Shown piece after piece: positions 1 through 20,800 of a stretch of DNA of 20,800 nt. How positions within the stretch are numbered: position 1 is the stretch's first letter; the number at the start of each line of letters is the position of its first letter. Under the pieces are notes generated by a model, which saw only the letters and a program-made list of their open reading frames with translations, was not told the origin of the DNA and ran no database searches. Source of the stretch: Sandaracinaceae bacterium (GTDB lineage: Bacteria; Myxococcota_A; Polyangia; Polyangiales; Sandaracinaceae); assembly GCA_044220955.1 (NCBI GenBank), contig JBGAQA010000109.1, positions 1 through 20,800 on the forward strand, read 5' to 3'. A program made the position numbers and the translations under genes.

Positions 1-213
1 AGTTTGTCGCCCACCCGCGCGTTCTTGAACGAGGTAGAGCTTGCGCTCGACGAGCTCGACGAAGGCGTGATCGAGCTCCTCACCGACGTCCTCCTCGAGG
101 CGTGGCGGCGCGAGGCGCGCGTGTTCGTGATGGGCAACGGCGGGAGCGCGGCCGAGGCGCAGCATCTGTCCGCCGAACTGCTGGTGCGTCTGCGCCGCGA
201 TCGCCGTGCGCTG
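1..213 (+). pseudogene. gmhA: 5' fragment of phosphoheptose isomerase (SIS domain, GmhA-like), truncated
   Basis: Frame 1 reads ...LLEAWRREARVFVMGNGGSAAEAQHLSAELLVRLRRDRRAL, the GmhA/DiaA GNGGSAADAQHxAAE motif. After ~213 the frame becomes Arg/Pro/Ala-rich noise and lacks the expected ALTTD...AIAND continuation. The start may lie off-window. Confidence 0.7.
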
Positions 214-835
214 GTCGCTGCGACGAGAACGCGCTGCCCTGCCCGCGCCTCGGCGGGCCGACGGGGCGCCGGGCGTCGCCCTCGGAGCCCGGCGCTCTCT
301 GGTCGCCCAGCGCCACGCGGTCAGCGGAACGGTGCGCGACGCGACCTCGGGCGAGCCGGTCGCAGACGCGGTCGTCCGCGCCGGCACCGCCGAGGTCCGG
401 ACGGACGCGCAGGGGAGGTTCGAGCTCGGCCCGGCGCGAGACGCCACGTCGCTCGAGGTCGCGCACCCCGAGTACCTCGGGGTCGAGACGCCGCTGGTCC
501 TGCCACACCGCGGGGAGCACGACGCGATGCAGTTTCGCATGGCGAGCCGGCGTGCCGTCTCCTTCGCGGCCCTGCGACAGGTCGCCGTCGGCCTCGCGCC
601 GGACGGCGAGATCGCCCTGGCCCTCACCCAACGGGAGATCTTCGAGCTCCTGCGCGCCAGGGGCGCGAGCCCGCCAGCGCTCCCCGACCTGGTCGCGCGC
701 GTCGAGCTGGCCTGCTACGCGCCTGCCCCACCCGAGGACGCCGCGATCCTCGAGATCCGCCGCGTCGCGGGCGCGATCCTCGCGCGTCCGGCCGCCCCGC
801 GCCCCGCACAGCCAGCGCCCCACGGCCGCCGTTGA
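206..835 (+). CDS. Carboxypeptidase-regulatory-like (prealbumin-fold) domain protein with a helical C-terminal domain; probably missing its N-terminus
   Basis: VSGTVRDATSGEPVADAVV...RTDAQGRFEL...LEVAHPEY is the typical CarboxypepD_reg pattern. The GTG start has no RBS, and the frame is closed upstream by TGA at 128-130. Confidence 0.7.
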   Translation: MRWSLRRERAALPAPRRADGAPGVALGARRSLVAQRHAVSGTVRDATSGEPVADAVVRAGTAEVRTDAQGRFELGPARDATSLEVAHPEYLGVETPLVLPHRGEHDAMQFRMASRRAVSFAALRQVAVGLAPDGEIALALTQREIFELLRARGASPPALPDLVARVELACYAPAPPEDAAILEIRRVAGAILARPAAPRPAQPAPHGRR

Positions 836-861
836 CTCGTTTTGGGCCGCGTCTCTATAGT
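832..861 (+). promoter_or_regulatory. Sigma70-type promoter for ftsY
   Basis: TTGACT (832-837), 18-nt spacer, TATAGT (856-861). GGAGAG RBS precedes ATG 909. Confidence 0.7.
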
Positions 862-908
862 GCGGCGGCCCGCGCGGGTGGCACGCGCATCGCGCCGCAA
901 CGGAGAGA

Positions 909-2273
909 ATGGTCACCATCGTCATCGCCGTGGTCGTGCTGGTCGTCATCGGCGCGATCGCGTACTTCGTCACCCGGCAACCGGAGAAGCTGCCGCCGTC
1001 CGTCGAGCCCCTCAAGGACCGGCCGCCCACCAAGGCCGAGCCGGCGAGAGAAGCGCCGCACGAGAAGCACGAGAAGCACGAGAAGAAGGACAAGAGGGAC
1101 AAGGACGAGCCGCGCAAGAGCGAGGCGCCGCGCGAGAAGAAGGACAAGAAGGACGAGCCACGCAAGAGCGAGGCTCCGAAGGCAGAGCCGGCGACGGCAC
1201 CGTCGAAGGCAGAGCCCGCGAAGGTCGAGCCCGCGAAGGTCGAGCCCGCGAAGGCCGAGCCGCAGCAGGAAGCGCCCGTCAAGGCCGAGCCGCCGCGCTC
1301 CGTCCCGCCGCGCTCCGTCCCGCCGCTGGACGCGCAGAAGGAAACGGTCGCGGCCCTGAAGAAGGGCCTCGCGGAGACGCGGGGCGGCTTCATCGCTCGA
1401 CTGGCTCAGCTCTTCGGGCGCAAGAAGGAGATCGATCCGGCGCTGCTCGACGAGATCCAGGCCGTCCTGATCACGGCCGACCTCGGCCCGCACGCGACGG
1501 AGAAGATGCTCGCCCGCCTCCGCGATCGGCTCGACCGCCGGGAGCTCGCGAGCGAGGACGCAGTCTGGAAGGCGCTCGCCGACGACGGGCGCGCGATCCT
1601 CGGGGTCAAGGCCGGTCCCGTCACGCTGGCCAGCAGCGGGCCCACGCTGATCCTCGTCGTCGGCGTCAACGGCGTCGGCAAGACGACGACGATCGGCAAG
1701 CTCGCGAGCCGATTCCGCGACGACGGGAAGAAGGTCGTCCTCGCCGCGGGCGACACGTTCCGGGCCGCCGCCGTGGTCCAGCTCGAGGTCTGGGGAAAGC
1801 GCGTAGGCTGCCCCGTCGTGAAGGGGAAGGAGCGGGCCGACCCGGGCTCGGTCATCTTCGACGCGATCAAGACCGCCAAGGACAGCGGGGCGGACGTGGT
1901 GTTGGCGGACACGGCCGGGCGCCTGCACACGAAGTCGAACCTGATGGAGGAGCTGAAGAAGGTCGTCCGGACCGCCGAGAAGGCCCTCGAGCGCCCCGTC
2001 GATCACATCCTTCTGGTCCTCGACGCGACCACCGGGCAGAACGCGATCCAGCAGGCGCAGATCTTCAAGGAGGCCATCCCCGTGAGCGGGATCGTGCTCA
2101 CCAAGCTCGACGGCACCGCCAAGGGCGGCGTCGTGCTCGGGATCGTCGACGAGCACGGCGTCCCGGTCCGCTACGTCGGCATCGGCGAGCGTGTCGAGGA
2201 TCTCCGGGAGTTCGACCCGGACGGCTTCGTCGCGGCGTTGTTCGAGAAGCCGGAAGAGGCGGCCCCGTCGTGA
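909..2273 (+). CDS. ftsY: Signal recognition particle receptor FtsY with an N-terminal TM helix and a charged low-complexity linker
   Basis: SRP-GTPase motifs GVNGVGKTTTIGKLA, DTFRAAA, DTAGRLHT, DATTGQN, TKLDGTAKGG, GIGERVEDL. Confidence 0.97.
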   Translation: MVTIVIAVVVLVVIGAIAYFVTRQPEKLPPSVEPLKDRPPTKAEPAREAPHEKHEKHEKKDKRDKDEPRKSEAPREKKDKKDEPRKSEAPKAEPATAPSKAEPAKVEPAKVEPAKAEPQQEAPVKAEPPRSVPPRSVPPLDAQKETVAALKKGLAETRGGFIARLAQLFGRKKEIDPALLDEIQAVLITADLGPHATEKMLARLRDRLDRRELASEDAVWKALADDGRAILGVKAGPVTLASSGPTLILVVGVNGVGKTTTIGKLASRFRDDGKKVVLAAGDTFRAAAVVQLEVWGKRVGCPVVKGKERADPGSVIFDAIKTAKDSGADVVLADTAGRLHTKSNLMEELKKVVRTAEKALERPVDHILLVLDATTGQNAIQQAQIFKEAIPVSGIVLTKLDGTAKGGVVLGIVDEHGVPVRYVGIGERVEDLREFDPDGFVAALFEKPEEAAPS

Positions 2274-2295
2274 GGCCCGGCGCGCTTTTCTTCCG

Positions 2296-2325
2296 TTGAT
2301 TGCGCGAAACGACGCGTGTTATAGT
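2296..2325 (+). promoter_or_regulatory. Sigma70-type promoter (extended -10) for the beta-barrel pair
   Basis: TTGATT (2296-2301), 18-nt spacer, TATAGT (2320-2325) preceded by TGn, in a locally AT-richer intergenic stretch. Confidence 0.6.
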
Positions 2326-2428
2326 CCGCGCGACTTTGGCTCCAAGGGCATTTCCCTTTGCAATATCAGGTACTTACGAACGCTTTCGGGAGCCGGGTTG
2401 GCTCTTGGGTCCGCTGGAAGGGGTCACG

Positions 2429-3355
2429 ATGAAGAAGGCTCGTATCGCGCTCCTCGCTGCGCCCCTGTTGGCGCTCGCCGGCTGGCTGCCCGCCGGCCTC
2501 GCCGCAGCGCAGGACATGGACTTCAGCCTCGATGAGACCGAGAGCAGCACCGAGACGTCCAGCGGAGACACGCCGGAGTCCGTCGCTGCGGACTCGGGCG
2601 ACGTGATCGGGGCGCTCGCGGGCGGTGGCCCCTCGGCGGACACGACGTCGAGCCGCGACACGCCGGAGCACGTCGACGAGGCGCGCGAGGAGATCTACGC
2701 GGTCCAGCAGATCTACGCGCTGCGCTTGAACCGCGTCGAGGTCTCGCCGAGCTACTCGGCGACGCTCAACGATCCCTTCATCAGCCACAACGGCGTCGGC
2801 CTCGGCCTGAACTACTGGTTCACGAACGTCCTCGCCGTCGGCGCGAATTTCATCTGGTACCAGGGGCTCGAGTCGGACTCGGACATCAACTTCCAGGTTC
2901 GCCGCTCCACGCGCCTCGCCGTGCCGGTCAACCAGTACCAGCTCGGCGCGCACCTCGCGTTCACGTACGTGCCCATCTACGGCAAGTTCGCGATGTTCAA
3001 CGAGTTCATCTTCCAGTACGACCTCTACATCCTCGGCGGCGTCGGCATCATGCGCACGCGCCCGCTGCCGGTGGTCGACCCCGAGGTTCGCAGCTTCGAC
3101 TTCGACATCCGCGTCGCCTTCAACGTCGGCGTCGGTCTGCGCGTGTTCATCACCCGCTGGCTCGCGGTGTTCGCCGAGATCCGCGACTACATGTACCTCG
3201 AGCAGCTCGAGAGCCTCGACGTCGCCCTGGGTTCCCAGCGCATCGACCCGTCGACCTGGACCCAGTCGAGCCCGGCCTTCATCAACAACGTCACGACCCA
3301 CCTCGGCCTGACGTTCTTCCTCCCGTTCGATTTCGAGTACCGCCTGCCTCGCTGA
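2429..3355 (+). CDS. Outer-membrane beta-barrel protein, myxobacterial GltA/GltB-like family
   Basis: Signal peptide MKKARIALLAAPLLALA...AAA-QD, acidic linker, then IYAVQQIYALRLNRVEVSPSYSATLNDPF, YVPIYGKFAMF, DLYILGGVG, FNVGVGLRVFITRWLAVFAEIRDY and a terminal LGLTFFLP strand. Start moved to ATG 2429 (GGAAGGGG upstream). Confidence 0.8.
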   Translation: MKKARIALLAAPLLALAGWLPAGLAAAQDMDFSLDETESSTETSSGDTPESVAADSGDVIGALAGGGPSADTTSSRDTPEHVDEAREEIYAVQQIYALRLNRVEVSPSYSATLNDPFISHNGVGLGLNYWFTNVLAVGANFIWYQGLESDSDINFQVRRSTRLAVPVNQYQLGAHLAFTYVPIYGKFAMFNEFIFQYDLYILGGVGIMRTRPLPVVDPEVRSFDFDIRVAFNVGVGLRVFITRWLAVFAEIRDYMYLEQLESLDVALGSQRIDPSTWTQSSPAFINNVTTHLGLTFFLPFDFEYRLPR

Positions 3356-3368
3356 CGGAGACACGAAC

Positions 3369-4304
3369 ATGAACGGCAAAAAGTATCTCTCCGCGGTGGG
3401 TACCACGATGGCAAGCAGCACGATGCGAACCCTGCTCATGGCTCTCGCGCTGACGATCGGCGCGTCGGCTGGGGCGAGCACCGCCTCGGCGCAGGAAGTC
3501 CAGATCACGGGACCGCTCGCCGGGCAGCCGGCCGTGCGCCACATGCGCGTCTACCGCAGCGGCCGCTTCAACGTGATGCCGAACTTCGCGTACACGCTGC
3601 AGGACGAGTTCGCGCGGAGCCTGTTCATCGGGCTCGAGGCGAACTACCACTTCCTCGACTGGCTCGGGGTGGGCATCTGGGCCGCGTACAACCCGGCCGA
3701 CATCAGCACCGATCTCACCAGCCAGATCACCACGACGGGTCAGACGACCGACCGCAACCGGCTGAGCCTCCCGCGCGCGGAGCTCTTCGGGCAGCAGATC
3801 GGGCACATCCGCTGGGGTGCCTCGGCGCACCTCATCTTCGTGCCCCTTCGCGGCAAGCTCTCGCTCTTCCAGTCGGTGTTCGTCGACACCGACCTCTACA
3901 TCTTCGCCGGCATCGCGGTCTGGGGCGTGGAGGAGCGCGCCAGCGTCGATGCGGCGGCCGCGGCCGTGTGCGATGCGCCGAACCCGATGACCGGCCGGTC
4001 CTCGGACGAGTGTGCGGCGACGCAGACCGCGCGCGCGAGCCGCGTCGCGCCGGCGCCGATCTTCGGCATCGGCCTGAGCATGTACGCCAACAGCTGGTTC
4101 GGAATCTCGCTGGAGTGGCGCGCGTCCGTGTTCTCGTGGAACCCGTCGGGCACCGACGAGAGCGGCGAGGACCAGCATGGTCAGCCGGGCTCGGGATTCC
4201 CGGACCGCCAGATCGACGGGAGCGACTCGCGCACGACGTTCACGCACATGGTGCAGCTCGGCTTCACCTTCAACCTCCCGCCGGAGCAGACCGTCACCGA
4301 GTGA
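3369..4304 (+). CDS. Second outer-membrane beta-barrel, paralogous to the upstream gene (GltA/GltB/GltH-like)
   Basis: GGAG RBS; signal peptide ending ASA-QE; RFNVMPNFAYTLQDEF, YHFLDWLGVG, FVPLRGKLSLF, DLYIFAG and a terminal LGFTFNLP mirror the motifs of the upstream barrel. Alternative starts at 3408 and 3423. Confidence 0.8.
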   Translation: MNGKKYLSAVGTTMASSTMRTLLMALALTIGASAGASTASAQEVQITGPLAGQPAVRHMRVYRSGRFNVMPNFAYTLQDEFARSLFIGLEANYHFLDWLGVGIWAAYNPADISTDLTSQITTTGQTTDRNRLSLPRAELFGQQIGHIRWGASAHLIFVPLRGKLSLFQSVFVDTDLYIFAGIAVWGVEERASVDAAAAAVCDAPNPMTGRSSDECAATQTARASRVAPAPIFGIGLSMYANSWFGISLEWRASVFSWNPSGTDESGEDQHGQPGSGFPDRQIDGSDSRTTFTHMVQLGFTFNLPPEQTVTE

Positions 4305-4328
4305 CGCGACGCTCGCCACGCTCGCCTC

Positions 4329-4361
4329 GAGGCCCGGCTCCGCCCGGGCCTCTCGCTTTTC
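4329..4361 (+). terminator. Probable intrinsic terminator
   Basis: GAGGCCCGG (4329-4337) pairs with CCGGGCCTC (4344-4352), 6-nt loop, followed by TCGCTTTTC. Confidence 0.65.
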
Positions 4362-4429
4362 GGACGCCGGGATCGGCGGACGCGCGGTCCGATGAGGCGC
4401 GACTCTTCGGCTATCATCATGCCTGCCTC

Positions 4430-5533
4430 ATGCGCCTCGGTCTGATCGCCTGCCTCGTCTCGTGCTCGCTGGGTGCTTGCGCCGACCAGACGGGCATCCT
4501 GGTCCAGATCACGTCGACCGACATCGTCGTGCCCGCGGACGTCGACGGCCTGACCATCCGCGCTTACACGCCGGACGGCCTGATGGTCGATCGGTCGTTC
4601 GCGATCCGCAGCAGCTGGCCGCAGTCGCTCCTCATCCGCCCCGCGCAAGGGGAGGCCCTGGGGGAGGTCCGCGTCGAGGTCACCGGGACGCTGGCGGGGG
4701 CCTTCGCGGTGCGCCGGGTCGTGATGACGGCGTTCATGCCCGGGCAGGTCCGGCGCGTCGACGTGCAGCTGACGCGCGATTGCCTCGGACGGATGTGCGC
4801 GGCCGACGTCGACTGTGTCGCCGGCGCCTGCCAGGGCGCGCCCGGCGACGCCGGGATGCCCGACGCCGGCCACGCAGACGCGGGCAGCGACGCTGCGGCC
4901 GGCGACGACGCCGGCGACGACGCCGGGGCGGACGCGGGGCACGACGCGGGCAACGACGCCGCCGCGCCCTGTGCCGGCGCGAGCTGCGCGGGTCACGTGG
5001 TCATCAGCGAGATGTCGCCCTCGATGTCCAACGAGTTCGTCGAGCTCTACAACCGGAGCGGGAACACGGCGGACGTGGGCGGCTGCGCGCTCGAGTACTT
5101 CAGCGGCGGCGCCTGGCAATCGCGGGGCACGATCGCGCCCGGCACGACGTTGCCCGCGCATGGCTACTACCTGATGGCGAACGCCGGCTACACCGGGACC
5201 GTCGCCCCCGACGCGCCAGCCCTCTGGGCGTCCGGGTTCCTCGACACGAGCGGGGCCGTTCGTGTCTCGTGCAGCGCCGTCGCGCTCGACGTGTTCGGCT
5301 ACGGAGCGAGCGCGCAGCGCGAGGGGAGCCCAGCCCCGGCGGTCGACTGGGCCACGACGCCGGCCGCGAGCTACGAGCGCAAGGCGCGCGCCGACTCGAC
5401 CGCCGCGACGATGGCGGCGGGCGGTCGCGATGCGACGGCGGGCAACGGGCAGGACGCCGACGACAACCTCGCCGACTTCGTCGTCCGTGCGACGCGCGAG
5501 CCACAATCCAGCGCCTCGGCCCGCGAGCCCTGA
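4430..5533 (+). CDS. Lipoprotein with a Cys-rich segment, DAG-repeat linker and C-terminal lamin-tail domain
   Basis: Lipobox LGA-C; DAG repeats; VVISEM...NEFVELYNRSGNTADVGGCALEY...GTTLPAHGYYL and GQDADDNLADF are typical of bacterial lamin-tail domains. The ORF-track extension from 3968 overlaps the barrel gene and is discarded. Confidence 0.8.
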   Translation: MRLGLIACLVSCSLGACADQTGILVQITSTDIVVPADVDGLTIRAYTPDGLMVDRSFAIRSSWPQSLLIRPAQGEALGEVRVEVTGTLAGAFAVRRVVMTAFMPGQVRRVDVQLTRDCLGRMCAADVDCVAGACQGAPGDAGMPDAGHADAGSDAAAGDDAGDDAGADAGHDAGNDAAAPCAGASCAGHVVISEMSPSMSNEFVELYNRSGNTADVGGCALEYFSGGAWQSRGTIAPGTTLPAHGYYLMANAGYTGTVAPDAPALWASGFLDTSGAVRVSCSAVALDVFGYGASAQREGSPAPAVDWATTPAASYERKARADSTAATMAAGGRDATAGNGQDADDNLADFVVRATREPQSSASAREP

Positions 5534-5591
5534 CGTAACGTCGGCGTCACGCGCGGCAGCGCCGGGTCCGTGCTATGGTGATGCTGTTCCC

Positions 5592-6200
5592 ATGACCACC
5601 GTGACCGAAGCAGCAAAACGGTTGGGCGTGGACCTGCATCCGCTGGATCAGGCCGATCTCGACATGTTGCGCGCGGATCCCGTCCTCGCGCAGCAATTCG
5701 CGCGGCGCCTCGCCCTCGCGGCCAAAGAGCTCGCCCCGATGGCCAACTGGTCCATCGAGGATCTGCGCGACGTGCTCGAGGTCGCCGTGCAGGGGACGGC
5801 GCTCGAGGGTGTGCGTGTCGTCGAGGGACGCTACCTCCGCAAGCGCGTGCGCGAGCAGTGCGCGTTCACCGAGCGGTATGGCGAGCCCTTCGCGCTCGTC
5901 GTCGTGCAGCTGGTGCCGGAGCCCTTCGAGGGGCTCTACGCCAAGGTCGTCGAGTCGGTCGTGGAGAAGCTGCGGCGCACCGACATGATCGCCATCTACC
6001 GCCGGCGCTTCGCGCTGCTCCTGCCTCGCATGGAGGCCGCCGCGCTCGGGAGCCTGCTCGATCGCATCGCGGCGCGTGTCGATCAGATCGCCGGCAAGAA
6101 GGTCGTCGAGGGCGTCGACGGGCAGATCTACCCCGACCCCGCCTTCCCCGACACGCAGTCGGTCCTCGACTGGCTCGAGGACCACCTCCGCCTGGACTGA
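5592..6200 (+). CDS. Degenerate GGDEF-like domain protein
   Basis: YLRKRVREQCAFTERYGEPFALVVVQL...LRRTDMIAIYRRRFALLLP...LLDRI follows the GGDEF fold pattern, but the GG(D/E)EF motif is absent. Start at MTTVTE. Confidence 0.65.
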   Translation: MTTVTEAAKRLGVDLHPLDQADLDMLRADPVLAQQFARRLALAAKELAPMANWSIEDLRDVLEVAVQGTALEGVRVVEGRYLRKRVREQCAFTERYGEPFALVVVQLVPEPFEGLYAKVVESVVEKLRRTDMIAIYRRRFALLLPRMEAAALGSLLDRIAARVDQIAGKKVVEGVDGQIYPDPAFPDTQSVLDWLEDHLRLD

Positions 6201-6318
6201 TCCTCGGGGCGCTGGGCGAGCCCCTCGCGGCATGGGCGGAGCCGGATGCATCCGACCCCACTCCGCTCGCTACGATCGCGCCAGCGCGGACCGTGCCCGA
6301 GACGAGCATCCCACGGCG

Positions 6319-7311
6319 TCAGCCGATCGAGGCGAGCACGGCGCCGATCGCGATCTCGCGGTTCGCGTTCTGATCGAGCTGCTCGTCGAGCTCGCGGAGC
6401 AGGCTCGACGCGCGCGCAGCCCGGGCGGCCCCGAGCGTCCCGGCGCGCGCGCGGATCTCGGCAGCCCGATGCCGGAAGGCGAGCGCCTCGTCCCCCAGCC
6501 CGAGCGCGGCGGCCGCCACGTCGCGATAGTAGGTGGCGAGCGCGTCGAGCGCGCGCTCCACCGGCTCGAAGCGCGCGAGCTCCTCCGCCGCCGCCACGAT
6601 GGCCCCGCCACGTCCGGAGGCAGCCGCCTCGTCGACGCGCAGGGCGAGCACGAGGAGCGCATCTGCGACGCCGCCCTGCGCCAGCTCGAGCGCGAGATCG
6701 GCGCGGCCGCCGGCGAGGGCGATGGCCGCGCGCCGCTCCGGGGGCGACGACGGGTGCGCGGCGAGGATCCCGGCGATCACGTCGTCGGGCAGACGCGCGA
6801 AGCGTACGCGCTGGCAGCGCGAGCGGATGGTGGCGAGCAGCCGGTCCGGGCGCTCGGCGAGCAGGACGAAGTGCACACCCGGCCGCGGCTCCTCGAGCGT
6901 CTTGAGCAGCGCGTTCGCGGCCTCGGGGTGCGCCTCGGGGAACGAGATGTCGGCCTCGGGGAAGATCAGGAACGAGTGTTTCGCCTCGAAGGGCGCGTAC
7001 TGCGCGATCGGGAGGATCTCGGTGCGGACCACGTCGACCTTGAGGTTGCGATCCCCCTCGTCGCGGGGAGGGAACACGCGCAGGTCCGGGTGCGCGGACT
7101 GGGCGATGCGGCGATCGACCTCGGCCGGGGCGGCGGCGCCCGACAGGAGCAGCGTGCGCGCGAGGGCGCGCGCGGTGAGCGCCTTGCCCACACCGCTCGG
7201 TCCCTCGAAGAGATATGCGCTGGCGAGCTTCCCGCGGGCGAGCGCCGCGCGCAGGATGCCCACCGCGTGATCCTGCGCCTTCACCTCGGCGAGCGGGTCT
7301 GCGGTCGACAT
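6319..7311 (-). CDS. holB: DNA polymerase III delta' (clamp loader) subunit
   Basis: AYLFEGPSGVGK, HPDL, AANALLKTLEEP, LLATIRSRCQRVRF. Confidence 0.9.
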   Translation of the reverse strand: MSTADPLAEVKAQDHAVGILRAALARGKLASAYLFEGPSGVGKALTARALARTLLLSGAAAPAEVDRRIAQSAHPDLRVFPPRDEGDRNLKVDVVRTEILPIAQYAPFEAKHSFLIFPEADISFPEAHPEAANALLKTLEEPRPGVHFVLLAERPDRLLATIRSRCQRVRFARLPDDVIAGILAAHPSSPPERRAAIALAGGRADLALELAQGGVADALLVLALRVDEAAASGRGGAIVAAAEELARFEPVERALDALATYYRDVAAAALGLGDEALAFRHRAAEIRARAGTLGAARAARASSLLRELDEQLDQNANREIAIGAVLASIG

Positions 7312-7318
7312 CGGCCCC

Positions 7319-7945
7319 TCAGCGCGGCGCGCCGGTTCCCGCAGGCGGGATGGGCTCGAAGAGCGCGCCCGCGATCGCCTCGACCCCCTTGAGCAGCTCG
7401 GCGGTGTCGATCGCCTGCTCGTCCACGAAGTGCTGCATGACGAGCCCGTCGAGCAGGCCGACGAGCAGGCGCGGGATCAGCTCCGGTGCGATGCGCGTCC
7501 GCAACCCGAGCGCGGCGAGGAGCGGGACGAGCGTCGTGTTCACCTGCGCCGCAGCGAAGCGGTAGTAGGCGGCGATCTGCGGGCGAAGCGCCGGGTCGTA
7601 GAGGCTCTGGGCGAGCAGATCGGCGACGACCGCCACCTCGTCGGTCCGATTGCGGCGCAGGATCCAGAGCTCCTCGACGGCCGAGCGCAGGCCCTGCATC
7701 GGATCGCCGGGCGTCTTTGCCCACGCCTCGAGCGTGCGTGTCGCGAACTTCTCGAGCGCGCTCTCGAGCACCTTGGAGACGAGCGCCTCCTTCGTCGAGA
7801 AGTGATAGTGGAGCGCGCCCTTGCTCATCCCGGCTTCGCGCGCGATGTCGAGCAGGCTCGTCCGGGCGTAGCCCTTCGCCGCGAGCACCCGCGTGGCGGC
7901 GGCCACGATCTGTGCAGCGCTGCGCTCGGACTTGGGATACGGCAT
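7319..7945 (-). CDS. TetR/AcrR-family transcriptional regulator
   Basis: IVAAATRVLAAKGYARTSLLDIAREAGMSKGALHYHFSTKEAL helix-turn-helix. Confidence 0.95.
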   Translation of the reverse strand: MPYPKSERSAAQIVAAATRVLAAKGYARTSLLDIAREAGMSKGALHYHFSTKEALVSKVLESALEKFATRTLEAWAKTPGDPMQGLRSAVEELWILRRNRTDEVAVVADLLAQSLYDPALRPQIAAYYRFAAAQVNTTLVPLLAALGLRTRIAPELIPRLLVGLLDGLVMQHFVDEQAIDTAELLKGVEAIAGALFEPIPPAGTGAPR

Positions 7946-7961
7946 CGCGCGGCCCGGCGGG

Positions 7962-8273
7962 TCAGTCCGGCTGGCAGGCCATCACGTAGTCGGCCCCCGC
8001 GACGGAGCGGCAGCTGGTGCCGGTGGCCGTGCAGTCCACGTTCGATGCGCACGTCTCTCGGCACACCGACGTGTCCCAGTGTGGGCTCTGGCCGTTGCCC
8101 GACTGGGTCGAGCGATCGGGCGCGCAGACGAAGCCGGCGGCGCACTGACCGATGGCGTTGGGGTCCTCGAGGCCGGGCGCCGAACATGCCTCGCCCGCAG
8201 CTCCGTGGCGAGCGCAGCCGGCCGAGAGCCCGGTGAGCGAGGCGAACGCGAACACGATGGCGAGCGAGCGCAT
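7962..8273 (-). CDS. Small Cys-rich lipoprotein
   Basis: Hydrophobic signal with lipobox SAG-C and 8 further Cys; it lies just upstream of tetR on the same strand. Confidence 0.75.
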   Translation of the reverse strand: MRSLAIVFAFASLTGLSAGCARHGAAGEACSAPGLEDPNAIGQCAAGFVCAPDRSTQSGNGQSPHWDTSVCRETCASNVDCTATGTSCRSVAGADYVMACQPD

Positions 8274-8466
8274 GGGAGCACCTATCGGCAGCGGGGAGTT
8301 TCGAGCGCCGGACCGTACCGGCCCTGCGCAGGCGGTGCAAGACGCTTCACCGCCCCGCTCGGCGCGACCGCTCCGGGCGACGCCTGGCCCCGCCAGGGAG
8401 CACGATCCGGGTCGGAACGACGCCCGGAGACGTCGCCGGAGCCACCGCGGGTCGCGGGCGGCGAAG

Positions 8467-10860
8467 TCAGTCGGTCGCGCAGTTCGCGACGTAGCCCAGG
8501 GCCAGGAGCTGCGCGCAGGTCTGCGCGTCGATCTGTGCGTCGCCGCCTCCGCCGAGCGCCCGCGGCGCCGTCTGGGTCGCGCTCCACCAGTGCCCGCGAT
8601 CGACCGCGCCGAGGTACTGCCCGAGCAGGATGCGGAGGTAGCGCTCGGCCACCGGCCAGTGCGTCATGTCGGTGACCTCGTTCCGCTCGTGCGGGTCCTC
8701 CTGCAGGTCGAACATCTTGGTGTTGTTGCCGTTGATGATCATCTTCCAGCGGCCCGCGCGGACGACGCGGCGGTCGTCCAGCATGTCGCTGAACGCGACC
8801 TGGTAGCCCTGCGGCACGGCGCCGCGGATGTCGGGCATCAGGCTCCGGCCCTCGGCGCGCGTCATGCCCTCGATGCCGGCCGCCTCGACCACCGTCTGCG
8901 GGATGAACATCGTGCTCACGGTCTGCGGGATGCGCCGGCCCTCCGGGACACGGCCCGGCCGGTAGAAGAGGAGCGGCACGTTGAGCAGCTCCTGGTAGAC
9001 GCTGTGGCCGTGGCCCCAGGACCCGTGGTCCTGGAATTCCTCGCCGTGGTCCGCGGTGATCACGAAGAGCGTGTCGTCCGCGACGCCGAGCGACTCGAGG
9101 CGCGCGATGAACTCCCCCATCCAGTGATCGTGGTAGGTGATGTCGCCGTCGTGGAGCGCGGTCAGGCGCGTGACGTCGCTCGGCGTGAACGTGACCTGGG
9201 GCGGGCTGCGCTTGGCGCGCTCGAGCAGATCCGCGGTCATGCGCGGCTGGACCTGGCCCGTGTAGTCGGTGCGCGGATCGTAGAGGCGCAGGTACTCCTG
9301 CGGCGGATCGTAGGGCACGTGCGGATCGATCGTCTGCACGTAGACGAAGAAGCGCTCGCTCCGGTGCTGCTCGACGAAGTCGCCCGCGGCGCGATACACG
9401 TCCTCGGCGTGCGTGCTCCGCTCCTCGCGGATGAAATTCGTGTAGTAGTCCCAGCCCTGATCGAAGCCGAAGCGATCGGACACGTAGCCGTTGGCGATGA
9501 AGCTGCCGGTCGCGAAGCCGGCGGCGTCGAACGCCTCGCTGACCATCTCGGCGCCGTCGGGGAGGCGCGCCGCGTCGGTCTTGCACCCGTGCGTGGCGGG
9601 CGTGAGACCCGTGAGCACGGACGCCACGGAGGGCTTGGTCCAGTTCTCCTCCGACTGCGCCCGCATGAAGAGCGTGCCGTGCTCGGCGAGTCGATCGAAG
9701 ACGGGCGTCTGCACGCGCGAGTTGGGGTCGTACGCGCGCAGCTTCGAGGCGCGCAGCGTGTCGATGAGGATGACGACGACGTTTCGAACGGGCTCGCCGG
9801 CCTCCGCGACCTCGGGTGGATCGACCATGATGGCGGGCATCGCCCACCCGACGCGGCCGTCGGCGGCGCCGTCCACGCGCAGCTCGAGGCGGACGACCTG
9901 GCCAGCATAGGCCGCGAGGTCGATCGACTGATCGCTCCAGAGCGACGCCACGGGGCCGGTCCAGATCTCGCTCGTCTCCGCGCCTTCGGGGGTGATGCTC
10001 ACGTGCGCCGTGGCCGTCGCGCCCGCGCCTGTCCCCTCGCCGCCGACGCCGAACACGAAGTGAGCGTGCTCGGGGACGTCGACGTAGTAGCTGACCGTCG
10101 TCGGTGCGCGCACCGCGATCGCGCGACGGGTCGTCCCCGCGAGCTCCATCTGCGCGACGAGCGTGTCGTAGTCGGGCGCGACGAAGTGCTCGTCGGCCGC
10201 GGGCGTTCCCGGCAGCACGCGGATCGAGCTCAGCGCGACGGAAACGTTGGCGCCGTCGACCGGGGTCGTCCCACCGAAGCGGAGCAAGAGCGCGTTCTCG
10301 CCGCGGCGGACCATGGCCGCGGGCACCGCGACGTCGTAGTCGCGGAACTCCGCGGCGTCCGAGAGCTCCACGCCGGCGTCGAGCGAGCGGTTGTTGACGA
10401 AGACCTGGAGGCGACGCGTCCCGACGGCGCGCATGCGCAGTCGCAGCGTGAGCGCGCTCGGCTCGCCCGTGAGCGTGAAGTACACGCGCCCGGTCTCGCT
10501 GGCGTACGTGTACGTCTCGTCGCCGTCGACGCCGTCGGCGCCCCACCCGCTGCGCCACGCGCCCATCGTGTACTTCGGACGCGCGGGGGTGCCGAAGTCC
10601 ATGTAGAGCCCGCCGTGGTCGACGTCCGCGAGGTGGACCAGGTCGATCATCTCGAGCTGCATCCGGAGCCCGGCCGCCGCCGCCGGACGCTCCCCCGTGC
10701 CTCCCCGGGGCCCCTCGCCGTCGGCGCCGGCGCCGGTTCCGGCGCCCGTCCCCGACCCGCTGCCCGAGCCCGCGCCATCATCCGCGCCGCCCCCGCACGC
10801 CACGAAGCAGAGCCCGACGATCGCCGCGATCGTCGCGAGAAAAAACGAGCGTGTACGCAT
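8467..10860 (-). CDS. Sulfatase-like (alkaline phosphatase superfamily) lipoprotein
   Basis: Lipobox FVA-C; NVVVILIDTLRA, WTKPSVASVLTG, DPHVPYDPP, DTLFVITADHGEEF, HGHSVYQELLNVPL, C-terminal LLALGY. GGGAG RBS 6 nt before ATG 10860. Confidence 0.9.
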   Translation of the reverse strand: MRTRSFFLATIAAIVGLCFVACGGGADDGAGSGSGSGTGAGTGAGADGEGPRGGTGERPAAAAGLRMQLEMIDLVHLADVDHGGLYMDFGTPARPKYTMGAWRSGWGADGVDGDETYTYASETGRVYFTLTGEPSALTLRLRMRAVGTRRLQVFVNNRSLDAGVELSDAAEFRDYDVAVPAAMVRRGENALLLRFGGTTPVDGANVSVALSSIRVLPGTPAADEHFVAPDYDTLVAQMELAGTTRRAIAVRAPTTVSYYVDVPEHAHFVFGVGGEGTGAGATATAHVSITPEGAETSEIWTGPVASLWSDQSIDLAAYAGQVVRLELRVDGAADGRVGWAMPAIMVDPPEVAEAGEPVRNVVVILIDTLRASKLRAYDPNSRVQTPVFDRLAEHGTLFMRAQSEENWTKPSVASVLTGLTPATHGCKTDAARLPDGAEMVSEAFDAAGFATGSFIANGYVSDRFGFDQGWDYYTNFIREERSTHAEDVYRAAGDFVEQHRSERFFVYVQTIDPHVPYDPPQEYLRLYDPRTDYTGQVQPRMTADLLERAKRSPPQVTFTPSDVTRLTALHDGDITYHDHWMGEFIARLESLGVADDTLFVITADHGEEFQDHGSWGHGHSVYQELLNVPLLFYRPGRVPEGRRIPQTVSTMFIPQTVVEAAGIEGMTRAEGRSLMPDIRGAVPQGYQVAFSDMLDDRRVVRAGRWKMIINGNNTKMFDLQEDPHERNEVTDMTHWPVAERYLRILLGQYLGAVDRGHWWSATQTAPRALGGGGDAQIDAQTCAQLLALGYVANCATD

Positions 10861-10998
10861 GCTTGACTCCCACACACCCGCAAGGCTCGTCCGAGCTCTC
10901 GCCCGAGCGCACGGAAAGCGCGTACAGGTACGGTCGCGTTAGCACGCGCCCGATCGGACGGTCAAACTTCGAGCGGGCGACGGGATGTTCCCGGCGCG

Positions 10999-13900
10999 CT
11001 ACGGGGCGGGGACGTAGCGTGTGTGGCCGGCCGTCACCCGGGCGAACCGGAAGGACGTGCCGTCGCCACGGACGAAGGCGAGGTCGTGAATGGCCTCGGG
11101 CAGCGCGATCGCCACCGGCGCCTGGTCGAGGCGGCGCGTGACGTCCTGGCCGATGCGCACCTGCATCGGCTCGTCACCCGGCTCGAGCACGAGCAGCCCC
11201 TCTCCCGCGGCGACGGTGACGCCGAAGCCGGCGGCGATGCCGTCCTCGTCGCGGCCGTACCCGCTGAAGGCGCTCGAGGCGGGCGGGGCGCCCCCGCCCG
11301 GGTCGGACGCCCGCGCGGCGTCGACTCCGTCGGCGGCGGCACTCACCCCTGCGTCCGCGACGGCGAGGGTGCTCACCACGATGGTCGTCGGTGGCGCGGG
11401 CGCCTGCGCGGGGTGGGTGAGGCGCCACCCCGCGAACCCGAGCGCCGCGAGCGCCGCGAGGATGAACGTCCACTGGAAGCTCGAGAGGCCCGCGGCCGGC
11501 TCGGGCGCCGGCGCTGGCTTCGACGAGACCGGGGCCGCCGGGGCGGCGGGTCGCGCCGATCGCCTCGGCTCGGTCTTGTCGCGCTTGGCCTTGCCCGCAG
11601 GCGTGCTCGCGGGCTTGCTCGGGCTCGTCCGCGGGGGCTCGGACGGAGCCGCGCTCTGGGTCTGGGTCTTGCTCTCGCTCTGGGTCTGGGTCTTGCTCTC
11701 GCTCTCGCTCTCGCTCTCGCTCTCGCTCTCGCTCTCGCTCTCGCTCTCGCTCTCGCTCTCGCTCTCGCTCTCGCTCCCGAGCGGCGTCTCCTCCGACACG
11801 GGGGCTTCCGGCGGCAGCTCGCGCGGCGGCGCCTTGCTGGTCCGCACGGTCAGCGTGACGGGCTTCGGGGGAACCTCGAGGCCCTCACCCGCCGTCTTGC
11901 CCGCGATGTCGTCGAGGGTGTCGAGCTCGTCCTCGCCCGAGGGGTCGCTGTCGCGGCGGATCTCGACCACCGGCGGCTCGTCCGGCCCCGACGCCGGGGT
12001 GGCCGGATCTTCCCCGGCCTGCCGGAGCGTCTCGCGGACGATGTTGCCGGTCTGCTCTTCGTTCTTGGCCCAGCTCAGATCGAGCCCCGCCTCGCTCGGG
12101 GTCAGGCTCTGCAGGGCCGAGGGCTCGTGGACGCGCGGCGGCAGCAGGCTCGGACTGCGAACCGGGAGCGCGGTCTCGCCACGCTCGCGGCGCGCGGCGA
12201 CGATGCGATCGTCGTTGCTGTCGCCCAGGACGGCCGAGATCGCACCCTGCCGCGCCAGGTCGACGAGCACACGCTCGAGATCCTGGGGCGCGAACGTGCC
12301 GTCGACGACGAGCGAGCGTGGGCCGCGACCGTGGCGCAGCGCGTCCACGACCGCCGCGACCGTCGGCGGAGCAGCGCGCAGGATCGAGGCGAGCACGTCC
12401 TCGTCGAACTCGACGCGGTGCGCGAGCAAGAGCCCGCGGCCGGACACCGCATCGACCAAGCCGCCGAGCTCGTTCGCGGCGCGCGAGAGCAGCGTCTCCA
12501 GCGGCTCGCGCACGCTCGCGCGCACGTGCGTGTCGCTGTCCACGACGGTGAAGCGGCCCTCGGTGGCTCCGAGCAGCGCGATCACGACGCGCGGGCCGCG
12601 CGAGAACGACCCGTCGCTCGCAGTCCGCGTGATGTCCACGATGGCGCCGTGCGGCTCGTCGGGACGCTTCCGCAGCTCGACCTCGAAGAGGTTCCAGGCG
12701 TCTCGAACGATGATGCGCGCGTCGGGCCGCTGCTGGGCCGTCGTGGTCACGAGGGGCAGGATGCCGATCCGCTCGAGGCGTCCGCGCACGTCGCCGCCTG
12801 CCCGCAGGCGCTGCTCGAGGCGCGCGCGCGGACGGAGCACCTCGCGCACGGCGCCCAGGATCTGCGAGGCGCCGGCTTCCTTCCGCAGGTAGCCGCTGGC
12901 CCCCGCCGAGAGCTCGCGCATGCGCTGCAGGAAGTCCTCCTTCCACGAGAGCAGCACGACCGGCACGTCGGAGAGGACGGGATCGCGCTTGAGCTCGCGC
13001 GTCAGCGAGAACCCGTCGAGTCGGGGCATCAGGATGTCGGCGATGATGACGTCGGGACGCGAGCGGCGCGCGGCGGCGAGCGCCTCCTCTCCGTCGTGCG
13101 CCTCGGTGGGGATGGCGCCCGCCTCCTGGAGCAGGTTCGAGAAGAACCACACGACCGCAGGGTCGTCGTCGGCGATCAGGATCCGCCGATCCCGGAGGCT
13201 GACCTCCGCGCCCCCGTCGGTGGCCGCCTCGTCGTCGACCAGCGCCAGCGTGGCGGCCGCGCCCTCGCGCTCGCGGAAGTGAAGGCGCCCGCCGCTCCGG
13301 CTCGCGAGGTGCGCGCGAAGGCGACCGATCGCGCTCCAGGTCGCCGCGAGCACCTCGGTACCGTCCCCGATCGGGACGGAGAGATCGCGCCCGCGATCGA
13401 GCGAGTCGACCAGCCCCCGCCGGATCTCCTCGGCGATCTTCGCCGCGAGCTCGGCGACGGTGAGGTCGCCCGAGAGCGCGCTCGTCGAGACGCTCCCGTC
13501 CACGCCGGCCAGGCGCAGCACGCTGCGCTCGAGCGACTCGGTCGCGAGCGGCCTCGCGAGCACGTCCTCGCAGCCCAGCTCGCGCGCCGCGACCGCGTCG
13601 AGCTCCTCGCCCTCGGGCACCAGCGCGACGATCGGCACGAAGTCGGTCAGCGGGTCCTCCCGCAGGCGCCGGACGAAGTCGGAACCGCGCGCGAGCACGC
13701 CGCGATCGACGAGCACGACGTCGGGGGCGCTCGAGCGCGACAGGCGCAGGGCCTCCTCGGGGTCGGCCGCGCCGAGCACCTCGAAGCGCTCGCCAGCGAG
13801 GAGCGCCCGCACGCGCGCCTGCACCTCGGCGCCATCGCAGACCAGCACGCTGACGACGGGCGCGCCACGCAGGCTGGGCGGGGCCGGCACCGAGGCGCGC

Positions 13901-14490
13901 GTCTCGATGGAGCGCGCGAGCTCCTCCTTGAGACGGCCGCGCTCGCTCGCCCGCGCGGGCGGCGCGGTGGGCGGAGGCGGAGGCGGAGGCGGAGGCGGAG
14001 GCGGAGGCGGAGGCTTGCTCAGCGTCGGGGGCGGGACGGCGACCCGCGGGGGTGGCGCCGCCGCGGCGATGCCCTTCAGCGTGTTGCCCTTCAGCCCCGT
14101 CGACTGAGGGACGGCCGCCGCGCGCGGAATCGACACGGACTCGGCGTCGTACGTGGGGGCGTCCGCGCCCAGGACCGGAAGCGTGGCTGCGAGCAGAGCG
14201 AGGAGATCGAGGTCGCCGCCGAGAAGCCCGCGCTTCTCGTCTCGGGCGAGGTCGAGCTTCCCGATCGCCTCCTTGAGCGCGGCCGCCAGGCGCTCGAGCT
14301 GGAACACCTGCGCCGAGGCGTAGAGCGCGTGCAGGCGCCGGCGCAGCTCCTCGCGTGGCTTCTCCTCGCCGGGCGTGCCGGCGAGGAGCGCGACCGAGCC
14401 CTTCAGCTCCTGCGCCTTGCGCGGCAGTCCTTCGACGAACCTCGCCCGGGCGACCCCGAGCGGTGTCGGTCGTGAGCTATCGGTGCTCAT
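10999..14490 (-). CDS. Membrane-anchored multidomain response regulator: Hpt-like, atypical REC, canonical REC, DUF4388-like, low-complexity linker, TM, periplasmic tail
   Basis: EELRRRLHALYASAQVF (Hpt-like); PDVVLVD (REC1); RILIADDD...PDVIIADILMPRLDG...GYLRK (REC2); TM FQWTFILAALAALGFAGW. Confidence 0.85.
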   Translation of the reverse strand: MSTDSSRPTPLGVARARFVEGLPRKAQELKGSVALLAGTPGEEKPREELRRRLHALYASAQVFQLERLAAALKEAIGKLDLARDEKRGLLGGDLDLLALLAATLPVLGADAPTYDAESVSIPRAAAVPQSTGLKGNTLKGIAAAAPPPRVAVPPPTLSKPPPPPPPPPPPPPPPTAPPARASERGRLKEELARSIETRASVPAPPSLRGAPVVSVLVCDGAEVQARVRALLAGERFEVLGAADPEEALRLSRSSAPDVVLVDRGVLARGSDFVRRLREDPLTDFVPIVALVPEGEELDAVAARELGCEDVLARPLATESLERSVLRLAGVDGSVSTSALSGDLTVAELAAKIAEEIRRGLVDSLDRGRDLSVPIGDGTEVLAATWSAIGRLRAHLASRSGGRLHFREREGAAATLALVDDEAATDGGAEVSLRDRRILIADDDPAVVWFFSNLLQEAGAIPTEAHDGEEALAAARRSRPDVIIADILMPRLDGFSLTRELKRDPVLSDVPVVLLSWKEDFLQRMRELSAGASGYLRKEAGASQILGAVREVLRPRARLEQRLRAGGDVRGRLERIGILPLVTTTAQQRPDARIIVRDAWNLFEVELRKRPDEPHGAIVDITRTASDGSFSRGPRVVIALLGATEGRFTVVDSDTHVRASVREPLETLLSRAANELGGLVDAVSGRGLLLAHRVEFDEDVLASILRAAPPTVAAVVDALRHGRGPRSLVVDGTFAPQDLERVLVDLARQGAISAVLGDSNDDRIVAARRERGETALPVRSPSLLPPRVHEPSALQSLTPSEAGLDLSWAKNEEQTGNIVRETLRQAGEDPATPASGPDEPPVVEIRRDSDPSGEDELDTLDDIAGKTAGEGLEVPPKPVTLTVRTSKAPPRELPPEAPVSEETPLGSESESESESESESESESESESESESESKTQTQSESKTQTQSAAPSEPPRTSPSKPASTPAGKAKRDKTEPRRSARPAAPAAPVSSKPAPAPEPAAGLSSFQWTFILAALAALGFAGWRLTHPAQAPAPPTTIVVSTLAVADAGVSAAADGVDAARASDPGGGAPPASSAFSGYGRDEDGIAAGFGVTVAAGEGLLVLEPGDEPMQVRIGQDVTRRLDQAPVAIALPEAIHDLAFVRGDGTSFRFARVTAGHTRYVPAP
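11695..11772. repeat. Perfect (GCTCTC)13 microsatellite encoding (Ser-Glu)n
   Basis: 13 exact hexamer copies, next to a duplicated unit encoding SKTQTQS. Confidence 0.95.
13970..14014. repeat. (GGCGGA)7+GGC repeat encoding a 15-Pro tract
   Basis: Counted directly; in frame in the minus-strand regulator. Confidence 0.95.
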
Positions 14491-14505
14491 CGCGCGCGCA
14501 TCGTA
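14491..14505 (-). promoter_or_regulatory. -10-like hexamer very close to the start codon
   Basis: The minus strand reads TACGAT (14505-14500), then 9 nt, then ATG 14490; no SD sequence. Confidence 0.4.
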
Positions 14506-14577
14506 GCCGATGCCTCACCCCTGCGCGAAAGCATTGCGGTTCACGCCGGCCCGGCCGATCCCGTACGGGGCCCGCGA

Positions 14578-14605
14578 GCCTCGGGATGGAGTGGGATCCC
14601 GAGGC
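14578..14605. repeat. Intergenic inverted repeat (hairpin)
   Basis: GCCTCGGGAT / ATCCCGAGGC, 10-bp perfect stem with an 8-nt loop. Confidence 0.6.
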
Positions 14606-14734
14606 GCGAGCGCCTCCTCGAGAAACCAGAGGCTGTCCCGGAATCGACGACGGCCTCGGGCACGATCCGGCGGCCGCGCGCGACGAGCGGTGTGCCTCGC
14701 GAGGAGCGAAGCGACGAGCCGGAGCGAGGGGTGA

Positions 14735-14760
14735 GACGCATCCGGCTCCGCCGGTGCGTC
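14735..14760 (-). terminator. Hairpin 20 nt downstream of the IgGFc-binding gene; possible terminator
   Basis: GACGCA-t-CCGGC / GCCGG-TGCGTC, 11 bp with one bulge; no U-tract. Confidence 0.35.
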
Positions 14761-14780
14761 GAGGCAGGGCCCCTGGAGAC

Positions 14781-16691
14781 TCAGAACGGGACGTTGATCC
14801 GCTGCAGGTCGAGACCGCCCGGGTACATGTAGCTCGTGTAGCTGCCGAACCCGTACACCACGATGCCGAAGGGCATCGCCGACGTCATCGAGTGCACGCC
14901 GCCGGTGATGGACACGTTGGTCACGCCGTATCCCGTGCCGCCGACGCCGCTGAAGCCGCCGACGGGCGCACCGTCGAGGAGCACGTCCGCGCCGGTCGGC
15001 GCCGAGACGGCCACGAAGCTGACCGCGTACGTCGTGGGCGCGAGGAACGTGTAGGACGTGCGGTACTGCTCGACGGGGGTCGCGAGAGAGAGCGAGGGGT
15101 CGCCGTTGCCGCCCATGCCCGAGGTGCCGATGCCGCCGTAGTCCTGCCCCACGAGGAACTGCGCGACGGTGAGCGAGTCGGTGCCGGTGACGCGGAAGCT
15201 CGACGAGGCCTCGAACTCGATGAACTCGCCGCGATCGAGCGTGGTGCCAGCGTGCGTGGACGCGGGGTCGAAGGCGATCGTGTTGGCGTCGTCACCCGAG
15301 ACGACGCGGATCACGTTCGGCTCGCCGCGGAGCGGCTGGCTCACCGCCACGAGCGCGTTGGTGCCCCAGGTCTCGAGCGGGAAGATGCCCTCCTCGAGGT
15401 GGTCGCACGCCCAGCGGTTGAAGGGGACGAACGCGCAGTTGTGACCGCTGAAGAGCTCGAGCTGACCGGTCGAGCGGATCTGCGTCCCGGTCAGATCGTA
15501 CGCCGCGCCGACGGTGCAGTAGTGGATGTCCACGTCGTAGATGCCCGTGCCGACGGCGACGCCGCTCTGGGTGTCCATGCCGCCGGCGTCCGCGCACGTC
15601 GCCGGCGCCCCCGAGGTGATCTGCAGGACGTCCCCGCGGCCGAGCGTGAACGTGCCGGTCTGCCCGGGCGAGAACGCGGACACCGCGCCGTCGACCGACG
15701 CGATCACGTGGCTCGTGAACGTGATCTCCACGCTGCTCGAGGTGCCGACGCCCACCAGGGTGAGGAATCCGGGGCTGGCCGACGTGAAGTCGCCGGCGAC
15801 CGTGCCCGTGAAGTAGTCGCGGTACACCTGACGGATCTGGTGCGTCGGCCGGCTCACCACGATGTAGTTGCCGGTCAGGGTGTGGGTGGGCAGCAAGAGC
15901 GACGCGTCGTTCGAGAACGAGTTCGTGGCGCCCAGCCCGCTGCCCGCCTGGTACTCGAGCGGGTTGAACTGGTAGACGGTGACCGGCAGCGTCGAGACGA
16001 CGTGGTAGGCGCCGTTGCGCTCCAGCACCGAGGCGATGATGCCGGTCGTCATGTCGCTCATCGGCTGCAGCGCCGCATCCCAGTCGAGCTGGATGGTCTC
16101 GAGCCCGCCGGCCGCCACGGTTCGGGTGGCGACGGTCGAGCCACCGCGATCGACCGTGACGGTCGCGTCGGCCGTGCCGGGGTTGGCCACGGCGATCGCG
16201 AAGTGGAACATCGTACGGTCGAGGCCGTTGTTGAGCGTCGGCACCGGCCAGTACTCGCAGCCGATGTAGGAGTTGTTCGCCTCGGCATCGGCGCACGGGC
16301 TGGTGCAGCGCCGGCCCGCGGCGCTGCAGACCTCGCCGGTCCCCGGGTCGCACGTCGCGATCACGTCGTACCCGCTGCCGTCGGGGCGGCACTGCTGCAC
16401 GTCGTTGCCTGAGCACGCGCCGGTCCCCGGCGAGCAGGTGCGGCAGCCCTGGTTCGGCACGCAGACGTTCGTCCCGCACTCGGTCGTCGCGCCCTCGCTC
16501 CCGTCGGGGTTGCAGGCGATGCTGCTCGCCCCGCGACAGACCGACGTCACTCCGGGAGCGCAAGCGCCGGGCCGCCCCGTATCCGGTCCCGCCGGGCCGG
16601 CGTCGCGCATCACCGTGGAGCGCGTCGTGGTGCAAGCGGCGGCGGACGAGAGGGCGATGATGGCGAGAGTCGAAGCGATGAGCGAGCGCAT
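14781..16691 (-). CDS. Lipoprotein with Cys-rich repeats and an IgGFc-binding-protein domain
   Basis: GGAGG 6 nt before ATG 16691; lipobox AAA-C; SYIGCEYWPV, SNDASLLLPTHTL, CDHLEE, GDPSLSLATPVEQYRTSYTF, PFGIVVYGFGSYTSYMYPGG. Confidence 0.85.
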   Translation of the reverse strand: MRSLIASTLAIIALSSAAACTTTRSTVMRDAGPAGPDTGRPGACAPGVTSVCRGASSIACNPDGSEGATTECGTNVCVPNQGCRTCSPGTGACSGNDVQQCRPDGSGYDVIATCDPGTGEVCSAAGRRCTSPCADAEANNSYIGCEYWPVPTLNNGLDRTMFHFAIAVANPGTADATVTVDRGGSTVATRTVAAGGLETIQLDWDAALQPMSDMTTGIIASVLERNGAYHVVSTLPVTVYQFNPLEYQAGSGLGATNSFSNDASLLLPTHTLTGNYIVVSRPTHQIRQVYRDYFTGTVAGDFTSASPGFLTLVGVGTSSSVEITFTSHVIASVDGAVSAFSPGQTGTFTLGRGDVLQITSGAPATCADAGGMDTQSGVAVGTGIYDVDIHYCTVGAAYDLTGTQIRSTGQLELFSGHNCAFVPFNRWACDHLEEGIFPLETWGTNALVAVSQPLRGEPNVIRVVSGDDANTIAFDPASTHAGTTLDRGEFIEFEASSSFRVTGTDSLTVAQFLVGQDYGGIGTSGMGGNGDPSLSLATPVEQYRTSYTFLAPTTYAVSFVAVSAPTGADVLLDGAPVGGFSGVGGTGYGVTNVSITGGVHSMTSAMPFGIVVYGFGSYTSYMYPGGLDLQRINVPF

Positions 16692-16756
16692 GAAGAGCCT
16701 CCGGGAAGCGGATCGGGTCATCGACCGGCCGCGTCGGCGCGGCGCTCCGGTCACGT

Positions 16757-17665
16757 TCAGGACGCCACGAGCCGCCCCGAAGGGTGCAGGATGACACCTC
16801 GATCGGCTTCGCGCACCACCGTCTGGGGCCAGACGACGACGCGCTCGAGGACGACGCCGGGGGCGATCCGAGCGCCCGCGCCGACGGCCGTCTGCTCGAG
16901 GACGGCCCCCCGGCCCACGTCGGCGGACGGATGGACCCAGCGCGGGCCGGGCGTCACCCCGACCCAGGGAACGGCGCCCGTGAGCAGGTCGACGTGCGCT
17001 TGGAGGTAGTCGCCCGGCGTGCCGAGGTCGCGAAACGCCGCGGAGTCGAGGATCGCGTGGACGTGCTCGCCGCGATCGAGCCACCGTCGATAGCCCTGCC
17101 GGACCAGGCAGCCAGACGCCGGCAGGTCGAGCACCGCGCGCCCGGAGAGGATCGACATCCCGGTGAACATCGTCCGTGTGAGCGTGTCCTCGCGCCCGTC
17201 GGGGACCCCGAGGATCCGCCGGACCCGCCCGTGCGCGTCCACGTCGATCGGGCCGAGGCGGTCCGCACGCGGGTCACGGCGCACCACCATCGTCGCGTAC
17301 GCGCCCGCGCGCACGTGCGCCGCGAGCGCCGCGGCGAGGTCGACCGCGAACAGGACGTCCGCGTTCGAGACCACGAACGCCTCGTCTCGATGGATCGGCT
17401 CGCCGTCGCGCTCACGCGCCTGGCCGAGCAGGATCGGCTCCACGGCCACGCACGCGTGTGGCAGGCGCTCGCAGACGACCCGCTCCACGTCGAGCGGGAG
17501 GTGGTGCGCGTTGGCGGCGAGCGACGTCACTCCCGCCGCGAGCAGGCGATCGATCGCGTAGTGCCCGAGGGGCCTGTCGAGCAGCGGCACCGCAGGCTTC
17601 GGCAGCTGGTCCGTCAGCGGCCGCAGGCGCGTCCCGAGCCCCGCGGCGAGCAGCATCGCGCGCAT
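16757..17665 (-). CDS. Sugar-phosphate nucleotidyltransferase (NTP_transferase; MurU/mannose-1-P guanylyltransferase-like) with a short hexapeptide-repeat tail
   Basis: MRAMLLAAGLGTRLRPLTDQLPKP signature, FRDLGTP, VHPSADVGRGAVLEQTAVGAGARI. Confidence 0.88.
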   Translation of the reverse strand: MRAMLLAAGLGTRLRPLTDQLPKPAVPLLDRPLGHYAIDRLLAAGVTSLAANAHHLPLDVERVVCERLPHACVAVEPILLGQARERDGEPIHRDEAFVVSNADVLFAVDLAAALAAHVRAGAYATMVVRRDPRADRLGPIDVDAHGRVRRILGVPDGREDTLTRTMFTGMSILSGRAVLDLPASGCLVRQGYRRWLDRGEHVHAILDSAAFRDLGTPGDYLQAHVDLLTGAVPWVGVTPGPRWVHPSADVGRGAVLEQTAVGAGARIAPGVVLERVVVWPQTVVREADRGVILHPSGRLVAS

Positions 17666-17728
17666 GGGTCGGGCCTAGCACGCGCGCGCGTTGCGGAGCA
17701 GGGACGGCGCGGTAAGTAGGGCCCGCCC

Positions 17729-18703
<975 letters not shown>

Positions 18704-18737
18704 TCGCGGACGTGGCGAGCGAGAAGGAGTGAGGGCG

Positions 18738-20048
18738 ATGAAGGTCTGCATGGTCGGCACCGGATACGTTGGCCTCGTGAGCGGGGCGGGCTTCGCCGAG
18801 ACCGGCACGTCCACGATCTGCGCCGACATCGACCGGACCAAGATCGAGAAGCTCGAGCGCGGGCAGATCCCGATCTTCGAGCCCGGGCTCGACGCGCTGG
18901 TCGCGCGGAACGTGGCGGCCGGGCGGCTCTCGTTCTCGACGGATGTCCCGGCCGCCATCGCCGCGGCCGACATCGTCTTCGTCGCGGTGGGCACGCCGAT
19001 GTCGCCGAACGGCGCAGCCGACCTGCAGTACGTGGACCGGGTCGCCGAGACGGTGCGCGACCACGCGAGCAAGGAGTGCGTCCTCGTGCTCAAGAGCACC
19101 GTGCCGGTCGGCACGAACGCGCGCGTGACGAAGATCGTGGCGGGCGCCAAGCACCGGATCCACGTCGTCTCCAACCCCGAATTCCTCAAGGAGGGCGACG
19201 CCATCAGCGACTTCCTCCGGCCGGACCGCATCGTGATCGGCGTCCCGCTCGGCGACGCGTTCGCGAAGGACCGGATGGCGCGCCTCTACCACCCGCTCTG
19301 CCTCGACGTGGACCGCGTGGTCTGGATGGACCCGCCGAGCGCCGAGCTCACGAAGTACGTGGCGAACACGATGCTGGCGATGCGCATCTCGTTCATGAAC
19401 GAGATCGCCGGTCTCTGCGACGCCGTCGGCGCGGACGTGCACCACGTGCGGCACGGCGTCGGCAGCGACGCGCGCATCGGCAGCAAGTTCCTCTACGCCG
19501 GCCCCGGCTACGGCGGCTCGTGCTTCCCGAAGGACGTCTCGGCGCTCGTGCACACGGCCCGCGAGCACGGCGTGGAGCTCGCGCTCGCCGCCGACACCGA
19601 CGCGGTGAACAAGAAGCAGAAGACGGTCCTGTTCCGGAAGCTGTCGAAGCACTTCGACGGATCGCTCGCGGGCAAGCGCGTCGCGGTGTGGGGCATCGCC
19701 TTCAAGCCGCGCACGGACGACCTGCGCGAGTCGCCCGCGCTCACGCTCATCGACGCGCTGCTCGAAGCGGGCGCGCACGTCGCGGCGCACGATCCGGAGG
19801 CGACCGCGAACGCGATGGAGATCTACGGCGACAAGGTCCGCTTCGTGGAGGACCCGTACGACGCCGCCAAGGGCGCCGAAGCGCTCGTGCTCGTCACCGA
19901 GTGGCGGCCCTACCAGAACCCGGATTTCGAGCGGCTGCGCACGCTGATGACGCGGCCCGTGCTGATCGACGGGCGCAACATCTGGGCGGGGTACGGGCTG
20001 CGCAAGCAGGGGTTCACGTACGAGGGGATCGGCGTGCAGGGGAGCTGA
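18738..20048 (+). CDS. ugd: UDP-glucose 6-dehydrogenase
   Basis: GTGYVGL, KSTVPVGT, SNPEFLKEG, AELTKYVAN, GYGGSCFPKD, AFKPRTDDLRESP; AGGAG RBS. Confidence 0.95.
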   Translation: MKVCMVGTGYVGLVSGAGFAETGTSTICADIDRTKIEKLERGQIPIFEPGLDALVARNVAAGRLSFSTDVPAAIAAADIVFVAVGTPMSPNGAADLQYVDRVAETVRDHASKECVLVLKSTVPVGTNARVTKIVAGAKHRIHVVSNPEFLKEGDAISDFLRPDRIVIGVPLGDAFAKDRMARLYHPLCLDVDRVVWMDPPSAELTKYVANTMLAMRISFMNEIAGLCDAVGADVHHVRHGVGSDARIGSKFLYAGPGYGGSCFPKDVSALVHTAREHGVELALAADTDAVNKKQKTVLFRKLSKHFDGSLAGKRVAVWGIAFKPRTDDLRESPALTLIDALLEAGAHVAAHDPEATANAMEIYGDKVRFVEDPYDAAKGAEALVLVTEWRPYQNPDFERLRTLMTRPVLIDGRNIWAGYGLRKQGFTYEGIGVQGS

Positions 20049-20052
20049 GGGG

Positions 20053-20130
20053 TCGCTCTCGACCTCGCTCTCGACCTCGCCCTCGCCCTCGCCCTCGCCC
20101 TCGCCCTCGCCCTCGCTCTCGCCCTCGCTC
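20053..20130. repeat. Degenerate intergenic hexamer tandem array, 13 units
   Basis: TCGCCC x7, TCGCTC x4 and TCGACC x2 in unbroken register, starting 4 nt after the ugd stop. Confidence 0.95.
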
Positions 20131-20135
20131 GGCTC

Positions 20136-20152
20136 TCCGGCCTTCGGCCGGA
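20136..20152. terminator. Small GC hairpin after the repeat
   Basis: TCCGGCC-TTC-GGCCGGA; no U-tract. Confidence 0.4.
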
Positions 20153-20184
20153 CTCGCCGCTTGGATGAGGACGAGAAATACGGT

Positions 20185-20381
20185 TGCCCGCTCGGGGTCG
20201 GGGAACGGTGCCGTCGTGCTCGCAGCCGTCAACCCCGAGCGCGTGCTCGCCATTCTCGCCGGAGCTCAGGAGGACGGGGAAGAACGTCTGGCTGCGGCTC
20301 CGAGTGGCTCCGCTCGCGGCGCTTCGCGCGGGTTGACGGCTGCTCCGCGCGACGGGGGTGGGCGAGTGCCCCGAGCGGGCA
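20185..20381 (+). other. ~197-nt rod-like fold-back element (candidate structured ncRNA or ssDNA promoter)
   Basis: Nested stems: 20185-20197/20369-20381 (13 bp perfect); 13x13 bubble; 20211-20219/20347-20355 (9 bp, one G-U); 20222-20235/20330-20343 (14 bp perfect); 20249-20254/20303-20308; 20260-20265/20297-20302; 20272-20276/20285-20289. Confidence 0.7.
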
Positions 20382-20397
20382 GAACGGAGAGCGGAAC

Positions 20398-20712
20398 ATG
20401 GCCTTGAACGTCTACAGAGATGCACTCCAGCTGGTTCGCGAGATGCGCGAGAACGTCACGAAGATCGCGCAGCACGACGCCGACCTCGGCAAGCAGCTCC
20501 GCCGGGCGCTGACGAGCATCCCGCTGAACATCGCGGAAGGAGAGTGGCAGCGAAACGGGAACGCCCGCGCGCGCTTCGGCACGGCGATGGGGAGCGCGAA
20601 CGAGGTACGCGCGATCCTCGAGACCGCAGACGCGATGGGCTACGTCGTGTCGGACGCGGGGCAGGTCGACGCGCTGGATCGGATCGCGCGGACCCTGCAC
20701 AAGCTCGTGTAG
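20398..20712 (+). CDS. Four-helix-bundle protein (23S rRNA IVP / bAvd-like family)
   Basis: LNVYRDAL...DLGKQLRRALTSIPLNIAEG...FGTAMGSANEVRAIL...GY signature; GGAGAG RBS before ATG 20398; 104 aa. Confidence 0.92.
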   Translation: MALNVYRDALQLVREMRENVTKIAQHDADLGKQLRRALTSIPLNIAEGEWQRNGNARARFGTAMGSANEVRAILETADAMGYVVSDAGQVDALDRIARTLHKLV

Positions 20713-20718
20713 GGCGGT

Positions 20719-20750
20719 CCGAGGCCCGCGGTTCGGGCCGCGGGCCTCGG
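20719..20750. terminator. 13-bp perfect hairpin between convergent genes (bidirectional terminator or REP-like)
   Basis: CCGAGGCCCGCGG (20719-20731), loop TTCGGG, CCGCGGGCCTCGG (20738-20750). Confidence 0.75.
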
Positions 20751-20757
20751 CGATCTC

Positions 20758-20800
20758 TCAGCGCGTCAGCTTCACCAGCACCCCGATGACGTGGTCGAGC
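20758..20800 (-). CDS. 3' end of a probable second four-helix-bundle protein (partial, runs off the window)
   Basis: The minus strand reads LDHVIGVLVKLTR-stop, which aligns with LDRIARTLHKLV-stop of the plus-strand gene. Only 13 codons are visible. Confidence 0.55.
   Translation of the reverse strand, partial: LDHVIGVLVKLTR

Follow-up and report, generated by a model that had tools for sequence, protein, structure and literature searches.

A candidate single-stranded-DNA promoter in fold-back elements upstream of four-helix-bundle genes in a Sandaracinaceae genome and its relatives

A long imperfect fold-back upstream of a four-helix-bundle protein gene in the window (the whole 20,800-nt stretch of DNA analysed here) is, judging from its sequence and that of its relatives, probably an Frpo-like single-stranded-DNA (ssDNA) promoter that would fire into this gene. 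The original prediction had read the folded minus strand as a sigma70-type promoter that is already open; this proposal passed a comparative test and gained a −10 element, though the TTGAC word and the bubble size on which it was built turned out to vary. In the portions of the literature available to us, ssDNA promoters used by the host polymerase are known from the leading regions of conjugative plasmids. A chromosomal, multicopy family distributed across a myxobacterial class would, if the assignment is true, mean that resident elements use ssDNA-gated expression too. The fold-back further gives a direct and cheap test for the large unexplained PF05635 family outside rRNA introns, and its natural variants constitute a mutational scan of the strand read by sigma at each promoter position. 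New here are the count of the −10 element, the division of the −35 between the strands and the census of triloops.

Results

Cassette and genomic setting

The fold-back is part of a cassette that follows a host gene and starts at a tract of tandem hexamers. The features of the region are as follows.

18738..20048, plus strand: host gene ugd (UDP-glucose 6-dehydrogenase), with the cassette directly behind its stop codon
20058..20129, plus strand: tandem tract of 12 hexamers (CTCGCC/CTCGCT/CTCGAC), left boundary of the cassette
20136..20152, minus strand: small hairpin, loop c-TTC-g on the plus and thus c-GAA-g on the minus strand, a DNA mini-hairpin type
20185..20197, no strand: distal arm of the closing stem, paired to 20369-20381 and predicted to form the duplex downstream of the open promoter
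20198..20210, minus strand: bubble arm, non-template in the minus-strand fold, with CACCGT at 20210-20205 (A-11 at 20209, T-7 at 20205)
20211..20235, minus strand: distal arm, with a 16-nt spacer, a conserved GA/GGA internal loop, an A.C mismatch and the non-template −35 TTGACG at 20232-20227
20236..20329, no strand: variable, branched apical part of the fold-back, in which the internal-loop motif occurs a second time and GCGC-TTC-GCGC forms a hairpin at 20319-20329 (c-GAA-g on the minus strand)
20330..20355, plus strand: gene-proximal arm, with TTGACG at 20333-20338 and a 17-nt spacer; its complement is the −35 template strand in the minus-strand fold
20356..20368, plus strand: G-rich bubble arm, C-rich template on the minus strand; from the spacing, a start is predicted near G20368, after T20367
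20369..20397, plus strand: proximal arm of the closing stem, also the predicted 5' leader; GGAG at 20386-20389 resembles a Shine-Dalgarno sequence
20398..20712, plus strand: four-helix-bundle protein gene A, 104 aa (TIGR02436, 56.6 bits; PF05635, 59.2 bits)
20719..20750, no strand: 13-bp hairpin between convergent genes A and B, without a U-tract and without a TNC triloop
20758..20800, minus strand: 3' end of gene B (LDHVIGVLVKLTR*), the second four-helix-bundle gene, convergent with A and truncated at the contig end

In the complete cassettes on contigs C282 and C247, two tracts enclose, in this order, fold-back A, gene A, the hairpin, convergent gene B and fold-back B; further copies on C159 and C105 are cut by contig ends. 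Because the ugd orthologs of four out of four congeneric genomes have neither tract nor cassette behind the stop codon (a fifth genome has no close ortholog), the copy behind ugd is an insertion. All two-armed fold-back matches in this genome (6/6) stand before four-helix-bundle genes. Relatives of the gene are present in 26 of 41 related genomes, an alignment-based search placed the gene subfamily in 51 of 151 sampled genomes of the class, and the leader class was observed in 17 genomes. Atlas protein clusters of the family come mostly from Myxococcota, and a scan of the genome contig collection returned one locus, from an uncultured Sandaracinaceae. The gene and its protein had no match in the plasmid, phage and viral contig collections.

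Hexamer tract segments of at least five units number 173 in this genome, and most are gene-less. Many of these CTCGNN segments come right after stop codons; 42 of the 173 lie at contig ends, and therefore the tracts probably fragment the assembly. The hexamer sequence differs between related genomes, and in the window a tract also occurs at 11651-11776, within a minus-strand response-regulator-like gene (10999-14490), where it is read as an ES repeat. The idea that flanking tracts are always direct was rejected: the 29 gene hits with a tract on each side, a count in which twin cassettes enter twice, gave 19 direct, 8 inverted and 2 ties. Rejected as well was a recent burst of movement, as copies within a genome are mostly 71–92% identical, with one pair at 96%. 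A third idea, that GGGCGAG in the bubble, which is complementary to the hexamer, is a template for the repeat, was dropped because paralogs do not keep it.

In one copy, in the region C36:15202-15300 of this genome, a deletion reaches from the closing stem into the first part of gene A, and the same joint (20194 to 20422) was found in one contig of public run X1. On C247, at about 46480-46530, an extra near-perfect palindrome is inserted at a side hairpin of one fold-back and leaves the promoter arms undisturbed.

Geometry of the fold-back

A listing of the pairs bears out the geometry first proposed. Specifically, TTGACG (20333-20338) lies opposite CGTCAA (20227-20232) within a perfect 14-bp helix (20222-20235/20330-20343), and a 13x13 bubble (20198-20210/20356-20368) is followed by a 13-bp downstream duplex (20185-20197/20369-20381). 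Beyond the 14-bp helix come a 2x3 internal loop (TC at 20220-21 opposite TCC at 20344-46) and a 9-bp helix (20211-20219/20347-20355) that includes one T.G. Since this spacer loop is 2x3, the 17-nt spacer claimed earlier holds for the gene-proximal arm but is 16 nt on the distal arm. The claim that no TANNNT box is present is strictly correct, but the minus strand has CACCGT, with A-11 and T-7, at the bubble edge.

Against shuffled sequences, the fold has z-scores of −3.0 (DNA) and −3.3 (RNA). In minimum-energy folds the plus strand partly fills the bubble with short pairs, and the minus-strand DNA fold is fully open (13x13). Among the 323 perfect inverted repeats of the genome (at least 14 bp, arms 30–246 nt apart), no other has TTGAC/GTCAA in its seed. 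A promoter and terminator scan of 19800-20800, under a rule that demands 9/12 matches, called none.

The −10 element and the bubble edge

For comparison, 101 gene hits were gathered from a chosen subset of matches, with duplicates and truncated copies in and regions shorter than 150 nt left out. The score of the register combined pairing, the loop motif of the spacer, G-richness of the proximal bubble and a closing helix, and used no letters of the −35 or −10. It was passed by 56 upstream regions, 47 of them anchored on the loop motif, which yielded 44 distinct cores from 15 genomes.

In these cores the minus fold has A-11 on its non-template strand in 42/44 and T-7 in 37/44, with both present in 37/44 (42/44 if a shift of −1 to +2 is allowed); because the genomes are related, the counts are not independent. 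The non-template bubble of the plus-strand fold has A-11/T-7 in 0/44, a control that is biased because the register rewarded a G-rich proximal bubble; a structure-only search without that bonus gave, by eye, the same pattern. Applied unchanged to held-out loci (53 hits in 48 new loci, leaving 7 motif-anchored elements from 2 genomes of another family), the rule found A-11/T-7 in 7/7 minus folds vs. 0/7 plus folds, and in all seven elements the proximal arm carries TTGAC and NANNNT occupies the equivalent position. Ten more held-out regions passed the score without the motif; these do not have this −10 and resemble other leader types. In a MAFFT alignment of 16 copies, column 20209 (A-11) is invariant and column 20205 (T-7) is at least 90% conserved.

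Watson-Crick pairing among the 44 cores drops from 41 at −13 to 26 at −12 and to 0 at −11; that the −12 base is C in 28/44 counts against a promoter. According to the excerpted text of PMC2613000, sigma70 binds fork junctions that are duplex to −12 and needs non-template A-11 and T-7; the drop in pairing from −13 to −11 matches the fork-junction layout given there.

Covariation of the stems, put forward earlier as a check, was found, with 21 of 36 pairs changing on both sides in the 16 copies. Pairing was observed in 86.7% of alignment cells vs. 33–46% with partners slid; the shuffle control is inflated by the relatedness of the sequences. Judged by these alignments, the fold is under selection. 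Bubble size, against the earlier expectation, is not conserved: it ranges from about 8x8 to 18x18 among class members, and only the upstream edge is kept.

The −35 element on each strand

TTGAC is the commonest proximal word (16/44), but the word varies: the other cores have TGGAC (6), TTGAG (6), TCGAC (5), CCGAC (4), CGGAC (3) or others (4), and many of these −35 words (TGGAC, TCGAC, CCGAC) are poor, which likewise counts against a promoter. By eye the proximal arm had seemed to conserve the −35 better, but counts did not bear this out (distal better in 12, proximal in 7, equal in 25).

Position by position, discordant pairs divide between the arms. We examined 50 cores (43 motif-anchored, one deleted copy having been dropped, and 7 without the loop); for each position the discordant events are spread over 3 to 6 genomes, which are related. 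T-35 is kept solely on the distal, non-template arm (9:0, 5 genomes), whereas G-33 (9:0, 6 genomes) and C-31 (5:0, neither in 6, 3 genomes) are kept solely on the proximal, template-side arm. As excerpted, PMC2613000 reports that the template bases at −31 and −33 are contacted by R584/E585 of sigma70. The split matches the known contacts of sigma70 in the minus-strand fold. Since the T-35 cases double as T.G wobbles on the minus strand, pairing alone may account for them.

DNA or RNA

Interior triloop hairpins (stems of at least 4 bp) are strongly one-sided, with 71 c-TNC-g vs. 4 c-GNA-g on the plus strand in 4910 nt of 53 elements (TTC 33, TGC 32, TCC 4, TAC 2; all c-GNA-g when read on the minus strand). 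The background is 113 vs. 98 in 400 kb of genome, and genes hold 3 such hairpins in 16,875 nt; in held-out copies the bias is weak (5 vs. 2 in 1801 nt). GCGNAGC is, in the accessible part of PMC13037366, an extra-stable DNA mini-hairpin. At CTTCGG sites a triloop stem of 4–7 bp forms in 10/14, and the cUUCGg reading never has more than 2 bp. The conserved internal loop places GA opposite GCA or GGA on the minus strand and, by analogy with the CGAG blocks described in excerpts of PMC10085684, could form sheared G.A pairs.

Other observations count against a minus-strand reading. By nearest-neighbour energies the minus strand is the stabler one as DNA in 11/44 cores, and the plus strand is the stabler one as RNA in 39/44. 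Moreover, the conserved mismatches at −19 (38/44) and −11 (34/44) are G.U/G.T pairs on the plus strand.

Discussion

A proposed promoter assembled by folding

Under the ssDNA-promoter reading, a freed minus strand would fold by itself, and we infer that sigma70 RNA polymerase would recognize it, meeting a paired −35, a fork junction and unpaired A-11/T-7. Gene A would then be transcribed from about G20368, with a 30-nt leader that places GGAG 8 nt before the ATG. In the duplex state, the −35/−10 pair on the distal arm would point away from the gene and the proximal arm would offer a −35 without a −10; folding would set the non-template elements of the distal arm against the template strand of the proximal arm, making expression dependent on ssDNA. 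The stronger form of this idea, that the element is silent as duplex DNA, is less secure, because the distal arm alone, reading TTGACG-16-CACCGT leftwards, looks like a weak duplex promoter.

The most likely, if weakly supported, source of ssDNA would be a single-stranded intermediate that arises when the cassette itself moves or is transferred. We favour it with low confidence because the cassette is a multicopy, tract-bounded insertion and twins would give each strand a promoter. A lagging-template bias was absent from two complete genomes with dnaA taken as the origin (10 co-directional vs. 3 head-on copies). No reverse transcriptase was found beside any cassette; the genome (88% complete) has four reverse transcriptase matches (L031-L034), all on contigs without cassettes. 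By eye, three of these are group II intron-like and one is retron-like. Four of 24 listed public sequencing runs were examined as contigs, which cannot show absence; the one RNA run among them had no cover over the fold-back.

A broader model is speculative, and we think it may well be wrong. Here, transposase-less mobile cassettes would home into hexamer repeats via an ssDNA intermediate and would express the four-helix-bundle protein only from that intermediate, by a self-assembling open promoter. Twin convergent cassettes would supply a promoter per strand, gene-less tracts would be landing pads or scars, and a sister class of leaders would be a sigma54-type version.

Alternative explanations

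The main rival takes the distal arm for an ordinary duplex promoter (TTGACG-16-CACCGT) that fires leftwards into the hexamer tract and makes a repeat-containing or antisense RNA, the fold itself serving, for instance, recombination or protein binding. Its −35 and −10 do both stand on one arm in the sequence, the distal −35 is overall at least as near consensus as the proximal one, and the variant TTTAC works as a −35, as in the lac promoter. However, such a promoter leaves unexplained the stop in pairing at −11 in 44/44 cores, the retention of proximal G-33/C-31 despite mismatch, and the minus-strand triloops; the distal spacing, moreover, is 16 nt in most copies and 15 nt in 6/43, and the repeat runs in opposite polarity with respect to A genes and to B genes. 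We consider it unlikely, and put on the same level the possibility that the fold works as RNA—either as a leader on a ugd read-through transcript, to which the encoded protein would bind, or as a decoy of the 6S kind for the sigma70 holoenzyme. The absence of a terminator-like site between ugd and the fold-back would permit such a transcript, and both the better folding of plus-strand RNA in 39/44 and the conserved G.U at −19 and −11 speak for it. The same two positions are, on the other hand, almost never Watson-Crick (0/44 at −11, 3/44 at the other), the triloops have a free middle base and the c-TNC-g form and are not RNA tetraloops, and the non-template bubble of the plus strand is without A-11/T-7. 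An Rfam search gave no match at the fold-back, and the decoy branch is weakened by its lack of an RF00013 score there, by the DNA type of its loops and by a 6S candidate elsewhere, the sole scoring locus being C257:58287-58476 (42 bits, cut-off 46.4). That locus (L188, minus strand) is the probable 6S RNA of this genome.

Also raised at the outset was a plus-strand product, in which the folded plus strand would be a priming signal of the single-strand-origin type and the polymerase primer would run back across the hexamer tract. Both strands can form the fold and its paired TTGAC, and Frpo makes replication primers too, as stated in the excerpts of PMC12672017, but non-template A-11/T-7 occurs in 0/44 cores and 0/7 held-out elements on that strand, and in discordant pairs the template strand would lose −33 and −31. 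We regard this option as very improbable.

Comparison with known systems

Masai and Arai (1997) are reportedly a source for the Frpo/ssi ssDNA promoters. Those of the F and IncI plasmid leading regions are presented as such in the accessible parts of three papers (PMC9849209, PMC11541004, PMC12672017), and by the descriptions given there the fold-back resembles them in that a long imperfect template-strand stem-loop upstream of a gene rebuilds −35 and −10 for the host sigma70 polymerase. Computationally, the single-stranded stem-loop here rebuilds both elements, and the folded strand is the template of the downstream gene (minus fold 37/44, plus fold 0/44). Unlike a plasmid leading region, the fold-back lies behind ugd among chromosomal genes, and its protein is without a plasmid or phage match; it is chromosomal, multicopy and bounded by hexamer tracts, with no conjugative context found. 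It further differs from Frpo/ssi in that its putative −10 is reduced to A-11/T-7, unpaired in the bubble, and in that its top is branched with GNA triloops and it is predicted to drive a four-helix-bundle gene.

Like 6S RNA (RF00013), the element has an upstream arm, a central bubble and a closing stem that mimic an open promoter; unlike it, the fold-back has no covariance-model score and is multicopy and gene-tied, and its features speak for DNA and for the antisense strand. GGA/GAA-triloop ssDNA hairpins in transcription or priming signals are also known from the hairpin promoters of the phage N4 virion polymerase and from the G4/ssiA origins, but these, as far as the excerpts of PMC13037366 go, use a phage polymerase or primase on a short hairpin, whereas here triloops decorate a long fold-back with sigma70 boxes.

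The encoded protein belongs to the PF05635/TIGR02436 family, as do the ORF-bearing 23S rRNA intervening sequences, XCC0516 and Avd of diversity-generating retroelements. XCC0516 (2gsc) is the closest solved structure to the gene A protein in a PDB search; Avd, which we presume to be kin to this family, was absent from the results of that search. Unlike the intervening sequences, the cassette stands outside rRNA (there is no rRNA family in the window), and unlike a diversity-generating retroelement it has no adjacent reverse transcriptase or template repeat in the window, which is cut by the contig end. A literature search that had most subscription journals outside its reach found nothing on fold-back leaders or repeat-flanked four-helix-bundle cassettes, and the accessible part of a paper on multicopy repeats in Geobacter (PMC2700814) draws no link to the four-helix-bundle family.

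Other leader types

Two further kinds of leader were observed before four-helix-bundle genes. The second class is again a fold-back, with YGGCGCG-N4-NTGC on the distal arm and YGTCACG or YGGCACG-N4-NTGC on the proximal arm, so that the arms jointly make up a split sigma54-like −24/−12 word. The pattern, designed after the data had been seen, occurs in 16/74 other upstream regions vs. 9/300 random windows, and two of the 16 look spurious. In the third type, one near-perfect long hairpin beside hexamer tracts covers the Shine-Dalgarno sequence directly before the start codon. The loci are as follows.

L049, L059, L096-L099, L145, L149, L159, L173-L175, L185, L187: second leader class, upstream of four-helix-bundle genes
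L052, L100-L102, L105, L142, L146, L147: third leader type

Follow-up and report, generated by a model that had tools for sequence, protein, structure and literature searches.

The fold-back at positions 20185-20381 is a real and conserved leader of a multi-copy gene for a PF05635 four-helix-bundle protein, and it recurs across a bacterial order. From its folding, its covariation and the promoter-like boxes that it carries, we think it probable that this element, in the form of its folded minus (template) DNA strand, is an Frpo-like single-stranded-DNA promoter for the gene behind it. The window, i.e. the whole stretch of 20,800 nucleotides analysed, ends at a contig end.

The nested helices of the fold-back are as the original prediction had placed them: they include a 13-bp helix (20185-20197/20369-20381), a 14-bp helix (20222-20235/20330-20343) and, closing the apical loop GGGAAGAA, GGACG/CGTCT. 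The structure, hereafter the rod, ends 16 nt before the ATG (20398) and leaves the ribosome-binding site free, with the Shine-Dalgarno (SD) GGAG on the plus strand at 20386-20389, recognized by sequence, outside the stem. Compared with 200 dinucleotide shuffles, it folds better on either strand and as either nucleic acid: z-scores are -5.86 (plus) and -4.96 (minus) for RNA and -4.98 (plus) and -4.68 (minus) for DNA, none of the 200 shuffles being as good. There is no match to a known Rfam family, either at the gathering thresholds for the whole window or at E<=1 for 20050-20800. The shape is not the pure rod that had been claimed, for a side hairpin, GCGC-TTC-GCGC at 20319-20329, makes a junction in it. 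In our hairpin loop analysis this side mini-hairpin presents a C(GAA)G triloop on the minus strand, as does a small perfect hairpin with a 7-bp stem at 20136-20152, variants of which occur in other type A copies. The rod is not unique in the genome: matches of 140-222 nt, or both arms, are present on five other contigs.

The Avd-like gene expected downstream is a type A four-helix-bundle gene (20398-20712, plus strand), which by profile and structure model encodes a PF05635/TIGR02436 protein of 104 aa with a pI of 8.2 and the Xcc0516/Avd fold. It scores above the curated cut-offs of both families (59.2 vs 33.8 bits and 56.6 vs 24 bits). The structure model is all-helical (pLDDT 94.9) and matches 2gsc with a TM of 0.78, 2rld with 0.84 and 4dwl with 0.73; its closest solved relative is Xcc0516. 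The same fold is thus seen in Avd of the diversity-generating retroelements (DGRs; 4dwl, 8ub7) and in the orphan pentamers Xcc0516 (2gsc) and BT_0352 (2rld), the match to DGR Avd being weak by E-value (0.15, at 7-8% identity). The mean pI of 25 such proteins is 9.1. A crude count of differences to the closest copy gives 21 synonymous and 14 non-synonymous changes and, at this level, shows purifying selection on the gene. Avd is described as a basic pentamer with non-specific binding to DNA and RNA (PMC5758913), PF05635 is said to resemble it (PMC10053308), and a further account mentions Avd only within DGRs (PMC7159879). PF05635/TIGR02436 is a very widespread family of uncharacterised function that is related to DGR Avd.

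The gene and its leader are parts of a cassette, which is often a twin with two convergent genes. Its left boundary is a hexamer array, (CTCG-NN)n, of 12 units (20058-20129, plus strand) directly after the stop codon of a UDP-glucose dehydrogenase gene. Behind the four-helix-bundle gene a 13-bp hairpin without a U-tract (20719-20750), evident from the sequence and recurring in other copies, separates two convergent genes. The second of these is a type B gene on the minus strand, of which the C-terminal 13 codons and the stop are present before the contig end cuts it (20758-20800); the translation of this segment matches the end of the type B copies on contigs C282, C159, C247 and C36. Complete units on C282 and C247 have the order: array, rod A, gene A, hairpin, gene B on the opposite strand, rod B, array. 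The two arrays of a complete unit are direct repeats, and an array is found upstream of 38/44 conserved rod cores. The genome has 15 PF05635 matches. Summed read depth (X1) is 80-214 for the cassette and 11-18 for the contigs of the flanking gene, a figure that counts relatives and is no copy number. The contigs of one RNA run include none over the cassette, which speaks neither for nor against its transcription.

The cassette adjoins a chromosomal sugar-nucleotide operon that is conserved in congeners. At this site the array is absent in 4/4 congeners in which the 3' end of the ortholog is assembled: in G002 and G005 a convergent gene faces the upstream dehydrogenase gene at a distance of 50-110 bp, while G001 and G004 have other genes there, with neither array nor cassette. 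In the present genome the ortholog of the convergent gene of G002 and G005 ends contig C100, with its stop and an array. Because C100 ends in this way, the cassette likely sits between the dehydrogenase gene and that ortholog, if the contigs join as we infer. At the C282 site the cassette is found in 0/5 congeners, though synteny is not kept there. The 111 neighbouring ORFs that we scanned are mutually unrelated except for further PF05635 genes, and include two Uma2 genes and one HNH nuclease; among them there is no recurring neighbour of the cassettes and no reverse transcriptase (RT), relaxase, transfer-family or Y1 gene. Several further observations concern the arrays and cassettes. The genome G000 has 160 (CTCG-NN)n array matches, 148 after merging, and 40/160 touch contig ends; another array in the window, at 11650-11790, lies inside a response-regulator ORF as an SE repeat; and the array unit differs between lineages. 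A role of the arrays as Rho-loading sites was discarded, since among the 148 arrays those that come after stop codons do not prefer either strand (28 vs 22). Decayed cassettes (C36:15200-15480, C40, C53, C117, C241, C5) have lost by deletion the rod, the start of the gene or the greater part of its partner, and the deletion joint on C36 (20194 to 20422 in window terms) is present in two public runs.

Across the order, the protein is present in 118/301 genomes (E<=1e-12); tallies over the 301 genomes take in one unpublished genome (G132), on which no other claim rests. The conserved part of the rod is a core made up of an outer helix, a 2x3 internal loop and a 13-bp inner helix, and it is found in 57/112 leaders with at least 300 nt. 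For covariation, 2 mis-anchored and 4 nested cores were dropped, and 39 of the 42 distinct cores were aligned, 3 near-duplicates being left out. In these 39, 94.3% of the cells of the 24 core pairs do pair, and 19/24 pairs have changed on both sides; the covariation score is 0.642, as against 0.133 for shuffled and at most 0.151 for slid alignments. Part of this covariation is by construction, because the loop motif and a minimum of 7 inner pairs served to pick the cores, and the counts overstate independence because copies and genomes are related. The covariation supports the proposal that the structure is under selection. Other leaders are built differently. The twin cassettes at loci of the genus g20 (L007, L024 in G026, and others) carry hairpins that are short (~70 nt) and nearly perfect; these hairpins extend over the SD and are without mirrored -35/-10 boxes. 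A second four-helix-bundle clade, with an LDVY start (L002-L004, L008, L025), has hexamer runs at its flanks without the core motif. At L149 (G299:C1:9931100-9933000) a group II intron (RF02005, two matches) interrupts a rod copy, and the mirror arm is lost from view.

The core also holds a set of -35/-10 boxes which, like the cassette context, had no place in the original prediction. We scored them in 44 distinct cores, 7/57 having been dropped as mis-anchored, nested or shifted, and the -10 was not used for anchoring. On the antisense strand the 5' arm has a -35 box, TTGAC, at the inner helix (T43, T33, G39, A35 and C26 of 44). Exactly 16 nt after this hexamer comes nAnnnT, with its A in 43/44, its T in 42/44 and both in 42/44, as against 0-5 of 44 cores at 27 other offsets. 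The -35 box recurs on the sense 3' arm together with the spacer, here of 17 nt, and nAnnnT at a spacer of 16-18 is seen there in 0/44. Since the sense arm never carries a -10, duplex DNA is without a promoter of this type toward the gene. In the window, box profile and DNA fold place the -35 box TTGACG on the minus strand at 20227-20232, paired in the non-template arm; the 16-nt spacer (20211-20226, minus) contains the 2x3 internal loop that is conserved among the cores, in which GA faces GGA on the minus strand, together with a mismatch that never varies; and the -10 box CACCGT (20205-20210, minus), with A at -11 and T at -7, is unpaired in the predicted fold. The mirror copy of the -35 box and the 17-nt spacer occupies 20333-20355 of the plus strand, in the template arm, and in duplex DNA is a -35 without a -10 behind it. 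A 13x13 bubble separates the paired -35 region from the downstream 13-bp helix, whose non-template arm is 20185-20197 (minus); the template side of the bubble is 20356-20368 (plus), and sigma70 geometry would put a start near 20367-20369. Three of the seven plus-strand G-U pairs of the window copy correspond to A.C or C.A mismatches in the predicted bubble.

Pairing between the arms respects the position of the boxes. At -12 the arms match in 36/44 cores, with three pair types (15, 14 and 7), where 15.1 are expected, while from -11 to -7 matches are at chance (0, 8, 14, 4 and 1 vs 0.2, 10.1, 10.0, 7.5 and 1.0). A duplex of at least 7 bp resumes downstream in 21/44, as against 1.3 in shuffles, and the median bubble is 11 and 12 nt on its two sides. 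An open complex melts from -11, and by its sequence the core, paired to -12 and open from -11, would have the geometry of such a complex. Against a single-stranded-DNA promoter count the facts that unpaired -11 and -7 are expected from arm composition alone and that -12 is unpaired in the window copy. The mirrored layout is found in 61/91 leaders, including type B with a different spacer, and is reversed in 0/91; its absence in 30/91, among them the short perfect hairpins of g20, likewise counts against that reading. A genome-wide scan for the mirrored promoter gives 14 matches, 9 of them before a four-helix-bundle gene. From four other genomes 20 pattern matches were fetched and 19 parsed: of the 12 with a mirror arm 11 have a same-strand four-helix-bundle gene within 1.1 kb, as against 0/7 of those without. 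These counts support the surmise that the structure is cognate to this gene. The pattern TTGAC-N16-18-nAnnnT is enriched genome-wide over the codon background. The quoted consensus is TTGACA/TATAAT (bioRxiv 10.1101/2023.02.15.528439); a strict sigma70 scan of 19900-20800 returned no promoter and no terminator, its 9/12 threshold missing these GC-rich boxes. One short hairpin with a mirrored promoter-like layout, L153 (G299:C1:10492100-10494000), is not followed by a four-helix-bundle gene.

The -35/-10 boxes of the core would also form an ordinary outward duplex promoter, which counts against the single-stranded-DNA promoter: the -35/16/-10 arrangement is usable in duplex DNA, where it would make an antisense RNA toward the array, with the palindrome as an independent structure, either a cruciform or a protein-binding one. 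A CCGAGC-like word after the -10 fits this alternative, in that it persists even in copies where the arms are unpaired and pairing is impossible, a further point against the folded-strand reading. An outward promoter, however, leaves unexplained why complementarity of the mirror arm reaches exactly as far as -12 and returns 11-12 nt further on, and why the boxes keep a fixed position, at a median of 42 nt from the ATG. In twin cassettes, moreover, the array strand that its RNA reads would differ between the two ends, and no terminator is called; we regard it as rather unlikely.

As to which strand and which molecule folds, the small hairpin loops give evidence. We surveyed the last 260 nt of 91 leaders with a profile score of at least 75. 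Hairpins with 3-nt loops have C(GNA)G 116 times on the antisense and 7 times on the sense strand, where shuffles give 6.75 and 3.95. Read on the sense strand these are 116 C-TNC-G and 7 C-GNA-G, and since C-TNC-G is the complement of C(GNA)G, the loop that is stable in DNA lies on the antisense strand. The polarity is the same in 28/35 genomes, reversed in 1 and tied in 6, and is likewise seen (34 vs 3) in the 34 leaders that lack the core. In coding sequence the bias is milder (101 vs 39), at ~1/40 the rate, and regions after stops lean the opposite way (39 vs 67). The conserved internal loop of the antisense strand, GA opposite GCA or GGA, suits sheared G.A pairs. C(GNA)G is described as an unusually stable DNA loop that depends on its C-G closing pair (PMC3201870).

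These loops bear on a further alternative, close to the ncRNA suggested originally, namely that the sense strand of the rod acts as RNA, either a structured 5' leader or a small RNA, bound by its cognate protein in autoregulation or as an RNP. The sense fold is the more stable, antisense z-scores being lower in only 17/49 (RNA) and 19/49 (DNA) leaders; this counts against a minus-strand fold, although we find folding energy uninformative as a test of strand. The window copy has 7 G-U pairs in its plus fold and 0 in its minus fold, so that the described G-U pairs on the plus strand stand for this copy and, with the T.G spacer mismatch, count against minus-strand DNA. Across the family, at variable positions of the 42 cores, A.C exceeds G.T on the sense strand (22 vs 11). 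Whole-leader mismatches at first favoured the sense strand (G.T 69 vs A.C 29), but 54/69 of these G.T come from one repeated tandem-array context, and the remainder is G.T 15 vs A.C 29. We give mismatch spectra little weight, because strand-biased mutation can produce them too. An invariant spacer position (T.G 36, T.T 5 and T.C 1 on the sense strand of 42 cores, never T-A) fits an RNA wobble or a required mismatch equally, and the invariant T.G or T.T beside a repeated UC/UNC loop might mark a site for a protein. Among the 81 leaders that have an SD, the sense fold pairs it in 36; for an mRNA that begins within the 3' arm this pairing would be of no consequence. That Avd binds RNA as well as DNA without specificity (PMC5758913) also suits a sense RNA. 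RNA-type tetraloops are, however, nearly lacking, with C(UNCG)G 0/194 and GNRA 5/194 among the tetraloop hairpins of the 91 leaders. Within 300 nt, moreover, a promoter-like pattern is found on the antisense strand in 57 of the 91 leaders and on the sense strand in 9, even though selection on the gene is purifying, and a sense RNA leaves the antisense -35/-10 unexplained. The C(GNA)G polarity, the near absence of RNA-type tetraloops and the promoter boxes lead us to favour a DNA fold on the antisense strand, the plus-strand or ncRNA reading being not favoured and, in our estimate, unlikely.

The scattered distribution of the cassettes raises the alternative that the rod serves some non-autonomous mobile element (REP, MITE or an IS200-like single-strand end) as a signal for its end or origin, read by a nuclease or RT in trans, and that its promoter likeness is there for priming and not for expression of the gene. 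The multiple copies with unrelated neighbours, the empty orthologous sites in congeners, the decayed copies and the direct-repeat arrays at both ends all agree with such an element. No enzyme tracks with the cassette, however, and intact gene-free rods are rare (1/12); as a full account we hold it very unlikely, and it could coexist with a single-stranded-DNA promoter. Retro-mobility via a canonical RT was rejected because there is no linkage among the neighbours and no co-occurrence, in counts that take in many incomplete genomes: in the genus g20 the gene is in 34/55 genomes and an RT in 7/55, and in the family f17 an RT is in 29/31 and the gene in 0/31. Mobility via a Y1 transposase was rejected likewise, since none lies beside the cassette and the cassette-bearing genomes G007 and G124 (1-2 contigs), G008 and G026 have no PF01797 match at E<=1e-4. 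The genome itself has four RTs, three of the group II intron/maturase type and one retron-type, on other contigs or far off, and two RAYT-like genes elsewhere, none beside a cassette; the contigs holding these six genes are C290, C263, C167, C111, C77 and C231 (G000). A second gene-free repeat of ~80 nt occurs in G000 (C266:17739-17814, C12:6590-6665, C33:75039-75114 and others) and also at L123, an empty site. It has 69 blast and 48 nhmmer matches, a C(GCA)G triloop and GGA-rich internal loops, and a stop-codon triplet precedes its purine-rich form in 32/39 scored copies.

6S RNA is an open-promoter mimic that sequesters RNA polymerase, and an antisense RNA of similar size with a central bubble might act likewise, but with no Rfam match, base-specific -35/-10 boxes and GNA triloops that are DNA features, and nothing evident to transcribe the whole antisense strand, this alternative is barely credible.

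Among known systems the rod is nearest to the Frpo/ssi single-stranded-DNA promoters, on which Masai and Arai reportedly published in 1997. In these, known from the leading regions of F and ColIb-P9, a single strand is described as folding to present -10 and -35 boxes, and the promoter is off on conversion to duplex (PMC9849209). We liken the rod to them by layout and not by sequence homology, and do not class it as a member. Both are non-coding fold-backs directly upstream of a gene, with -35/-10 boxes that in Frpo/ssi are active, and in the rod would be active, once the template strand is single and folded, the rod being predicted to be off in duplex. The computed fold of the rod presents the boxes from a single strand, and they lie on the template strand of the gene without a duplex promoter toward it (61/91 vs 0/91; 0/44). 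The rod differs from Frpo/ssi in being chromosomal, multi-copy, GC-rich, tied to one gene family, accompanied by hexamer arrays and, in twin cassettes, present on both strands. Nor is it in a conjugative leading region: no oriT or relaxase is nearby, the 111 ORFs hold no relaxase or transfer family, and plasmid collections give no match. The -10 of the rod is predicted to be open in a bubble, whereas the Frpo boxes are described as mimicking duplex DNA (PMC9849209; bioRxiv 10.1101/2023.02.15.528439).

More distant comparisons are instructive as well. The filamentous-phage minus-strand origin and the hairpin promoters of coliphage N4 are folded single DNA strands read by RNA polymerase, and the N4 promoters use template-strand C(GNA)G hairpins. 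These are phage signals, whereas the rod has a host sigma70-type layout and would serve a chromosomal gene whose protein is without a phage match. Archaeal DGR target hairpins are reported to carry GRA triloops (PMC4372165); the cassette has an Avd-like protein but no linked DGR RT, the four RTs of the genome being those named above, and it is no DGR. ORF-bearing 23S rRNA intervening sequences share the protein family, a scattered placement and a stem nearby (PMC4990558; bioRxiv 10.1101/2024.02.27.582315). This identity was set aside, as there is no rRNA in the window and the ORF is outside the fold-back, starting 16 nt after the stem. A REP/REPIN-RAYT or IS200/IS605 element was set aside for want of a Y1 HUH transposase beside the cassette.

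Taken as a single-stranded-DNA promoter, the rod would work as follows: the unpaired minus strand folds into a predicted pre-melted sigma70-type promoter aimed at the gene, its 5' arm serving as non-template and its 3' arm as template. The duplex would extend up to -12, followed by an 11-13-nt bubble exposing A-11 and T-7 and then by the second duplex, and C(GNA)G mini-hairpins would stabilise the fold in DNA. Transcription would start ~30 nt before the ATG. Duplex DNA would keep the gene silent, and exposure of the strand would turn it on. Candidate routes of exposure are DNA entry, resection or gaps, and cruciform extrusion; no source of single-stranded DNA emerged from the plasmid and phage collections, neither of which gave a match, or from recurring neighbours. 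In twin cassettes each strand templates one gene, and either exposed strand would hence yield a protein. The basic, Avd-like protein likely binds the exposed single strand, which is the weakest step of the scheme. More tentatively, and with the balance against it, the cassette might be a minimal element with a single-stranded DNA phase and without a transposase or RT of its own, which leaves and re-enters the chromosome via the direct hexamer arrays. Through its two rods, one per strand, host RNA polymerase would be able to transcribe the gene of the Avd-like protein and also to prime second-strand synthesis, whichever strand is free.

We found no description of the leader or the cassette in the literature covered, mainly the main texts of open-access papers, with Frpo and the four-helix bundle taken as separate subjects. 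Single-stranded-DNA promoters are otherwise known mainly from conjugative plasmids, and a chromosomal counterpart that is conserved, multi-copy and provided with an open bubble of its own would give a gene a new means of responding to the physical state of its DNA. For PF05635/TIGR02436 this reading would provide a first simple assay, in that it makes predictions on the DNA state (single-stranded) in which the protein is produced, on the position of the mRNA start and on the bases that turn expression off, and the finding connects the family to the unexplained hexamer arrays of these genomes. Should the minimal-element reading be true, orphan PF05635 proteins would be DNA chaperones induced by single strands, and built-in sensors of single-stranded DNA would be scattered over chromosomes.
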